From a phage, in sequence record PZ386957.1: 64,000 nt of DNA, one strand, 5' to 3'. This document shows, piece by piece, positions 1 through 64,000 of this stretch. A program made the position numbers and the translations under genes. The stretch's first letter is position 1; each line of letters starts with the position of its first letter. The notes beneath the pieces are model-generated. The model was not told the DNA's origin and searched no databases. It worked only from the letters and a program-made list of their open reading frames with translations.

Positions 1-163
1 CCCAATCAAATTTTTCTGATAAAGAAACCTGTAGACCTGTTTGCATGTCCAGCATCACCTGAAACGGATCTTTACCGTCCATAATCGCACCATGATAAGC
101 GGCGATTGCCGCATCGAGATCTTTTTCGTTAACCAGTTTAGCGCAAGAATTAAATTCTGACAT
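1..163 (-). CDS. hypothetical protein, 5' part only (gene runs off the window edge)
   Basis: ATG at 163 preceded by GAGGTG Shine-Dalgarno; frame open to position 1; same orientation as and downstream of the primase gene. Confidence 0.5.
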   Translation of the reverse strand, partial: MSEFNSCAKLVNEKDLDAAIAAYHGAIMDGKDPFQVMLDMQTGLQVSLSEKFDW

Positions 164-173
164 ATTCACCTCA

Positions 174-1202
174 TTAAAATTTACAATATTTCATAAACCG
201 CATTTTAGCCATCAGACCTTGTACGGTGTTCTCTTTGATATATTCCATGATCTGGTCGCGTGTAGCGCCCTCGTCCTGAATCATGGCGTTAACGTCTTTA
301 GAATGCCACGGGCAACGATCCCACAAAACAATCTTTTCCCCCGCATTGATAAACTTTTCCAGTCGGTGCATTGTATCGGCTGACCGTGGTTCCGCATCAA
401 GTACAAACACTCGCTGGTCTGGGAAAGGGATTTCATCTAATCCCAGAGTACCGCCAGTAATTGCACACCCGTTATCAATAAACAATGAATCGATCGGACC
501 TTCTAAGAAATACACTGGCTTACTCGGATCGGCGCGTTCAAGACCATAGACCTTACTCGCTAACTCGTGAGTTTTAATCGTCATATATTTGGTCTTTCCG
601 TAATCCTTTCTCAATGCTCGCCCCTGAATGGATTCTATCTTGTTCTCGCGGTTAAAGATAGGAATCACTAAACGCGGTTCAGGTTGTGGATTCTTGAAAG
701 TATCAGCCTTAATGTGATTTGCTACCTTTTGCCATTCTCTCGTGAAATACAGAAGATCCCATTTATCGTGGGGAATGCAACGATCACTGACATACTTTAT
801 TATAGGATGATTAGCCGGAAGAGTATCTAATCTTTCACAGAAAGGCAATGTTTGCACTTTCTTAATTTCCGGCTTTTCAACTTTTTTCAGTGGTTTAAAC
901 GTAGTGCTTTTATGATCGCCTTGTTCTTTTCGTCTTTCCATAAGCCATTCCCTGAATAGGTCCGGCTTATACTGCTTGAGGAACTCCCCTAGCGGCTGAT
1001 TATAGTTACAGTTGAAACAGCCGCATCGCAAACTATCTTTATATGTATAGATACGGAATCGCGCTTGAGTATGATTTTTCTTTGAGTCACCGCAGATCGG
1101 ACAACTTGCTACCAGTGTAAATGAGCTAGTATGCAACCGTTTAAAATTTCGTTCGCCGTATATGGCTTTTTCCGCTATTTCATAATCTGCGTAGTAAATC
1201 AT
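174..1202 (-). CDS. 61: DNA primase (T4 gp61-like)
   Basis: 342 aa; zinc ribbon CPICGDS...CGCFNC, Toprim-like EGPIDSLF and C-terminal EGAT..QIMEY.K recalled from T4 gp61; synteny next to helicase 41. Confidence 0.9.
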   Translation of the reverse strand: MIYYADYEIAEKAIYGERNFKRLHTSSFTLVASCPICGDSKKNHTQARFRIYTYKDSLRCGCFNCNYNQPLGEFLKQYKPDLFREWLMERRKEQGDHKSTTFKPLKKVEKPEIKKVQTLPFCERLDTLPANHPIIKYVSDRCIPHDKWDLLYFTREWQKVANHIKADTFKNPQPEPRLVIPIFNRENKIESIQGRALRKDYGKTKYMTIKTHELASKVYGLERADPSKPVYFLEGPIDSLFIDNGCAITGGTLGLDEIPFPDQRVFVLDAEPRSADTMHRLEKFINAGEKIVLWDRCPWHSKDVNAMIQDEGATRDQIMEYIKENTVQGLMAKMRFMKYCKF

Positions 1203-1211
1203 AATAACCTC

Positions 1212-1415
1212 TTATAGCTCAAATTTCATGAAAGTTCCCACACTTTCATTTTCATTCTCTCCGTTTTCATCTAAGCCAAATTTGTAGACACTACCATCTG
1301 GCGATGTGTAAGAGAATACACGAAAACGGCCTACCGGATCAAGTTCTTCAAGAACATATTCTTTTCCGGCTTCAAAAAGTGCATATGTGCTTTTAAGACA
1401 TTTCATCGTAATCAT
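1212..1415 (-). CDS. hypothetical small protein
   Basis: ORF track; tightly packed in the same orientation between 61 and the next gene. Confidence 0.45.
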   Translation of the reverse strand: MITMKCLKSTYALFEAGKEYVLEELDPVGRFRVFSYTSPDGSVYKFGLDENGENENESVGTFMKFEL

Positions 1416-1603
1416 TTAAGCGCCACCGACAACAGAATGAGAACTACACCAACATACATTGTGATCTCGGATAACTTTTCTGTTTTTGTTTTGTGTCCAG
1501 ATAATCCGAAAACAACAACACCGATAATAGCGGACAGCAAGCCAACGATAAACATGATGATACTAAGCACCGTCTTTCTCCTTCTTGCGTTTTTCTTTAC
1601 CAA
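1412..1603 (-). CDS. small membrane protein
   Basis: ORF track; basic N-terminus followed by a long hydrophobic stretch (TVLSIIMFIVGLLSAIIGVVVFGL). Confidence 0.45.
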   Translation of the reverse strand: MVKKNARRRKTVLSIIMFIVGLLSAIIGVVVFGLSGHKTKTEKLSEITMYVGVVLILLSVALK

Positions 1604-1735
1604 CTACACTAGGTCCACGATTGGTAATAGATCCGCTCGTTTCCCCTGCTGCGATCTTCTCAGGATTGCCGCCAGCATCGCCAGCGGTCATATCTTCTTT
1701 GAGTTTATTTTCTTCAACAAACTGTTTAAAGCCAA

Positions 1736-2110
1736 TCATAGAATAATCTCTTTCAGTAAGTCAACAATCTGGTCTTTCGTCAGTTTATCCTGATTCTCTA
1801 CAATCTTGATAACACAAGCGTTAACGTCTTTTCGAGTCACGCGGGAGATCGTTTTAATACGATGAAACGGTTCGTAGAAATATACTGCTTCATTATAGAG
1901 CGCAGCAATTTTTCGACGCATTTGATCTTTATCCGCCAGAAAAACAATTGCAGTTTTCGGATCTACACCAGCCACATCATAAAGTTCGGCGACTCCCCAG
2001 CGTCCTTCCGGTTCAACCATACCAGCATGTTTACCGTTAATGAAGATGAGAACATCCCCGTTGTTCGCGGTTTTAAATGCTACATCTTCCGGCGTAATCA
2101 TATTTTTCAT
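1736..2110 (-). CDS. hypothetical protein
   Basis: 124 aa ORF in the position of the T4 61.x small genes; no motif recognised. Confidence 0.55.
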   Translation of the reverse strand: MKNMITPEDVAFKTANNGDVLIFINGKHAGMVEPEGRWGVAELYDVAGVDPKTAIVFLADKDQMRRKIAALYNEAVYFYEPFHRIKTISRVTRKDVNACVIKIVENQDKLTKDQIVDLLKEIIL

Positions 2111-2140
2111 AATATAGTCTCCTTAGAGTTTCATTATAGA

Positions 2141-2776
2141 TCAATCGAATGTAGAAAGCAAATGTTTTGTTTCTTTCAGTTGTCGTTCAAGATCTTTGCG
2201 TTTCTCTTTAAGTTGCATTTTAGCATTATTTCGCTCTCTTGTAACCTCTTTATCAATGCTCTTATTCCACTTATCAATATCAGAATAAGTTGGCATACCC
2301 AATTCTAGACCTAATGCGGTTGGATACAGGGTAACAGTCCATAAACCGCTAATCTTCTTAAATAGGTCGGGGTGTAGTGTACTATCTACATCTTCCGGTG
2401 TCAACTCTTTTTCTTCTTTCAGTGGTGGGATCTCGTCATATGGTTCCAGTGCATTTACTTTAATATCAGATACCTCATCAAAGAATCCGCGTACATCCGC
2501 AGGAAATACACAAGCAATTTCCCAACCGTGATCACGCAGAGAAGTAATATTTTTCACTCCCCCACCATGTGTGATGATTGATGTGACATTGCCATCAAGG
2601 TCCACCGAATTTACGAGAAATGGCTTATCGTCTGTCAGATCATTATAAAACTGTGCTTCGGCTGTAGTCATCTCCAGAAACAGATCTCGGATCGGACGAC
2701 CATCAGGTGCGTTACCTTCCTTGAGAGTATAAAAGCGACTTACGATCCATTTTTGCGGTAAAGCATTAGCGATCAT
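2141..2776 (-). CDS. hypothetical protein
   Basis: 211 aa ORF between 41 and 61; C-terminal charged coiled-coil-like tail; no motif recognised. Confidence 0.55.
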   Translation of the reverse strand: MIANALPQKWIVSRFYTLKEGNAPDGRPIRDLFLEMTTAEAQFYNDLTDDKPFLVNSVDLDGNVTSIITHGGGVKNITSLRDHGWEIACVFPADVRGFFDEVSDIKVNALEPYDEIPPLKEEKELTPEDVDSTLHPDLFKKISGLWTVTLYPTALGLELGMPTYSDIDKWNKSIDKEVTRERNNAKMQLKEKRKDLERQLKETKHLLSTFD

Positions 2777-2826
2777 GTTATATCTCCTATCAAATCATTC
2801 ACCAGCGCCCCGTAGGGCGCATTTTA

Positions 2827-4239
2827 TTAGAAAGTCATGTTATTTGCTAGCTCGTCGAGTTTTTCGCGTTTCTCGGCTTGCTGTGCGCTTTGTGGTTTAA
2901 TTTGTGCGTTCTCCTGGTCGGCGATCTGGTTTGGAACTTCATACCAACGCTGATTTCCTTTTTTCACACCAACGTTAAAGCGAGAATAATAGTTCTTATC
3001 GCCGTAACGAGATTTGATCTGCTTGAGCAGTTGAACGCCCATTTTTGCAAGGTCTTCGGTTTCAATCACACCCAACATAAAATCGGCTGTAGCCGGAAGA
3101 CCTGCGGATTCAGCGGTATCACTCATGTTAAGGTCCGATGCATCCCATCCCGCGCGAGTAGTCTGTGCCGCAGTCCAGCCAACAACATCCCACTTAACAA
3201 AAAATCCTCGCAGTTCTTCCGCAATAGCCTTAACTAGTGTGTAACTGTTTTCAGAGTATACACGCAAACGAGACGATGCGCAAATCCCCAGATAGTCAAC
3301 AATTACAACATCAGGTTTAAACTGTTTCTTGAGTCGCAATTCATTCATTAACGCCTCAAAGTGGTTGGAGTTCGCGCCACCAGTCGGATATTGCTTGATC
3401 ATCAGCTTGCCGATTGGACGTTCTCCGGCTTTCTTATTCTTAACACGTTTCATACGTGCCGAATATTCAGCAAAAGAAACATTACCATTATCCAATTCAT
3501 CTAAGGTAATGTCAAGCAAGTTTGCGTCAATACGTTTTGCTACTACGTGCTCTGCCATCTCCATTGAGATATACAGGACATTATAACCACATTCCATATA
3601 ATCGGCAGCGAGAGAACATAAGCCCAATGATTTACCAACGTTTACACCAGCAAGCAACACATTCAAGGTCTTTTTCTCTGCCCCACCTTTCGTTATTTTA
3701 TTCAGACTAGGCAGCTTAAACGGGATCTTATTCGCTTTAGTCTGATATAACAAGAATCGTTTTTCAAAGTCATTAAACCAGTCATGACCTACATCAGAAT
3801 CAAACGTAATGGATAGTGCCTCCTGCATGATCTCAGGAATAGCGCCCTCGCCTGGCAATTTCTTATTCTGTTTTTCTTTTGGTAGCTGTGCGTTCGCCTG
3901 AATCTCTAGCGCCCGTGACATTGCATTATACATAGCACGGTCACGAATAAATTTTTCTGTTTCCTTCATTAACCAATCAAGGTCTTCCGGTGTATTCTCC
4001 AAAGAATCAAGAAGAGTTTTAGCCCCTTCATATGTTGTCTGATTGCCTCTCTCCTTGTCTAAAGCAATCTGTAATGCTGTAGGGGTAGGAATATTGGAAT
4101 ATTCGTCTACATGCTTTTTAATCAGCTTATAAATCAGTTTTTCTTCGTCTTCGGTGAAGTAGTCCGCTTTAAGATGAGGCCATACATTCGTGAAGAATGT
4201 GCCATTATAAATCAACTGTGAAAAGATAGTTTTAATCAT
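2827..4239 (-). CDS. 41: replicative DNA helicase (DnaB-like, T4 gp41-like)
   Basis: 470 aa; Walker A GVNVGKS and RecA-like core; size and position match T4 gp41. Confidence 0.9.
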   Translation of the reverse strand: MIKTIFSQLIYNGTFFTNVWPHLKADYFTEDEEKLIYKLIKKHVDEYSNIPTPTALQIALDKERGNQTTYEGAKTLLDSLENTPEDLDWLMKETEKFIRDRAMYNAMSRALEIQANAQLPKEKQNKKLPGEGAIPEIMQEALSITFDSDVGHDWFNDFEKRFLLYQTKANKIPFKLPSLNKITKGGAEKKTLNVLLAGVNVGKSLGLCSLAADYMECGYNVLYISMEMAEHVVAKRIDANLLDITLDELDNGNVSFAEYSARMKRVKNKKAGERPIGKLMIKQYPTGGANSNHFEALMNELRLKKQFKPDVVIVDYLGICASSRLRVYSENSYTLVKAIAEELRGFFVKWDVVGWTAAQTTRAGWDASDLNMSDTAESAGLPATADFMLGVIETEDLAKMGVQLLKQIKSRYGDKNYYSRFNVGVKKGNQRWYEVPNQIADQENAQIKPQSAQQAEKREKLDELANNMTF

Positions 4240-4241
4240 AC

Positions 4242-4553
4242 TTAGCCTCCAACTACACGCATAACAAAGGTCTTGAGTTTATACCAGAAAGTTTCTTTTT
4301 TCAACTTTTCTTCTGCTTCTTTGATCTGCGCGGTTAACGCCTTAATGACGTGAGGATATACCACATCACGATCTGACGGCGTGGAGTAGTCGACCACAAT
4401 ACCTTTAGTGTCTGGATCGTATTCAACATTATGAATATAGACAATATGATGCTCTCCCTCTTCATCAACAATTATCAGTTCCTGAATAACTGTCTTCATT
4501 GCTTCTTGAATCAAGCCGTGTGCTTCTTCTAAACTCGTTGGTTTCTTATCCAT
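4242..4553 (-). CDS. hypothetical protein in the T4 gene 40 position
   Basis: 103 aa ORF between uvsX and 41 where T4 has gene 40; GAGAGG RBS upstream; no sequence motif confirmed. Confidence 0.5.
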   Translation of the reverse strand: MDKKPTSLEEAHGLIQEAMKTVIQELIIVDEEGEHHIVYIHNVEYDPDTKGIVVDYSTPSDRDVVYPHVIKALTAQIKEAEEKLKKETFWYKLKTFVMRVVGG

Positions 4554-4576
4554 AATATAATCCTCTCTAGATATGA

Positions 4577-4597
4577 AAAAGGGGCACGTAGCCCCTT
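4577..4597 (-). terminator. hairpin after uvsX, possible intrinsic terminator or attenuator
   Basis: GGGGC-ACGTA-GCCCC stem-loop with flanking A/T run immediately 3' of the uvsX stop. Confidence 0.4.
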
Positions 4598-4608
4598 TAC
4601 TACCATTG

Positions 4609-5679
4609 TTATGCTAACATATCTTCGATTTCTTTGTCAACTGCTTCGTCGCTGATCACTTGCCCCAGCTTATAATGGTCATTGATTGCTTCGTTAAACT
4701 TATCGTTTGTCAGAAGTGGTTTCCAGAACTCAATGCTGTTGGTTTCTTTAGCACGGAACTTTCGTTCTTCGGTTTCCATCTCTCCGGTCTCAGTATTCAG
4801 GATGGAACGAGAATACCAGCCGTTTGACGGTTTCACTACCCAACCTAACTCTACAGCCAATTCTAGCAAACCGGAATAAGGATCGATACCACCGCTAAAG
4901 GTTACGCTAATCGGGAACTTAGATTTTTCTTTAACGGTTCGTGATTTTTCCGCATTCAGGATAAAATCATAACCAGTAATTTCGGTTCCTTCTTTCTGTT
5001 GACGACGACCGATAATAAAGCATTCGTTGGCGCTGTACATTGCGCCCGTACCACCGGACATAACGGTCTTGCTAAACATTTCTTGCGTTTCGTATGTGTG
5101 GTTAATCGCAATGCACGGAATGTCATTCATAGTCAGATATGGTGTAATCATACGGAACAAGCCTTTAAGTGCTTTAGCTCGCGTCATATCCTGCGCCGAT
5201 TTCTCATTAATCGCGTCTTCAACTTCTTTTTTGCTTGCTAAGTTACCGATTGAGTCAATAAAGATGATCACTTTATCTTCACGGGTAATTTGCTCAAGCT
5301 GGTTCATGATCTCAAATTTAAGTTCTTCGATGTTCTTGATTGGAACGTGTACCACGCGATCAGGATCTACACCCATAGATGACAGATATGCGGAAGTAAT
5401 ACCAAACTCAGAATCAAAGAACAAACAAGCCGCATCAGGATTCTGTTTCATGTATGCACTAACACAAGTTAATCCCATGTTTGATTTAAAGTGCTTAGAT
5501 GGACCAGCAAAGAAAATCAGACCAGATTGAAAGCCTTTTTTAAGATCACCAGAAAACGCAATATTCAGCATCGGGATCTTAGTGCGAGTATTTGTTTTTT
5601 CGTTAAAGAAGCTGGATTTAGACAGTACCGCAGTAGTTTTCAGGGTAGAGTTCTTTTTCAGTTTTTCCAGTACAGACAT
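4609..5679 (-). CDS. uvsX: UvsX recombinase (RecA/Rad51 family)
   Basis: 356 aa; near-colinear with recalled T4 UvsX (FFNEK..RTKIPM.NIA.SG, GPSK.FKSN, IAINHTYETQEMFSKTVM.GGTG). Confidence 0.92.
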   Translation of the reverse strand: MSVLEKLKKNSTLKTTAVLSKSSFFNEKTNTRTKIPMLNIAFSGDLKKGFQSGLIFFAGPSKHFKSNMGLTCVSAYMKQNPDAACLFFDSEFGITSAYLSSMGVDPDRVVHVPIKNIEELKFEIMNQLEQITREDKVIIFIDSIGNLASKKEVEDAINEKSAQDMTRAKALKGLFRMITPYLTMNDIPCIAINHTYETQEMFSKTVMSGGTGAMYSANECFIIGRRQQKEGTEITGYDFILNAEKSRTVKEKSKFPISVTFSGGIDPYSGLLELAVELGWVVKPSNGWYSRSILNTETGEMETEERKFRAKETNSIEFWKPLLTNDKFNEAINDHYKLGQVISDEAVDKEIEDMLA

Positions 5680-5690
5680 TATTAATACCT

Positions 5691-5918
5691 CTATTCAGTT
5701 AATCCGTAATACTTTAATTGCTTCATTGTTATTCGATCTTTGTAGTGCTCTTGAATTAACTTTTTCATCGCATCAACATCGATCGTCACAAATACTTCGT
5801 TGCTGTGATTTCCGTGAACTTTCTTGAAGTGCTCTATCGCGTCCTCTCGTTCACGTCTAATCTTTTCGATATCTCTCATAGTATATTTCTCACGCTGGCG
5901 GGTATCGTCACCCAACAC
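5691..5918 (-). CDS. hypothetical small protein
   Basis: 75 aa ORF; the only gene between polymerase and uvsX, where T4 carries imm, 42 and beta-gt. Confidence 0.45.
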   Translation of the reverse strand: MLGDDTRQREKYTMRDIEKIRREREDAIEHFKKVHGNHSNEVFVTIDVDAMKKLIQEHYKDRITMKQLKYYGLTE

Positions 5919-5940
5919 CCGCCATTATACACACTTTATC

Positions 5941-7380
5941 TTAAATGTCAAACAGGTCCGTAAGCGATGCCACTTTTTCATATTGCAGCTTTGCAGCCGT
6001 GGTAATGTTCTCCAGTGGTTTGACGAAAGTCTTATTGAACAACAAAGACCAGTCCAACCACTTTAACACCTCTGATTCAATTTCTGGAGGAATACGAGTA
6101 CCAGACAACCAACCAAAACAGATTTCTCCAAACGGATTTCGATCTTTGAGCGGTACGATCATAACTTTCTCGCCCTCACGAATCGGATCTAGTCCAAATT
6201 TTCGAGCATTACGATTATAACACAATACGCTCTTAACCGCATACGGACAGCCCTTAATCGGATACCCGTTTGAATCGCTGTATTTCTGTAGGTTGTTTGC
6301 AGATGATACCGCAGCAACCTCAAGATAGTCAAGTTTTCTAAATTCTTGCTCAAAAATACCGTAGTATTCCTGCAATGACTCTTCACCTTCCTGCAACATA
6401 CGACGAATACATTCTTTCAGTGATTTCTGACATGCTTTAGGTGTAGAACTACGTTGCGTTTCTAAGCCCATGATTTTTAGCTTAGGTTCAGCAAAGCGAG
6501 TTCCTTCCATATCCCAAACATTAAGAGCATAACGCTTTTTACCAGTCCAGAATCCACCGATACCCGCAGATTTCAACGGAGGACCAGCAATTGCCTCACG
6601 GTCCATAAACATCAAGTGCTCATAGTTGTTCATGTACTCGCATAACTCGCGATATCCCTTGTCGATAATAGGTTCCATTCGATGTTTACCGAAATTATCA
6701 AGGAAGTCAACAAGTTTTTCGGTATCGTCGAAACGGTCTTCCCCACCAACCTTATCAACAACATTGTTAACCAGCACATAAACGGAGTCAGTATCACAAT
6801 AACGAACATATGCAAAATCGGTTGTTCCGCAAAGTTCGTTTAAGTATTCGTTAATCTTACGCTCAATCCACTGAATTGCAAGCTGACCGAACAAAGTGAT
6901 CGCACTAGCATTACGCAGATCATACAAACGAAATTTCGGATTTCCTACATATTTTCAATGAGTCGCGCAACCAACTCACCCGCCGTTAGGCTGCTGCATA
7001 TCGCTATGCAGATAAGACTATATCACCTATCAACCGAAGTCAATAGCCCACCATTTCGAGCGCCATTAGCTTGCACCCTACACCGTTACACTCATCACGG
7101 TTAGTCGTTAGGCATTTACAGCATTATAGCTGATTTAGCACGGGATTGTCAACCAGTCCGTATACGTTGATATTCCCCGTTTAGATGGGTTTAAGGTGCG
7201 CTAGGATGTTTACGCACCATAAAGGCTGTTAATCAATACCTTTCGTGAAAGTTGGTTTGTGTTACATAGAATAGACTCGTCTTGACATATCGCTAGATGC
7301 CGTTCTAATTCCTCGATTGGTAACGAATCAAGATAGGCCAATTCTTCATCGGTGAAGTCTTTACGATGATCTATATTCAT
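5941..7380 (-). CDS. 43: DNA polymerase C-terminal subunit gp43B, intron-containing: exon 1 = 7212..7380, group I intron = 6948..7211, exon 2 = 5941..6947
   Basis: ATG at 7380 (AAGGAG RBS) overlaps the HEG stop as ATGA; exon 1 encodes MNIDHRKDFTDEEL...NTNQLSRKVLINSLYGA (motif B KxxxNSxYG); joining U7212 to U6947 reads ...LYGALGNPKFRLYDLRN, colinear with T4 ...LYGALGNIHFRYYDLRN; exon 2 carries motif C YCDTDSVYV; spliced product 391 aa. Confidence 0.82.
6948..7211 (-). ncRNA. group I self-splicing intron, ORF-less, within gene 43B
   Basis: 5' exon end GGUGCGU pairs with intron GCGCACC (P1, U-G wobble at splice site); adjacent intron CCUA pairs with 3' exon UAGG (P10); intron ends in G; internal P/Q/R/S-like elements (CGGGGAAUAUCAACG, AAUCCCGUGC, AACGACUAA, GAUAUAGUCU); two in-frame stops inside. 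Confidence 0.75.
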
Positions 7381-8198
7381 GATATATCTTTCTCCTTAAG
7401 CCGACAATTGTTAAAATGCCAGCGTTTTAAAGACTGTGCAACTCCAGATTTACCGCAATGTGGACATACAGCAATAATTTTCTTGCTTTCTTCCCAGCGT
7501 TTCTTTGCGGCTTCTTTCATCTTTTCTTTAGAGTCGTCAGACATTTTCTTACCTTTCATGCCCTTAACGCAATCTGGATTTTCTGCTATTCTAGCAAGCA
7601 TTCTTTGTCTTTGCAACTCTTTTTTCTCGTCGCTCCACCCTGCGGATATTTTATCACGTTCTTCCTGTGATAGCGTCTTACCAACTTGTTTGTGTGGATT
7701 TTTAGAATAATATTCTTTTAATCCTTTAGCGATCTTTGCCTTTGTATCATCAGAGTGAGATTTGTCAATATCTTTGTTGCTATTATACTTCTCGATGTTT
7801 CTTTTTGAAACGGCATCATAAAATTCTTTGTTTGACTTTCTCGTCTTTTTGATACCGTTAGAAACTTTGACAGCAATTACCGGATTTTTCATCGGGTTAT
7901 TGTCGCCGGAAGTGTCGATGTGATAGAAGCCACCGACACCGCCTAACGTGATGTTATATGTATCAGACCGCTTTAGAAAGTCTTCGTTTACGATCTCGGC
8001 CTCTTTGTCATAAGCGTCTTTCTCGTTATCATATTCAAACAGAATATCTTTATGGAAGTTTTCGACCCCATACTTCGCGATAGCTCGTTTGATATGAATA
8101 CCGCTACCCATATATGAATCATCTGGGTCGTCGGTCTTGTGTACACCAACATAGATCATATTGTTTATCTTATTTGTGATCCGATACACATAATACAT
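7377..8198 (-). CDS. freestanding GIY-YIG homing endonuclease (Seg-like) inserted between 43A and 43B
   Basis: 273 aa; N-terminal GIY-YIG module YVYRITNKINNMIYVGVH, repeated NUMOD3-like S..E.R.KIS segments, C-terminal CPHCGKSG zinc finger; start overlaps 43A stop (TAATG), stop overlaps 43B start (ATGA). Confidence 0.85.
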   Translation of the reverse strand: MYYVYRITNKINNMIYVGVHKTDDPDDSYMGSGIHIKRAIAKYGVENFHKDILFEYDNEKDAYDKEAEIVNEDFLKRSDTYNITLGGVGGFYHIDTSGDNNPMKNPVIAVKVSNGIKKTRKSNKEFYDAVSKRNIEKYNSNKDIDKSHSDDTKAKIAKGLKEYYSKNPHKQVGKTLSQEERDKISAGWSDEKKELQRQRMLARIAENPDCVKGMKGKKMSDDSKEKMKEAAKKRWEESKKIIAVCPHCGKSGVAQSLKRWHFNNCRLKEKDIS

Positions 8199-9685
8199 TA
8201 TTCACCTCGTCGTTTCTTTAACATCTCCTTAATCTTTTCAGCATTACGGTCACACGCCAACATCATGTTTTTGTACTGTTTACGCTGGTCGAACACCTTT
8301 TTGATTTCAATCGGTACTACACCCTGAATATCTTTTCGATACATCCAACCGTTAGGAGAACATGAGTATTCATCGCTAGGCCGTTCCGCTGTTTTATTAA
8401 TATAGTCGATCATTGGCGCGGTGTCAAATGATCCAGCTATAGTTTCCGGCGAAATGTTAACCTGTCGGATGATAGACGGATACAGACTTGTTAAGTCAAA
8501 GCTCATCATCCAACGGTAAGCATTAGGTACTGGTTCTTTTACAAAAGCACCTGGATACGTCTGCTTAGGCTGTATCTTATTTTCCGGTACTACTTTACCC
8601 TCAGCTTTCAGAGATCCGAAGATAATAGCATCCCATACCTTCATCGGGTTATACACATGGTTAAATTTAATCTTTGCATAGTAGCATAGACTATACACAA
8701 GATCGATAAATCCGCGCTTTTTATCAATCGCCAATACACGATCAACGTCGCCGATGTTATAATCGATGTAAAGTTGATGGTTGTCATCACGCAATTTCTT
8801 TAACGGACCATCATAATCAACCTTACCGATTCCTGTCTCATATTCAGCAACATAATCTAATGCATATGTTGGTTGAGTCGTAAAGCTGAATTTCTTGTAC
8901 AGGTCAATGTAATCAAGGCTTTCGATCCCCATGATCGTAAATGCTTCACGCTCGTTGCCAAAATCATCCTGTGAGATTCGGGATTTAATCTTACCGCACG
9001 GGCTTAATCGGTTTGCCGTTCGACTTCCAAACTTATTACTGATACGCTTAATGATATACGGGATATCGAATGTTTCTGTGTTCCAGCCAGTGAAACCAAC
9101 TGGTCGATTTTCCTCAAAGAATCGGATGTATTCTAACAGCAATTCATCTTCCGTATCGTAGACGTTATAAACAACACGCTCTACTATATCAGGTCGAAGA
9201 ATAGACTTTCTTGCTTCCCATATTTCACCGTTTTTGCCTTTCAAATCAAAGACAAAGAAACGATCATGTACGGAATCATAATGCGTAATTGCATCAATAG
9301 GATATTTTGCTTCTTCTGGCTTCGGGAATTCCGGCGCAGTAACCTCAATATCAACCCATGCTACACGGATTTTATTTCGGTCATATCGAATCTCACCCTT
9401 GTATGTGTCGGATAGATAGGAGATGATAAAATCATCCATTCCTAACGCCTCTTGCCCCATCTCTCCCATCTTTTTACGCCATTTGTTGGCCTCGTTCATA
9501 GATGGGAATTTTTTAGCAATGCAAGGCTTGCCATAGATATCTTTATAATTAGTAACCATACCAGGCGCGGCATGATGAAATAAAGTTGGCGTATACTCAA
9601 CGTAACGCTCTTGTTCTTGTCCGGTATCATCAATATAACGCTCGTAGATCTTATCACCTACTCTCTCACATGACAGAAAATACAT
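8198..9685 (-). CDS. 43: DNA polymerase N-terminal subunit gp43A (N-terminal and 3'-5' exonuclease domains, motif A)
   Basis: Start refined to ATG 9685 (MYFLSCERVGDKIYERYIDD vs T4 MKEFYISIETVGNNIVERYIDE); contains FDIPY, YNI.DV, DLTSLYPSIIRQVNISPET; ends with TAA where T4 gp43 continues. Confidence 0.9.
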   Translation of the reverse strand: MYFLSCERVGDKIYERYIDDTGQEQERYVEYTPTLFHHAAPGMVTNYKDIYGKPCIAKKFPSMNEANKWRKKMGEMGQEALGMDDFIISYLSDTYKGEIRYDRNKIRVAWVDIEVTAPEFPKPEEAKYPIDAITHYDSVHDRFFVFDLKGKNGEIWEARKSILRPDIVERVVYNVYDTEDELLLEYIRFFEENRPVGFTGWNTETFDIPYIIKRISNKFGSRTANRLSPCGKIKSRISQDDFGNEREAFTIMGIESLDYIDLYKKFSFTTQPTYALDYVAEYETGIGKVDYDGPLKKLRDDNHQLYIDYNIGDVDRVLAIDKKRGFIDLVYSLCYYAKIKFNHVYNPMKVWDAIIFGSLKAEGKVVPENKIQPKQTYPGAFVKEPVPNAYRWMMSFDLTSLYPSIIRQVNISPETIAGSFDTAPMIDYINKTAERPSDEYSCSPNGWMYRKDIQGVVPIEIKKVFDQRKQYKNMMLACDRNAEKIKEMLKKRRGE

Positions 9686-9717
9686 AATATAAACTCCTTC
9701 ACTTACGAAAGACACTC

Positions 9718-9746
9718 ATTATAGGGGAATCGACTTAGTTTGTCAA
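9718..9746 (-). promoter_or_regulatory. sigma70-type early promoter upstream of gene 43A
   Basis: Minus strand reads TTGACA-17 nt-TATAAT; flanked by inverted repeat ATAGGGG/CCCCTAT. Confidence 0.6.
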
Positions 9747-9767
9747 TACCCCTATCCCATCAGTATC

Positions 9768-10130
9768 TTAGCGTCCGATCTGATACTTTTCGATCAGTGT
9801 CCATTCTTCTTTCTGTTTGAAAGACAGAACACGGAAGTTATTCACTTCGGTAGTTTCAAAATCACTATCAATCAGGGTACACAGATTCCACTGCGCAAGA
9901 AGTTTTGCAATGTTATTACGGCGTAACTCATCTTCCCACGTCATTTTAACACTACGACCATCTAATTTCAATAACTCCTTGAAGTGAACGATATAATAGC
10001 GCCCTTTCTTCTGGAGAATATGACAAGATTGATACAGTGTCTTGTCTCGATTATTGGCAATGCCGCAGCGGGTTAAAGTCTCCTTAATTTTAAGGAAGTT
10101 TTCAGGATTAATCAAATTAATTTCAATCAT
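9768..10130 (-). CDS. regA: RegA translational repressor
   Basis: 120 aa; MIEI.L..PE.FLK.KETLTR.GIANN.DK.LYQSCHILQKKG.YYIVHFKE matches recalled T4 RegA almost residue by residue. Confidence 0.92.
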   Translation of the reverse strand: MIEINLINPENFLKIKETLTRCGIANNRDKTLYQSCHILQKKGRYYIVHFKELLKLDGRSVKMTWEDELRRNNIAKLLAQWNLCTLIDSDFETTEVNNFRVLSFKQKEEWTLIEKYQIGR

Positions 10131-10131
10131 T

Positions 10132-10710
10132 TTACCACCTTTCTATAATCTTTTTAAGTCGTTTCCTTTCTGTTTGGTTCTTAGTAACACCCGCCAAAAG
10201 TTCATCGGTCGCATACGGTTTAATGTGCTTCAATAACTTGTCCATATATCCCTTTTCATTAGCCAAATCGAGATAAAACCGGGCGTCATCCATATTTACA
10301 CAATATGCTTTCGCCACTGCCATTAAAACCAATTTTTGGTCCAATTCTTCTGTTAGTTTAGCCCATTTACCGTATCGTTTCCCCTTAGAAATACTCTGTA
10401 AGAGATAATCAAAATGCATTTGATCTGGGAGGCCATGACCGATTAAATTCATCACATACGCGCTATATAGGCAATCTGCGTGCTGGGAAAGAGCGGTGTT
10501 AATCCATCTCTGGTTATATGCAGAATTGTTTCCCACATTAACGTGCTGTTTATCTAAGGTGATATGATCCATCAGAGCAAATAATGCATTGTCGGTTTTC
10601 TCGGTGAATGTATCCGCTAATTCAGACACCTTTTCCCAATCACGAGAGCGCCATGCAATTTCATGCTCGTTTAATTGTGTATCATCTTCACCGAAAAATT
10701 GACCTAACAT
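10132..10710 (-). CDS. 62: clamp loader small subunit (gp62-like)
   Basis: 192 aa; QLNEHEIAW, KRYGKWAKL and C-terminal QLKK motifs recalled from T4 gp62; synteny regA-62-44-45. Confidence 0.8.
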   Translation of the reverse strand: MLGQFFGEDDTQLNEHEIAWRSRDWEKVSELADTFTEKTDNALFALMDHITLDKQHVNVGNNSAYNQRWINTALSQHADCLYSAYVMNLIGHGLPDQMHFDYLLQSISKGKRYGKWAKLTEELDQKLVLMAVAKAYCVNMDDARFYLDLANEKGYMDKLLKHIKPYATDELLAGVTKNQTERKRLKKIIERW

Positions 10711-11684
10711 TATACGAACTCCAATTCAACCATTAATTGCATTAACAAAAAGACAATGTGAATCTCTTTATCAGCCGCGTGCGCAAACATCTGATTATTT
10801 TCACCGATAATCTCAGTGAGACGAATAATAGACGCTGGCTTAACTTGAGTATACAACTCATTATAAAGTTTCTTGACAAATTGAGCGTATGTATTGGTAT
10901 AGCGTGGTGCGAGTTTACGCACATTAGCAAACTGTTTAGTTTTAAGTGCTTCCACCACATCGGTTACTTCGGTATTGCTACTTTCGATAACCATGCTCAA
11001 TACGCCAGCATCAATTTTACCATGTTTAGCGTAGCGGTCCAAAAGTTTCATTACGCGTCGGAAGTCTGGGAAGTTCTGCTTAACCAGTTCCGCCAATACG
11101 CGCATTTCTTCTACTGGCACACCTTCTTTATCAAGAATTGCTTTGCACCGGACGATCATTTCTTTCATCATGCGAAGCTGATCATCTTTAGTCGGAGATC
11201 CAAACGTGATGGGATCAAATCGAGATCGCAACGCTGGGATAATACCTTCTAGATCGTTTGCTGTGATAATGAATGTCACGTTGTTTGAGTATGCCTCAGA
11301 GAAACTACGCAAGTGTCTTTGAGCGTCAGCCAACCCCGCTCGGTCATACTCATCGATAATAACAACTTTGCCTTTTTCTCGTTTTTCTTCATCGAGTGAT
11401 ACACTCTGCGCAAAGCGTGTAATCTCATCGCGGATAAAATCAATCTTACAATCTGCGCCGTTAACAAACAGATAATCAACACCCACATCTTCGCAAAGCG
11501 CCTTAGCAACGGTTGTTTTACCAGTACCCGGCGATGGGCTATGCAGGATCATAGAAGGGATTCGGCCTTGCTTAACAATCTGCGCGAAGATCTTTTTATC
11601 TGCTTCCGGCAGAATACATTCAGAAATTGATTTCGGACGGTATTTCTGTTCCCACTGAAACTCATTTTCATTAACACTCAGCAT
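10710..11684 (-). CDS. 44: clamp loader large subunit (AAA+ ATPase, gp44-like)
   Basis: Walker A SPSPGTGKTTVAKALC, Walker B IIDEYDR; start refined to ATG 11684 with GAGG RBS; ATGA overlap with gene 62. Confidence 0.88.
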   Translation of the reverse strand: MLSVNENEFQWEQKYRPKSISECILPEADKKIFAQIVKQGRIPSMILHSPSPGTGKTTVAKALCEDVGVDYLFVNGADCKIDFIRDEITRFAQSVSLDEEKREKGKVVIIDEYDRAGLADAQRHLRSFSEAYSNNVTFIITANDLEGIIPALRSRFDPITFGSPTKDDQLRMMKEMIVRCKAILDKEGVPVEEMRVLAELVKQNFPDFRRVMKLLDRYAKHGKIDAGVLSMVIESSNTEVTDVVEALKTKQFANVRKLAPRYTNTYAQFVKKLYNELYTQVKPASIIRLTEIIGENNQMFAHAADKEIHIVFLLMQLMVELEFV

Positions 11685-11749
11685 ATAATCACCTCTCACA
11701 AATTACATCATTAAAACGGGGAGTATTTACACTCCCCACAAACATTATA

Positions 11750-12436
11750 TTAGTCGGTGTAGCTGGAGTCAAGGTCACACGCGATCATATAAGATACGGT
11801 TTCACTTGCCAGCCATACAGCCTTACGGCGAGTGAAGCTCAATTTGTAATCGCCGAAGTCGGTAGCAACCAGTTTCATGTTATCTTTACGAATAAAGAAA
11901 TGGAAGTCTGCGGTTCCGGCATATTCGCCCATATCAAGACAAAACATCTCATTCGGATTATTTTTGTCAATTTCTTCCCAACCTTTGATCATAAGACGAC
12001 CATCAATCGGTAGAAACTCAAGGCGATCCACTTTAAGCTGATTGCTCATTTTCATAAGCTGTTTCAGATCGTCGTTGCTCAGTTCGTAATCTACATCGCT
12101 TGCAGGTGGAGTAACTCGGCCTTTCGGTGATACGATAGCAGCAGCACTAGCACCAGGATAATTAATTTTCAGACGATCGTTAGACACACGAATGTTACCA
12201 GTGCGGTTATCAACCGTAATATCTGCTTCATCGCCTACCAGATTCAGGATACCCAAGAAAGAGTTAAGATCATAGATCCCGATTTCGTGTTCCAGTTCTT
12301 GATTCAGAGTCGCTTCACCATATACAACGTTTGTCATGTTTTTGGTGATCAGGACGTTTCCTTTTTTCAGGATGATACCTGGGTTAATAGCGGAAAAGTT
12401 TTTCAGGGTAGCAATGGTTTCTTTAGTCAGTTTCAT
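11750..12436 (-). CDS. 45: sliding clamp (gp45-like)
   Basis: about 228 aa; N-terminus MKLTKETIATLKNFSAINPGIILK matches T4 gp45 MKLSKDTTALLKNF...; synteny. Confidence 0.9.
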   Translation of the reverse strand: MKLTKETIATLKNFSAINPGIILKKGNVLITKNMTNVVYGEATLNQELEHEIGIYDLNSFLGILNLVGDEADITVDNRTGNIRVSNDRLKINYPGASAAAIVSPKGRVTPPASDVDYELSNDDLKQLMKMSNQLKVDRLEFLPIDGRLMIKGWEEIDKNNPNEMFCLDMGEYAGTADFHFFIRKDNMKLVATDFGDYKLSFTRRKAVWLASETVSYMIACDLDSSYTD

Positions 12437-12466
12437 CAAATCACCTTTATCATGTTAATCAATTAA

Positions 12467-12844
12467 TTACGGGTTTACTTCGTGTTCGTTACGAATCTTG
12501 AGCATTTTGTTTTGGAAGTTTTCCGCAGCTTGCTCATCAATAGTATGAGTATACTTAAATCCAATGTATGCTGTCAAGTATTGTTGCAGAGCATAGACAG
12601 TAACAGGATTCTTTGCGGTCTTCTTGCCTTCTAGATATACCAGATCACCACGAACATCAAACGCAAGTTTACGACGAATCACATTATCAACAAACTCATC
12701 AACAACAAAATGCCAAATGTTGCTATCGGTTCCAATATCAAAATTAATCACACAGCCTTGTTTGACATAATCAAACGGTATCGGGAATAGTTTATAGTCA
12801 AGTTCGATAAACATTAATTGTTCTTTTAAGCTCATACGTTTCAT
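12467..12844 (-). CDS. hypothetical protein in the T4 rpbA position (RNA polymerase-binding protein A-like, unverified)
   Basis: Immediately upstream of gene 45 as rpbA is in T4; start taken at internal Met (MKRMSL) just after the upstream stop; no motif confirmed. Confidence 0.45.
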   Translation of the reverse strand: MKRMSLKEQLMFIELDYKLFPIPFDYVKQGCVINFDIGTDSNIWHFVVDEFVDNVIRRKLAFDVRGDLVYLEGKKTAKNPVTVYALQQYLTAYIGFKYTHTIDEQAAENFQNKMLKIRNEHEVNP

Positions 12845-12848
12845 TCTA

Positions 12849-13241
12849 TCACTTCCCATCAGCAATTGCAATCAGACGAGTTACCACTACGCTAGCGGCT
12901 TCAATCAGCAGTTCATCGGTGTCAATCTGATAACCCTTTTCGAGAATATCTTTACCACGAATAGTTTTAGCGCCTTTAGCAATTGAATCATCGTAATACT
13001 TGCGCATTGCCGCGATCCATTCTTTTTGTACCATATCATCAATATGCGCGTACAGTTCAAAGCGTGCTTGCTGCGGGATAACCTTCATTTTAGCTTTCTC
13101 GCTTTCCGGCATTTGCAGTACCCACGCTTTACGGATCTTGTTCATTGCTCGGTCAAATTCGAGGCTGGTTTTCTTGTTCTGAATGTCTGCTACAGTAATT
13201 TTAGCCAGGTTTGCGGAAGTAGTCATAATATTAATCTCCAA
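12849..13241 (-). CDS. hypothetical protein
   Basis: 130 aa ORF between 46 and 45 (T4 45.x position). Confidence 0.5.
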   Translation of the reverse strand: MEINIMTTSANLAKITVADIQNKKTSLEFDRAMNKIRKAWVLQMPESEKAKMKVIPQQARFELYAHIDDMVQKEWIAAMRKYYDDSIAKGAKTIRGKDILEKGYQIDTDELLIEAASVVVTRLIAIADGK

Positions 13242-13256
13242 AATAAAATCAGTATA

Positions 13257-13487
13257 TCACGTTCTAAAGTTTGTTGCAACCCCAGCATCAGGGTAATCAA
13301 GTTTATCAAAGTTGGGGACCAGCATAAACTCATGATGACGACAAGACAACATTTTTGTTATGTCTTCATCGCTGTATATGCTGTTTTTCATATCCCCCAT
13401 ACTAACGACATATTCTTCACCGGAATATAGATTGATTAAGGTATACAATTCTAACTCCGGCTGCGTTACTCTGTCAAATGTTAACAT
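13257..13487 (-). CDS. hypothetical small protein
   Basis: 76 aa ORF; its upstream end overlaps the 3' end of gene 46. Confidence 0.4.
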   Translation of the reverse strand: MLTFDRVTQPELELYTLINLYSGEEYVVSMGDMKNSIYSDEDITKMLSCRHHEFMLVPNFDKLDYPDAGVATNFRT

Positions 13488-15156
13488 TCATTTCAGTGAA
13501 TCGCCCACGTTTAACCATCTTGAGATGACGGCTAAAATCATCAGGGTTATGGTCACGATGGCTGATAATATACACGTTATCATCTAACTTGTCAATGATG
13601 GAATCAAGTGCTTTTACGCCTTGAACGTCCGTAGCCCCATCATAAATTTCGTCGAGTACCAACAAAGAAATATTAGTACCAGATACTTTACCAGCAACAT
13701 CACGCCACGTAAAGAGCATCGCAAGATCAATACGTGCTTTTTCGCCTTGACTGAATGATGTATACGAAAACGATTCACGCCCCCGTGATTTAATTGTTTC
13801 GTTAAACTCTTCATCTAACGTAAAGATATAATCCGCTTCCATGATATCAAGATAATACGCAATCCGATCATTGAAATATGGAATATATTTCTTGACGATA
13901 GACGCCTTAACACCGGAATCCTTCAACATTTCTGTCACAAATCCACGATGATATTTTTCAAGAACTAGCTTTGATTTTTCATTAGTGATCTCTACCAGTT
14001 CGTGTTCCAGTTTAGCAAGTTCTTCGGAATTGTCAACCCTTTCTTTTTGCAATTCCTGCATTGCTTTCTGAATCTGTTTAGCACGACCTACAGATGCCGT
14101 TAAATTCGCTCTCTGCGACTCTATAGCGCGTTTAATTTCCAAGACCTTAGTTTGTGCTGTCTGGAAAGAATTGGCTTTCTCTGCGTATTCTACGCGTTTC
14201 TCGTCAATCAGAGACAGTTTATGTTCCGCTTGTGCTTTTTGTTCGCGTACAGCTTGATCATTACCTTGAATGATCGGTTGTGTGCACGTAGGACAGACCC
14301 CGCCTTTCTCATGCATATGAATAACACGGTCAAAGTTCTGGATCTGCGCACCAATCTGTGCGATAGCCGTATTAATTTTAGCCAATGCCGCGCTAGGATC
14401 TTCCGGCATAACAACAGCCAATAGCTCATCGGTCAAGCGAGTTTCTTCGGCTTTAAATGCTTTAGCCGATTCTACCTCTTTATCATACATATTCTGTAAA
14501 CGCTGGAGATTCTCGGCACTCGCCTTGCCAGCGTCTTCTATGTACTTTTTATGAGTGTTGATTTGTTGCTGAACGTGATTAGCTTTCATTTCCTGCATTT
14601 GGATATTCTGGGTTATCTCGCGCACATACGCTTTATTCAGTTTATCCATTTCGCCTAGCGTAGCAATATCAAGCAAATCCTCGACCAGTTTACGGCGACC
14701 CGCTGCCGGAAGACTCATAAACGGAACATAACCAGCAGTGCCTAAAACAACGATCTGTTTAAAGCTGGCTAGGTTCATGCCTATGATACCTTCAAAATAT
14801 TCCTGAAAGTCTTTGGTGCTTGCGCTCTCGTCGATCTTTTGACCGTCGCGATGCACTTCGAATACTTCCGGTTTTTGACCACGTTTGATGTAAAACTCTT
14901 TCCCGTCCAGTTCAAACCAGACTTCGACTAACAGTTTCTTTTTGTTGACGCTGTTAATCAATTGGCCTTTCTTGATACTACGAAACGGTTTACCGAACAA
15001 CACAAAGCAAAGCGCCTCGATCATTGTTGATTTACCAGCACCGTTAACACCAGTGATTAGTGTCTTTTTGAATCCGTCTAGCTGAATCTCAACAGGTTCA
15101 GCACCCACGCTCATTATATTTTGATAGCGCAAGGTTTTAAAATTTAACTTTGCCAT
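13474..15156 (-). CDS. 46: recombination nuclease subunit gp46 (SbcC/Rad50-like ATPase)
   Basis: 560 aa from ATG 15156 (GGAG RBS); Walker A GVNGAGKST, long coiled-coil, CPTC zinc hook, C-terminal signature and Walker B LLVLDEI. Confidence 0.88.
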   Translation of the reverse strand: MAKLNFKTLRYQNIMSVGAEPVEIQLDGFKKTLITGVNGAGKSTMIEALCFVLFGKPFRSIKKGQLINSVNKKKLLVEVWFELDGKEFYIKRGQKPEVFEVHRDGQKIDESASTKDFQEYFEGIIGMNLASFKQIVVLGTAGYVPFMSLPAAGRRKLVEDLLDIATLGEMDKLNKAYVREITQNIQMQEMKANHVQQQINTHKKYIEDAGKASAENLQRLQNMYDKEVESAKAFKAEETRLTDELLAVVMPEDPSAALAKINTAIAQIGAQIQNFDRVIHMHEKGGVCPTCTQPIIQGNDQAVREQKAQAEHKLSLIDEKRVEYAEKANSFQTAQTKVLEIKRAIESQRANLTASVGRAKQIQKAMQELQKERVDNSEELAKLEHELVEITNEKSKLVLEKYHRGFVTEMLKDSGVKASIVKKYIPYFNDRIAYYLDIMEADYIFTLDEEFNETIKSRGRESFSYTSFSQGEKARIDLAMLFTWRDVAGKVSGTNISLLVLDEIYDGATDVQGVKALDSIIDKLDDNVYIISHRDHNPDDFSRHLKMVKRGRFTEMNVNI

Positions 15157-15400
15157 TAATCCACTCCGCAATCACACATTCCATAATATTAAATGCTAAC
15201 ACATCTTCATCAATGTTGTAAACACTTGCCGCCTTCACTTTAACTAATGTGTCTCTGCGATCTGGCAGCATGATCACATAATCCAGTGTCGCAGGGTCAT
15301 ATGTCATAAAGGGATCAATGTAAATCCCTTTATTCAATGCCAGATATTCGCGAAGACCTTCTATAACCCTGTGTCTAAGGTAGGTCATCGATAGAATCAT
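15137..15400 (-). CDS. hypothetical small protein
   Basis: 87 aa ORF between 47 and 46. Confidence 0.45.
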   Translation of the reverse strand: MILSMTYLRHRVIEGLREYLALNKGIYIDPFMTYDPATLDYVIMLPDRRDTLVKVKAASVYNIDEDVLAFNIMECVIAEWINGKVKF

Positions 15401-15957
15401 TTTAGTTTATGTTCCTCTAAAAATTCTTCAATTTCACCTTGCAGGTCTTCCGCTTGCTGTTCCAGAATATCGCGAAACTCACCTACACTCAAGCGGTAAT
15501 CACATTTCACCAGTCGATGCGGGAGAATATACCCTTTATACATCGTCTCTGACGCTTCCAGGAATACCCCGCTATGCATAACAGAGATCCACCCTGTTAA
15601 CGTCAAAGGTGTATTCGGAAAATAATATTTGCTGGATTGTTTCCACTGGACGAAAGCACCATATACAATCGGATTATATTCACCGACAACACTCTTAATA
15701 ATGGATTCTACCCTGTCTTTTACAAAGTCGCCAATGTCCATAGTCACCATCAACTCTTGTGGGTGAATCACTTTAAGGTAACGACGATAATCATCATCAT
15801 AGTACAGCTTAACCACTGGTCCACCCCACATAGACGAAATATTCGCTTTCAGATATCCATAAATCGGATTCTTATCATAGGATTGTTTTAGCGTGTAGTT
15901 ATGCAACAGCGTAATAAAATGTTGCATCACCTCAACCGCGCCCGTAATCGTATTCAT
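15397..15957 (-). CDS. hypothetical protein
   Basis: ORF track 15397..15981; start refined to ATG 15957 with GGGGGA RBS. Confidence 0.5.
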   Translation of the reverse strand: MNTITGAVEVMQHFITLLHNYTLKQSYDKNPIYGYLKANISSMWGGPVVKLYYDDDYRRYLKVIHPQELMVTMDIGDFVKDRVESIIKSVVGEYNPIVYGAFVQWKQSSKYYFPNTPLTLTGWISVMHSGVFLEASETMYKGYILPHRLVKCDYRLSVGEFRDILEQQAEDLQGEIEEFLEEHKLK

Positions 15958-16276
15958 AATATGTCCCCCTTTCAATTTCATATTGTTTCAGGTCTTCTAA
16001 AAGCTCATCCATTGCTTGTTTCAGCACATGACGCAGAGTAAAGTAATAGCTTTCATCAAATTCTATTTCCGCGCGAGGGATAGAGCGAATCTTACACTTA
16101 ACGGTAGTATCAGTGAGTCGCTTTTCGACCATCATCCGAACTTCTTCATGCTCTTTGGAATACCATACATCAACGGAGATCCCCTTACGTCGAGCAAACA
16201 TAGGCAAAGCTGCATTAAATTCTACTACTTTTTGTGCAAGTGTTTTCATTTTACATACTCCACGATTCACGGGCAA
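15932..16276 (-). CDS. hypothetical protein
   Basis: 114 aa ORF, same orientation. Confidence 0.45.
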   Translation of the reverse strand: MPVNRGVCKMKTLAQKVVEFNAALPMFARRKGISVDVWYSKEHEEVRMMVEKRLTDTTVKCKIRSIPRAEIEFDESYYFTLRHVLKQAMDELLEDLKQYEIERGTYYEYDYGRG

Positions 16277-16514
16277 TCACATTCTGGGTAATATCAGCAA
16301 TCTTACGGGATACGATGTTTGTTAGCCCCTCTTTGGTGATATTTTCACGATCAAATGGGATTTCGTCATGAGTCCATAACCCAGAGTTAGACCGAAATGA
16401 TAGCATATACTGACCATCTCGTACAACCTCAAATACATGGATCTTAGTGAACTTCGCTAAACCTTCGTTGATTTTGTTCAGTGCATCAGTAATCATAATA
16501 TAACCTCCAATCAA
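16251..16514 (-). CDS. hypothetical small protein
   Basis: 87 aa ORF directly downstream of gene 47. Confidence 0.45.
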   Translation of the reverse strand: MIGGYIMITDALNKINEGLAKFTKIHVFEVVRDGQYMLSFRSNSGLWTHDEIPFDRENITKEGLTNIVSRKIADITQNVIARESWSM

Positions 16515-16552
16515 TTTTTAGAGAGTATAACGGGGATTTCTCCCCGCGTCAA

Positions 16553-17578
16553 CTAATTTTTTGCGCTATTTACTTCGGCTAAAAGTTCATCAGAAATACG
16601 CTTGACCGCCGCAAGTTCTTCCGGTTCTAGGTTTTGTTCTTCCAGATATTCATAGACCATCTGAATAGTGCTTTTAACCTCAATAACACCAGTTTCCTGT
16701 GATGCGCTACTCTCCAGCTTATGGACCACTTTTAGCTTGTGTACAACGGCCTCTAACGCGCTTTCTAACTTAGTTAACCCATTATCAGCGACCGTTGCGA
16801 TAAGACGCACACTAAGCCCCTTATAGCGTTCTACATCGATTTTATCATCTGACGGGTAAGTGATACGCACATGATAAGTTTTGTCGTTCTGGATAAACTC
16901 TTTTTTGTGTGTATCGGTATCAAATACCCAAAAACCACGCGGATCATTTTCGTCACCAGCCGTTAGTGTGTATGGTGTACCGATATACGTTACGTTACCG
17001 CCATCACTGATAGTATGAAAGTGACCAGAAAACACTTCACGGTATTTCTTGAGGAAGTCCGCGCTATAACCTTCGGATTTTAACCCTTTATAGAAATAGT
17101 AACCGGACAATTCCCAATGACCTACACAATATTCGCTAAATGAATTTTGAATAAACTCTAAAACCTCGGATTTATTGTCATCACAAAACCACGGGAACAG
17201 GTCGAATGATACCCCGTCAAAGCTAACGGTTTCCGGCTTATCAATGACCTTAATGCAATCATACTGGCTTAACACTTCACGCGGTGCGTTAGGCTGGATC
17301 TTGTTTCGTTTAAACATATCATGATTGCCTACCGTGATATAACAGGTGATTCCTGCCTCTTCCAGTAATGGGATGACCTTAGTACGGTTAAATTTCATGG
17401 TTTCATGAGTTATCGCCTTGCGGCAATCAAACCAATCCCCTGTCTGAATCCATGTCTTAATATCATGTTCTTTTGAGTATTCAACCGCTTTCTTGATGGT
17501 ATCAAGAATATAATCATGTACCCACGGATCATCGCCACCGATACCAGTATGCAGATCACCCAAAAGCAAAATTTTCAT
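16553..17578 (-). CDS. 47: recombination nuclease subunit gp47 (Mre11/SbcD-like phosphoesterase)
   Basis: 341 aa; calcineurin-like motifs LLLGDLH, GDWFD, GNHD, GHFH. Confidence 0.9.
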   Translation of the reverse strand: MKILLLGDLHTGIGGDDPWVHDYILDTIKKAVEYSKEHDIKTWIQTGDWFDCRKAITHETMKFNRTKVIPLLEEAGITCYITVGNHDMFKRNKIQPNAPREVLSQYDCIKVIDKPETVSFDGVSFDLFPWFCDDNKSEVLEFIQNSFSEYCVGHWELSGYYFYKGLKSEGYSADFLKKYREVFSGHFHTISDGGNVTYIGTPYTLTAGDENDPRGFWVFDTDTHKKEFIQNDKTYHVRITYPSDDKIDVERYKGLSVRLIATVADNGLTKLESALEAVVHKLKVVHKLESSASQETGVIEVKSTIQMVYEYLEEQNLEPEELAAVKRISDELLAEVNSAKN

Positions 17579-17668
17579 AGTCTCTTCCTCTCTTCGTTTT
17601 CGATGCTCTCACTATATCATAGAAAAATAAAAAGGGAAACCCCTTTCAGAGTCTCCCTTATAAAGCCA

Positions 17669-17956
17669 TTACAGCATACTTAATACCGTTTGACGTGTAC
17701 TAACCCACATAGCGGAAAGCAGTTCTGGAGTGTGTGGCTGTTTGTAGATATCACGTAATTTTCCGATAGCGTAGATATACGCATCACGGTTATCATCGAT
17801 GATAGCTTGTTCAGCCCACCGCTTAAGGCGTGCAATCTCTCGCGAGTTCTTACGCAAGATCTTTTCCGCTTTCTTAGCGGCTTTCGCCTCTAGTTCTGCT
17901 TGTACTTTGTCTACTTCATTCACTACAATCTGGTCATGTTGTTCATCGTAAGTCAT
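17669..17956 (-). CDS. hypothetical small protein
   Basis: 95 aa ORF in the T4 alpha-gt interval; much too small to be a glucosyltransferase. Confidence 0.45.
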   Translation of the reverse strand: MTYDEQHDQIVVNEVDKVQAELEAKAAKKAEKILRKNSREIARLKRWAEQAIIDDNRDAYIYAIGKLRDIYKQPHTPELLSAMWVSTRQTVLSML

Positions 17957-17957
17957 A

Positions 17958-18191
17958 TTATTTTCCTTCTGGGATATAGTCGATGATTAAAGAAAATTCA
18001 TCTTCTGATACATTATAGCTATGTGAGATTGTACCCGTCAAGACCTCAAGATCCGGTGACTTGATATTACACGGATCGATAATCACCGGAACGCCGCAAT
18101 CTCTCAAAAATAATTTGGCGAAATACGGCACAAGGTCAGTTTCAAACTCTGCTTCTTCCAGCAAACGGGAAATATTAATTTTCAATCTCAT
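17958..18191 (-). CDS. hypothetical small protein
   Basis: 77 aa ORF. Confidence 0.4.
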
Positions 18192-18708
18192 AGAATTGGT
18201 CCAGGCTAGGCAATTCCTCGGTCAATACATCTTCAACCTTCGGCGCTTTCGGCTTATTGACCGATTCCTCGTAATTGTTGATCTTATCGTAAATGTCCTG
18301 AATGAATGCCTCATCAGCAATCTGGCACATATCAGCGTCGCGTTCGTCATATACATGATGCACAAAATACTTATATTTTGCGGCTGTCGCTGTTCTTTCT
18401 TTTTTAATGCGCTGTACAAAGGCATTAAAGCACGCTTGCGTAATGTAAGCATGAGGATTTTTATACTTTGTCTCGTCAAAATTAATCAAACCTTTGACCG
18501 CCGCTTCGATTCCATCGTCGATCATTTCTTCGCGCCATGTTTGACTATAACCAGAAAAGTTAAAACGCCGTGATAGATTTTTAGAGATTTGCATAATTGC
18601 TAGACCGATTTGATCGCTCATTGGAACTTGTCGACCTTCGGCTGCAATTCGCTGTTTCCAACGACAAATTTCTTCGTAAAGTTCTTTATTGTTTACATAA
18701 TCAGACAC
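18175..18708 (-). CDS. 55: late-transcription sigma factor gp55
   Basis: 177 aa; [57 protein letters not shown] matches recalled T4 gp55. Confidence 0.92.
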
Positions 18709-18748
18709 TTCGCACCCTCGCTATTATTTAGGAAATAACCCTTTCGGG

Positions 18749-20221
18749 CTATCTCCATTCTCGTTTATATTTGCGGTCTTTATCAATCCACTGTTGCACC
18801 ATCTCTATTGATTCAGGATCATTTTCATCAAGGGTAAACCCTTTCTTCTTCATGCGGTATTTGAAACCATCAAATCTTTTAGCCTCATCACTGGTCATAT
18901 TATGTTTCTTTTTAAATGATTGCTTACTCTTACGTTGACCACAATCAAGCTGAATCATTTTATCAGTGATAATTTTTGCATTAGGGAAAAATTCTTTGAT
19001 GTATTCAGCCAAAGGCCAATCAGGAACATAGAGATTTACTTCCTGTGTTGATTCGTTATCACGCAAATTGCTACGGAGACACAACTGAAAAGCCGAATCA
19101 AGATAATCGGTTAAATGACGCGCATCAACAAAATCATTGACAGGAAGATCACAACTACGTGCTAATCCGCGAAGAATATCAATTTCCCACGGACGAGCGT
19201 TATAGCTATACAATACCGCAACATTAGTATGATGTATATAATAGTTAAGACCATGTGGACCATATGATAAGCGAACACCTTTACCGCGTGTTGCGTATTC
19301 ACGGTCTTTGTTTACTGTATAGATGAAATTATCACCACATTCATTTATAACCAGGTCAATCATCTTTTCAAATGTACCATTAACCTTAGATTGATTTCGT
19401 GACCATCTCTCGGAATCGGTCATCAAAATGATGTTAACCCGGTGAGTATTCTTATACTCAGTAAAATACAATCTAGATCTTAACTCACTTTCGACAAATT
19501 CGCAACCAACATAATGTTTAAGATACTTCCCGCTATATGTTCGTTCCAGTTCAGCACTTGCTATAGTGACTTTCTTGAAATTTTCCCATACATGATGCTT
19601 TGTGTCGTTCAGGAAAATAACCCGTGATCCATTTTCTCGATGGCCATCATTATGCTTCACCATAACGCGAATCTTACTATTCAATAACGCTCCATAAAGC
19701 GATGTAAGCGCACTATCGATATAATCTAACCCTTTCTTACCCTCATCTAGTTTTTGCTTGATATAGGGCGTTTCAGAAGGTTTTAGAATTAATTCCTGCA
19801 TATCTTCCGATTTATCGGCTATTGGTTCGCAATATTTCAGAATCATACCCAAATTAGATTTAAGTGCGCATTCTTCAAACTCAACCAATTTAGGAACTTC
19901 GTCAATATAAAGGCTATAATCATTGAATAGCTTAGAAGGTTCCAGCGAGGCAAGCGCGTTATGTGTAATAAACAACACATCAATATCATCTCTAAGAGAT
20001 TGAATAATAGACGCTTGCACTGTCATGTAACTTTTTAGTTTGCTGTCACTATCAATCAAGACAGCACGACCGCCTAACTTCATAAACTTATTGTAAGATT
20101 GTTCACTTAAAACACGCGTTGGTGAAGCAATAACCGCTTTTTCTTTTGTCTCTAGGACGTGGGAAAGAATTGCGTCAGTCTTCCCCGCTGCTGGTAATGC
20201 GATTAATGTTTCAATTTTCAT
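18749..20221 (-). CDS. P-loop NTPase of unknown function (possible helicase/ATPase)
   Basis: 490 aa; N-terminal Walker A ALPAAGKT and Walker B-like LYIDEVP; not assignable to a known T4 gene from memory. Confidence 0.65.
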   Translation of the reverse strand: MKIETLIALPAAGKTDAILSHVLETKEKAVIASPTRVLSEQSYNKFMKLGGRAVLIDSDSKLKSYMTVQASIIQSLRDDIDVLFITHNALASLEPSKLFNDYSLYIDEVPKLVEFEECALKSNLGMILKYCEPIADKSEDMQELILKPSETPYIKQKLDEGKKGLDYIDSALTSLYGALLNSKIRVMVKHNDGHRENGSRVIFLNDTKHHVWENFKKVTIASAELERTYSGKYLKHYVGCEFVESELRSRLYFTEYKNTHRVNIILMTDSERWSRNQSKVNGTFEKMIDLVINECGDNFIYTVNKDREYATRGKGVRLSYGPHGLNYYIHHTNVAVLYSYNARPWEIDILRGLARSCDLPVNDFVDARHLTDYLDSAFQLCLRSNLRDNESTQEVNLYVPDWPLAEYIKEFFPNAKIITDKMIQLDCGQRKSKQSFKKKHNMTSDEAKRFDGFKYRMKKKGFTLDENDPESIEMVQQWIDKDRKYKREWR

Positions 20222-20526
20222 TAGAAACCCTTACGTCGTGCTTTCTGGCATTTCTTGATCGCCTTATCCGAAATTTCACGTTTCGGGGCGATCTCTTTAA
20301 CGCCAAATGCTTTCACTCCAAATTCAGAAAGAATATATTCTACCATCAATTCACGCACACGCGCTTTACCGATATTCACACCATTATTTTTCAGATATTG
20401 CTGGCCTTCTACTTGCATAAGGTCCAGATCTGCATCAGTGATATTAATCTCTTCCATGCGTCCAAATCGAGAGTAAACCATGTGTGCGATTGCATTGTGT
20501 ACTAACATAATATATTCCTCACTCAA
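20221..20526 (-). CDS. hypothetical protein
   Basis: 101 aa ORF. Confidence 0.45.
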   Translation of the reverse strand: MSEEYIMLVHNAIAHMVYSRFGRMEEINITDADLDLMQVEGQQYLKNNGVNIGKARVRELMVEYILSEFGVKAFGVKEIAPKREISDKAIKKCQKARRKGF

Positions 20527-20529
20527 GAA

Positions 20530-20637
20530 TTACTTAATGATACTTACTTTACCAGATCCGTGACAATGAGCGCAACACCCATCACCACGCAATCCTGTTC
20601 CGTTACAGTGTTTACACTTCTTCAAAGGTAAAGCCAT
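20530..20637 (-). CDS. 35-aa zinc-ribbon mini-protein (two DnaJ-type CxxCxGxG motifs)
   Basis: Unlisted short ORF MALPLKKCKHCNGTGLRGDGCCAHCHGSGKVSIIK; two perfect CxxCxGxG motifs; no obvious Shine-Dalgarno. Confidence 0.35.
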   Translation of the reverse strand: MALPLKKCKHCNGTGLRGDGCCAHCHGSGKVSIIK

Positions 20638-20677
20638 TATGGCAAATAAAGCAATAATGAACACCGAAACTAAATTC

Positions 20678-20947
20678 TCAATAATCATAAATCGCCCTCA
20701 GTTCTTTATAGCCTCCAATGTGCTCGTTGTCAATGAATATCTGGGGGTATACAAATCGGAGGCTGTCTTTACCCAACCTCCCCGCCAGTTCTTCAATCAT
20801 ATCACGGTCGGGAATAATGTCAACCCCGACCTGCTTGAATACTGGTTTAAGTGTATACGGAATACCCAGATCATCCAGTAGCTTCATTGCACTAATACAA
20901 CCATAACAATGATAAGCCTCTTTCGGTATACCGTATATCTCGATCAT
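20678..20947 (-). CDS. glutaredoxin/NrdH-like small redoxin
   Basis: 89 aa; CxxC (CYGC) near N-terminus and C-terminal IGGY..L motif; in the T4 nrdH position. Confidence 0.65.
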   Translation of the reverse strand: MIEIYGIPKEAYHCYGCISAMKLLDDLGIPYTLKPVFKQVGVDIIPDRDMIEELAGRLGKDSLRFVYPQIFIDNEHIGGYKELRAIYDY

Positions 20948-21444
20948 TTCTCAGCCTTTAATCTTTCCAGTTCTTCTTCCAGTTCCTTGATGCGTTGTTC
21001 TCGTTCAAAATCACGCTGTAACTTAGTGGCGAATACTCGTTTAAACTGATTGTAATCATCGATTTTAAACACTTCTTCTTCGCCATAGCGACGTACAGAA
21101 ACTTCGTAGTTATTGAAGAATTGTTGCATCATTGCTTCGGATGATAGTTCTGCTGATACTACTTTAAAATATTGATCTTCTGTAGGCGAAAACCAATTGC
21201 AAGCATAAAGATAAACCTTTTCATTGTCTGGACACTGGTAAGCCTTACCATCGATTTCAATCACAGAAACATATTCAGGTATAGTAGATGAATCAATAGC
21301 TAAGACTTTAAACTGACGGTCCCCGATAAACTCGGAGATCGCACGATTCGCATCACTGATCGCAAATGCTTTACGCGCTTGTTCGTTTTTCCACTGATAG
21401 GTCATGCCAACAACAAACATATTACCAACCTCGCTCTTTACCAA
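20944..21444 (-). CDS. tandem-paralog family protein (one repeat domain plus coiled-coil tail)
   Basis: 166 aa; repeat-domain signature (G.TYQWK...F.V..ID....YVSVIEIDGKAY) shared with neighbouring genes; C-terminal charged helix. Confidence 0.6.
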   Translation of the reverse strand: MVKSEVGNMFVVGMTYQWKNEQARKAFAISDANRAISEFIGDRQFKVLAIDSSTIPEYVSVIEIDGKAYQCPDNEKVYLYACNWFSPTEDQYFKVVSAELSSEAMMQQFFNNYEVSVRRYGEEEVFKIDDYNQFKRVFATKLQRDFEREQRIKELEEELERLKAEK

Positions 21445-22255
21445 TCAAAAATTCAACTTCACGACGTTTAATGTCTTCTTGAAGGTCTTTAATCTTCTGG
21501 CGATCTTGCATGATTTCGTCCATTTTGTCAAGTGCTGCGATGAAATCATCGAAACGTTCAAAGGTTTTACCTTCATTTGCTTCGCCAAATTTAACCATTG
21601 TCAGGCCGTAACGACTACTAAACAGACGTTTCAACTGTCCAACGACCTTAGAATCATCGTTCACCTTTTCTTCTGGTTCTTTCACTGTTTCAACTTCACG
21701 AAAATATTTTCGTTCAAGCCCAACAAACCACACAGCATCAACATCATCATCAACACCCGCCGAATGAGGATTAAATGTTCCACAAGCATTATCATTATTG
21801 ACGTCGATCATAGTAACGAAACCAACAGAATCAACGGAAGATACCGTAAAAGTCTCATCTCCTATCCAATCAGCAATTTTACGGTTGATATTAGAACAGT
21901 GAGAAAACGTCACTTTTGCGTTTACATCTTTCCAAGTATAAGTTTTACCAACTTCCCATTTAGGAGGAACTTCTTCAACTTCACGAAAGAATTTTCTATC
22001 GAATGGACTAAAGAAATATGTTGATGTCCAAATGTCTTTTCCTGTAGCAGTTTTCGCCGTATGATAAACACCGTCTAGCTCTATTGCATCAATCCAACCG
22101 TTACCCTCGATCTCGATGATGGTAAATGGCTTGTCACCAATAGCTACACTAATATCGCTGTTAAGTGGAGAAAGACAACCGTCTACGTTAGTAATAAACT
22201 CAGTTTTAGCGTTTTCGTCTTTCCAAGTGTAAGTTTTACCAATTTCCCATTTCAT
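21422..22255 (-). CDS. tandem-paralog family protein (two repeat domains)
   Basis: 277 aa; internal duplication KWEIGKTYTWKDENAK... and KWEVGKTYTWKDVNAK..., each ending [DE]RK[FY]FREVE. Confidence 0.65.
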   Translation of the reverse strand: MKWEIGKTYTWKDENAKTEFITNVDGCLSPLNSDISVAIGDKPFTIIEIEGNGWIDAIELDGVYHTAKTATGKDIWTSTYFFSPFDRKFFREVEEVPPKWEVGKTYTWKDVNAKVTFSHCSNINRKIADWIGDETFTVSSVDSVGFVTMIDVNNDNACGTFNPHSAGVDDDVDAVWFVGLERKYFREVETVKEPEEKVNDDSKVVGQLKRLFSSRYGLTMVKFGEANEGKTFERFDDFIAALDKMDEIMQDRQKIKDLQEDIKRREVEFLIGKERGW

Positions 22256-22267
22256 AATATAATCCTC

Positions 22268-22747
22268 TTAACCGATTTTATCAAGTTCGTTTAATGCTTT
22301 CTCTGCTTCCTGTATAGCTTGCACCCTTTCCGGCATTTTGTCAAGAAAATCTTTCAACTCTTCAAAACTGGAGATATGACGCAAGGCGTTAGCACCGATA
22401 GCCGCATGTGATTTGCATTCAAAGCGAATTTTATAATTATCCATCGCCAACTTGAGAAGATCAATTAGTTTAGATTCTTCTGGAATAATAATTTCTTCAA
22501 ATCTGCTACGGTCATGATCCAGAAACCAACAAGATAGACCTACATCGGTTGAACTCATATAAGTTCCATCATGAAGATATACAGACCGCACGTATCCTTT
22601 TTTCGCATCAACCGACGCAACTTTAAACGGTAATCTCAGATATTTCAAATAATCAACATCATACCATTTAAAAAATTGGTTTGCATCTTTTACATCTTTC
22701 CACGCATAGGTCTTACCAGCTTCCCATTTCATAATATCATCTCTCAT
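22268..22747 (-). CDS. tandem-paralog family protein
   Basis: 159 aa; KWEAGKTYAWKDVKDANQF start of repeat domain; helical tail. Confidence 0.6.
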   Translation of the reverse strand: MRDDIMKWEAGKTYAWKDVKDANQFFKWYDVDYLKYLRLPFKVASVDAKKGYVRSVYLHDGTYMSSTDVGLSCWFLDHDRSRFEEIIIPEESKLIDLLKLAMDNYKIRFECKSHAAIGANALRHISSFEELKDFLDKMPERVQAIQEAEKALNELDKIG

Positions 22748-23276
22748 TTTTGATACGTGATTCTAATTGGATCATACGGTCGCGCGTTTGCTTGTATTCA
22801 CGGATAGCACCGATCCGGCTAGGCATACCATCTAGGACGCTCTTAATCCCTTCTAGGGTAGTGATTTTAGCAATGCTATTATGTAACCCCATCTTATCGA
22901 TCAACTGAATGTCGTAGGCTTCCATAAGCAGTCCCAGACGTTCTAAGGTTAAATCTTGTTCTTTATCTTCTTCCGATTCTGGAATCTTAGGTTCAATAGT
23001 AACTTCGGTAAAGAAACGACGCTCACCACCCCAAAACCACACACCGGAACAGTCAATAGGGGATTCTTTTAAAGTCATGGAGTCGAAATCACTACCAATA
23101 ATAGTAATTTCTCTAACATCACCATCGTCGTCAATGTCTTCTACCTTAAACGGGCGACCAGCCAACAGGTCCATAATACATCTGTTAATACCAGACGAAA
23201 ATTTAGTCAGTTCGGCTTTCGACGCTTCGCATTCAATCTTGTAAGTTTTACCAACTTCCCATTCCATAATAATCAC
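22737..23276 (-). CDS. tandem-paralog family protein
   Basis: 179 aa; EWEVGKTYKIECEASKAEL and ERRFFTEV repeat-domain signature. Confidence 0.6.
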   Translation of the reverse strand: MIIMEWEVGKTYKIECEASKAELTKFSSGINRCIMDLLAGRPFKVEDIDDDGDVREITIIGSDFDSMTLKESPIDCSGVWFWGGERRFFTEVTIEPKIPESEEDKEQDLTLERLGLLMEAYDIQLIDKMGLHNSIAKITTLEGIKSVLDGMPSRIGAIREYKQTRDRMIQLESRIKNER

Positions 23277-23277
23277 C

Positions 23278-23787
23278 TCAAATAATTTTCACTGGAATAC
23301 TATTAACAATCTTGTATTGTACTTGATTGTCAGACCCCCGCCACGGCTTCTTCGTTGGCATATCTTTAATATAACGCCCATCGATGAACATGTCAACTGA
23401 TTCTACAATTTTTCTTTGCTCATCATTCAATTGGTCAAGGGTATAACCGGACCATAGCCAAATATCTTTATTTGGCATCCATGATTTTACTTCATCGATG
23501 ATCCGCTGTACACCCTTTAAATTGCGTTTATACAGTGGATCACCACCTAAGAATGTTAGCCCCTGAATAAAATCAGGTCTAAGCAGATCCAGAATCAATC
23601 CCATTGTATCATCGGTGAATGGTTCCCCGTTCTTAGGATTGAGTAGGCTAGCATTAAAGCAACCATCACATGCGTGTGAACATCCGGTAACGTAAAGGGA
23701 GACTCTCACTCCCTCACCGTTAACCATATCACAATCTTTAATATCGGCATAGCGTAGTTTGCCGTATGTATCAGAACTCATATTCAA
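23278..23787 (-). CDS. nrdG: anaerobic ribonucleotide reductase activating protein NrdG (radical SAM)
   Basis: 169 aa; radical SAM cluster motif CSHACDGC; size and position match T4 NrdG. Confidence 0.88.
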   Translation of the reverse strand: MNMSSDTYGKLRYADIKDCDMVNGEGVRVSLYVTGCSHACDGCFNASLLNPKNGEPFTDDTMGLILDLLRPDFIQGLTFLGGDPLYKRNLKGVQRIIDEVKSWMPNKDIWLWSGYTLDQLNDEQRKIVESVDMFIDGRYIKDMPTKKPWRGSDNQVQYKIVNSIPVKII

Positions 23788-23923
23788 TTACCCCGAACTC
23801 GTTTACAATCTGCGCTTTATAGTAACCACCGCGAGATGCTAATAGATAAGCTGGGCTTAGGTATTCGTATTCACGGATTTCTACTTGTGCGTTTTCAGTT
23901 TCCCAAATCAGTAAAGTCCACAT
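23771..23923 (-). CDS. hypothetical small protein
   Basis: ORF track 23771..23998 trimmed to ATG 23923 (AGGAGA RBS) because the longer start would lie upstream of its own promoter. Confidence 0.4.
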   Translation of the reverse strand: MWTLLIWETENAQVEIREYEYLSPAYLLASRGGYYKAQIVNEFGVIEYEF

Positions 23924-23965
23924 ATTTGATTCTCCTGTAAAGTTGTATCTCGTCTTGATGAATAT

Positions 23966-23994
23966 AGTATAGGGGATCTCGCGATCCCCGTCAA
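23966..23994 (-). promoter_or_regulatory. sigma70-type early promoter
   Basis: Minus strand TTGACG-17-TATACT; spacer contains palindrome GGGGATCGCGAGATCCCC. Confidence 0.55.
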
Positions 23995-23998
23995 GCAT

Positions 23999-24547
23999 TT
24001 ATTTTAAATTTTTTCGAATGTATTCAGACCATTCCTTCCCTGTCAGTTCGGTCCCATTCTGGAAACTGAAATATTCATACGGCATCGAGTCAAGATAAAA
24101 CAGGATCATACATCGCGCCATATAATACCAATCACGATTAAAGTAAACTACGTTATCACCAGTACCATCAACCCCTTTATCATAACCATCGCTGGTACGG
24201 GCGACCCATTGAATAGTATCATTTTTCTCACGGATAGTCACAGGTTCCCAATATCCAGCACATCCAGCATGACCACACGAACAAGTAAGGAAATATTGCC
24301 CTTTTGCTTTGTTGTCATCCCATTCACGATGGATTGGTTCGATCTCGTGAAACAGTGCCAAACAATCATGATTATGCAACACTGGCTTACCATCAATCAA
24401 TGCATGGAATGTATACAAACGACCCGTAGACAAATAGCTATCCTCACGCTCAACCAGTTCAATAGCAATCTTTTTAGCTCGTTCTTTGTGTCGTTGTGCT
24501 TTACGCTTACGGTTTAATGATTTCATATTCACCTCACACATTATCAA
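23999..24547 (-). CDS. hypothetical protein (Cys/His-rich)
   Basis: 182 aa ORF between nrdD and nrdG; CSCGHAGCAGY motif. Confidence 0.55.
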   Translation of the reverse strand: MIMCEVNMKSLNRKRKAQRHKERAKKIAIELVEREDSYLSTGRLYTFHALIDGKPVLHNHDCLALFHEIEPIHREWDDNKAKGQYFLTCSCGHAGCAGYWEPVTIREKNDTIQWVARTSDGYDKGVDGTGDNVVYFNRDWYYMARCMILFYLDSMPYEYFSFQNGTELTGKEWSEYIRKNLK

Positions 24548-25083
24548 AGGTCGCGATATAGTACATTATGAAAATGAGAACTTGCATTACCAATATTGTA
24601 GATAACAAATTCTTCATCCGGCGCTTGCGCTACAAATTGAGTATGAGCAACCGCTACGACTTTAAAAATACGATCCGTGATCTTGTGCTTAATTTCTGCC
24701 CCTACTTCCATAGGAACATATTCATTTGTTTCTGTTTCAGTCGCAAAACAGCCATCTTCTTCATAAGCACGAACAAATCGGTCGCAATCAGTACGCTTAA
24801 CAAATTCAAGAGTATATAATTCTCGTGAATTGTCGGTATAGACCAATACAGAATTATTATGATAGCGAATCACATACAGGTTATTATCATCGTCAATTAC
24901 GCAAAAGCTACGGATTCCTTCGCCTTGACTCCAGCAGATATTAACCACCGTTCCTCTAATAAAAAAACTTTCCTTTAAATTAAAACTAGTCAATGTGCTA
25001 GCGTGCATTTTAACAACAACACCATCACCAATTTCCAGTTTACGAAGTTTAACTTCTTTGCTCAGTACACAAAACATCATCAT
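24544..25083 (-). CDS. hypothetical protein
   Basis: ORF track 24544..25131 trimmed to ATG 25083 (the MMMF start) downstream of the promoter at 25112-25139. Confidence 0.55.
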   Translation of the reverse strand: MMMFCVLSKEVKLRKLEIGDGVVVKMHASTLTSFNLKESFFIRGTVVNICWSQGEGIRSFCVIDDDNNLYVIRYHNNSVLVYTDNSRELYTLEFVKRTDCDRFVRAYEEDGCFATETETNEYVPMEVGAEIKHKITDRIFKVVAVAHTQFVAQAPDEEFVIYNIGNASSHFHNVLYRDL

Positions 25084-25111
25084 ATTGTCCTCTCTTTGTT
25101 TCGATGTGAGC

Positions 25112-25139
25112 ATTATACATGAGCTAATCATGTTGTCAA
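25112..25139 (-). promoter_or_regulatory. sigma70-type early promoter
   Basis: Minus strand TTGACA-16-TATAAT directly after the nrdD terminator. Confidence 0.55.
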
Positions 25140-25155
25140 CACCCCAAAACGAAAA

Positions 25156-25177
25156 AGCCGACCCTTTCGGATCGGCT
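25156..25177 (-). terminator. rho-independent terminator after nrdD
   Basis: AGCCGATCCGAAAGGGTCGGCT hairpin followed by a U-tract on the minus strand. Confidence 0.6.
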
Positions 25178-25182
25178 AAAAA

Positions 25183-27045
25183 TTACATGTGCTTAACGCG
25201 GTTTACCATCTCGGAGTGTTTCCCGTGGTTAAATGGACGCAGATCAACAGATCCAAGATATCCACTAACGCGGCGGATAACATTCATCTTTTCCAGATTG
25301 TCATTGCCGCAATCAGGGCAAACAAAACCAGACTCGGTCGCTCTCATTTCCTTATTAGATCCGCATACATGACATACATCAGAAGGAGTATTAACACCGA
25401 AGTAGTGCAATTTATCCATTGCATAGTCTACTACAGTTTCAAGACCTTTCAGGTTGTTTTTCATGTCTGGGAACTCAACATAAGAGATCATGCCACCGGA
25501 CGCCAGACAGTGATAATCTTTCTCAAAGTCGATTTTCTCAAACGGTGTAACCTTCCGGTCTACGTCAAGGTGGAATGAGTTGGTGTACCAGTCTTTATCG
25601 GTAGCACCCTTAACAATACCAAATTGCTCTCGGTCCAGTCGATTAAATCGATAGCAAAGGCTCTCGGCTGGCGTACCGTAAAGACTAAAACCAAGTCCGG
25701 TTTCGTCCTTCCATTTTTCAGTATAATGACGCAAGATCTTAAGAATATGTTTACCGTATCGCTGCGCATCTTCCGAATCAAACGGATGAACACCAAACAG
25801 GACGCTCAATACCTCATGTAAACCAATATACCCAAGAGAGATACTAGCGCGACCATCTTTCAGCACTTCCAAAATTTCATCGTTTTGATGAATACGGAAA
25901 AATGCACCTTCGGTATACAGTACAGGGGCAACATTGGCTTTAGCACCTTTTAAAGCGTCTACGCGACTCATGAGAGCATCAAAACAAATAGGCATACGAT
26001 TAGCTAGCTCTTGTTCGAATAGCTCAATTCTGCGCATTACAGACGCTTTACCAGCACGACGCGCGGCAATAAGGGCAATACGCGGAAGATTCAGAGTCAC
26101 AACACCCAAGTTATTACGTCCGTCTAATACTTCTTCGCCTTTCTCATTATGCCACACACCCAGGAAGCTACGACAACCCATCGGGCTAACCGGAACACTA
26201 GATCCGGTGATACTACGGTTATTCTTCGCAGAGATATAATCAGGGTAAAGACGCTTACTAGAACATTCCAATGCAAGTTGCTTAATGTCGTAGTTCGGAT
26301 CTTCCGGTTTAAGGTTTAATCCTTCTTCTAAGAACATCACCAGCTTAGGAAACACCGGAGTTATACCATCTTTACCTAAACCTTTAGTTCGAACTTTCAG
26401 GATCGCTTTCTGAATCAGTTTTTCTTCCCAGCTAGTACCCATACCAAAGGTTAAAGTCACAAAAGGCGTTTGACCGTTGGTGGAGAACAAAGTGTTGATT
26501 TCATATTCCAACGCTTGATACCCGTCTAAAGTTTCTTTTTCTGTCTTCTCTTGTGCATAGAGAGTATCAGCTTTGATTCCGTAGGTTTCGGCATCAGCAA
26601 GGTGTTTATGATATGTTTTCTCAACATACGGTGCTAACACCTGATCGATGTTTGCAATTGTGGTCCCGCCATATTGATGACTTGCCACCTGTGCGATAAT
26701 TTGAGCGGTTACAGCACAAGCAACGCCGATTGATCTCGGACTTTCGATTTGTGCACTACCCAATTTAAAACCATTCTCTAACATGTCCTTGAGATTAACA
26801 AGACAGCAGTTAGTAAACGGCATAGCGGGTGCATAATCCATATCATGATAATGAATATCACCGTCTACATGCGCTTTATAGATGTGCTCAGGTAACACGG
26901 TTTTAGCAATCTGTTTAGACACAGCGCCAGCAATCAGATCTCGACGTGTCGGGAATGTTCGCGCGTCTTTGTTCGCGTTCTCTTTGCTTACTTCGTTTTC
27001 TTTACCCGTTGCAATCTCTGTAATGTCTTTGATTAGTTTTTCCAT
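25183..27045 (-). CDS. nrdD: anaerobic ribonucleoside-triphosphate reductase NrdD (glycyl radical enzyme)
   Basis: 620 aa uninterrupted; C-terminal glycyl-radical motif RRVSGYLGS and CxxC...CxxC zinc site (CHVCG, CPDCG). Confidence 0.92.
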   Translation of the reverse strand: MEKLIKDITEIATGKENEVSKENANKDARTFPTRRDLIAGAVSKQIAKTVLPEHIYKAHVDGDIHYHDMDYAPAMPFTNCCLVNLKDMLENGFKLGSAQIESPRSIGVACAVTAQIIAQVASHQYGGTTIANIDQVLAPYVEKTYHKHLADAETYGIKADTLYAQEKTEKETLDGYQALEYEINTLFSTNGQTPFVTLTFGMGTSWEEKLIQKAILKVRTKGLGKDGITPVFPKLVMFLEEGLNLKPEDPNYDIKQLALECSSKRLYPDYISAKNNRSITGSSVPVSPMGCRSFLGVWHNEKGEEVLDGRNNLGVVTLNLPRIALIAARRAGKASVMRRIELFEQELANRMPICFDALMSRVDALKGAKANVAPVLYTEGAFFRIHQNDEILEVLKDGRASISLGYIGLHEVLSVLFGVHPFDSEDAQRYGKHILKILRHYTEKWKDETGLGFSLYGTPAESLCYRFNRLDREQFGIVKGATDKDWYTNSFHLDVDRKVTPFEKIDFEKDYHCLASGGMISYVEFPDMKNNLKGLETVVDYAMDKLHYFGVNTPSDVCHVCGSNKEMRATESGFVCPDCGNDNLEKMNVIRRVSGYLGSVDLRPFNHGKHSEMVNRVKHM

Positions 27046-27089
27046 TGTATCACCTATGAAAAAGCGGGATTTCTCCCGCTCGTTGATAG

Positions 27090-27584
27090 TTATTTTACCA
27101 GTTCTGCTAATTCTTTTTCCGCCGCTTCCAGTTCAGCTTTCAGTTGTTTGATCTCTTGTCGCTTCTTATTAGCGGCTTCCTGCTTACTATTTCGGATAAC
27201 CTGATCTAGATACAACTCCCAATCCTGAATATTTTTGATAATGTAGCCGTCAACATTAATTGGTCGGAGATTCAGTACAGCTTCCAGTTTAGTTGCAAAA
27301 ACTTTAATTGCTGGGGTGAAGTATTCATATTCGTTATCTTCAAACCAATAACCTAGACTTGCATTCTCAATACGAAGATGAAGTTTAAGATCAAGGTCTT
27401 TATCATCGGTATATAGGTCTTTTACACACCCCATAGAATTAACAACAACTTTAAAACGAATTTTATCTACACCACCAAAAACATCTTCAAGAATATCAGC
27501 AATTGAGCTATTAGCGCAAGATTGGTCGCTGAATGCGTCAAGGTTTTCTTTAGTTACAGTATACCAAACATCTTGTACCCACAT
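27090..27584 (-). CDS. hypothetical protein, related to the tandem-paralog family
   Basis: 164 aa; shares the VFATKL segment and C-terminal coiled-coil with the 20944..21444 protein. Confidence 0.55.
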   Translation of the reverse strand: MWVQDVWYTVTKENLDAFSDQSCANSSIADILEDVFGGVDKIRFKVVVNSMGCVKDLYTDDKDLDLKLHLRIENASLGYWFEDNEYEYFTPAIKVFATKLEAVLNLRPINVDGYIIKNIQDWELYLDQVIRNSKQEAANKKRQEIKQLKAELEAAEKELAELVK

Positions 27585-27615
27585 AATATAATCCTCTCGT
27601 TGTTAAGTGGGAGTA

Positions 27616-27643
27616 TTATAGCATACTCCCTTCGCATGTCAAG
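27616..27643 (-). promoter_or_regulatory. sigma70-type early promoter
   Basis: Minus strand TTGACA-16-TATAAT; -10 lies inside inverted repeat GGGAGTAT..ATACTCCC. Confidence 0.6.
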
Positions 27644-28817
27644 CACTAACTTTTTTCTTTACTGCTTTCACCTTCTGGCGAATTGCTCGAATCTCTTCGA
27701 TCTCTTTTTCAGTCTCTTTAACAATTTCTTTGCGATTCTGAATATCTGTATCGAGATTATCATCAAGTTTAGGCAGCATGTCAATCAAGAACTTTTTAAA
27801 GTCTTTCAGGTTTCGAATAACAGCACCTTCGCCCATTACCGCAACACCCACACCATCCGGCAGATCACCAAACAGCTTAACCAGTTCAGACAGATGATCA
27901 TGATCTTCTAGTGCTTCTTCCGGTTCAGATGGCAGTTCAACAAAGTTATAACGTTCATCATTGCTGATCAAGTGATACCAGCAAAGCCCGAAAGATTTCG
28001 GTGTATATTCTACACCATCAATTTCAACCGCGTCAACACTTCCATAATCATCTACTTTAGTTACCTTAAATCCTTGTCCCAGCTTTTGAACAATTTCAAC
28101 AACATGACTTGATACAGTTTCAGCGGTAAACCAATATGGCAAATTATGCTGATTTGGCTTGTAGCGTTCACCTACTTTAAATCTCTGACCATCCGCTTGC
28201 ATAGAATGAAATTGTTGTTTCGTGATTTCCGCGAAGTATTCAAATTCGCCACCATCAAACACACAAGCCCATTGATCACAAAAACGATCTGCCTTAACAG
28301 TTTCACCTTTCGCGGTGATCATGGTAGCTGATCCGTGCAATTCTTCTTCAACTAAAAAGCCATATTCGACAAAATCAACAAGTTTCATAGCTTCTTTGTG
28401 ATCTGGATCATGCTCTCCCCAGAATCGCTTAAATTCTTGCAAACCTTCTGGGGTAAACGAATAACATTTACCTTTTTCAAAGTAAGTCGGCATTGCATCC
28501 TCTTTCTTGTTCATCGCTTCGTATGCCTCTTTTGAGATGCGTTTAAAGTATTTACGCTCATTGTGCATAATCATAGTAGCCCAATAATCAACAATATCAT
28601 TAGCGGAATAAACTACATCTCCAGCTTCAATAGTAATAACATGACCGTGGTCATCTTTTTCTAATACTTTAAAGCCCTTTTCTACGATTTCAGCAACCCG
28701 AATATGACCACGGCGCGAAGCATCGGTCAGAATAATTGAATAGCGAGAAAAGTCTAGAAACTCATCTTTACCGCCTTCACGGAATGCATAGTAATGACCT
28801 TCAAAGAATTTAGCCAT
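27639..28817 (-). CDS. tandem-paralog family protein (three repeat domains)
   Basis: 392 aa; three internal copies of the roughly 85-aa repeat domain, each ending in an ERKYF-like motif; C-terminal lysine-rich helix. Confidence 0.65.
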   Translation of the reverse strand: MAKFFEGHYYAFREGGKDEFLDFSRYSIILTDASRRGHIRVAEIVEKGFKVLEKDDHGHVITIEAGDVVYSANDIVDYWATMIMHNERKYFKRISKEAYEAMNKKEDAMPTYFEKGKCYSFTPEGLQEFKRFWGEHDPDHKEAMKLVDFVEYGFLVEEELHGSATMITAKGETVKADRFCDQWACVFDGGEFEYFAEITKQQFHSMQADGQRFKVGERYKPNQHNLPYWFTAETVSSHVVEIVQKLGQGFKVTKVDDYGSVDAVEIDGVEYTPKSFGLCWYHLISNDERYNFVELPSEPEEALEDHDHLSELVKLFGDLPDGVGVAVMGEGAVIRNLKDFKKFLIDMLPKLDDNLDTDIQNRKEIVKETEKEIEEIRAIRQKVKAVKKKVSA

Positions 28818-28848
28818 AATATAATCCTCTCGTTGTTTAGATGGGAGT

Positions 28849-28877
28849 ATCTTACTACTCCCGTTTCATCATGTCAA
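28849..28877 (-). promoter_or_regulatory. sigma70-type early promoter
   Basis: Minus strand TTGACA-17-TAAGAT inside inverted repeat GGGAGTA..TACTCCC. Confidence 0.5.
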
Positions 28878-29440
28878 GCGTTAAATGACTTTTGGATCTC
28901 TTTCAGTTCAGCTACTTTATCGGCGCTATATTTTGCTTGATGTTCCATGCGCTTAAGCTCACCTTTGATATAGGTTTCTAGCTTAGGTTTATTCTCAATC
29001 AGAAAATCTTTCAAGTCATCGGCATTTTTAAAGTATAGCTGATTATCAAAGCTAAAATCTTCCAGCGTCAAGGATACCAAAGAAGATTTCGCAAACAAGT
29101 TAATCAGATCTTCCAGAGATTCTTCTTTCTTAACTGGTTTCATTTCTTCAAACTGCTTTTTAGTGATGCGTTTAAAGTATTTGCGCTCGTTTGCAGCAAT
29201 CAGAACAGATGCACCTTCATACCCATGAGTTTCTACCAGATACACACGCCCCATCGCATCAACAGTGAGAACTTTAAAGCCGTTACAAAGCACGTCATAC
29301 AAGAACTTATTATGTTGCGGACATCGTTTGATAAATTCTGCGGCTGTTTCTGCACTACGGAAAGTGTAATAACGACCTCGTTCAAAAGCAGCATCATTTG
29401 AAGACTTAGCCGGATACAATTTATACGTTTTCTGTACCAT
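28874..29440 (-). CDS. tandem-paralog family protein
   Basis: ORF track 28874..29458; start refined to ATG 29440 (GAGG RBS); contains NGFKVLTVDAMGRVYLVE and ERKYFKRI repeat signature. Confidence 0.6.
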   Translation of the reverse strand: MVQKTYKLYPAKSSNDAAFERGRYYTFRSAETAAEFIKRCPQHNKFLYDVLCNGFKVLTVDAMGRVYLVETHGYEGASVLIAANERKYFKRITKKQFEEMKPVKKEESLEDLINLFAKSSLVSLTLEDFSFDNQLYFKNADDLKDFLIENKPKLETYIKGELKRMEHQAKYSADKVAELKEIQKSFNA

Positions 29441-29454
29441 AATATAATCCTCTA

Positions 29455-29727
29455 TCATTTCACTAATTGAACAGCACGAAACAGAATGCGGTCACACGGA
29501 AGAAGCATAAATTCCCAACGCGGATCAAAGTCTTTAGCGGTATATGTTTTCCCATCAACCGAGATTTCACTTACATAACCAATAGGTGACACTTTAAGAA
29601 CAGTAAACCCATTCTTGATGACTTCGTAGGTATCTTTCAAACCTTCGTAGTCATCCTCTAGGAAGTCTTTACGTGCTTGCTCAGATTTAAAAACATAGGC
29701 CACACCGGATTTAAACATCTTACGCAT
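29455..29727 (-). CDS. tandem-paralog family protein (single repeat domain)
   Basis: ORF track 29455..29787 trimmed to ATG 29727 (AGGAGA RBS), downstream of the promoter at 29759-29787; NGFTVLKVSPIGYVSEISVDGKTY signature. Confidence 0.55.
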   Translation of the reverse strand: MRKMFKSGVAYVFKSEQARKDFLEDDYEGLKDTYEVIKNGFTVLKVSPIGYVSEISVDGKTYTAKDFDPRWEFMLLPCDRILFRAVQLVK

Positions 29728-29758
29728 TGTTGATTCTCCTTCTTGATTAGATGGGAGT

Positions 29759-29787
29759 ATTTTACTACTCCCATTTCTTATTGTCAA
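29759..29787 (-). promoter_or_regulatory. sigma70-type early promoter
   Basis: Minus strand TTGACA-17-TAAAAT inside inverted repeat GGGAGTA..TACTCCC. Confidence 0.5.
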
Positions 29788-29790
29788 CTA

Positions 29791-30264
29791 CTATCTTAAT
29801 CTTTGTATAAATTGTTTCTTATACTTCTTCGTGATCTCTTCTCTTGTATCAGCGTCACAGTAATCGAAACCTTCTGCGTCCATAATAGCAACCATCTCCG
29901 CGCGTGTCAAGCGTGAAAATCGTTTTACTTTATCAACAGCATATTGAGGATGTAAATGATTGTTGGTGTAGTCTCCTTTGATGTAATTAACATAGTTTGT
30001 AGCCCAAACAACGAAATCAGCACCTAAAGCACCAACACCAAACCGTTTAAAGTCTCCGGTCAACGATCCTTCTAGGCGGTTGCAACACGAATGAAGCAAT
30101 CCCCTTACGCGGCCTTGCCCTTTACCATCTAGATCGTGGTCGTGGTCAAGATGGTTTTTGCTCATATCCTCAAAAAGTGGCAATTGACAAAGGGGGCAAA
30201 TGCCCCCCTGTTTTTCGAATAGTTCTTGTTTGTACTCTTTAGCACTCTTAGCAGTCAGTAACAT
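29791..30264 (-). CDS. 49: recombination endonuclease VII (gp49, Holliday junction resolvase)
   Basis: Start refined to ATG 30264 (MLLTAK, GGAGGG RBS); CPLCQ and HLDHDHDL motifs; colinear with recalled T4 gp49. Confidence 0.88.
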   Translation of the reverse strand: MLLTAKSAKEYKQELFEKQGGICPLCQLPLFEDMSKNHLDHDHDLDGKGQGRVRGLLHSCCNRLEGSLTGDFKRFGVGALGADFVVWATNYVNYIKGDYTNNHLHPQYAVDKVKRFSRLTRAEMVAIMDAEGFDYCDADTREEITKKYKKQFIQRLR

Positions 30265-30288
30265 AAATTCACCCTCCAAAGAAGGTAT

Positions 30289-30570
30289 TTAACCATGAAT
30301 CTTGTTTTTGACTACAAAGGATCGGAACTCATCAAAGCCACCAATATAATCACCATCATAGAAAATCTGCGGCATGGTGGCAATAACTTCTACCCCTGCG
30401 CGATCCTGAATATCGGCAATGATAGAATCAATCTTTACAGGGCGACCGTTTTCGTCCACACCATCATTAACCGGAATGTAGATGTAAGGGATCTTACGCG
30501 CTTCACAAAGGCGCTTTGCATTCTGGCAATACTTACAGTTGTAACCTTCAAAACCAAAAATTTCTACCAT
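30289..30570 (-). CDS. nrdC: thioredoxin/glutaredoxin NrdC
   Basis: CKYC active site (T4 NrdC CVYC), conserved IGGFD..R.F; start refined to ATG 30570. Confidence 0.8.
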   Translation of the reverse strand: MVEIFGFEGYNCKYCQNAKRLCEARKIPYIYIPVNDGVDENGRPVKIDSIIADIQDRAGVEVIATMPQIFYDGDYIGGFDEFRSFVVKNKIHG

Positions 30571-30578
30571 GTTATACC

Positions 30579-31391
30579 TCAATCTACGTTAGTTACATAA
30601 ACTTCTTGCGTATCAGAAGACTTGCCACCTGAACGATCTAGGCAATAGGTCTTATTCAACAGGACGCAGTTTAAATCATTCCGCTTGATAAAATCAAGCA
30701 AATGGTTGTTAACTTTCCCTTTGTGGTGAGTAACATTGCTTAATCCAAACTTAGTACCGCTAGACATTAATGATTCTATCCACATGTAGAATTTAATCTC
30801 TTCTTCTTCACTCCAGAACTTATTATATTCTGCCGACGTGATCCAATATGGCGGGTCCAAATAAACGAAATCACCGGGCAAGATCTCGATCTCGTCATAA
30901 CGACCAGACGTAAAATTGATTCGACCGTCTTTGTTTTCTTCTTTAAAATTCAGGACACGCTCTACCGCGTTTTCGTTAAAAGTCCGGCGACCAAAATTAG
31001 CATTAAATTCGCCCTTTCGGTTATGGCGGTTAATGTTGCTAAAACTATGCTGAATCAGAACAAACAGAGATAGCGGATCTGGATTCTCGTTATACTTCTT
31101 GCGGAATGCCATATAAGAATCTTTATCATCACGAGACAAACCATTCTCGGCAATAATCCGCTTGATCGTAGAAACCGGATCAGGGCACTCGTCAATCGCT
31201 TTGTAAGCATCAATTAAGCGGTGATCATAGTCATTAGCCAGAACATCCCCTTCGACGTACAGAGACACGCTCAAACCGCCACAAAAGGCATCGACAAAGC
31301 GGTTATAGTGCTTAGGGAAATACTTACTAACACCTGGCAATAACTTTTCCTTATTGCCAGTATAGGGAATTAAACCTAATGCTTTCTTCAT
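30579..31391 (-). CDS. dam: DNA adenine methyltransferase (Dam, N6-A MTase)
   Basis: 270 aa; AdoMet motif FVD.FCGGLSVSL and catalytic DPPY; colinear with recalled T4 Dam. Confidence 0.88.
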   Translation of the reverse strand: MKKALGLIPYTGNKEKLLPGVSKYFPKHYNRFVDAFCGGLSVSLYVEGDVLANDYDHRLIDAYKAIDECPDPVSTIKRIIAENGLSRDDKDSYMAFRKKYNENPDPLSLFVLIQHSFSNINRHNRKGEFNANFGRRTFNENAVERVLNFKEENKDGRINFTSGRYDEIEILPGDFVYLDPPYWITSAEYNKFWSEEEEIKFYMWIESLMSSGTKFGLSNVTHHKGKVNNHLLDFIKRNDLNCVLLNKTYCLDRSGGKSSDTQEVYVTNVD

Positions 31392-31822
31392 TATCCCTTC
31401 CTCAAATAAGTTCTTTCAATTTCTACCAGTTCGAAAAATTCATCCCAATCACACGGAAAATTGCAGTTTCCGAAATGATCCTCTTTGTAAAGTTCTTTAC
31501 CGGATGGCAGCTTAATATCTGTTACGCTGTAGTATCCGCAACAATCGCAATCACCATCTGTATATTCTGTTTTGGTAGGAATATCCATCATTGCCAGATA
31601 CAAAGGTACATCGTCTTGCTCAAAGTTCATGTAACCTTCATGGTCGAATGAAACAAAGTTATCATCGCCACCGAAAGGGATATAGTGGTCATAATCGGTT
31701 ACAGGTTGACCGTGCAATTCCCATTCTACAATTTTAACATTACCGCTAAACTTGATACCCATAATTTCAACAAGAAAATGAGTATCGTCAATGTAAATCT
31801 TACTAGGAGTTGGATAAACCAT
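31391..31822 (-). CDS. hypothetical protein
   Basis: 143 aa ORF, Cys-rich C-terminus (DGDCDCCGY, CNFPC). Confidence 0.5.
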   Translation of the reverse strand: MVYPTPSKIYIDDTHFLVEIMGIKFSGNVKIVEWELHGQPVTDYDHYIPFGGDDNFVSFDHEGYMNFEQDDVPLYLAMMDIPTKTEYTDGDCDCCGYYSVTDIKLPSGKELYKEDHFGNCNFPCDWDEFFELVEIERTYLRKG

Positions 31823-31832
31823 TATATAATCC

Positions 31833-32129
31833 TCATATCTCAGAGAATAGAATCTCTGTTAGCTTCACTGACTGCTCTCTGAATGTTAGCGTATACTCGA
31901 AAGGAAAGTCAACACCCAATTTCAGAAGAGAATAGCCTACCGCCTCTTTATGCTTGTCGGTTAGGGCGATCCTAACCAATTCCCGTTGAATCTCTTTAGG
32001 CGGTGAATGGATAGTAACACGGGTATCATGCAATGTCCAGTCACCATTACGAATCAAGATTAACGGTTTATCGTCATTGAAGATCACCGACCCCTTTCCG
32101 GTCGGTGAGTGTTTTATACTAATCATCAA
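31833..32129 (-). CDS. hypothetical protein
   Basis: 98 aa ORF. Confidence 0.45.
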   Translation of the reverse strand: MMISIKHSPTGKGSVIFNDDKPLILIRNGDWTLHDTRVTIHSPPKEIQRELVRIALTDKHKEAVGYSLLKLGVDFPFEYTLTFREQSVKLTEILFSEI

Positions 32130-32340
32130 ATTCTAAGAAATATTCTGGAACGATATAACCGTTAAAGTCATTACACTTATAAAAATGTGGTGCATTTAAT
32201 GCTGGATGAGCATTAGTAAAGAGTGTACCCTCTAGAAACAGAATGTAATTAACAGGTCTGATACCGACAGAATCTGGATCTAATCCTTTTTCTCTCAGTT
32301 CAGCCAGCGTTAAAACTCGTCCAGATCGTCCCTTAGTCAT
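32119..32340 (-). CDS. hypothetical small protein
   Basis: 73 aa ORF. Confidence 0.4.
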   Translation of the reverse strand: MTKGRSGRVLTLAELREKGLDPDSVGIRPVNYILFLEGTLFTNAHPALNAPHFYKCNDFNGYIVPEYFLEFDD

Positions 32341-32626
32341 GATTTACCCCAAATTCATCAAGATTATGTCGCAGCATTTCAGAGTATTTTTCTACTTCTT
32401 TAATCTTAGTGTGGATCTCCACGATCTCATCTCCAATATCAGAAAGTTTAATGGCAATTGCGAGCGTGCTTTTACCAGCTTTCGCAATCTCTTTCAGTTC
32501 AACCAATAGATCCGCGTATTTCAGTAGCAGTTCTTCACGTCGAACATAAGCGACGGTCAAAGCCTCATCAGCGATTTCTAAAGCATTTTCAGCGACACCA
32601 ACAACCATTTTACGAGTAGACAGCAT
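32333..32626 (-). CDS. hypothetical protein
   Basis: 97 aa ORF, helical. Confidence 0.45.
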   Translation of the reverse strand: MLSTRKMVVGVAENALEIADEALTVAYVRREELLLKYADLLVELKEIAKAGKSTLAIAIKLSDIGDEIVEIHTKIKEVEKYSEMLRHNLDEFGVNHD

Positions 32627-32640
32627 AAATTCACCTCACA

Positions 32641-32949
32641 TTATTTCACGTTAACGCCGTCATCAATCCAGCCGACGCTATTTGGTTTAACAGTTTTACC
32701 ATAGGATGCATACTTAATCAAGCATGGTTTAACATCATTATCAAATCTTCCTAAACGTACTCCCAAATCAGGAATATCCATGTATGCGGCTTTATATCCC
32801 CATGTACAATATTCAGCATCAATCTCAACCGGACGGCCTTTAAAAGCATACACTACACCGTGACGGTCAACGATAACATAGCGATAGCCAGCCGGAAGAT
32901 ACACAGTTTCGCCGTAAACTTTAACTGGAGTAGCAGAAGAGATAAACAT
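32641..32949 (-). CDS. hypothetical protein
   Basis: 102 aa ORF. Confidence 0.45.
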   Translation of the reverse strand: MFISSATPVKVYGETVYLPAGYRYVIVDRHGVVYAFKGRPVEIDAEYCTWGYKAAYMDIPDLGVRLGRFDNDVKPCLIKYASYGKTVKPNSVGWIDDGVNVK

Positions 32950-33019
32950 AATATAATCCTCACATCGTTCATTTGATGCGGTTATTATAGGATAACCGCA
33001 TTTTCATATCAACAGTTTT

Positions 33020-33394
33020 TTAAAAATCTTCTTCCGGTTTATATCGACCGTCATCGACTGGTTTTGGACTGAATCCTTTATGCGTGCGCGGCTTCGCTTC
33101 CGGTTTACCAGCAATCATCAAACCAAAACATTTCAGCCCCTTATAACACATAACAATATCAACCACGGTCCACGTTATAGGCCATACGATTGCAGCAATA
33201 CAAAATGCTCCTGTATCGACCTCTTTGGTGTCCTTGTCGAATCTGGCATACAAGCAGAATACTAGATACGAGATCATTGCACCAGTAGTCCAGATATAAA
33301 GTACATTAACAATATCTTGTGTTGTCACATTGTCCTCCTTACATGTCTTGCAGTGCGTAAAAGCATTTTTCTTCGTAGTCATAGAAAATGTCAA
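33020..33394 (-). CDS. membrane protein, start uncertain
   Basis: Hydrophobic helices (MISYLVFCLYARF, AFCIAAIVWPITWTVVDIVMCY); 5' end overlaps the upstream gene, so the true start is probably internal. Confidence 0.45.
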   Translation of the reverse strand: MTFSMTTKKNAFTHCKTCKEDNVTTQDIVNVLYIWTTGAMISYLVFCLYARFDKDTKEVDTGAFCIAAIVWPITWTVVDIVMCYKGLKCFGLMIAGKPEAKPRTHKGFSPKPVDDGRYKPEEDF

Positions 33395-33617
33395 AGTATG
33401 CTTTTTCTACATACTCGCCATTGATCCAAGAGGCAGTAACAATCATAGTTGTCCAGTTAGATCCACTCTCAACAGCAAAGGTTTTGATGCCCAGCTTCGC
33501 TGCTAAGTCGAAAGCAAACCGGACGCAACCACGGCAGGAAGTGATATTGGAAGTTTTGATTTTGATGCCACCGCGAGTTTTGGAAATTTCTACTTTAGCG
33601 AAAGACAAGTTGCTCAT
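33339..33617 (-). CDS. hypothetical protein
   Basis: 92 aa; ATG with GGAGA RBS downstream of the promoter at 33651-33679. Confidence 0.5.
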   Translation of the reverse strand: MSNLSFAKVEISKTRGGIKIKTSNITSCRGCVRFAFDLAAKLGIKTFAVESGSNWTTMIVTASWINGEYVEKAYFDIFYDYEEKCFYALQDM

Positions 33618-33650
33618 TTTGATTCTCCTTAAGAAAGTGTGTTTCGTTTT

Positions 33651-33679
33651 GATGTGTGTAGTATAGGGGATACGTGATC
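33651..33679 (-). promoter_or_regulatory. sigma70-type early promoter
   Basis: Minus strand TTGACA-17-TATACT; spacer palindrome GGGGAT..ATCCCC. Confidence 0.55.
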
Positions 33680-33696
33680 CCCTGTCAACAACTTTT

Positions 33697-34026
33697 TTAT
33701 GATTTTAGTGAATTAACCACTACATCAAAATGATGTACAGAGCACACCTTACGAAACACATATTCATCATGTTTAGGAATCGCCCCTAACCGCTCTATTT
33801 CGCTTGCTGACACGATAAACTGTTTATCTGGTGCATATGCCTTGCGTGCTTCAACAACGCACGGGAAACGCGTTTCAGAGAGTTCTGGATAGTTTTCTGA
33901 ATCCATCAGGACAATGAATACCCTGTTACATTGATTGTAGAATCCTGTTTTTGATTTCATCAAGTTTTCTTCTCTGTACAATTCGTGCAATCTTCCTTTC
34001 ATGATTTCGTTGGTTCTTGTCTTCAC
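33697..34026 (-). CDS. hypothetical protein, start uncertain
   Basis: 109 aa ORF overlapping the upstream gene by about 100 nt. Confidence 0.4.
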   Translation of the reverse strand: MKTRTNEIMKGRLHELYREENLMKSKTGFYNQCNRVFIVLMDSENYPELSETRFPCVVEARKAYAPDKQFIVSASEIERLGAIPKHDEYVFRKVCSVHHFDVVVNSLKS

Positions 34027-34282
34027 AGTTTACCCATTCAACAAGATCTTTACCTAACTCGAAAGCCCATTCTCGGTCTTGCTTTACGTTTTGTAGGTAT
34101 GGACTTTCTGACACTCTACGAAGTGATGTTGTCGTAACAAGAATGATCCCAGGAATGGTCGGATGTTCCTTTCCATATACAATAGGACGAGAGTCACGCT
34201 CGACACCTTCCAAGAAGGTGTATCCTGAATCATTTAGAATCATATACATTTTCGGTTCGTTCATCACAGATTCCTCAGCCAA
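33926..34282 (-). CDS. hypothetical protein
   Basis: 118 aa ORF. Confidence 0.45.
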   Translation of the reverse strand: MAEESVMNEPKMYMILNDSGYTFLEGVERDSRPIVYGKEHPTIPGIILVTTTSLRRVSESPYLQNVKQDREWAFELGKDLVEWVNCEDKNQRNHERKIARIVQRRKLDEIKNRILQSM

Positions 34283-34518
34283 TTGTTAAAACGAGCAAAC
34301 AATGATGCTTTTCGTGCTTCTTTTACTCTACTCGCAGATAAGCCACTGAAACACCACTCATAATTATCGTGAAACTCAGGATCAACGGGAACGCCAGCTT
34401 TGCGTAATTCTCCGGTTGTTACTAAGAATCCCTCATAGTATGGCGTACCTTCAACAATAATTGGAAGGTTAACTTCATCCAAGAATGAATAACGTCGGCA
34501 GAAAATTTCAATTTTCAT
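34264..34518 (-). CDS. hypothetical small protein
   Basis: 84 aa ORF. Confidence 0.45.
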   Translation of the reverse strand: MKIEIFCRRYSFLDEVNLPIIVEGTPYYEGFLVTTGELRKAGVPVDPEFHDNYEWCFSGLSASRVKEARKASLFARFNNWLRNL

Positions 34519-34763
34519 TTTACATTGTCTCCATAGATCTTGCCATCAATATCAATCTCACCAGCACGAACATCTAAGATAAGATGCGGTAGGTGTATGC
34601 AGTTTTCCCAACCTACGCGCTTCATTTCGGCTACAGCAACGTAAGCCCATCCGTTCGCTGTAATAAAGTCTACTTCAACTTTCAGGGGAAAGCAAGACTT
34701 TTCTATGTCTTCGAATCCGACAATGTGTTTTGTTGTTGAATATGGAATGTATCCGGTAATCAT
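34515..34763 (-). CDS. hypothetical small protein
   Basis: 82 aa ORF, stop/start overlap with neighbours. Confidence 0.45.
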   Translation of the reverse strand: MITGYIPYSTTKHIVGFEDIEKSCFPLKVEVDFITANGWAYVAVAEMKRVGWENCIHLPHLILDVRAGEIDIDGKIYGDNVK

Positions 34764-35008
34764 TTTGTGATCTCCTTGTACTCAACACACCATAAGCGAG
34801 TAGCCCATGATAAACGCTCGTAACGCTGGCAGAAATCAGACCATAGGTATTGTGTACCGTCGTCCTGCATGGTTGAAATATGCGTCTTCTCTCCTACTTT
34901 CACGAATGAAGTATTCGATTTTGTGATCTCGACCGGAGTATAGCCAACTAGCGCCGCATGTACTTTAGTCTCGATTTCATCCATATCAGCCAATGTTTTA
35001 ACCTTCAT
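34760..35008 (-). CDS. hypothetical small protein
   Basis: 82 aa ORF. Confidence 0.45.
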   Translation of the reverse strand: MKVKTLADMDEIETKVHAALVGYTPVEITKSNTSFVKVGEKTHISTMQDDGTQYLWSDFCQRYERLSWATRLWCVEYKEITK

Positions 35009-35018
35009 AATTTAATCC

Positions 35019-35309
35019 TCAAATGGTAGTTTTGCGAAGATGGTCATTACATGCTTTTAATGCATCAGTCGCGGTGTCATAGCGAGTATTATCATAGCAC
35101 CAATCACCATCCGTCAACTGATAAATTAATCCATCCTTTTTAGCTTCGATGAAAGATAACTCTTTGAAAGTTTCTACTTTCTTTGCTGACACTCCACGGT
35201 CACGGCGTTTGTAAAGTTTCTTTAAAACTCTTTCCGCTTGTTCTTCTTTCTCGCCAGACAGATCCCAGATAATGCTACGGATATGTTTGATCATTTGTTC
35301 GGTGTTCAT
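35019..35309 (-). CDS. hypothetical protein
   Basis: 96 aa; AGGAGA RBS; promoter at 35339-35366. Confidence 0.5.
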   Translation of the reverse strand: MNTEQMIKHIRSIIWDLSGEKEEQAERVLKKLYKRRDRGVSAKKVETFKELSFIEAKKDGLIYQLTDGDWCYDNTRYDTATDALKACNDHLRKTTI

Positions 35310-35338
35310 CTTTGATTCTCCTTAGTTGGTATGTGCGC

Positions 35339-35366
35339 ATTATAACATTGGGATTTTCATTGTCAA
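35339..35366 (-). promoter_or_regulatory. sigma70-type early promoter
   Basis: Minus strand TTGACA-16-TATAAT. Confidence 0.55.
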
Positions 35367-35410
35367 CACCTAAAAACAAAAAGGCTATCCCGAAGGACAG
35401 CCCATAAAAA

Positions 35411-36229
35411 TTACACGCGAGCACCGTAGATCGTGCCAACTTTAGTCCATGTTGGGGCATTACCAGTAACAGCTTTACCAGCAGCACCACCAGGCCACGG
35501 AACACCAGCGCGACCAGTACCATCATACCATGAGTCGTTAGCCTTAGCACCTGCTTGACCAGCGTCACCACCGTTACCAGCATAATATATATTACCGTTA
35601 TACGATCCTCTACCCGGCGCGGTATATGTAGCAGCGGTTGACCCTATTTCCATGTTGGAATATGCACCAGCCGCACCATAAGGACGACCACCACCACCAC
35701 CCATTGACAACCCAATGATCGGATAATATGAGTAATAAGCACCGCCACCGCCACCGCCACCGCCAGCGATGACACCATTATTTGTGATGCGTAGACGTGT
35801 ACCGATACCATTATTGATAGCAGTCCCGCCAGCTTGTCCAGGACCAGTGCTGGAATTAGTACCGCCATCACCACCCTTACCACCACGACCCCAAACATGG
35901 ACACCTGGGTTAATGTTTAATGTAATATACTCATTAGCAAGATCGCTAGGAAAATCGAGACACGGAACACTAGCAGAATGAGAAACAATATCCCCGGTAA
36001 TGGTAATTACTACCGGAGTAGACCCGTGTGATCTTAGATAACTAATCAAAGTATCTTTATTGTAACTATGGTTAGACCCAATACTATAATAAACCTCTTT
36101 AGAACGTCCCACCATCGCACTCATCCAAGCCGGACGACCTAAGCGTACAGCTTCCATTGCGGCACTCATCCACCGTTGGCCTGTTTCATTAACGGCAGAT
36201 GATCCTACCCATCCAGAAGATATTGCCAT
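35411..36229 (-). CDS. glycine-rich protein of unknown function
   Basis: 272 aa; C-terminal half dominated by poly-Gly and GGxGG tracts (GGGGGGGGAYYSYY, MGGGGGRPYG, GNGGDAGQAG); locally GC-rich; hairpin terminator downstream. Confidence 0.6.
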   Translation of the reverse strand: MAISSGWVGSSAVNETGQRWMSAAMEAVRLGRPAWMSAMVGRSKEVYYSIGSNHSYNKDTLISYLRSHGSTPVVITITGDIVSHSASVPCLDFPSDLANEYITLNINPGVHVWGRGGKGGDGGTNSSTGPGQAGGTAINNGIGTRLRITNNGVIAGGGGGGGGAYYSYYPIIGLSMGGGGGRPYGAAGAYSNMEIGSTAATYTAPGRGSYNGNIYYAGNGGDAGQAGAKANDSWYDGTGRAGVPWPGGAAGKAVTGNAPTWTKVGTIYGARV

Positions 36230-36283
36230 AAAATTTCCTCACAAGAAAAGCCCCAATTAAGGGGCATTGATTAATAATATTAC

Positions 36284-36505
36284 TTAGATGATCTCTGCTT
36301 CAACATTCAGGAAGAAAGACCATGTTTTGTTTGGGTAACGAAGCGCCCAAGATTCGGCAGTTTTAACACCAACTTCGAACAATTGACGGCTGGTTACTTT
36401 AGCCATACCATCTTCGATGATAACGTTTTCAATAATCATCGGGTACTTAGCTCCACGCATGAAACCAAAGCCAGCAGATGATTTGATGATTTTAACAGTT
36501 GCCAT
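36284..36505 (-). CDS. hypothetical small protein
   Basis: 73 aa; ATG with GGAGA RBS downstream of the promoter at 36544-36572. Confidence 0.5.
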   Translation of the reverse strand: MATVKIIKSSAGFGFMRGAKYPMIIENVIIEDGMAKVTSRQLFEVGVKTAESWALRYPNKTWSFFLNVEAEII

Positions 36506-36543
36506 TTTGATTCTCCTAGAAAGTGTCGTGTTTCGATGTGTGC

Positions 36544-36572
36544 ATTATGATATATCCAGATCCGGCTGTCAA
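36544..36572 (-). promoter_or_regulatory. sigma70-type early promoter
   Basis: Minus strand TTGACA-17-CATAAT. Confidence 0.55.
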
Positions 36573-36591
36573 CACTTTCTAAGAAAAATTT

Positions 36592-36876
36592 TTAAATTAA
36601 TCGAATGTAGCCCAAAATTTCAGCACTTTTAGCCAGACCTAAAACTTCCCATTCAAGGTCGCCGTAGTCATAATTTGCAACCATCAGTTCACCGTTTTTC
36701 ATACAGCAATCATGAGAGAAAATTTGCCCCGCATAAACCACGATAGTGATAAACTTTCCTGATTCTGGCGGTGTGGAAGACAAAGCGACCATATGACCAT
36801 TCAGTTTAGTCACAAGTGATGGAACAATAAAATTCGGGTTTACCTGAATCCCTTTCAATTCGTTAGTATCTTTCAT
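36592..36876 (-). CDS. hypothetical protein
   Basis: 94 aa ORF. Confidence 0.45.
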   Translation of the reverse strand: MKDTNELKGIQVNPNFIVPSLVTKLNGHMVALSSTPPESGKFITIVVYAGQIFSHDCCMKNGELMVANYDYGDLEWEVLGLAKSAEILGYIRLI

Positions 36877-37253
36877 GCCATACCTCTTAAAACACTAATA
36901 GCATAATCATGCTGGTTATTCATAATATCGATTGCATTGTGGTAACGAGCTAAACCATCGAGGATAAATTCTTGTTTATCCTGTTTCAGCTTAGTATCAC
37001 GCGCAGCCATCAGAGCATCAAGGACAGGTCCAAAGTGATTGTCTAATTCATATTCGGTCGCAATGTTTCCTATGGCCTCATCGATCCGTGATTCCAATGC
37101 TTGTTTTTCGTTGATCACTTGCTGGGTATATTCCAACACATCAAGAATATCGCGGGTAACATCGCCGTGATAAGGTATTCCCGCGTGAAGGTGATCAATT
37201 AGTCTTTGAATATCAATGTTCAATTGTAGCCCTCCTCTGAAAGTACATCCCAA
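36873..37253 (-). CDS. hypothetical protein
   Basis: 126 aa ORF. Confidence 0.45.
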   Translation of the reverse strand: MGCTFRGGLQLNIDIQRLIDHLHAGIPYHGDVTRDILDVLEYTQQVINEKQALESRIDEAIGNIATEYELDNHFGPVLDALMAARDTKLKQDKQEFILDGLARYHNAIDIMNNQHDYAISVLRGMA

Positions 37254-37558
37254 ATCGTTGCGTCAAGATGCATTAAGTTCCACATAATAGAGTCATAACT
37301 ACCGAAGCCAGAAGTAAAAATTACATCACACTGTCGATAGGTCTTATGAAAATCGGTGGCTGTCTCTGCATCAATCGGCATATCGTCACCGGAAAGCACC
37401 AGACATTTAAGAATCATAACTCTGTTAGCCGTCGGCGCTTGCTTAGTCTTTTCAGCATATTTTTCGATGATCCGTTTTGCCTTTTCTTCTTTGATACGTC
37501 CAGACATAATCCGGTTTTGGTATTGATTCATAATAACTTCAATTACATCATTTTGCAT
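37220..37558 (-). CDS. hypothetical protein
   Basis: 112 aa ORF. Confidence 0.45.
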   Translation of the reverse strand: MQNDVIEVIMNQYQNRIMSGRIKEEKAKRIIEKYAEKTKQAPTANRVMILKCLVLSGDDMPIDAETATDFHKTYRQCDVIFTSGFGSYDSIMWNLMHLDATIWDVLSEEGYN

Positions 37559-37757
37559 TCTTCACGGTCTCCATAATTGTTTTGTAAGCCAGTTTAAGAT
37601 GATCACCGAAAAACTTTGCGGTATTACCTTTCGGATCGCGAAGCATTGTTTCTACGATCTCGTCAGCAGTAACAATTTCTCCTTTCTTTGCGGCATGTTC
37701 TACCATATACTTCAAAGTTTCTTCGGAAGCAAGTGCTGCGGCTACTGGATTAATCAT
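37548..37757 (-). CDS. hypothetical small protein
   Basis: 69 aa; AGGAGA RBS; promoter at 37787-37815. Confidence 0.5.
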   Translation of the reverse strand: MINPVAAALASEETLKYMVEHAAKKGEIVTADEIVETMLRDPKGNTAKFFGDHLKLAYKTIMETVKNAK

Positions 37758-37786
37758 TTTGGTTCTCCTTTGTTGTCGATGTGTGC

Positions 37787-37815
37787 ATTATGCTATACCT
37801 TATTCTTGTTGTCAA
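37787..37815 (-). promoter_or_regulatory. sigma70-type early promoter
   Basis: Minus strand TTGACA-17-CATAAT. Confidence 0.55.
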
Positions 37816-37831
37816 CACCTAAAAACGAAAA

Positions 37832-37854
37832 AGCCACCCTTTCGGATGGCTTTT
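37832..37854 (-). terminator. rho-independent terminator after the 715-aa gene
   Basis: AGCCATCCGAAAGGGTGGCT hairpin followed by a U-tract on the minus strand. Confidence 0.6.
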
Positions 37855-37863
37855 GATTACATT

Positions 37864-40011
37864 TTATTCTCGTCCATTTGTATAGTAGTGTTTGAATCGC
37901 CCATAGCCAGTTTCAATAGACATATCTTTCTGTCGGACAATCGCCCAATAGCCATTGCATGAATCTTGCAAATACAGATCCTTACCTTTTAGGAACTCGT
38001 TAAAGATCGTAATCTGCCAATCATAATAGACGGCATCAGCGAGACTATCCATCCAACCATGTGGATCATCCATCAGTTCGACAAGCTCATCGATAACCCA
38101 ATATGGACACGGGCTAAATTTACCTTTACTAAAATCATTGAACAAGGTAACAAGTTTAACTTCCGGTCGCGGTTCATCCGGCTGCACAGGTCGTTTATTA
38201 ACCACAACCTGTACATATTTCGTATACCCGATGATTTCGCCGGAGTCAAGAGTATCGTTATTGTTCTTATCTGCATAAGCCACAAAACGATAAACACCGG
38301 AATCATTTATTGTTGCATTAGCTTTACGGTAAATCGGCACGCGAGAATCAGCAATAGGTAATTTAACACCAGCTTTGCTAAACTCATAGGTAGGTACATA
38401 ATCAGCCGGAGGCTTCAACATGGTAGCCTCAAGAACAAGCGGTTCACCTTCCGTAATCTGTACCGGATGCGGACCATCAAATTCCATATTAGGCACTACC
38501 TCAACATGGTAGGTAGCGCGTGCTGCAATATCGTAATCGGTATGCGCACTATATGGATCTTTACTCGGACTATCGCGGTATTCATGCGACCAGATACCGT
38601 TATGGTCTCGGTCTGCGGAATCAGTGATCTTATACTCTTTCGCTTCAATAGGCAAATCTGCGACTTTAACATCATTTTTCAGAATTACTAATGAACGCGT
38701 TTGAGTCGGATCACCGCTTGCTGGCGGTTCTGGATCGACGATCTTAATTACAATCGGTTCACCAATCTCAATATTACGATAATCATATTCTTTATCGTAA
38801 ATGTCAAGCATACGGCGGTCATAGAACAAAGGACGTCCGGTCGGTGTTCTCTGCGGATCATCATCACGCGCGGGAGCCACCAACAGTTGAAGTGCTACGC
38901 TATCGTCATATTGCAATTCATTAAGCGTAATGCGGTCATATCCCGGATCACCGTATTTCTTGCTTTGGAGTTGCTTACCGCCTAGCATCCACGTAAAGTA
39001 AACATTATTTGCAAGCATACCATAATGGCGGTTCCATGAGTTATCCGCTGGTAATACTGGCATATCAAAGTTTACTTCCGATCCAGAAGGATAACGAAAT
39101 TCGATTGCTGCAAAGTCATTACGGAAAAATTCGTTTTCCTTAACTTTGACAGTAAATCGGTGTCGCTGCCCTTCAATGAATGATTCACCAGCACCAGGTC
39201 CATTAACCACTTTATAGGAGCGAACGCAAGCTACATATTCACCTGCATCATTTTCGGTAGCATGTTTGGTTGCATAGAGTGTTTTGTTGGTAGACTCATA
39301 AACAAGAGTACCGTCGCCACGCTCTAAGCGATACCTTACAATGGTATGCTCTGCGTCATTAGGCGCATCATCTTCTACCGTGAAATAAGCTGGTGCATAT
39401 TTCTGGACATTGAATACTGCGGGATTTTCCTTAATATCGGCAACAAACGGATAAACAAATTTAACGTCGCCGTGTTCGTCGCTCAATTCCATTCGGTAAT
39501 TACCGGAAAATTCAGGCCATGCAAATTTTGCAATTTTAAATTCACGATGGTCTAATCCCAGATCACCATCAATGGAATCAACGAGGCCATTATTATAATA
39601 CAGGTCAACCGAAATATTAGCCGGAATATTACTACGGAAAACAATTTTTGCTTTAATTTCATCACCAATATCAAAAGACGTTGGAGGATGAACATATTCG
39701 ACAAAGACATTATCGAATAAACTAAAGGTAAAGTTTTCCGTGCCGATATCTACGGATTCGCCAGAAAAATTTTCATCATCTTGCGCATAACCACGAAGGT
39801 TAACAGACCATCCGGTTTTATCCTCTTCTTTCACTGAATCCAATACATAGGAAGGAGTTGCAGTAGTCGCAATGACCTTATTGTCTTTCTTCCACGTAAA
39901 ACCCTTTTTAGGTTTAGTTGGTTCAGGGGATTCCCCAGCAAGGGAACAAGCGAAAGTATGAGGAAGCCAAATGGTAGTATTAACGCTAGTATCTTTATTT
40001 TCTACTGGCAT
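37864..40011 (-). CDS. large protein of unknown function with Ig-like-looking repeats
   Basis: 715 aa; repeated D.G.Y.C/F-type motifs (ENDAGEYVACVRS, INDSGVYRFVAYA) suggestive of Ig-like beta-sandwich domains; no signal peptide or catalytic motif recognised. Confidence 0.65.
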   Translation of the reverse strand: MPVENKDTSVNTTIWLPHTFACSLAGESPEPTKPKKGFTWKKDNKVIATTATPSYVLDSVKEEDKTGWSVNLRGYAQDDENFSGESVDIGTENFTFSLFDNVFVEYVHPPTSFDIGDEIKAKIVFRSNIPANISVDLYYNNGLVDSIDGDLGLDHREFKIAKFAWPEFSGNYRMELSDEHGDVKFVYPFVADIKENPAVFNVQKYAPAYFTVEDDAPNDAEHTIVRYRLERGDGTLVYESTNKTLYATKHATENDAGEYVACVRSYKVVNGPGAGESFIEGQRHRFTVKVKENEFFRNDFAAIEFRYPSGSEVNFDMPVLPADNSWNRHYGMLANNVYFTWMLGGKQLQSKKYGDPGYDRITLNELQYDDSVALQLLVAPARDDDPQRTPTGRPLFYDRRMLDIYDKEYDYRNIEIGEPIVIKIVDPEPPASGDPTQTRSLVILKNDVKVADLPIEAKEYKITDSADRDHNGIWSHEYRDSPSKDPYSAHTDYDIAARATYHVEVVPNMEFDGPHPVQITEGEPLVLEATMLKPPADYVPTYEFSKAGVKLPIADSRVPIYRKANATINDSGVYRFVAYADKNNNDTLDSGEIIGYTKYVQVVVNKRPVQPDEPRPEVKLVTLFNDFSKGKFSPCPYWVIDELVELMDDPHGWMDSLADAVYYDWQITIFNEFLKGKDLYLQDSCNGYWAIVRQKDMSIETGYGRFKHYYTNGRE

Positions 40012-40032
40012 ATTATCCCCTTATTGCTGACA

Positions 40033-40431
40033 CTAAGCCAGCTTAGTGAGTTTATAGATGGTTTTAAAGCATAGAACTTTAATATCGTCTAAAACGCTCT
40101 GTAGAGAGCTATCAACATCATTATAAATCTCACTTGCCATTTGCGCTAATTCCTGCAAATAGGCAACTTCGCTAATCTCCTTTCGGACGACCAACGTCGG
40201 TTGATATCTTCCGGTAATACCGATATTAGTTTCCGTGAAAGTATCAACCAATTCTTGCATTTCAAGATAGAACTCTTCTAGCGCCTTATGTTTTGCGTAA
40301 GACCCCGGACCAGTTACCCCAAAATGCGCAGAATGCATATAAGTAACGCTCATTAGGCATTCACCAATAAAGCGGTCCACATTATTAGCCTTTCCTTCAT
40401 CGGAAGTTTTTCTAAATTCGCTGAATTTCAA
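40033..40431 (-). CDS. hypothetical protein
   Basis: 132 aa ORF. Confidence 0.5.
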   Translation of the reverse strand: MKFSEFRKTSDEGKANNVDRFIGECLMSVTYMHSAHFGVTGPGSYAKHKALEEFYLEMQELVDTFTETNIGITGRYQPTLVVRKEISEVAYLQELAQMASEIYNDVDSSLQSVLDDIKVLCFKTIYKLTKLA

Positions 40432-40721
40432 TTTCGTCGATTCTCCACATTATAAGCAACTACAAATTGCTTCGCAGCATATTCGCCCATCATAAAACAT
40501 TGTCTTGCATCCATACACCTACTACGTGCATATGTTTTCATTAAATGCTCATGAAATTTTTGGCTAGTTTCAACGGATGGTTGGATCTTGCTTATATAGA
40601 CAATCATCGCACCATCAAAATAATCGGTAAAATCACCGACTGGATTATTTTGGTCGGCACTTACACTACCGACTGCCATTAGACAAAATGCTGCGGTTAA
40701 AGTTTTACGAATAAATGACAT
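40428..40721 (-). CDS. small secreted/periplasmic protein
   Basis: 97 aa; N-terminal signal-peptide-like sequence MSFIRKTLTAAFCLMAVGSVSA; TATAAATA-like element upstream. Confidence 0.5.
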   Translation of the reverse strand: MSFIRKTLTAAFCLMAVGSVSADQNNPVGDFTDYFDGAMIVYISKIQPSVETSQKFHEHLMKTYARSRCMDARQCFMMGEYAAKQFVVAYNVENRRN

Positions 40722-40783
40722 AAGTCATTCCCCCAGATTAAAAAAGTTCAAGTATATTTATAATCTAGGGTATATTTTAACCC

Positions 40784-41380
40784 TTATTGGGTAGTACCAT
40801 CAGTAAAATGTTTACGACAAACAGAAACATATTTATCCTCGGCACCGACTTCTATTTGAGCACCATCACGGATAACGTTTCCATCTTTATCAACACGAAG
40901 GACCATTGTCGCTTTCTTGCCACAATGACAGATACCCTTCATTTCGACCAGTTTATCAGCCAATGCCATTAATGCCGCAGATCCTTCAAATAAATTTCCC
41001 TGAAAGTCGGTGCGAAGTCCATAGCACAAAACAGGGATATTGGCATCATCAACCAGTGCACATAAGCCTAAAACATGTTCTTTAGTCATAAATTGGGCTT
41101 CATCCACAAATACAGCATCAGGACGCCAGCGTTCCGGTCTACGCTTACCTAGTGATTCACGGTACACAAGGTCGAAAAGATCATCAGATTTAGTGAATGT
41201 GATCGCTGGAGCACTTAGACCAATCCGTGAAACAACTTCACTTTCTGAATCTCGATTATCAATCGCTGGTTTAAGAATTAATACTCGCATATCACGTTCT
41301 GTATAGTTATAAGCACTTTGTAACAGGGAAGTAGACTTACCAGCGTTCATAGATGCATAGTAGAAATATAGTTGCGCCAT
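40784..41380 (-). CDS. tk: thymidine kinase
   Basis: 198 aa; P-loop AQLYFYYASMNAGKST, FVDEAQF, C-terminal zinc-binding Cys pairs. Confidence 0.92.
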   Translation of the reverse strand: MAQLYFYYASMNAGKSTSLLQSAYNYTERDMRVLILKPAIDNRDSESEVVSRIGLSAPAITFTKSDDLFDLVYRESLGKRRPERWRPDAVFVDEAQFMTKEHVLGLCALVDDANIPVLCYGLRTDFQGNLFEGSAALMALADKLVEMKGICHCGKKATMVLRVDKDGNVIRDGAQIEVGAEDKYVSVCRKHFTDGTTQ

Positions 41381-41673
41381 TAATTAATCTCCAAAAATCC
41401 AGCAAGACCTAAACCGATATAAGTCCAGATACCAATGAAAAAGATGTTAATACTCATGGCAAGGATAAACCCTTTTAGCGTTTTAGGATACCCAACCCAA
41501 TATTCCCGACCATCTTCTAACCGGATCAGTTTATTGCCTTGCGAGTCCATATCAACTACAACATGTTTATTTCGAGATTGCAATAGATATTGGTTTACAA
41601 TCTCTACACCAGCCATAATACAAATAACGAAAAGAAAAGTCCACACAACAAGATTAATGATAGTCTCAAGCAT
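41380..41673 (-). CDS. small membrane protein
   Basis: 97 aa; two hydrophobic helices. Confidence 0.45.
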   Translation of the reverse strand: MLETIINLVVWTFLFVICIMAGVEIVNQYLLQSRNKHVVVDMDSQGNKLIRLEDGREYWVGYPKTLKGFILAMSINIFFIGIWTYIGLGLAGFLEIN

Positions 41674-41920
41674 TTTCTATCACCTCAACCCAATCCGGTA
41701 GTTCTTGAAAGACTCCATCGCCTTCATGATGTTTACAGCCTTTATTGGTGCAATACATCCACCAATCCCACATTCCCCACGGTAAACGCTGCATATCGTC
41801 GTTGCAGCAAGTGAAGATAATAGGCCAACCACATCTAACACATCGGCAGTTTTCCTTCATGTGAGCGCTATTAGGCTTCATATTCCACCACCACAATATT
41901 GATATCCGGCGTAAAATCAT
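41666..41920 (-). CDS. Cys/Trp-rich small protein, start uncertain
   Basis: 84 aa ORF; CRCVRCGW and CTNKGCKHH motifs. Confidence 0.4.
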   Translation of the reverse strand: MILRRISILWWWNMKPNSAHMKENCRCVRCGWPIIFTCCNDDMQRLPWGMWDWWMYCTNKGCKHHEGDGVFQELPDWVEVIENA

Positions 41921-42326
41921 TAATGATTTCTTCTACGCATTCCCATTCTAGGCCGCCAATCCCACAACCAATTTTAGGAATATAGAACGGCTTAACAGTA
42001 CCTTCAAATGCGAAGTTAAGTTGTTCGAATCCACGGATGATAGCGGAATATTCAGCATTTGGTCCTGGACGGAATTGCGTATAAAGATTAATACCCATCC
42101 AGTTATAACCATTAACGGTATGATGCCAAACATTAAACTCGCCTAGCTTACTAGCCGTTCCTCTCGGTGTCTTTTTGTCAGTAGCCAATGCTTGTGGGAA
42201 CTCTTTTGCGATCTTTGCAGCAATACCAGCGCCCATAGTATGAAAACAATTACAACCATGAATCAAATGACCGTTTCCTTGTTTAAACAGGGCGATGAGA
42301 TCGCCCTTTACAGTATCAATAATCAT
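41871..42326 (-). CDS. macro-domain-like protein (possible ADP-ribose binding/hydrolase)
   Basis: 151 aa; HGCNCFHTMGAGIAAKI motif recalled as typical of phage macro-like domains; assignment from memory only. Confidence 0.5.
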   Translation of the reverse strand: MIIDTVKGDLIALFKQGNGHLIHGCNCFHTMGAGIAAKIAKEFPQALATDKKTPRGTASKLGEFNVWHHTVNGYNWMGINLYTQFRPGPNAEYSAIIRGFEQLNFAFEGTVKPFYIPKIGCGIGGLEWECVEEIINDFTPDINIVVVEYEA

Positions 42327-42341
42327 AATATAAACCTCTCA

Positions 42342-42701
42342 TTAGTCACGGGAAGACAACCCAGCCATAAAACGGCTTAAAAGCGTGTCACGATAAGCAA
42401 AGCATAATTGCTTATCAGGGGCAGTATCACACAGGTTGCGTTTTGTTTTAGCAAAGCTGGCAATACTCAGATCCCATGCTCGATTTTTTCGTTTTTCGTC
42501 TCGGCCTTGTTTGTAGGCTTCGTCGAGTTCAAGTGCGATAAAATCGCTACACATGTTATCATCATCACAGAAGGTTTTAATGATCTTTTTGTTGATCTCA
42601 AATCCTTTGTATTCGAATTTTGGATAAGGTCGCTCATTACTAGCAAGCGCACCAGCAGAGAACATCATAGCAATCATAGCAATTATTGTCAACTTTTTCA
42701 T
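42342..42701 (-). CDS. secreted/periplasmic protein
   Basis: 119 aa; signal peptide MKKLTIIAMIAMMFSAGALASN. Confidence 0.5.
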   Translation of the reverse strand: MKKLTIIAMIAMMFSAGALASNERPYPKFEYKGFEINKKIIKTFCDDDNMCSDFIALELDEAYKQGRDEKRKNRAWDLSIASFAKTKRNLCDTAPDKQLCFAYRDTLLSRFMAGLSSRD

Positions 42702-42708
42702 ATATTCC

Positions 42709-43299
42709 TCAATAGCGTTTAGTTTTAAGGATGCCTTTACTCTTTAAATGGTTAGCCTTTTTTAGTACATCATCAGCATAACCCAATCCGGCTTTATAGT
42801 TCCATCCAGCATTGTAAGAAGCTAGCGCGAGTCGGATATTACCGTTTCGAACATCCAGCCAGTATGCTAACTCATCCATCGCGTAGAATGCAGAAACCTC
42901 GCGATTCATGATAAAGTTAATTGTCTGGCGATCACTCATTTTAACACCGCGCTTTGCATTTTTCGCTTTCACCGTTTTAAGGTAATTTTGAAATAATCCA
43001 TAAGCATGATGATTTTTCTTTGGTGCTAAGTTTGCACCCGCGCTTGATTCTTGCCATGCGATACCCGCCAGGATGTGACCTAAACCCTTTCCGTTATAGC
43101 GAATATTCGGATGGTCATTTTTCAACTTACCGCTTTTCTCGAATTGTTCGCCGTATTGATAGGCGAAATGTAAATTATCTAGTTGGTGTGCTGTAAAGTT
43201 GTCTATCGGCGCTTTTTTGATCGGTGCGCTAGTCGATGCGTGTGCAGCACCAACGGCTAGTGACAGACTCAATACTATCGCTTTTAGAACTTTTAACAT
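42709..43299 (-). CDS. secreted lytic transglycosylase-like protein (SLT domain)
   Basis: 196 aa; signal peptide; SLT-like catalytic AWQESS and GLFQ, AYN motifs. Confidence 0.7.
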   Translation of the reverse strand: MLKVLKAIVLSLSLAVGAAHASTSAPIKKAPIDNFTAHQLDNLHFAYQYGEQFEKSGKLKNDHPNIRYNGKGLGHILAGIAWQESSAGANLAPKKNHHAYGLFQNYLKTVKAKNAKRGVKMSDRQTINFIMNREVSAFYAMDELAYWLDVRNGNIRLALASYNAGWNYKAGLGYADDVLKKANHLKSKGILKTKRY

Positions 43300-43384
43300 T
43301 AATTTCTCCTGTTTGGCTTAACTTTCTGATTCCATAATATAGCCCTATCACCAGAAAGTCAAGCATTAATTTAACCAATTTCCA

Positions 43385-43807
43385 TTATTGGTCCACTTTC
43401 AAAACAACCGCCGACATTTTACCAGCCAGTCGTTTTGGATTCTCTATAATCATTCGGCAGCATAGACCGTGATACGGTTTACCCTCTTCGATTAGATCTA
43501 CTGTCATCCCGATCCACATGTTATTGTCAGTGATTTCTAATCGATTAGGTCGGTCTTCCATTTTCAGGAAGTCGAAGATCTCTGGCAAACGAGTTTCAAT
43601 CTTATTGAATAGTTCCATCGTTTTATGTTCATCAATATGACGATCTGTTAGTCGATCAATCATGTGTGGACTAAAACGAATGAAAATATATTCACCGTAA
43701 CCATCATTCAAGCATTTTTCTTTAATCTGCGCGTTAGTCTTACGCATTTCGGTTTCGAAGAATCTGCGCAGCTTGCTACGGCGAACGTGTACGTTAATTG
43801 TTTCCAT
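43385..43807 (-). CDS. regB: RegB site-specific endoribonuclease
   Basis: ORF track 43385..43849; start refined to ATG 43807 (METINVHVRRSKLRR vs T4 MTINTEVFIRRNKLRR); conserved RLEITD and CRM.I.N.RL.GK. Confidence 0.85.
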   Translation of the reverse strand: METINVHVRRSKLRRFFETEMRKTNAQIKEKCLNDGYGEYIFIRFSPHMIDRLTDRHIDEHKTMELFNKIETRLPEIFDFLKMEDRPNRLEITDNNMWIGMTVDLIEEGKPYHGLCCRMIIENPKRLAGKMSAVVLKVDQ

Positions 43808-43808
43808 T

Positions 43809-44120
43809 TTATTCTCCTTTCTTAAACAAATTGTGAAGCCAGTATACAAACGGGATTTCTTTAAACTTGAACTTACCCATATTGAGCATATTCACGCCGA
43901 CACTTAAATCCCATAATTCTTTTGGGGTGATAATATGCCATTGATGGTCATGAAGATAAACACAACCGTGGCCTTTTGCAATAATAACATCAACCCAAAT
44001 GCCTTGTTTTGTTCTAACTTTTGCGGTAATGCCATCCCCATTATCAATGGCAGCATAAGGTTTAAACGCTTCGAAATATCGGCTTCCGTCGTAATTTGTA
44101 TAAATCAAAATTTCTTTCAT
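43809..44120 (-). CDS. hypothetical protein
   Basis: 103 aa; GGGAGA RBS; promoter at 44148-44177. Confidence 0.5.
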   Translation of the reverse strand: MKEILIYTNYDGSRYFEAFKPYAAIDNGDGITAKVRTKQGIWVDVIIAKGHGCVYLHDHQWHIITPKELWDLSVGVNMLNMGKFKFKEIPFVYWLHNLFKKGE

Positions 44121-44147
44121 TTGGTTCTCCCTTGTTTCGATGGGGGT

Positions 44148-44177
44148 ATATTACTACCCCCCGTTTCATGTTGTCAA
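44148..44177 (-). promoter_or_regulatory. sigma70-type early promoter
   Basis: Minus strand TTGACA-17/18-TAATAT inside inverted repeat GGGGGTA..TACCCCC. Confidence 0.5.
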
Positions 44178-44438
44178 CTACTTTTTCAAGAATTTTTTAA
44201 TTGCGTTCCAAAGACCTTTATTCTCAGGTTGTTTTGGTTCTTCGATCAGTGTCCATGTTCGACCGTCTAAGTGTGCACAATTTTTAAGGCAAATAAAAAT
44301 CTGGTGTCCCTTATCATCACGGATATAACCACTATTCGCAAATCTTTCATGTGGTGTATATTCATACAGTGTATTTGGTGTAATATACTTGCGGTTACTA
44401 TAAGGTGTCATCACATACATCATGGTATTAACTCCCAT
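44178..44438 (-). CDS. hypothetical small protein
   Basis: 86 aa ORF. Confidence 0.45.
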   Translation of the reverse strand: MGVNTMMYVMTPYSNRKYITPNTLYEYTPHERFANSGYIRDDKGHQIFICLKNCAHLDGRTWTLIEEPKQPENKGLWNAIKKFLKK

Positions 44439-44614
44439 TTATCACCGCGAAGATGAGAACATCCACCATCAAGAAGTATCGTAATACGATAACCTATATC
44501 ATCTTTGATGTAACCGATTGTCGGTGGATTTTCGTCGTCTCGTGTCGGGGTAAAATCATACATCTTTCCGGGCGTAATATCTTGTCCTTTATTGCTATTG
44601 GTATAAACTTGCAT
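44420..44614 (-). CDS. hypothetical small protein
   Basis: 64 aa ORF. Confidence 0.4.
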   Translation of the reverse strand: MQVYTNSNKGQDITPGKMYDFTPTRDDENPPTIGYIKDDIGYRITILLDGGCSHLRGDKWELIP

Positions 44615-44635
44615 TTTCTTAATCTCCTATATTAA

Positions 44636-45334
44636 CTAACCACGTGTATAGTGTTCCAGAACAACGGTCAGATGAATATCTTCTAATAAATCTTTCCAAA
44701 AGTCAACATATGGTTCTTCCGGCATACCGTTTTTCTTTGCCTCTTCACGCGCGAGTTTAACACGCTCGTAGAGATCTTTCAATTCTTCCCGCACATCATC
44801 AAAGGTTCTTTCGCCCATCTTACATGCTAAGATAGAATCACGTTGAGATAGCGGGAATTGTAGATCACCTGTCTGATAGATTTCAAGTAGCTGATAACCA
44901 ACACGCAGAGCATGAGAAAGATCTTTCCAGTTACTGAAATACTTTTCAGATTTGGCTACCTGTTTCTTGAGATAACCAGACAAACCCCACATCCCAACAT
45001 GATAGAATTTATCGCGATGTGTTCGGATGTATTCCCATTCTCTGGAGGATTCAATCAACATGTTACTAGGCGCGTGCACCATGTCAATAGCGCCAATATC
45101 ACCTTTACATGCCAGATTGATAAACCGTTTTAGACTGAACATATTAACGTCAATATCGTCTTTGGTGTTCTTGATACCTTGACCGCTAGTGCTTTGGTCA
45201 TAGTGTTCTTTCATCGATCCTAAGATAATTTCTTTAGCAGTCGGAACAAAGATACCACGATAATCTTTATCGGAATTTTCAGTATTAAGGCCGTATAAGT
45301 GAGATCCGAAGACCATTTTAACCATTGTATGCAT
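44636..45334 (-). CDS. Pol-beta-superfamily nucleotidyltransferase-like protein
   Basis: 232 aa; N-terminal GS-x10-DKD (GSHLYGLNTENSDKDYRG) plus downstream acidic DIDVNM, matching the minimal nucleotidyltransferase signature. Confidence 0.6.
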   Translation of the reverse strand: MHTMVKMVFGSHLYGLNTENSDKDYRGIFVPTAKEIILGSMKEHYDQSTSGQGIKNTKDDIDVNMFSLKRFINLACKGDIGAIDMVHAPSNMLIESSREWEYIRTHRDKFYHVGMWGLSGYLKKQVAKSEKYFSNWKDLSHALRVGYQLLEIYQTGDLQFPLSQRDSILACKMGERTFDDVREELKDLYERVKLAREEAKKNGMPEEPYVDFWKDLLEDIHLTVVLEHYTRG

Positions 45335-45387
45335 AATTAAACCCTCAGTTGATTAAGAGATTGCATCATATCATCATAAAAAGAAAA

Positions 45388-45410
45388 AGCCAACCCTTTC
45401 GGATTGGCTT
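45388..45410 (-). terminator. rho-independent terminator after the GrcA-like gene
   Basis: GCCAATCCGAAAGGGTTGGC hairpin followed by a U-tract on the minus strand. Confidence 0.55.
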
Positions 45411-45415
45411 AGAGT

Positions 45416-45832
45416 TTACATTGATTCCGTAAAGGTTCGAGTAATAATATCTAATTGTTGCTCACGAGTTAAGCTATTGAAGCGGCAAGCATAGCCCGAA
45501 ATTCGTACAGTTAGCGACGGGTATTTTTCAGGATTTTCCAGCGCATCCAGAAGAAGATCGCGATTCATTACGTTGACATTGATATGTTGAGCACCGCGAT
45601 TAGTTCCGATCTCACCGTCAACCATCACCGAACGGAAGCTAGTTGTGTGCAGTGCCAGCGAATCTACGTCTTCGGCAGTGATCACATGGTCTTCTGCGAA
45701 AGTCTTACTAACAATTACTTTAGCACCGATCAGTGCTTTCGGTTCTGATACCAGAATCATAGGCGCGAAGTGTCCACCAATAACAGTACCTTTATGCTCA
45801 CCTTTCATGATTTGAATTGCTTTAAATTCCAT
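45416..45832 (-). CDS. grcA: autonomous glycyl radical cofactor (GrcA/YfiD-like)
   Basis: 138 aa; C-terminus QHINVNVMNRDLLLDALENPEKYPSLTVRISGYACRFNSLTREQQLDIITRTFTES nearly identical in pattern to recalled E. coli YfiD glycyl-radical domain. Confidence 0.85.
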   Translation of the reverse strand: MEFKAIQIMKGEHKGTVIGGHFAPMILVSEPKALIGAKVIVSKTFAEDHVITAEDVDSLALHTTSFRSVMVDGEIGTNRGAQHINVNVMNRDLLLDALENPEKYPSLTVRISGYACRFNSLTREQQLDIITRTFTESM

Positions 45833-45967
45833 AATTCACCTCTTATAGATCAGGACGTTCGTCATTAATTTTACCAACCAAAACCCCATAGAGTTTATCA
45901 GGTTGGACTTTACGATTCTTTTTAATTGTAGCACGAAATCGACGAGCTACGCTATCTTTATTTTTCA

Positions 45968-46459
45968 TCAGTTGATACCTAAGCCAATGAAAATAGGTTG
46001 GTCTTCTACATTACCCATCCCAACACTAAGTCGATTTACTTCTAAAAACTGCAATACGCTGTCAGTAAATCCGCGCATGGTAGTATCTAGGATAAAAATT
46101 GTTTTGTCAAGCCGACGACCTCGCCATGTAATCGGATTCAGGAAAGTTCGGATAGACGTGCAATCTATATTTGAAATGTTGATATTTTCACCACGACCGC
46201 GATCTCGGATCGTTTTGGCATGTTCCCGCGTCGTTGAAACGATAAAGACACTATAGCCTTTTCGCGTATAATGGTCATATAACTTGATTGTAGCGTCTGT
46301 ATGCCCTGTTTGACGTCCTAAATTGATTGAGACGATGGAATCTAGGTCATCAGCAAAATTGCGCTTCTTACGGCGTTCTATGATGCCATTTACGGAAGAA
46401 ACACACATAGCATAAATCAAATCTTTACTTTCTAATTCTAAATCAATGTCAATATTCAT
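45968..46459 (-). CDS. hypothetical protein
   Basis: 163 aa ORF. Confidence 0.5.
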   Translation of the reverse strand: MNIDIDLELESKDLIYAMCVSSVNGIIERRKKRNFADDLDSIVSINLGRQTGHTDATIKLYDHYTRKGYSVFIVSTTREHAKTIRDRGRGENINISNIDCTSIRTFLNPITWRGRRLDKTIFILDTTMRGFTDSVLQFLEVNRLSVGMGNVEDQPIFIGLGIN

Positions 46460-46519
46460 AATAAGTCTCCAGTAAACGGGGAGAGATCCTTAGATTGTCT
46501 CCCCATTGATGGTTAATAA

Positions 46520-46909
46520 TTATTTTGGATCTGGGTAAGCAGAACTCAGCAATTCAAAATGCACACCGTCTTTGAATGCCAAAAAATCCCCGCCCCATTT
46601 AATCGGAATATTCAATTCCTTACTAGCTTGTTTAAATGCATCAGCGATCATTCGGTAATATTTCATGTTCCATGTATCCTTATCTTTCGGATACGCTACA
46701 ACATCAACCGCGAAGCCATGAAGATGGCGAGATTTCATAGTCTTAGACTTACCTTCCGCAAAATATTTCTTCTGCGTTTCCAGACTGCGCACACCTTCCG
46801 TAATGCCAAAATCTACAGGAGTTAATTCAAGTGCGCGAGTCGCCACCTTAACCAGATCTGGATGCACACCAACAAGTCGGTCTTTACTTCTTTGAGATAA
46901 TTTAAACAT
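46520..46909 (-). CDS. peptidase M15-family cell-wall hydrolase (T5-type L-Ala-D-Glu endopeptidase, candidate endolysin)
   Basis: 129 aa; zinc-ligand motifs SRHLHGFAVD and GVHFEL; resembles recalled phage T5 endolysin. Confidence 0.78.
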   Translation of the reverse strand: MFKLSQRSKDRLVGVHPDLVKVATRALELTPVDFGITEGVRSLETQKKYFAEGKSKTMKSRHLHGFAVDVVAYPKDKDTWNMKYYRMIADAFKQASKELNIPIKWGGDFLAFKDGVHFELLSSAYPDPK

Positions 46910-46937
46910 TATTCACCCCCTTTGTGAGTGATAATAT

Positions 46938-47129
46938 TTAGATTCCGGTGATCCTGCATAGAGTTCTTGTATTAGCACCAATCAGGATAGCATTAACGAC
47001 AACCATTCCCCAATCAACCCACGGATTATTATAAATGCTGAATCCGTTTGCAAGGCCAAATACAAGCATTCCGGTACACATACTCAGAGCAATAATCAAC
47101 ATCACGGTAAAACCAAATGCAAATTTCAT
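46938..47129 (-). CDS. small membrane protein
   Basis: 63 aa, two hydrophobic helices; directly upstream of the M15 peptidase gene. Confidence 0.45.
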   Translation of the reverse strand: MKFAFGFTVMLIIALSMCTGMLVFGLANGFSIYNNPWVDWGMVVVNAILIGANTRTLCRITGI

Positions 47130-47130
47130 A

Positions 47131-47361
47131 TTATTTTCCTTTTCTCTGTTTACGTTTATAAAAGTAATACATTACCTCATCGCGTCCGGTGATCCAACAT
47201 GCTAGGGCAGTAAACAAGTTTACAATTCCCAACACACCTACGGATGCGGCGCTATCAACGGACATAGGAACAGTAAAGGCCATAGCTAGCATCGCAACGC
47301 CACAAATGATATTAAGCACCATTATAATAAGACCGAAGAAAACCATTGTCAATCCTCCCAA
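47131..47361 (-). CDS. small membrane protein
   Basis: 76 aa, hydrophobic, basic C-terminus. Confidence 0.45.
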   Translation of the reverse strand: MGGLTMVFFGLIIMVLNIICGVAMLAMAFTVPMSVDSAASVGVLGIVNLFTALACWITGRDEVMYYFYKRKQRKGK

Positions 47362-47540
47362 ATAAGAAAACCAACAATCACACCCATAATAAGAGAGGAT
47401 GCACCACTAATCAAGCAACCCGCGCCAAGTGATTCCCACCAGATCAGGGAAGCGACAATAACGCAAAATCCCCAGACTACCGCAATTATAACATAGACAA
47501 ACATAATCCAAAATAGATACTTGTTCATAATAAATCCCAT
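47349..47540 (-). CDS. small membrane protein
   Basis: 63 aa, hydrophobic. Confidence 0.45.
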   Translation of the reverse strand: MGFIMNKYLFWIMFVYVIIAVVWGFCVIVASLIWWESLGAGCLISGASSLIMGVIVGFLIWED

Positions 47541-47713
47541 TCACCAATCAAATATGAAAATAGCCAAATAAACAGAAACGAGACAATTGATCCAGCAAGC
47601 AAAATAATATTAGAGAATCCGCCGTTTATCCAGTCGATCAAACAGAATATTCCAGTATAGAAACACAACCCAATTACAAAACAGACGATAAGCAACCATA
47701 GGTAAAACGCCAT
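47525..47713 (-). CDS. small membrane protein
   Basis: 62 aa, hydrophobic. Confidence 0.45.
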   Translation of the reverse strand: MAFYLWLLIVCFVIGLCFYTGIFCLIDWINGGFSNIILLAGSIVSFLFIWLFSYLIGEWDLL

Positions 47714-47774
47714 AGAAAGCCCTCCAGTGAGCTAAATTAGTGCGGGTAGTACATTCTCCTACCCGCGTTGTTAA

Positions 47775-47933
47775 TCATCGTATAGCGTGTTCTATGGCGA
47801 CTCCTACAAGGCCACTAACAACACCAGTACAGAAAGCAACTAGAGCATTCATTCGGTCTTTAGGGATCATTGCAAACAGTACAACACCCACACAGAAAGC
47901 CATCACCATTGAAGTTAACATTTGTTCCATCAT
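47775..47933 (-). CDS. small membrane protein (52 aa, not in ORF track)
   Basis: ATG immediately after the upstream stop; hydrophobic MMEQMLTSMVMAFCVGVVLFAMIP...; antisense to plus-strand ORF 47740..47955. Confidence 0.4.
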   Translation of the reverse strand: MMEQMLTSMVMAFCVGVVLFAMIPKDRMNALVAFCTGVVSGLVGVAIEHAIR

Positions 47934-47935
47934 TA

Positions 47936-48274
47936 TTACACCTTTAAAGTCATAGACGCATAAACATTAATACCAGGCCAATTGGGATCACAATTATACT
48001 CAACATCCCACAAATAAAGCGGTTTGGATGTATCAGCCAAGTTTTTAAAATCTTCTACCCACATTTCAAGGCTATAGGATGGATAAACTAGGCTATCATA
48101 TCCACCGTAACGTTGGCCTACTGGTCTGTCAGTAAAAACTACCTCAAGATCCGGTAATTCTTTTTCTAGGATAACCGCCAGCGCATAAATCAGGCGGTCT
48201 TCCTTGTTACGCTGCCGTAGGACCGTTGTCAGTTGGTTCTTCTGGTTCACTAGCAAGTACCTCCACATTTTCAC
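47936..48274 (-). CDS. hypothetical protein, start uncertain
   Basis: 112 aa ORF with non-ATG first codon; overlaps the upstream gene. Confidence 0.4.
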   Translation of the reverse strand: MKMWRYLLVNQKNQLTTVLRQRNKEDRLIYALAVILEKELPDLEVVFTDRPVGQRYGGYDSLVYPSYSLEMWVEDFKNLADTSKPLYLWDVEYNCDPNWPGINVYASMTLKV

Positions 48275-48527
48275 AGAATGAAATTTTCACGGACACAATT
48301 TTACCATAAGTGAAGAATGAATATACATTATCGAGATATTCAACATCACCTACAATCACATCAAACTGCGGGTCAGCCACTGCCGCAACATATTCTACCA
48401 GTTCATCAAGAGAATGCAACTTAATTTCATCAATTCGGCTATATTTGGTTGCATCTTTAATTTTAAAACCACGTTCTTTCAGCTTATCAATCAGAATTTC
48501 ACGCGGAGTTTCAAACAGTTTGCTCAT
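48207..48527 (-). CDS. hypothetical protein
   Basis: ORF track 48207..48545; start refined to ATG 48527 (GAGG RBS). Confidence 0.5.
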   Translation of the reverse strand: MSKLFETPREILIDKLKERGFKIKDATKYSRIDEIKLHSLDELVEYVAAVADPQFDVIVGDVEYLDNVYSFFTYGKIVSVKISFCENVEVLASEPEEPTDNGPTAA

Positions 48528-48549
48528 AATATAATCCTCACACAATTAA

Positions 48550-48744
48550 TCAATGGTCAATAATCTTACACATTACAATTGAAAGAACAAAGACAGCAAC
48601 CCACATATAGATCCCAGCAATCAGGGCAATTTCAATCTCACAGTATCCAAGAAGTACAACAGGAATAAAAACAAACATACAGACCAGCGCAAAGAAACTA
48701 GCAAAGGCGCTCGAAAATCCGATGGCAGTATTAGTAATCTTCAT
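48550..48744 (-). CDS. small membrane protein
   Basis: 64 aa, hydrophobic. Confidence 0.45.
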   Translation of the reverse strand: MKITNTAIGFSSAFASFFALVCMFVFIPVVLLGYCEIEIALIAGIYMWVAVFVLSIVMCKIIDH

Positions 48745-48750
48745 ATTAAG

Positions 48751-48948
48751 TCATCTCACAGTTTTATAAATGAAAACAATAAAATCCCAGACAAAAAAGA
48801 CAGTGAAAATAATCATCGTCAAGACAGTAAACACTGTCAGATTTTCATCGTTAGTTAATTCATAGTCGCCCATCCATACAATCACAAGATATAGCATTGA
48901 AAGAACGGAAGCACCTACGAAGTTGAAAAACATATTCTTGAGCGTCAT
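48751..48948 (-). CDS. small membrane protein
   Basis: 65 aa, hydrophobic. Confidence 0.45.
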   Translation of the reverse strand: MTLKNMFFNFVGASVLSMLYLVIVWMGDYELTNDENLTVFTVLTMIIFTVFFVWDFIVFIYKTVR

Positions 48949-48949
48949 A

Positions 48950-49132
48950 TTAACAATCCTCGCGGCTTAAGTCAACTGCAATTGCATACAGCATAATGAA
49001 TATGCTAGCAGATCCTAGAATCAATGCACCTTCACATGTTGTAACCCGCTCGTCAAAGTATAGCATCAGCCATCCGAGGATGTTAAAGGCGCATACAGCG
49101 CCTATGTTGGCTAACCAATTAATCTTTTTCAT
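48950..49132 (-). CDS. small membrane protein
   Basis: 60 aa, hydrophobic. Confidence 0.45.
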   Translation of the reverse strand: MKKINWLANIGAVCAFNILGWLMLYFDERVTTCEGALILGSASIFIMLYAIAVDLSREDC

Positions 49133-49140
49133 ATTGTACC

Positions 49141-49467
49141 TTAGAAAGAAACTGTTTTCAAGAAATCCAGATTTTCAGTGCCGAAAGTAGAAAAGTAGTG
49201 TTTTCCTTTTTCGGTTTTAGAGAAAGCGATTGTCTTCTCTACATGGTGACGGAAGCCAGACAGACGATCACCCAGATCAAGGCGGCAAGCGTAAGTAGTG
49301 CCGTTTTCGAAAGTAACCTCGATTTGAGTTTTGTCATATTCGCCTTCATAGGCTTTTGCTGCGGCGTCCTGTGCTTTACGCTCGAAGTCTTCGAAGTGGA
49401 ATACTTCGTTTGCGTTAGCGAATACGGAAGATTCAGAGAAGATAACTTTAACAGATACTGGTTTCAT
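49141..49467 (-). CDS. hypothetical protein
   Basis: ORF track 49141..49536 trimmed to ATG 49467 (AGGAG RBS), downstream of the promoter at 49505-49533. Confidence 0.5.
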   Translation of the reverse strand: MKPVSVKVIFSESSVFANANEVFHFEDFERKAQDAAAKAYEGEYDKTQIEVTFENGTTYACRLDLGDRLSGFRHHVEKTIAFSKTEKGKHYFSTFGTENLDFLKTVSF

Positions 49468-49504
49468 TTTGATACTCCTTTGTGTGTTTCGTTTCGATGG
49501 GTGT

Positions 49505-49533
49505 ATTATGCTATACACCCTATCGTATGTCAA
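49505..49533 (-). promoter_or_regulatory. sigma70-type early promoter
   Basis: Minus strand TTGACA-17-CATAAT. Confidence 0.55.
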
Positions 49534-49540
49534 CAACTTT

Positions 49541-49729
49541 TTAGTCTTTTTTCATAATTTCTAGGGCAGCTTCTACCGCACCTTTCCAACCTTCCCACAT
49601 GATGGACATGGTAAGGAAGTTAAAGCACCCGCAGGAATCGGCCTTTTTAGAAATAAACCATTCTACAAACTCTGTGCTAATGCCATTCTCTTTAGCAGAT
49701 TCGCGCAGTTGTTCAATCTGGTCTTCCAT
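49541..49729 (-). CDS. hypothetical small protein
   Basis: 62 aa ORF. Confidence 0.45.
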   Translation of the reverse strand: MEDQIEQLRESAKENGISTEFVEWFISKKADSCGCFNFLTMSIMWEGWKGAVEAALEIMKKD

Positions 49730-49738
49730 AGTATCACC

Positions 49739-49927
49739 TCAACACTTAACGTTATTCAAACGGTTTTGAAAATAAACATAACATGCATAATTCTGTTTTG
49801 GCTGTACCGTATCAGATAAGCACGCTTTTACCGCTTCGCGATCCGATGGATCTACACCCTCAGCTTTAAGTAGTGCTAAGATCTGGTAGTAGCGTTCTCT
49901 CAGTTGCGCTAATGGTTTCTCTCCCAT
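49739..49927 (-). CDS. hypothetical small protein
   Basis: 62 aa ORF. Confidence 0.45.
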   Translation of the reverse strand: MGEKPLAQLRERYYQILALLKAEGVDPSDREAVKACLSDTVQPKQNYACYVYFQNRLNNVKC

Positions 49928-49936
49928 AATACCCCC

Positions 49937-50158
49937 TTACAGTTGATCAGCAATGTAAGCATGACAAGCTCGAAGTTTCATTAATGCACTACCTTTCACT
50001 TCGCCTACGATGTTCATAACTTCTAAGCGGTCAGATGGATTCATTTTAGAGCACCAGATCTGGTTAGCCAGTTCCAGCTTGCTCATATTAGGTTCCATCT
50101 CAAACAGTTCACGCTCAAAGTCGATAATTTCTTTTGCTGCTTCTTTAAAGTTGATCAT
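49937..50158 (-). CDS. hypothetical small protein
   Basis: 73 aa; GGGAGA RBS; promoter at 50188-50216. Confidence 0.5.
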   Translation of the reverse strand: MINFKEAAKEIIDFERELFEMEPNMSKLELANQIWCSKMNPSDRLEVMNIVGEVKGSALMKLRACHAYIADQL

Positions 50159-50187
50159 TTTGATTCTCCCGTTCAGTTGATGGGTGT

Positions 50188-50216
50188 ATTGTAGGGGAGT
50201 TGTCCTCCCCTGTCAA
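50188..50216 (-). promoter_or_regulatory. sigma70-type early promoter
   Basis: Minus strand TTGACA-17-TACAAT; spacer inverted repeat GGGGAGG..CTCCCC. Confidence 0.55.
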
Positions 50217-50226
50217 CACTTTTTTA

Positions 50227-50412
50227 TTAGAAATATGCAATATAGTTTGCCAGTCCTACAGAGTCATCATTCGGCATTGCTTTTACTGCCAGTTCAAATC
50301 CTGCTTCAACTTTCTGTTTAGCGGATTCTTCGTTATAACCCCAGATCACCAGAATAGCTACTACGTTTTCTTTGCTTACTGCTTTCAGTGCTTTAGTGAT
50401 GCGACGTGCCAT
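50227..50412 (-). CDS. hypothetical small protein
   Basis: 61 aa; AGGAGA RBS; promoter at 50459-50487. Confidence 0.5.
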   Translation of the reverse strand: MARRITKALKAVSKENVVAILVIWGYNEESAKQKVEAGFELAVKAMPNDDSVGLANYIAYF

Positions 50413-50458
50413 AATTTGATTCTCCTAGTTAGAAAGTGTATCTCGTTTCGATGGGTGT

Positions 50459-50487
50459 ATTATGCTATAGACCGGATCTGGTGTCAA
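50459..50487 (-). promoter_or_regulatory. sigma70-type early promoter
   Basis: Minus strand TTGACA-17-CATAAT. Confidence 0.55.
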
Positions 50488-50514
50488 CAACTTTTTTAAA
50501 AAAATTTAGGTAAT

Positions 50515-50540
50515 AAAAAAGCCACTCCGAAGAGTGGCTT
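50515..50540 (-). terminator. rho-independent terminator
   Basis: GCCACTC-TTCGG-AGTGGC hairpin followed by a U-tract on the minus strand. Confidence 0.6.
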
Positions 50541-50542
50541 AT

Positions 50543-50690
50543 AGGGAAGGTAGCGAATCTTCCTTGTCTCCAACCTGCTAGCGGCCTAGCAAGTGAATGC
50601 TTTAGCGTACCGGATTACCCCCATACGCTGTAATAAATGCGGCTAGGTGACGTCCAAATCATTCTAACCGCGCTGTTTTTAGTTCACTAT
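50543..50690 (-). ncRNA. candidate small structured RNA (speculative)
   Basis: About 150-nt GC-rich ORF-free interval between a TATAAATA late-promoter-like element (about 50683-50690) and the terminator at 50515-50540; three predicted hairpins; no tRNA T-loop. Confidence 0.25.
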
Positions 50691-50908
50691 TATTTATATA
50701 GCTTTCTATCGCTACGTTTCCGGTCTTCTTCCTTGATACAATTAAATGCATCAAACAGACACATACCGCTGATAGTGAACATGATCAGGTTTTCGACGAT
50801 ATCCCACGTTTTAGCCCCTGTGCAGATATTCCAAACAGTCATAAAAGCAAATAGTGCAGAAGAGATCACAAGCATGATACTTGCTAAGATATAAAAAGTC
50901 ATTTTCAT
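50690..50908 (-). CDS. small membrane protein
   Basis: 72 aa, hydrophobic. Confidence 0.45.
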   Translation of the reverse strand: MKMTFYILASIMLVISSALFAFMTVWNICTGAKTWDIVENLIMFTISGMCLFDAFNCIKEEDRKRSDRKLYK

Positions 50909-51099
50909 GGTTTTACCTCAATTCTTCGATATTCATCACACATCCACGCAGTAAGCAAGAATCCCATCACATAAGCAACAAAATACGTTAATGCTTCTTC
51001 TGGTTCGGTGCTATGCGCCATCATCAGACCAGCGAGAAAGGTCTTAACAATTACATTTAAAATAATTAGCCACGCAAATAATTTCATCGTTTGCCCCAT
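50905..51099 (-). CDS. small membrane protein
   Basis: 64 aa, hydrophobic. Confidence 0.45.
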   Translation of the reverse strand: MGQTMKLFAWLIILNVIVKTFLAGLMMAHSTEPEEALTYFVAYVMGFLLTAWMCDEYRRIEVKP

Positions 51100-51308
51100 T
51101 TCGGACGAGATTTTTCAAATTTATACATTCCGTAACAATCTCGGATCATCCACGTAACAAGAGCACCAGTCAATACAGAAAGTACACAGAAAAAGTAAAA
51201 CGGTCCAGTTGCATTGTCAACATGAGCAAGCCAGGTAAAGAAAGCACATGCTAAGAACGTAAAGAACATCATAAAACACAGGAAAGCGAAATATTTTATG
51301 CTACTCAT
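51084..51308 (-). CDS. small membrane protein
   Basis: ORF track 51084..51326; start refined to ATG 51308 (MSSIKYFAFLCF). Confidence 0.45.
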   Translation of the reverse strand: MSSIKYFAFLCFMMFFTFLACAFFTWLAHVDNATGPFYFFCVLSVLTGALVTWMIRDCYGMYKFEKSRPKWGKR

Positions 51309-51411
51309 AGCGCCACCATACAACAAATCATAAGAAAGCCCAACGCAATAAGAATTGCATCAAATTTAGTGAACTCCGGTCCACCTATCAACATCATTCG
51401 TTCTATCTCGT

Positions 51412-51657
51412 TCATAGCGTACATACCCATCTGAAAGCTCCACATAAAGCGATCAGTAGACTAGGTATAAACGAGACTAAAACAAGATAACAAAAATCAT
51501 CTAAGGTAACACCGGAATAGCTACCAACTGTAATCACACCGATGATCAGACACAGAAAGAAAACAAATGCAATCAGAAACAAAGTATTGCTAAACAGTTT
51601 AGTGATCATTAGACACCCCACGACGGTCAATTTCAAAAACTTTCTTATCACCAACAA
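51412..51657 (-). CDS. small membrane protein, start uncertain
   Basis: 81 aa hydrophobic ORF overlapping the upstream gene. Confidence 0.4.
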   Translation of the reverse strand: MLVIRKFLKLTVVGCLMITKLFSNTLFLIAFVFFLCLIIGVITVGSYSGVTLDDFCYLVLVSFIPSLLIALCGAFRWVCTL

Positions 51658-51808
51658 AGCAGGTCACTACCGCCTCGTTGACTTCCGCAAATTGTTGTGT
51701 TACCCACTTAAGGTCATTGCGCATCAATGTTTTATTAATAACAAATGTTGTGCCTTTCTTATCCTTACCCATAAATTTTGCTTTAACCACATCAAAATCA
51801 TATTCCAT
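51599..51808 (-). CDS. hypothetical small protein
   Basis: 69 aa ORF with GGTGA RBS. Confidence 0.45.
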   Translation of the reverse strand: MEYDFDVVKAKFMGKDKKGTTFVINKTLMRNDLKWVTQQFAEVNEAVVTCFVGDKKVFEIDRRGVSNDH

Positions 51809-51817
51809 ATTATCACC

Positions 51818-51988
51818 TTATTTGCTAATCGCTAAACCCAATCCAAAGAGAGCACCCGATGCTACAGTATATCCGAAAGTTTCAAGGGCAGTAAAGATAT
51901 CGAAGCCACCAGCTAACAGAGTTGCAGCAAACATAGAGCCACCTGCGAACATAAACACATTTCCAAAAGTTTTAGCAATAATTTTCAT
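51818..51988 (-). CDS. small membrane protein (56 aa, not in ORF track)
   Basis: ATG 51988 with AGGAGA RBS downstream of a promoter at about 52015-52048; hydrophobic MKIIAKTFGNVFMFAGGSMFAATLLAGGFDIF... Confidence 0.4.
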   Translation of the reverse strand: MKIIAKTFGNVFMFAGGSMFAATLLAGGFDIFTALETFGYTVASGALFGLGLAISK

Positions 51989-52054
51989 GTTGATTCTCCT
52001 CTCGTTTGTTTGTGGGGGTATCTTACTACCCCCGTTTCATGTTGTCAATTGTTT

Positions 52055-52432
52055 TTAAGAAAATTTTACTTCGTCTACAATGTCTTTCATGACATTGATT
52101 TCCATTCCGGTCAGAACACGTTGGAACATGTGCTGCACATACGCTTTCAGGTATCCATTTGATGGCTTGCTATCAAAAGTCTTTTTAGTGTAGTAGTCAT
52201 CACCGAAAGCTACTGTAATTACATTTTCGTCGTCGTTCCAAGCGATATAAGCAAATTTGCCGTTATCCCAGAAGCGAGCACTAATTGCTACTTTTGTTGA
52301 ATCGAATCCTACTTCGCTGTGAGATTCAAGAACTACTTGCGTGCCAGTTTCTTTATGAATGTAGTAGCGGGATACTAAGTCAAAGTTACGGGTGTAGTGA
52401 CATTCGAAGTTATCTTTAAACATCATCATCAT
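52055..52432 (-). CDS. hypothetical protein
   Basis: 125 aa; AGGAGA RBS; promoter at 52471-52499. Confidence 0.5.
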   Translation of the reverse strand: MMMMFKDNFECHYTRNFDLVSRYYIHKETGTQVVLESHSEVGFDSTKVAISARFWDNGKFAYIAWNDDENVITVAFGDDYYTKKTFDSKPSNGYLKAYVQHMFQRVLTGMEINVMKDIVDEVKFS

Positions 52433-52470
52433 TTTTGATTCTCCTAAGTGTGTTTCGTTTCGATGTGTGC

Positions 52471-52499
52471 ATTATGCTATAGTCGTTTATGGTTGTCAA
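52471..52499 (-). promoter_or_regulatory. sigma70-type early promoter
   Basis: Minus strand TTGACA-17-CATAAT. Confidence 0.55.
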
Positions 52500-52516
52500 C
52501 ACCTAAAAACAAAAAA

Positions 52517-52534
52517 CCCCGAAAAAATTCGGGG
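52517..52534 (-). terminator. rho-independent terminator after the 2H-phosphoesterase gene
   Basis: CCCCGAA-AAAA-TTCGGGG hairpin followed by a U-tract on the minus strand. Confidence 0.6.
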
Positions 52535-52541
52535 TATAGAA

Positions 52542-53012
52542 TTACAGTTTGGTCGTCCACTCCAGATCTAGATCTTCGACATACTCATGAGATCGGACAA
52601 TCTCTAAATCGAACTCTAGGTCAGTGCCAAATTTACGCGCACCAACATCATAAGAAAGCGTGATATGCGGTACATATTCAGGATAATCCCACGTCGCACC
52701 TAAAGCAGTTCCGATATCGTGTCTGAATTGCATGTAGTCGCTTTCAAATGCCAGCACAAGTGCATTAGTACCGGATTGAGTTTCAAACACTTTCAGATGG
52801 CATAGAGAGCCTAAGAACTTCTCCCCTTCTTCTGGGATAAACGGAACATAAACACGAGAATATAAGATAGTGCTATGCAGTTTATCACGAGGAACGGCAT
52901 TAGGAAGATCGTAGAACTCTTGCAATTTTTCAATGCGGTCTAGTGTATCCTCAGTGAATTTAACCGCCGCATATGTACCTTTAACGGATTCTTTGAACGG
53001 GGTCATAATCAA
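52542..53012 (-). CDS. 2H-phosphoesterase (two HxT/S motifs), probable Acb1/gp57B-like cyclic-nucleotide phosphodiesterase
   Basis: 156 aa; HSTI and HITL motifs at positions typical of the 2H fold; sits immediately upstream of 57A-like and gene 1 as 57B does in T4. Confidence 0.65.
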   Translation of the reverse strand: MIMTPFKESVKGTYAAVKFTEDTLDRIEKLQEFYDLPNAVPRDKLHSTILYSRVYVPFIPEEGEKFLGSLCHLKVFETQSGTNALVLAFESDYMQFRHDIGTALGATWDYPEYVPHITLSYDVGARKFGTDLEFDLEIVRSHEYVEDLDLEWTTKL

Positions 53013-53275
53013 GCCTCCGTGATCAGTTCTACTTCCTCTTTAGCGTCTTCCGCTGCTTCGTCTTTAGAGAGAAGTGCTTTTACTTCTTCAACAATTGCAT
53101 CAAGGGAAACAGTGCCATTTTCATCTGGCTGAATACCCAGAATACGCACCAATTCCATCAAGACGCGCTCACGATCTTTCAGTTGGCCTTCTAAGAATGC
53201 GGCTTTTTCTTGAGTGTCAAACAGACGTACTTTCAGGACATTAATCATTTGTTCATGCTGATTGGACATATTCAC
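53009..53275 (-). CDS. 57A: gp57A-like small chaperone (tail fibre assembly), by position
   Basis: 88 aa acidic coiled-coil ORF between the 57B-like gene and gene 1. Confidence 0.55.
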   Translation of the reverse strand: MNMSNQHEQMINVLKVRLFDTQEKAAFLEGQLKDRERVLMELVRILGIQPDENGTVSLDAIVEEVKALLSKDEAAEDAKEEVELITEA

Positions 53276-53301
53276 ATCTCCTACTTGTTGATAACTTTTT
53301 A

Positions 53302-53958
53302 TTAAATGTTCGCGAGAATCGCGCTTTCAAATTCTTCTAATGTACCATTATTTATGATAATGGTTTCACCGTCAATAGGCAAAATTCCTTTTTCGGTGGA
53401 GTGAGTCGATACAATACCAGTATCACGCTGAATATGCAACACCTTAGCACCCATAGCACGCATGAGAGCAATTTCAATAGGCTGACGAACATCAACCACT
53501 ACAAAATACCCTTCTTCATTTTTGCGCTTCATAAACTCATTCACGAAGAGATTACACCAGTAAAGCGGATTAATCAAGTTAACCATTATATCAGTACCGA
53601 GAGTGGTTAACATGAGACGAATAGACCAGACGTTATTATGTTTTTCGCCGATCTCATTAACGACCTTGTAAATCTCAACCAGACGGTCACACGTAAAGGA
53701 ACTACCGCCACACTTCGAATCTAGCATAAGAAGACACTGGATAAACCATTTATGCGCTGTGTAGGTATCAATACCTAGATCGGCTTCTCTGTCACGCCCT
53801 AGCCCATCAAAATCAAGATACGTTAGACCTAAATCCGGTTGACATTCACATAAGACTTCTTTGATCGGTGCTGCTAGTTGATAACTATGACCATCAATGA
53901 TTAACGCGGCAGTATCTTTCCCCACTCGTTTTTTACCACAAAGTGCAATCAATTTCAT
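53302..53958 (-). CDS. 1: deoxynucleoside monophosphate kinase (gp1)
   Basis: 218 aa; N-terminal P-loop MKLIALCGKKRVGKDT matches T4 gp1 MKLIFLSGVKRSGKDT. Confidence 0.85.
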   Translation of the reverse strand: MKLIALCGKKRVGKDTAALIIDGHSYQLAAPIKEVLCECQPDLGLTYLDFDGLGRDREADLGIDTYTAHKWFIQCLLMLDSKCGGSSFTCDRLVEIYKVVNEIGEKHNNVWSIRLMLTTLGTDIMVNLINPLYWCNLFVNEFMKRKNEEGYFVVVDVRQPIEIALMRAMGAKVLHIQRDTGIVSTHSTEKGILPIDGETIIINNGTLEEFESAILANI

Positions 53959-53973
53959 AATATAATCCTCGTA

Positions 53974-54564
53974 TTACTTTCTAAAAGCTGGATGCATTGC
54001 TTTGATACCCTCAACCCTCTGGCGGTCAGCCGCCTGAATTGCCGGACGAGGAACGATCAATTGTCCATCCCGTTCAATGCTCATTGTTTTAAATGGAAGA
54101 ATTGCAGTACATACCAGAGATTCATGCATATCATCGGTGTATGTTAACTCAAGTTCTCCTAATTGGGAACACCAACAACCATAAAAGTTAAATGTGCATA
54201 CAATGTTACGGCGTTCATTGTCCATCATGTGAACTTGAACGGCTTCCGGCATTGAATCCTTCCACGCAGTGGAGTTCCCGTTATTGTAGTCTACTATAGA
54301 AAGCATCCAGGTGTAAAGGTTTAGATAGCTTTCTAGATGTTCATCGACAATAAACCGGACTACCAACGGATCAAACTCTACATGACTAGAAGGATAGTCT
54401 GCCATAGCCAAACCATATTGACCAGCAACTTGTTTAGTCGGTGGAATTGTTATAGCAGGAAGTGTAACACCTTGACAGTTTAAAGTAAAGCCTTTTGTTA
54501 GTTGACCATCTGGAATGGTTATTTGCCAGTTACTAGGATTAGCATAGTTAAAGAGATTAGACAT
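53974..54564 (-). CDS. 3: tail completion/sheath stabiliser protein (gp3), by synteny
   Basis: 196 aa ORF between gene 1 and gene 2 in T4 order; sequence not verified from memory. Confidence 0.55.
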   Translation of the reverse strand: MSNLFNYANPSNWQITIPDGQLTKGFTLNCQGVTLPAITIPPTKQVAGQYGLAMADYPSSHVEFDPLVVRFIVDEHLESYLNLYTWMLSIVDYNNGNSTAWKDSMPEAVQVHMMDNERRNIVCTFNFYGCWCSQLGELELTYTDDMHESLVCTAILPFKTMSIERDGQLIVPRPAIQAADRQRVEGIKAMHPAFRK

Positions 54565-54769
54565 GTTAATACCTTCTTAAATGAAAATATTTATCAAATA
54601 GTATCGCTTCGCGAGTGCCGGAGGCACTATTTTTGTTATTATTTTTGATGATTAATTATTAATCAAACGTGTATCTTTCAGGATAATAAAGATCACCGTT
54701 TTGGTGCTTTTTTAATCACTACCTGTAAATTTATACAGTAATAAATAAAAGGGATAAACCGTTAGAGTA

Positions 54770-55030
54770 TTGCTTATGTCAGAAGATATTTTGTTAAAAC
54801 TCTATGATCGATTAGATAACGAGTTAGCAACATTACGTGGTGAAGTTCTCTATTTGTCTAAATGTAATCAGGATCTGCTTAAGCAGATTGCAGAAAGGGA
54901 TGACCAAATAAAATCCCTTTCCGGTGCATTACGTGATCGTGACAAGGCATTAGAGATTTTACAGCGTGTAACCAATAAAGAAGAATTGAAAGATTTTCTA
55001 CATGGTTATGCTCACGCCATCGATCTATAA
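54770..55030 (+). CDS. hypothetical coiled-coil protein
   Basis: 86 aa plus-strand ORF between genes 3 and 2; AATAAATA late-promoter-like element about 20 nt upstream, hairpin terminator just downstream; weak RBS. Confidence 0.4.
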   Translation: MLMSEDILLKLYDRLDNELATLRGEVLYLSKCNQDLLKQIAERDDQIKSLSGALRDRDKALEILQRVTNKEELKDFLHGYAHAIDL

Positions 55031-55031
55031 T

Positions 55032-55056
55032 AAAAAAGCCCGTCAATGACGGGCTT
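55032..55056 (-). terminator. bidirectional hairpin terminator (strongest on minus strand, after gene 2)
   Basis: AGCCCGTC-AATG-ACGGGCT hairpin with a T-run on the minus strand and a weaker one on the plus strand. Confidence 0.55.
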
Positions 55057-55069
55057 AATTGTATGTAGT

Positions 55070-55897
55070 TTAAAACAGTTTCCAGACTTTTCGAGCGTCG
55101 TAATTTTTTCCTTTGGACAAAAATTTATAGGTCGGAAGATATACTGCCCTAGCCCAATCTTTTGGCGATATCTCTATCAGTTTTGTCCTGATATGTCCTG
55201 GCAAATATGCTTTGATCATGTGATCACTTCCACGCATACCCTTTACGTCGCTCCATTTGATTTTTAAGCGAGTTTTATTGCTTAGACTAGGGGTAGATGC
55301 GTATTGCTTTAAAAGTGCTTCTAAGAACTGTTGACGCGCTTTAGGAGGCGCATAGTGCAAGTTCAAGCCTAACATGATCGTATTACCCGCTTTACTGGTT
55401 CCTTCACCTAGACAGATGATCAACGGAAAAGCATCGTAAAATTCAAGAGTATTCTTATATTTTGGGTCATATGCATAAGTATAGATCCGGCCTACTTGTG
55501 GTTTTACTACCTGGTGACCTTTTACTCCTGCTTTGATAGTCTTCATAAACCATTCTTGCGACTTCTCTTTAGGTCGGGATACTTTAGCCATATCCCGGAG
55601 GGACGCACGAAAATCATTAATAAGCATCATAGCACGTTGTTGCTTATTCAAACCTTTAGCACTTTTACCCTTTAATCGTGCAATCTCAATTGCTTGTTTA
55701 ATCTCTCCTGAATAACGAGACATACTCTTAGTGAATGTGGTATAGGGTATTCCTTTTTCTTGAGCAAATGCTTTAGCTGTAATGCCTTTTGCTTTCGCTT
55801 TAGCGAACTCTATACCCAGGTCAATCCACTGTTTAGCCTTTCTTTGTTGTGGCGTTTGCTTAACGTCTTCTTCTGTGATTATTTCAAATACGCTCAT
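55070..55897 (-). CDS. 2: DNA end-protector protein (gp2), by size and synteny
   Basis: 275 aa (T4 gp2 about 274 aa), basic; between gene 3 and gene 4. Confidence 0.65.
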   Translation of the reverse strand: MSVFEIITEEDVKQTPQQRKAKQWIDLGIEFAKAKAKGITAKAFAQEKGIPYTTFTKSMSRYSGEIKQAIEIARLKGKSAKGLNKQQRAMMLINDFRASLRDMAKVSRPKEKSQEWFMKTIKAGVKGHQVVKPQVGRIYTYAYDPKYKNTLEFYDAFPLIICLGEGTSKAGNTIMLGLNLHYAPPKARQQFLEALLKQYASTPSLSNKTRLKIKWSDVKGMRGSDHMIKAYLPGHIRTKLIEISPKDWARAVYLPTYKFLSKGKNYDARKVWKLF

Positions 55898-55908
55898 AAT
55901 ATTATCCT

Positions 55909-56385
55909 CTATTTGTTAAGCCCTTTAAACCCGAATACTTTCTTTAATGCATGTTCGGTGATGATCTTAAACTCCATGTTATTTTTCTTACATAGTTCCA
56001 CCGCCGCAGCCCATTTTTCTGTATTCACTGTGTATGTGTAACATTCTTGCATATATCTTTGCTTAGTCTTTGCCGTTATTCGTTTTGGTTTTTGTGGTGG
56101 CATTGTTTCTTTTGCTGGTTTTATTTCCCATAGATACTCCTTACCATCATCAAATTTAACTGCGATATCCATATAATAACGGCGTTTCTTGTTATCGGCG
56201 CTGGACCAGTATGGAATTACTACCGTCTCAGATCCCCACCTAACCACATGTGGATTGCGGTCGAGCCAACGGAAAATGTGCAGCTCCCAAGATGACCGAT
56301 ACGTGATTTTATGAATGTTGGGACCGCGATACTTCTCAGGATTTTCTGGCTTAAATTTGCCCTTGTAAGTGTTAGATCCTCCCAT
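55909..56385 (-). CDS. 4: head completion protein (gp4)
   Basis: 158 aa; position adjacent to and divergent from gene 53 as in T4. Confidence 0.75.
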   Translation of the reverse strand: MGGSNTYKGKFKPENPEKYRGPNIHKITYRSSWELHIFRWLDRNPHVVRWGSETVVIPYWSSADNKKRRYYMDIAVKFDDGKEYLWEIKPAKETMPPQKPKRITAKTKQRYMQECYTYTVNTEKWAAAVELCKKNNMEFKIITEHALKKVFGFKGLNK

Positions 56386-56400
56386 TTTAGCACCCTTTCT

Positions 56401-56408
56401 TATAAATA
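56401..56408 (+). promoter_or_regulatory. T4-type late promoter (gp55-dependent) for gene 53
   Basis: Exact TATAAATA about 30 nt upstream of the gene 53 start codon. Confidence 0.6.
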
Positions 56409-56440
56409 CATAATACTATTTATTAATTGGAGTGCGAAAA

Positions 56441-56995
56441 ATGCTCTTTTCTTTCTTCCCAGCCGTAGAATACAATGGCAAGATGATTACTGACATTGTG
56501 CGAAATTATCGCGCCTACTTTAATTCTATCATCTCAGATTATAATATTCAAACTTATTACATTCAGGGTAGCCCACGACCGGAACAAGTTGCATATGAAG
56601 TATACGGAAATCAGCAATTATATTGGATCTTGTTGATGTTAAATGACGTATATGATCCGTTCCATGACTGGATCACCGATCAGGAGACTGCCTATGAATC
56701 AGCCGAACAGCGTTACTCCCGCGTAGGAGGAAATCAGGTATTATATCACGTTGACATTGACGGAAACAAGTATTGGAACTTAACAGAATATCCGAAGGGA
56801 TCAGAGAACTGGTATGATAAAGGCGATATTCATCACCGTCATTTGCAGTTTCATGGTGCATTGTCGGCAGTCGATACACTAGAAGATGCAATTCTTCGTA
56901 ATGAGGAACGACGCAAGATTAAAATTATCGATCCGACTCAAATTAAACAATTCATTAACGCGTTTATTCGTGAAATGGAAAAGGCTGATGTGTAA
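56441..56995 (+). CDS. 53: baseplate wedge protein gp53
   Basis: Start refined to ATG 56441 (MLFSFFPAVEY vs T4 MLFTFFDPIEY); YYI.GSPRPE, GN.QLYW.LLM.ND.YDP, VGG.Q..YHV, GAL.AVDT, R.IKII all match. Confidence 0.88.
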   Translation: MLFSFFPAVEYNGKMITDIVRNYRAYFNSIISDYNIQTYYIQGSPRPEQVAYEVYGNQQLYWILLMLNDVYDPFHDWITDQETAYESAEQRYSRVGGNQVLYHVDIDGNKYWNLTEYPKGSENWYDKGDIHHRHLQFHGALSAVDTLEDAILRNEERRKIKIIDPTQIKQFINAFIREMEKADV

Positions 56996-57004
56996 GGTGA
57001 TAAC

Positions 57005-58804
57005 ATGTTAATGATTAATAACTCCGTTAAATGGTTTACCGGGATTGTGGAAAACAGGGAAGATCCATTGATGTTAGGACGGTTACAGGTCCGTATTCAT
57101 GGTGTACACCCTTCATTATCCGCTCACGGTGATATACAAGGTTTACCGACCGAAGACCTGATATGGATTACTCCAGTACAAGATATTACAAGCGCGGCGA
57201 TCTCCGGTATAGGCCAAAGTCCTACTGGTATTGTTGAAGGTTCAATGGTATTTGGTTTAGCCTTAGATGAACGTTATTTGAATTGCCTTATTCTGGGGAC
57301 AATTGCAGGACAATATACAGAGCAACCATTAACAACCGAGGGATTTTGTGATCCGTCCGGTGCATATCCTCGCTATATCGGCAACGATGTTAATATTCTT
57401 GCTCGCGGCGGGGTTAATCCATCAACGGGACAAACAACAAAACCTGATAGTGTCTATATTCGAGATGAAAACACTGGAGTTGCCGTAAATCCAGACGACG
57501 AGCCATTAGACCAAATTCCGGTTGACGATAACCCAGAATACACAATAGAAAAAATGTTGCGGGGCGATGAGGGATATCGCGAGAAATGGTATCTTGATTC
57601 AGAAGGATATCCGACAATAGGCATCGGGCATTTGATCATTTATAAGAAAACCAGTGATCTGGGTATTATCAATAATGAACTTTCTAAGCTGGTAGGGCGT
57701 GAAGTTACAAACGGAAGACTTACCGCCGAAGAAGTTAGTAAAGTATTTGCTGACGATATAGAAAAGACTCGTCGTGATATGCGCAAACATCCACGAATTG
57801 CACCTGTCTATAATAAATGTAATGCCTCACGTCGTATGGCATTAGAAAATATGGCGTTTCAAATGGGTGTTGGTGGATTGGGTAAATTTAAGAATAGTCT
57901 TGCTGCAATGCTGGCGGAAGAATGGAAACAAGCCTATGATGGATTACGTCAATCTGTATGGGCTAATCAAACTCCAGGACGCTCCAGCCGTGTTTCTAAA
58001 ATTATTTTAACTGGTAACTTAGAATCATATGGCGTAATTGCTCCAAAGAAAGAGGAATCAATTTCGGATGATCCGCGAGCACGTTTAAGAAATGCCCGTA
58101 TTGCTGCCTATAAGACACAGAGAGCAGAAGAAGACCCAGAAGCACCGTTTACCCCACAAGACACACGAATCATGTTTAAAGAGCCTAAGAGTTCGTATTC
58201 TGCAAGGTATCCTTATAACCATGTGTACGAGTCAGAGAGCGGTCATATTATCGAGATTGATGATACTCCTTCTCATGAGCGATATCATCGTAAACATCCT
58301 TCTGGTACATTTGAAGAAACCAGACCGGACGGAACGAGGGTAGAAAAGATTGAAGGCGATGACTATTTGATCGTTAAACAAGGCCGGAAAGTAAACGTTA
58401 AGGGTAATTTGCAAGTTGTTGTTGAAGGTGACGCGCAAGTTTATTATATGGGTAATGTTATGCAAACCGTTGATGGTAACGTCACTGAATTTATTCGTGG
58501 CAATGTTAATCAGACCGTTGAAGGCACTGCTAACATGCATGTTGTCGGTGATGTTATCGCACAGCTTGACGCTAATTTGACGGCTAATGTCAAGGGTAAT
58601 GCTGAATTAATGATCGAGGGTAACACTACAGAGACAATTAAAGGTAACTATGATTTAACCGTTGAGGGTAATTTTAATATGACCGTCAATGGCACTAAAT
58701 CAGATCAGGTTAATGGTGACTGGTCCCGTAATTGTGGTGCAAGCGTTAAAGATATTGCATCTGGTACAGTTAAAATTGATGGTAGCCGTATTGATCTTGG
58801 GTGA
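57005..58804 (+). CDS. 5: baseplate hub/central spike with lysozyme domain (gp5)
   Basis: 599 aa; internal T4-lysozyme-like DSEGYPTIGIGHLI; C-terminal beta-helix repeats (VEGN...VKGN...). Confidence 0.9.
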   Translation: MLMINNSVKWFTGIVENREDPLMLGRLQVRIHGVHPSLSAHGDIQGLPTEDLIWITPVQDITSAAISGIGQSPTGIVEGSMVFGLALDERYLNCLILGTIAGQYTEQPLTTEGFCDPSGAYPRYIGNDVNILARGGVNPSTGQTTKPDSVYIRDENTGVAVNPDDEPLDQIPVDDNPEYTIEKMLRGDEGYREKWYLDSEGYPTIGIGHLIIYKKTSDLGIINNELSKLVGREVTNGRLTAEEVSKVFADDIEKTRRDMRKHPRIAPVYNKCNASRRMALENMAFQMGVGGLGKFKNSLAAMLAEEWKQAYDGLRQSVWANQTPGRSSRVSKIILTGNLESYGVIAPKKEESISDDPRARLRNARIAAYKTQRAEEDPEAPFTPQDTRIMFKEPKSSYSARYPYNHVYESESGHIIEIDDTPSHERYHRKHPSGTFEETRPDGTRVEKIEGDDYLIVKQGRKVNVKGNLQVVVEGDAQVYYMGNVMQTVDGNVTEFIRGNVNQTVEGTANMHVVGDVIAQLDANLTANVKGNAELMIEGNTTETIKGNYDLTVEGNFNMTVNGTKSDQVNGDWSRNCGASVKDIASGTVKIDGSRIDLG

Positions 58805-58812
58805 GGTAACTA

Positions 58813-59379
58813 ATGGTTGAAATTCTTCCGATGAGTTCAAAATTGGAGGATATCAGCGAGCGAGAACTCTTTGAGGTGGTGTTCTCTTATAAAGCAACGC
58901 CACCGGATGCAAATACCACATACACGATTAAAGAGTTTAAGATCAGCGAGTATCGCCCTAATAAGGGCGTTACCGTTGAAGAAACTAAAATATCTGGTGA
59001 GTATCTGGATAGTTTTTCGCTTGGCGCGGATTCTCTTAAATATATAACGAAAGATCGAATTAAAAAATCTGCCGGAAGTTTTGATGATTTACCAGATCCA
59101 ACTACCGCAGATCTATATTATTTTAACGCTCCTACACGTCTACAGGAGGTTTATACTTATAAAGTAACCCTAACCTATATCCAATCTGTTTCAGAGTCTT
59201 CTGGGGGTTCTGGTGAAGGAAATAGTGGTGGTTCCAATAGCCGAGAGGGTGCTGGTGAAACTAATCCGCCTCCGGTAGTAACAGAGCACACAATAGAGAA
59301 AGTTTATACTCAAACCGTTTTTGGAAATTGGGATGTGTGGGCGCAACAACTAAGAGACTATGTACATAGGGGTGTTTAA
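58813..59379 (+). CDS. baseplate-associated protein (gp5.1-like), by position
   Basis: 188 aa ORF between gene 5 and the PAAR-like gene; Gly/Ser-rich linker. Confidence 0.5.
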
Positions 59380-59672
59380 TGGCTGGATTATCATATGACA
59401 AAGCACGAACAACCGGACATGAACAATTTCCACCCACGATAATTAATGCATCACAATCTAAGGTATTCGTTGAAGGTATTCCGGTATTAGTGGAAGGTGA
59501 TTCTATAATTCCACATACACGAACAGTTAAGCCCTATGATACACACGGAGGAACTACCGTAGCCAGTACCCCGAAAGTATTTGTTACCGGAAAGAAAGCA
59601 ATTCAAATGGCAGATCGTATTAGCTGTGGCGATACCGTCGCTATGGCATCTTCTAAGGTTTATATAAGGTAG
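59379..59672 (+). CDS. 5.4: PAAR-repeat spike-tip protein (gp5.4-like)
   Basis: 97 aa; position after gene 5; N-terminus [14 protein letters not shown] resembles recalled T4 gp5.4. Confidence 0.7.
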
Positions 59673-59676
59673 TAAC

Positions 59677-60231
59677 ATGAAAGAAAACGTCATTCATTAC
59701 ACAGAAGAAGACCGTAATTTTTATAACGAACTTCATAATGCTTTCGTCTATGATGATGGTATTCTTTATTGGAAACATACAAGATCGAATCGTATAAAAC
59801 CCGGCGACATTGCAGGTGTGTTATGGACAAACAATAAAACCGGATATTCTAGTTGGAAGATCGGATTTAATGGCAAGAAATATCATCGGTCATTACTGGT
59901 TTATGTTATGCACTATGGACATATACCAACGGCTTCTCAAGTTATCGACCATATAAACAACACATCAACGAATGACAGAATAGAAAATTTGCGGGTCACA
60001 ACCCAGCATCAAAATACTCAGAATAAGTCGAAGGCGAGAAATAAAACCAATGGAAAATACAAGGGTGTGTTTTTAACCAAAAACGGAAGATGGAAAACCC
60101 AGATTGTCGTGAATGGTCGATGTGTTTACTTAGGAACATTTGACTGTGAAGAAACCGCCGCAAAAGAATACAACAAAGCTGCAACTCATTATTTTGGTGA
60201 GTATGCGAAATTGAACGAATTAAGGGTATAA
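59677..60231 (+). CDS. freestanding HNH homing endonuclease with AP2 DNA-binding domain
   Basis: 184 aa; HNH core IDHINNTSTNDRIENLRVTTQHQN; AP2-like YKGVFLTKNGRWKTQIVVNGRCVYLGTFDCEETAAKEYNKAA; inserted between 5.4 and 6. Confidence 0.85.
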   Translation: MKENVIHYTEEDRNFYNELHNAFVYDDGILYWKHTRSNRIKPGDIAGVLWTNNKTGYSSWKIGFNGKKYHRSLLVYVMHYGHIPTASQVIDHINNTSTNDRIENLRVTTQHQNTQNKSKARNKTNGKYKGVFLTKNGRWKTQIVVNGRCVYLGTFDCEETAAKEYNKAATHYFGEYAKLNELRV

Positions 60232-60232
60232 A

Positions 60233-62137
60233 ATGACAAAGCAAAAGATTACACAAATTCCTGATATTTTTAATGCTGCTACATTCGATGAAATTAAAAG
60301 CGCATTAACAGACTGGATGAGAAACCAGGAAGAATTTAAAGATTTTGATTTTAATGGTGCTGGTATTAACGTATTGATGGACTTGCTTGCATATAACACT
60401 CTGTATATTCAGCAATTCGCTAACGCCGCTCTATATGAATCTTTTATCAGAACGGCAATTAAGCGTAGTTCAGTTGTTCAAGCCGCGCAAGATTTAGGAT
60501 ATTTGCCAGCGAGTAAAACTAGTGCATCAACTACTATTATGTTGCACGTATCACATCCGCGAAATCCGGCAAGTATTCGAATCCCACGAGGAACTAAATT
60601 TATTGCAAGTGTGGATCGCCAGACTTCTTACCCATTTGTTACTACAGAAGACGTTGTGAGCGTTTTAGGTTCAAATGGTTTATATACGCCTATGCTTAAA
60701 GTCGCACAAGGTCGTATCGTTAGAACAGAAATGTTATTCGATCCTAAAAAGCAAATTCTGATCCGCGATCCAGATATTGACCGCGCTCAGGTTAAATTGT
60801 GGGTGGATGGTGCTGAATGGAAAGACTGGACACGAGAAAGTATTGTTAATGCAACTGGCGCTAGTAATATTTTCTATATGCGCGAAACCGTAGACGGACA
60901 TACAGAAATTTTCTTTGGTGAAGGTGAATCAACTTTATCTGCTGCTGGCGGTGCACTGGAAGCAAATTATATTGGTGGACTTAAGCCGTCAACTGGTGCT
61001 AATATTGTTATCGAATATATCAGCACTAAAGGCGCGGAAGCTAACGGATCTGTCAATTTCACATACGCGGATACATTGTCATCTATCTCTATTGTTAAAA
61101 TTATTGAGAATCCGACAAATGATCGTGATTATGTCGGTGCTGATGGTGGCGGTGATCCTGAATCAATCGAACGTATTCGTGAACTTGCTCCGGTAATGCG
61201 TGAATCTCAGCGTCGTTGTGTAACTGCTTCCGACTATGAGGCTTTTGTTTCAAGCCGATTTGGTAGTATTGTTCAGGCGGTACAATGTTTCACCGATCGA
61301 GAAAAACCTGGTTATGCTTTTGTTGCTGTTAAGCCTAAATCTGGTTTGCGCTTGACAACTGTTCAAAAAGAAGATATGCGGGATTATCTGGCAAAATATA
61401 ATCTTGCTCCTATCACGCCGAGCATCATTGACCCTAACTATCTGTATATTAAACAGAATATTAAAGTTTCCTATTCAATCAATGACTTGTCAGAATCAGA
61501 GCAGTGGTTGCGCGGTGCGGTTATTGATCAGATTGATGCATACTATACCGATGAAGTGGAAATTTTTAACCAGACCTTTAGTAAGTCTAAAATGCTTGCG
61601 CGTATTGACAAAGCCGATGTTTCTGTGATAGGTTCTAGTGCAGAGATTGAAATGGTGCGTGAAATTGACAATTTCTATAAAGCGCCTATGGCTGGCATCA
61701 AATTTTTAAACCAGTATAAGAGCGGTGTTAAATCAAGTTCGTTTAACTTTGAGAAAGACGGGAAGCAATATCCGATCCACTATGTGAGCACCGAAATGGA
61801 CACCGAAAGCGGATTGGCTAAAATGCTGGTTGGACCATTCCCTGTAGGGGCAACAATAGCATTACCTCATTATGACGGCACTGATTTTGATAAAGAGACT
61901 ATCGAAGGTGCGGATCTTTACTTTGTGGTAGGTGAAGTTGACCATTACAATGATTTAATCTCATGGGATCTGGGTAGACTTAACATTCATTCCGATTTCT
62001 TCACTGGTTCTTATATTGAGTTGACAGCGAAGCCAATCGCTGATAACATCTTTACAAGAGACGGGTCATTGATTGTATTCGAAAATGATCTTCGTCCGCA
62101 GTATACAACTATTAGTCTGGAGGCAATTGCTCAATGA
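60233..62137 (+). CDS. 6: baseplate wedge protein gp6
   Basis: 634 aa; position and size match T4 gp6; stop overlaps gp7 start (ATGA). Confidence 0.88.
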   Translation: MTKQKITQIPDIFNAATFDEIKSALTDWMRNQEEFKDFDFNGAGINVLMDLLAYNTLYIQQFANAALYESFIRTAIKRSSVVQAAQDLGYLPASKTSASTTIMLHVSHPRNPASIRIPRGTKFIASVDRQTSYPFVTTEDVVSVLGSNGLYTPMLKVAQGRIVRTEMLFDPKKQILIRDPDIDRAQVKLWVDGAEWKDWTRESIVNATGASNIFYMRETVDGHTEIFFGEGESTLSAAGGALEANYIGGLKPSTGANIVIEYISTKGAEANGSVNFTYADTLSSISIVKIIENPTNDRDYVGADGGGDPESIERIRELAPVMRESQRRCVTASDYEAFVSSRFGSIVQAVQCFTDREKPGYAFVAVKPKSGLRLTTVQKEDMRDYLAKYNLAPITPSIIDPNYLYIKQNIKVSYSINDLSESEQWLRGAVIDQIDAYYTDEVEIFNQTFSKSKMLARIDKADVSVIGSSAEIEMVREIDNFYKAPMAGIKFLNQYKSGVKSSSFNFEKDGKQYPIHYVSTEMDTESGLAKMLVGPFPVGATIALPHYDGTDFDKETIEGADLYFVVGEVDHYNDLISWDLGRLNIHSDFFTGSYIELTAKPIADNIFTRDGSLIVFENDLRPQYTTISLEAIAQ

Positions 62138-64000
62138 TTAAAGCGCCTAGTGTTACCAGCTTGACAATTGAAAAATTGTCTGCAAATCAGGCGTATATCA
62201 CATGGGATGACGTAGGCGAAAACTTCTTTTATTTTGTGGAGTTAGCCGAAACCAGAACTCAAGACGGGGAGGAAATCCCCGTCGAGGAATTGACATGGGT
62301 CAATCTGGGATATACAGCCGATAATAACTGGTTTGAAGATAAAAACTTATTCCCTGAATATTTTTACAAGTTCAGGGTAGCTGTTGCCGCAGAAGGGTTT
62401 GAACAAAGCAAATGGATCGAAACAGAAGAATTTCAGACATTTGCGACCAATGCTTATAACTTCTCTATGATGCGTGAATTTAATCTCGCGAATGAGTTTG
62501 TTAAACAAAAATTTACTTTGGATAATCGGGATTATATCAAGTTTAATACTGACTTGATTCAAGCGTCATTGATGAAAGAAGATTTTATCTTTAGTCCAGA
62601 ATATGCGAATATTACAAATATCGCCGATAAAATCATTGTAGATGAGAACTTTCATGAGATCCAAGATCACATAGAAAAAGTCTGTACAGACATTAACCGC
62701 ACTATGTTAGCGGAAATGAACGGCGTGCTATATCTCTTCGAACGTTTTCAGCCGATTGTCAAAGTATCCAATGACAAAGGTCAGACATGGAAAGCATATA
62801 AGGCATTCAATGACCGTGTAGGCAATCCAGTTTCCAGAACATGCGTTTATCAGTCTAAGACGACTACTTACGTGCTAGGGTATGACCGTATATTTTATGG
62901 ACGACAAGCAAGCGATACTCGCTGGAGTGCCGACGATGTGCGGTTTAGTGATGATACTATCACATTTGCTAAAATTGGCGATGAGAATGACTTAGGCTTT
63001 GATGTTGAAGTCTTTGGTGTGTTTGCTCGATTGACTGGCGATACCACGAAATACGCCGAAGCAATGGCGTGTAATGACGCTTATTTGTGGGTTGGTGCTA
63101 AAGACATTATCCGTCGTATTCGTCTTACTAATACCCCGGTCGATACCGTGCAAGGATCACCGACTTTCGGGGAGAAGATATTCGATCCTGATGTTATTCG
63201 TGTTACTGGTAATGATAAAGCAGTAATTCAGAAAATGGATGTGGTAGACGGGCAATTATTGGTCTTTGTTACTGGTGAAGTAAAACAGAGATATCAAGAT
63301 CCGACTAAACCGGAAAACGTGATTCCGTCCGAGGATGCTGGTGTATATCTTATGGTTGAAGATGGTCTGTCTTTTATTCGTGTATTCGGGAATACCCCAG
63401 AAGAACGTGAATACATTCAGCACGGATTTAGTAACATGTCAACCAATGGTGATGAGGCGTTTATTAGCCATTATAATCATCATTTCGGGGCAATATTACC
63501 TGATCCAGAAACTGCCGCAAAATATGACGGGTTAAGTGCTGCTGTAAAATATTCTCAGGAGCCAACTTATCTAACTGATAAGAAAATTCATCAAACGACA
63601 TTCCGCGCAAGCTACGATGACCTGCGTATGTGGCAATTAGGACCGCAATCCTATTACAATGAGGCCGATTATACATGGATGCGTCGAAATGGTGTGCGAG
63701 TATGGATCACTAATGATAATAGACCACTGGTTGTTTATCCAGAGGTAGTGTACACTCAGGAAGTAGATCCAACTGGTATTGCTGATGAAAACAGAATTAA
63801 TAAAGAAGTTTACGATAAAGGAACAGTCACCTGCTACCTGAATAATGTTAAATTTGAAGGATTCAAACAATATGCATCCGGTGTAATGTTCCATAAGAAC
63901 ACAGGGGAGATCATAGGATTCTATCAATTTAACTATCGTGTTCGCGACCAAGTTGGTGTATACTGGAAGCCTACTAATGTTGCATTCATCGCAGAATTGC
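62134..64000 (+). CDS. 7: baseplate wedge protein gp7, N-terminal part (continues beyond window)
   Basis: Frame open from ATG 62134 to the window end; MIKAPSVTSLTIEKLSANQAYITWDDVG...YLFERFQPIVKVSNDKGQTWKA...SADDVRFS closely matches recalled T4 gp7. Confidence 0.9.
   Translation, partial: MIKAPSVTSLTIEKLSANQAYITWDDVGENFFYFVELAETRTQDGEEIPVEELTWVNLGYTADNNWFEDKNLFPEYFYKFRVAVAAEGFEQSKWIETEEFQTFATNAYNFSMMREFNLANEFVKQKFTLDNRDYIKFNTDLIQASLMKEDFIFSPEYANITNIADKIIVDENFHEIQDHIEKVCTDINRTMLAEMNGVLYLFERFQPIVKVSNDKGQTWKAYKAFNDRVGNPVSRTCVYQSKTTTYVLGYDRIFYGRQASDTRWSADDVRFSDDTITFAKIGDENDLGFDVEVFGVFARLTGDTTKYAEAMACNDAYLWVGAKDIIRRIRLTNTPVDTVQGSPTFGEKIFDPDVIRVTGNDKAVIQKMDVVDGQLLVFVTGEVKQRYQDPTKPENVIPSEDAGVYLMVEDGLSFIRVFGNTPEEREYIQHGFSNMSTNGDEAFISHYNHHFGAILPDPETAAKYDGLSAAVKYSQEPTYLTDKKIHQTTFRASYDDLRMWQLGPQSYYNEADYTWMRRNGVRVWITNDNRPLVVYPEVVYTQEVDPTGIADENRINKEVYDKGTVTCYLNNVKFEGFKQYASGVMFHKNTGEIIGFYQFNYRVRDQVGVYWKPTNVAFIAEL

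Follow-up and report, generated by a model that had tools for sequence, protein, structure and literature searches.

The open reading frame that separates the late structural genes 5.4 and 6 of this coliphage raises the question of whether it is a mobile endonuclease gene, and, if it is, how it was accommodated in the baseplate operon and which DNA site it would recognize. The DNA analyzed here (hereafter, the window) is a stretch of 64,000 nt of a Krischvirus genome (RB49/JSE group), which is ~86–95% identical at most to any deposited genome. As argued below from sequence comparison and structure modelling, the gene, designated HEG-C, is very probably a freestanding homing endonuclease gene of the HNH-AP2 class located in the Krischvirus 5.4/6 intercistronic junction.

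HNH-AP2 proteins form a class of putative homing endonucleases found in phages, cyanobacteria and ciliates (PMC1524935 and PMC10448857, citing Magnani et al. 2004). The class was described in RB49, JSE and RB43 between 2004 and 2010 (Magnani et al. 2004; Nolan et al. 2006; Petrov et al. 2010; PMC1524935, PMC2993671), and the number of putative HNH-AP2 genes was given as one for RB49, two for JSE, three for RB43 and six for RB16 (PMC2993671, Table 5).

The HEG-C gene and its product

The reading frame was found exactly where the initial annotation had placed it (59677-60231, plus strand, 184 aa), and it runs uninterrupted through 184 codons from ATG to TAA (Table 1). It is freestanding, with its own start codon, stop codon and Shine-Dalgarno (SD) sequence between the stop codon of 5.4 and the start of gene 6. 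The spacing turned out to be tighter than the 5–6 nt previously given: 4 nt (TAAC) separate the gene from the 5.4 stop codon, and 1 nt (A) separates it from the gp6 ATG. No paralogue of HEG-C was detected by tblastn within the window, and no NCBIfam name matched the protein.

Table 1 Location of the features discussed, in the window unless another coordinate system is indicated
Feature	Position	Strand	Basis or remarks
Gene 43 (DNA polymerase) region	5941-9715	-	split into 43A and 43B
Non-coding, ORF-less 264-nt segment in gene 43	6949-7212	-	blastn homology and exon mapping
Freestanding GIY-YIG gene in gene 43	7377-8198	-	Pfam 1.1e-5; phrog_314 1e-46
TATAAATA, T4-type late promoter consensus, upstream of gene 53	56401..56408	+	motif search; putative function
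gp5 hub/lysozyme	57005-58804	+	Pfam and PHROG assignments
gp5.1	58813-59379	+	Pfam and PHROG assignments
Gene 5.4, PAAR spike-tip protein, upstream neighbour	59379..59672	+	Pfam and PHROG assignments
AAGGTAG, SD-like sequence for HEG-C	59666..59672	+	overlaps the new TAG of 5.4; 4 nt before ATG; putative function
564-bp insert relative to genomes without HEG-C	59668..60231	+	ends uncertain by a few nt
HNH-AP2 gene (HEG-C)	59677..60231	+	freestanding ORF, 184 aa; ATG at 59677, TAA ends at 60231
HNH_3 core	HEG-C residues ~72-116		invariant D91, H92, N94, R101, N104, R106, N116
AP2 domain	HEG-C residues ~127-180
AAGGGTATAAA, SD and spacer for gene 6 in the HEG-C 3' end	60222..60232	+	putative function
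Gene 6, baseplate wedge, downstream neighbour	60233..62137	+	Pfam and PHROG assignments
HEG-A	5.1/5.4 junction (7 records)		246 aa, HNH_3, degenerate AP2-like repeats, 28% identical to HEG-C
HEG-B	5.1/5.4 junction (7 other records)		179 aa, HNH_3 and AP2, 42% identical, closest HEG-C paralogue
segC-like gene of Citrobacter phage CF1 (IMG/VR copy)	1881-2501 of the locus		GIY-YIG and NUMOD3
T4 segC, between 5.1 and 5.3	NC_000866 80196-80618		GIY-YIG and NUMOD3

The initial annotation had staked its case on domain searches supporting both HNH and AP2, and the searches did support them. Pfam HNH_3 matched residues 72-114 with 40.7 bits (E=1.8e-10), above its curated cut-off of 24.8 bits, and the PHROG_99 family "HNH endonuclease" matched with 2.5e-48. 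Pfam AP2 matched residues 127-171 with 29.6 bits (E=8.4e-7), slightly under the curated cut-off of 33.3 bits, and PF00847 is flagged "weak" in the precomputed Pfam annotation of the orthologue. The AP2 assignment is upheld despite this score because both sequence and fold match solved AP2 domains. As a single sequence (phmmer), HEG-C matched the solved plant AP2/ERF domains of WRI1 (6.9e-12) and TEM1 (7.3e-8), as well as those of ERF096 and ERF1, and a 19-sequence HEG-C profile matched the structures of WRI1 (4.8e-21), ERF1 (6.4e-8) and I-HmuI (1.6e-6). The AlphaFold (AF2) model (mean pLDDT 85.9, pTM 0.76) was superimposed by Foldseek on the AP2 domains of TEM1, ERF96, WRI1 and ERF1 with a probability of 1.00 and an rmsd of 1.5–2.8 Å, the modelled elements being a three-stranded sheet (131-133, 139-145, 148-155) plus a helix (158-176).

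The N-terminal part of the same model was superimposed on I-HmuI (PDB 1u3e), an HNH nicking enzyme of Bacillus phage SPO1, with a probability of 1.00 over 100 columns (E=1.4e-2). The likeness, established by fold and profile and not residue by residue, covers the N-terminal ~100 residues of HEG-C with the DH…N…N ββα-metal core; I-HmuI differs in being intron-encoded and in its non-AP2 DNA binding. Its DNA-binding modules are helical and helix-turn-helix ones. All the core residues given in Table 1 are invariant among 19 sequences with identity down to 30%, and putative catalytic and metal-binding roles are assigned to this core by analogy with D74/H75/N96 of I-HmuI.

Among the class members already described, RB49p040 (ORF040c) resembles HEG-C in its N-terminal HNH_3 and C-terminal AP2 domains, its length of 184 aa, its host genus and its freestanding location between conserved genes, but the two are only 37% identical over 105 residues. 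Moreover, RB49p040 and other members of the class sit by gene 47 or dam, whereas HEG-C sits at 5.4/6, and the phage homologues of HEG-C, apart from the one in Enterobacteria phage Whisky, are at most 42% identical to it. Judged from sequence and position, HEG-C is a new lineage at a new site, the 5.4/6 junction, inside a known class; no description of an endonuclease gene at this junction was found in the literature searched. At the gene 47/a-gt.4 junction (17575-17670), the window lacks the 565-bp RB49p040 that RB49 carries there, and thus has an empty site for another member of the HNH-AP2 class.

Structure of the 5.4/6 junction with and without HEG-C

In nine genomes with the empty site (JSE, RB49, GEC-3S, G5211, JK32, kaaroe, MIZ6, G2248 and phiS), gene 5.4 ends with …AAGGTATTCATAAAATGA, and gene 6 begins at the ATG embedded in this end. 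Since 5.4 and 6 overlap by ATGA in the relatives without HEG-C, the gene is recognized as a clean 564-bp insert, the boundaries of which are ambiguous by a few nt due to a short ATA(A)AA repeat; the proposed insertion between 5.4 and 6 is thereby borne out by junction comparison. The GC content of the insert is 36.6% versus 40–42% in the flanking genes. The uninterrupted junction of JSE and RB49 reads …GGCATCACCGAAGGTATTCATAAAATGACAAAGC…, and GATACCGTCGCTATGGCATCACCG is a GC-richer stretch. The window junction reads …AAGGTTTATATAAGGTAG-TAAC-ATG…(ORF)…TTAAGGGTATAA-A-ATGACAAAG.

The insertion is accompanied by changes on its left side. The terminal codons of 5.4 are rewritten in all HEG-C carriers from …KVFIK-TGA to …KVYIR-TAG, and a TCACCG to TCTTCT replacement (P92S in gp5.4) is present in six of the seven carriers, the exception being Whisky. 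On the right side, the gene 6 initiation region AAGGG-N6-ATG is reproduced by the last HEG-C codons, and AAGGGTATAAA and AAGGTTTATATAA (59655-59667) form an imperfect direct repeat that corresponds to the former 5.4/6 junction.

A distinct junction, GGTTTATATCAAATGA, occurs in G5211 and G2248, which do not carry HEG-C; for G2248, it is also given as …GGTTTATATCAAATGAC…. This junction has the TTTATAT variant in common with the left flank of every HEG-C carrier, and it may be an ancestral recipient allele or a cleavage-resistant variant.

Occurrence of HEG-C and variation among its alleles

The comparison of the 5.4/6 junction in related phages that the initial annotation had suggested was carried out, and it revealed the insert in only one of 59 related phage records, that of Whisky, the other 58 being without it. 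The junction was likewise empty at 14 of 14 IMG/VR loci recovered via the gp5.4 anchor, and no close relatives of HEG-C were found in the IMG/VR viral contigs. The Whisky orthologue (QZI93984.1, MZ504878; 97% aa and 97.3% nt identity) has the same junction and spacing, and the Whisky locus differs in carrying HEG-A additionally at 5.1/5.4 and in retaining TCACCG in 5.4. A few metagenomic contigs also carry HEG-C; all five recovered metagenomic loci have the identical junction, some with and some without a second HNH gene at 5.1/5.4. Among 5.8 billion clustered proteins, the homologues make up a single 90% cluster of seven sequences, one TPA entry of which is named "HNH endonuclease", and the next relatives are at most 48% identical; the exact protein of the window is absent from a 15-billion-protein collection. 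A homologue in Klebsiella phage Olmo, considered as a same-locus gene of another genus, was rejected, as it adjoins a DNA methyltransferase.

All seven known alleles lie exactly at the 5.4/6 junction with 97–99% nt identity, and all seven are intact. Variation affects 25 of the 555 sites (16 synonymous-type and 9 non-synonymous-type), third codon positions accounting for 17 of the 25, and purifying selection on HEG-C is indicated by these sequences. At the same time, the gene and its flanks are incongruent. Between the window and contig SRR31239419_1720, HEG-C is 99.1% identical, versus 78.9% for nt 1-190 of gp5.4 and 91.7% for nt 1-300 of gp6. The gene is found on three 5.4 5'-haplotypes (JSE-like, HEG-A-linked and phiS-like), and all four combinations of presence and absence of HEG-C and HEG-A exist within 300 bp. 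This incongruence supports transfer of HEG-C; it fits independent site-specific acquisition and also ordinary recombination in a conserved island.

The latter point arises from the flanks themselves. No carrier-specific co-conversion tract was found beyond ~25 nt, nt 191-270 of 5.4 and nt 1-150 of gp6 being ~100% identical in 15 genomes, carriers and non-carriers; over the first 150 nt of gene 6, identity to each of the 14 genomes compared is 95–100%, and in most cases 100%, with HEG-C present or absent. Without such a tract, the similarity of the copies could also reflect ordinary recombination in a conserved island. The ~230 nt beside the junction (59569-59648 and 60233-60382) are ~100% identical in the 15 genomes even at synonymous sites, and the neighbouring sequence differs by 5–22%; this could be due to nucleotide-level constraint or to repeated gene conversion around a nuclease target.

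The lack of a carrier-specific tract is consistent with another history, in which HEG-C is a resident that is no longer mobile or has been domesticated, having entered once and then been passed on by vertical inheritance and ordinary homologous recombination. Its retention would be explained by a dependence of gene 6 translation on it, acquired since, or by a benefit of the protein to the phage, for example in degrading competitor or host DNA or in regulation through AP2 binding. The rarity of HEG-C in the sampled population points the same way, since a gene present in one of 59 records is not obviously spreading, as does the location of the gene 6 initiation signals within the HEG-C 3' end; still, most Krischvirus genomes do without HEG-C, which is therefore not needed for baseplate gene expression. 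Purifying selection would be expected for a domesticated gene too, and AP2 domains act elsewhere as transcription factors (PMC10448857), but the catalytic HNH residues are fully conserved. The combination of strict site-specificity, diverged backbones and three 5.4 haplotypes is also explained more simply by homing, and we regard domestication or immobility as unlikely.

Expression signals

The only exact plus-strand match to the T4-type late promoter consensus in the region 56000-62500 is TATAAATA upstream of gene 53, and the same scan revealed no dedicated late promoter for HEG-C. With this sole late promoter before gene 53, HEG-C is presumably co-transcribed with 53-5-5.1-5.4-6; its expression would be late, like that of the rest of the baseplate operon, and its translation would start from the SD of the gene itself. 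No significant RBS-sequestering hairpin was detected at HEG-C (fold z-score -0.54), and scans for sigma-70 promoters and terminators at the gene gave matches at chance level. T4 mobE and I-TevI have a dedicated late promoter or an RBS-sequestering hairpin.

Proposed homing of HEG-C

From its distribution and anatomy, we infer that HEG-C homes, the pattern being the one that a freestanding homing endonuclease gene is expected to leave in a population. An intronless homing mechanism appears well founded by analogy and by this population pattern. Among the analogues are T4 mobA-E, freestanding HNH-type genes located between conserved T4-type genes, for which intronless homing is established (PMC2993671); these genes have no AP2 domain and are likened to HEG-C by description, not by sequence.

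In the proposed cycle, HEG-C would be transcribed late as part of the baseplate operon, its own SD serving for translation, and the protein, by homology, would bind DNA via AP2 and nick or cut it via the I-HmuI-like HNH domain. The predicted target lies in a co-infecting phage that has no HEG-C, at its uninterrupted 5.4/6 junction (approximately GGCATCACCGAAGGTATTCATAAAATGACAAAGC). It is placed there because carriers differ from non-carriers solely at the insertion point and in the last ~25 nt of 5.4; self-immunity must have its basis in these positions, which are therefore also the likely place of the recognition site. The candidate site is thereby reduced to ~40 bp, and the compared genomes provide presumptive natural alleles of both kinds, cut-site and immune; no mapped cleavage site for any phage HNH-AP2 enzyme was found in the literature searched. 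The break would then be repaired by recombination-dependent replication on the carrier template, with HEG-C copied into the junction, as for the T4 seg/mob genes, for which copying of the gene into its site by break repair is established. The carrier itself would be immune, its site being split and rewritten by the 564-bp insert. Host fitness would be preserved, since 5.4 is intact save for its last residues and the essential gene 6 has a new SD; the sequence arrangement is observed, and its effect is predicted.

Other insertions in the window

The initial annotation had counted three selfish elements in 64 kb, and this count holds, with HEG-C, the GIY-YIG gene and a separate 264-nt insert, the latter two interrupting gene 43. 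Residues 1-489 of the polymerase (97% identical to RB49) are followed by a stop of the reading frame and then by the GIY-YIG gene, and the polymerase resumes at an ATG near 7380. The 264-nt segment starts 165 nt past this restart, directly after …KVLINSLYGA, and the remaining exon is 99% identical to RB49. The start of 43B (RB49 residues 503-557) is 58% identical to RB49, versus 97–99% for the rest of gene 43. None of the 70 related records has either interruption. Homologues of the 264-nt segment were detected by blastn in 469 phage records from intron-rich lineages, in gaps that are non-coding and unannotated, and we consider the segment to be group I intron-like by sequence; in the Rfam search, no group I intron was matched in gene 43, whether the gathering score or E<=1 was taken as the threshold. 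The intron claimed earlier for this gene thus survives as an intron-like insert separate from the GIY-YIG gene, though Rfam does not call it an intron. The arrangement is the same as that of gene 43 of Aeromonas phage 25, the intron of which contains no endonuclease gene and is predicted to rely on a freestanding one (PMC2993671, section 13).

A further, window-specific insert of 2.0 kb relative to RB49 (37864-40011, minus strand) encodes a 715-aa protein, for which only weak matches to Ig_2 (Pfam 1.2e-4) and to Hoc-like head decoration proteins (phrog_1149 6.9e-8) were obtained.

The flanks of gene 5.4 as a site of insertion

The 5.1/5.4 junction, on the other side of the PAAR gene, is occupied in some Krischvirus records by HEG-A or HEG-B (Table 1), and the carriers of HEG-A have a common substitution block at the 5.4 5' end. 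Nucleotide diversity peaks at this junction and the 5.4 5' end (pi 0.14–0.17 vs ~0.04). In the window, the 5' two-thirds of 5.4 (59379-59570) is ~78% identical to most Krischvirus, and the flanking genes 5.1 and 6 are 95–99% identical. The divergent 5.4 allele of the window is partly common to phiS and the SRR23924984 contig, and it carries some otherwise HEG-A-linked substitutions although the 5.1/5.4 junction of the window is empty.

The diversity peak, with ~0.04 as the background level, would be consistent with a target elsewhere, e.g., at the junction occupied by HEG-A and HEG-B (5.1/5.4) or in the 5' half of 5.4, which is variable; the main effect of the enzyme would then be marker exclusion or PAAR gene exchange and not its own insertion. 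The nearest paralogue, HEG-B (42% identity), does occupy the 5.1/5.4 junction, and the cut sites of freestanding T4 homing endonucleases are often some way from the gene that encodes the enzyme (PMC2993671). We nevertheless consider such a target highly improbable, because the 5' allele of 5.4 in the window is common to phiS, in which both junctions are free of endonuclease genes, and because the 5'-end substitutions of 5.4 follow HEG-A and not HEG-C, the only differences that track HEG-C being those at the 5.4/6 junction. The preferred reading thus continues to be homing of HEG-C into the 5.4/6 junction.

Insertions beside 5.4 extend to other genera. A segC-like gene encoding GIY-YIG and NUMOD3 is located at 5.1/5.4 in Citrobacter phages Moon and CF1, Erwinia phage COW86c and Enterobacter phage EnA02. 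Like HEG-C, segC and the segC-like genes (T4, Moon, CF1, COW86c) are freestanding and lie beside 5.4, co-oriented with the baseplate hub operon that contains them; they differ in belonging to the GIY-YIG and NUMOD3 family and in occupying the other side of 5.4 (the 5.1/5.3-5.4 junction). With segC in T4's own gene cluster, a homing endonuclease gene inside the baseplate operon has a direct precedent, and the location emphasized by the initial annotation, though correct, is less unusual than was implied; a gene of this kind is commonplace in T4-like phages. The presence of segC-like genes at 5.1/5.4 in other genera makes the PAAR-gene flanks a recurrent insertion site for unrelated endonuclease families.

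It is tentatively suggested, as a possibility that we hold to be rather doubtful at present, that competing homing endonuclease genes of several T4-like genera use the two ends of 5.4 as a shared landing pad, and that repeated cutting and repair drives the diversity and mosaic haplotypes of the 5.4 5' two-thirds. The users of this landing pad would be HEG-A and HEG-B (5.1/5.4) and HEG-C (5.4/6) in Krischvirus and the segC-like GIY-YIG genes in T4, Moon, CF1 and related phages.

Taken alone, HEG-C matters little, adding one more site and one more lineage to the catalogue of RB49-like HNH-AP2 genes, and its analysis corrects the label "hypothetical protein" under which the Whisky orthologue QZI93984.1 is annotated. 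The 5.4 locus, with HEG-A, HEG-B and the segC-like genes, is a possible compact natural system for endonuclease competition and nuclease-bounded recombination around a structural gene. If the landing-pad suggestion is true, selfish nucleases would shape variation in a host-penetration protein, the PAAR spike tip.
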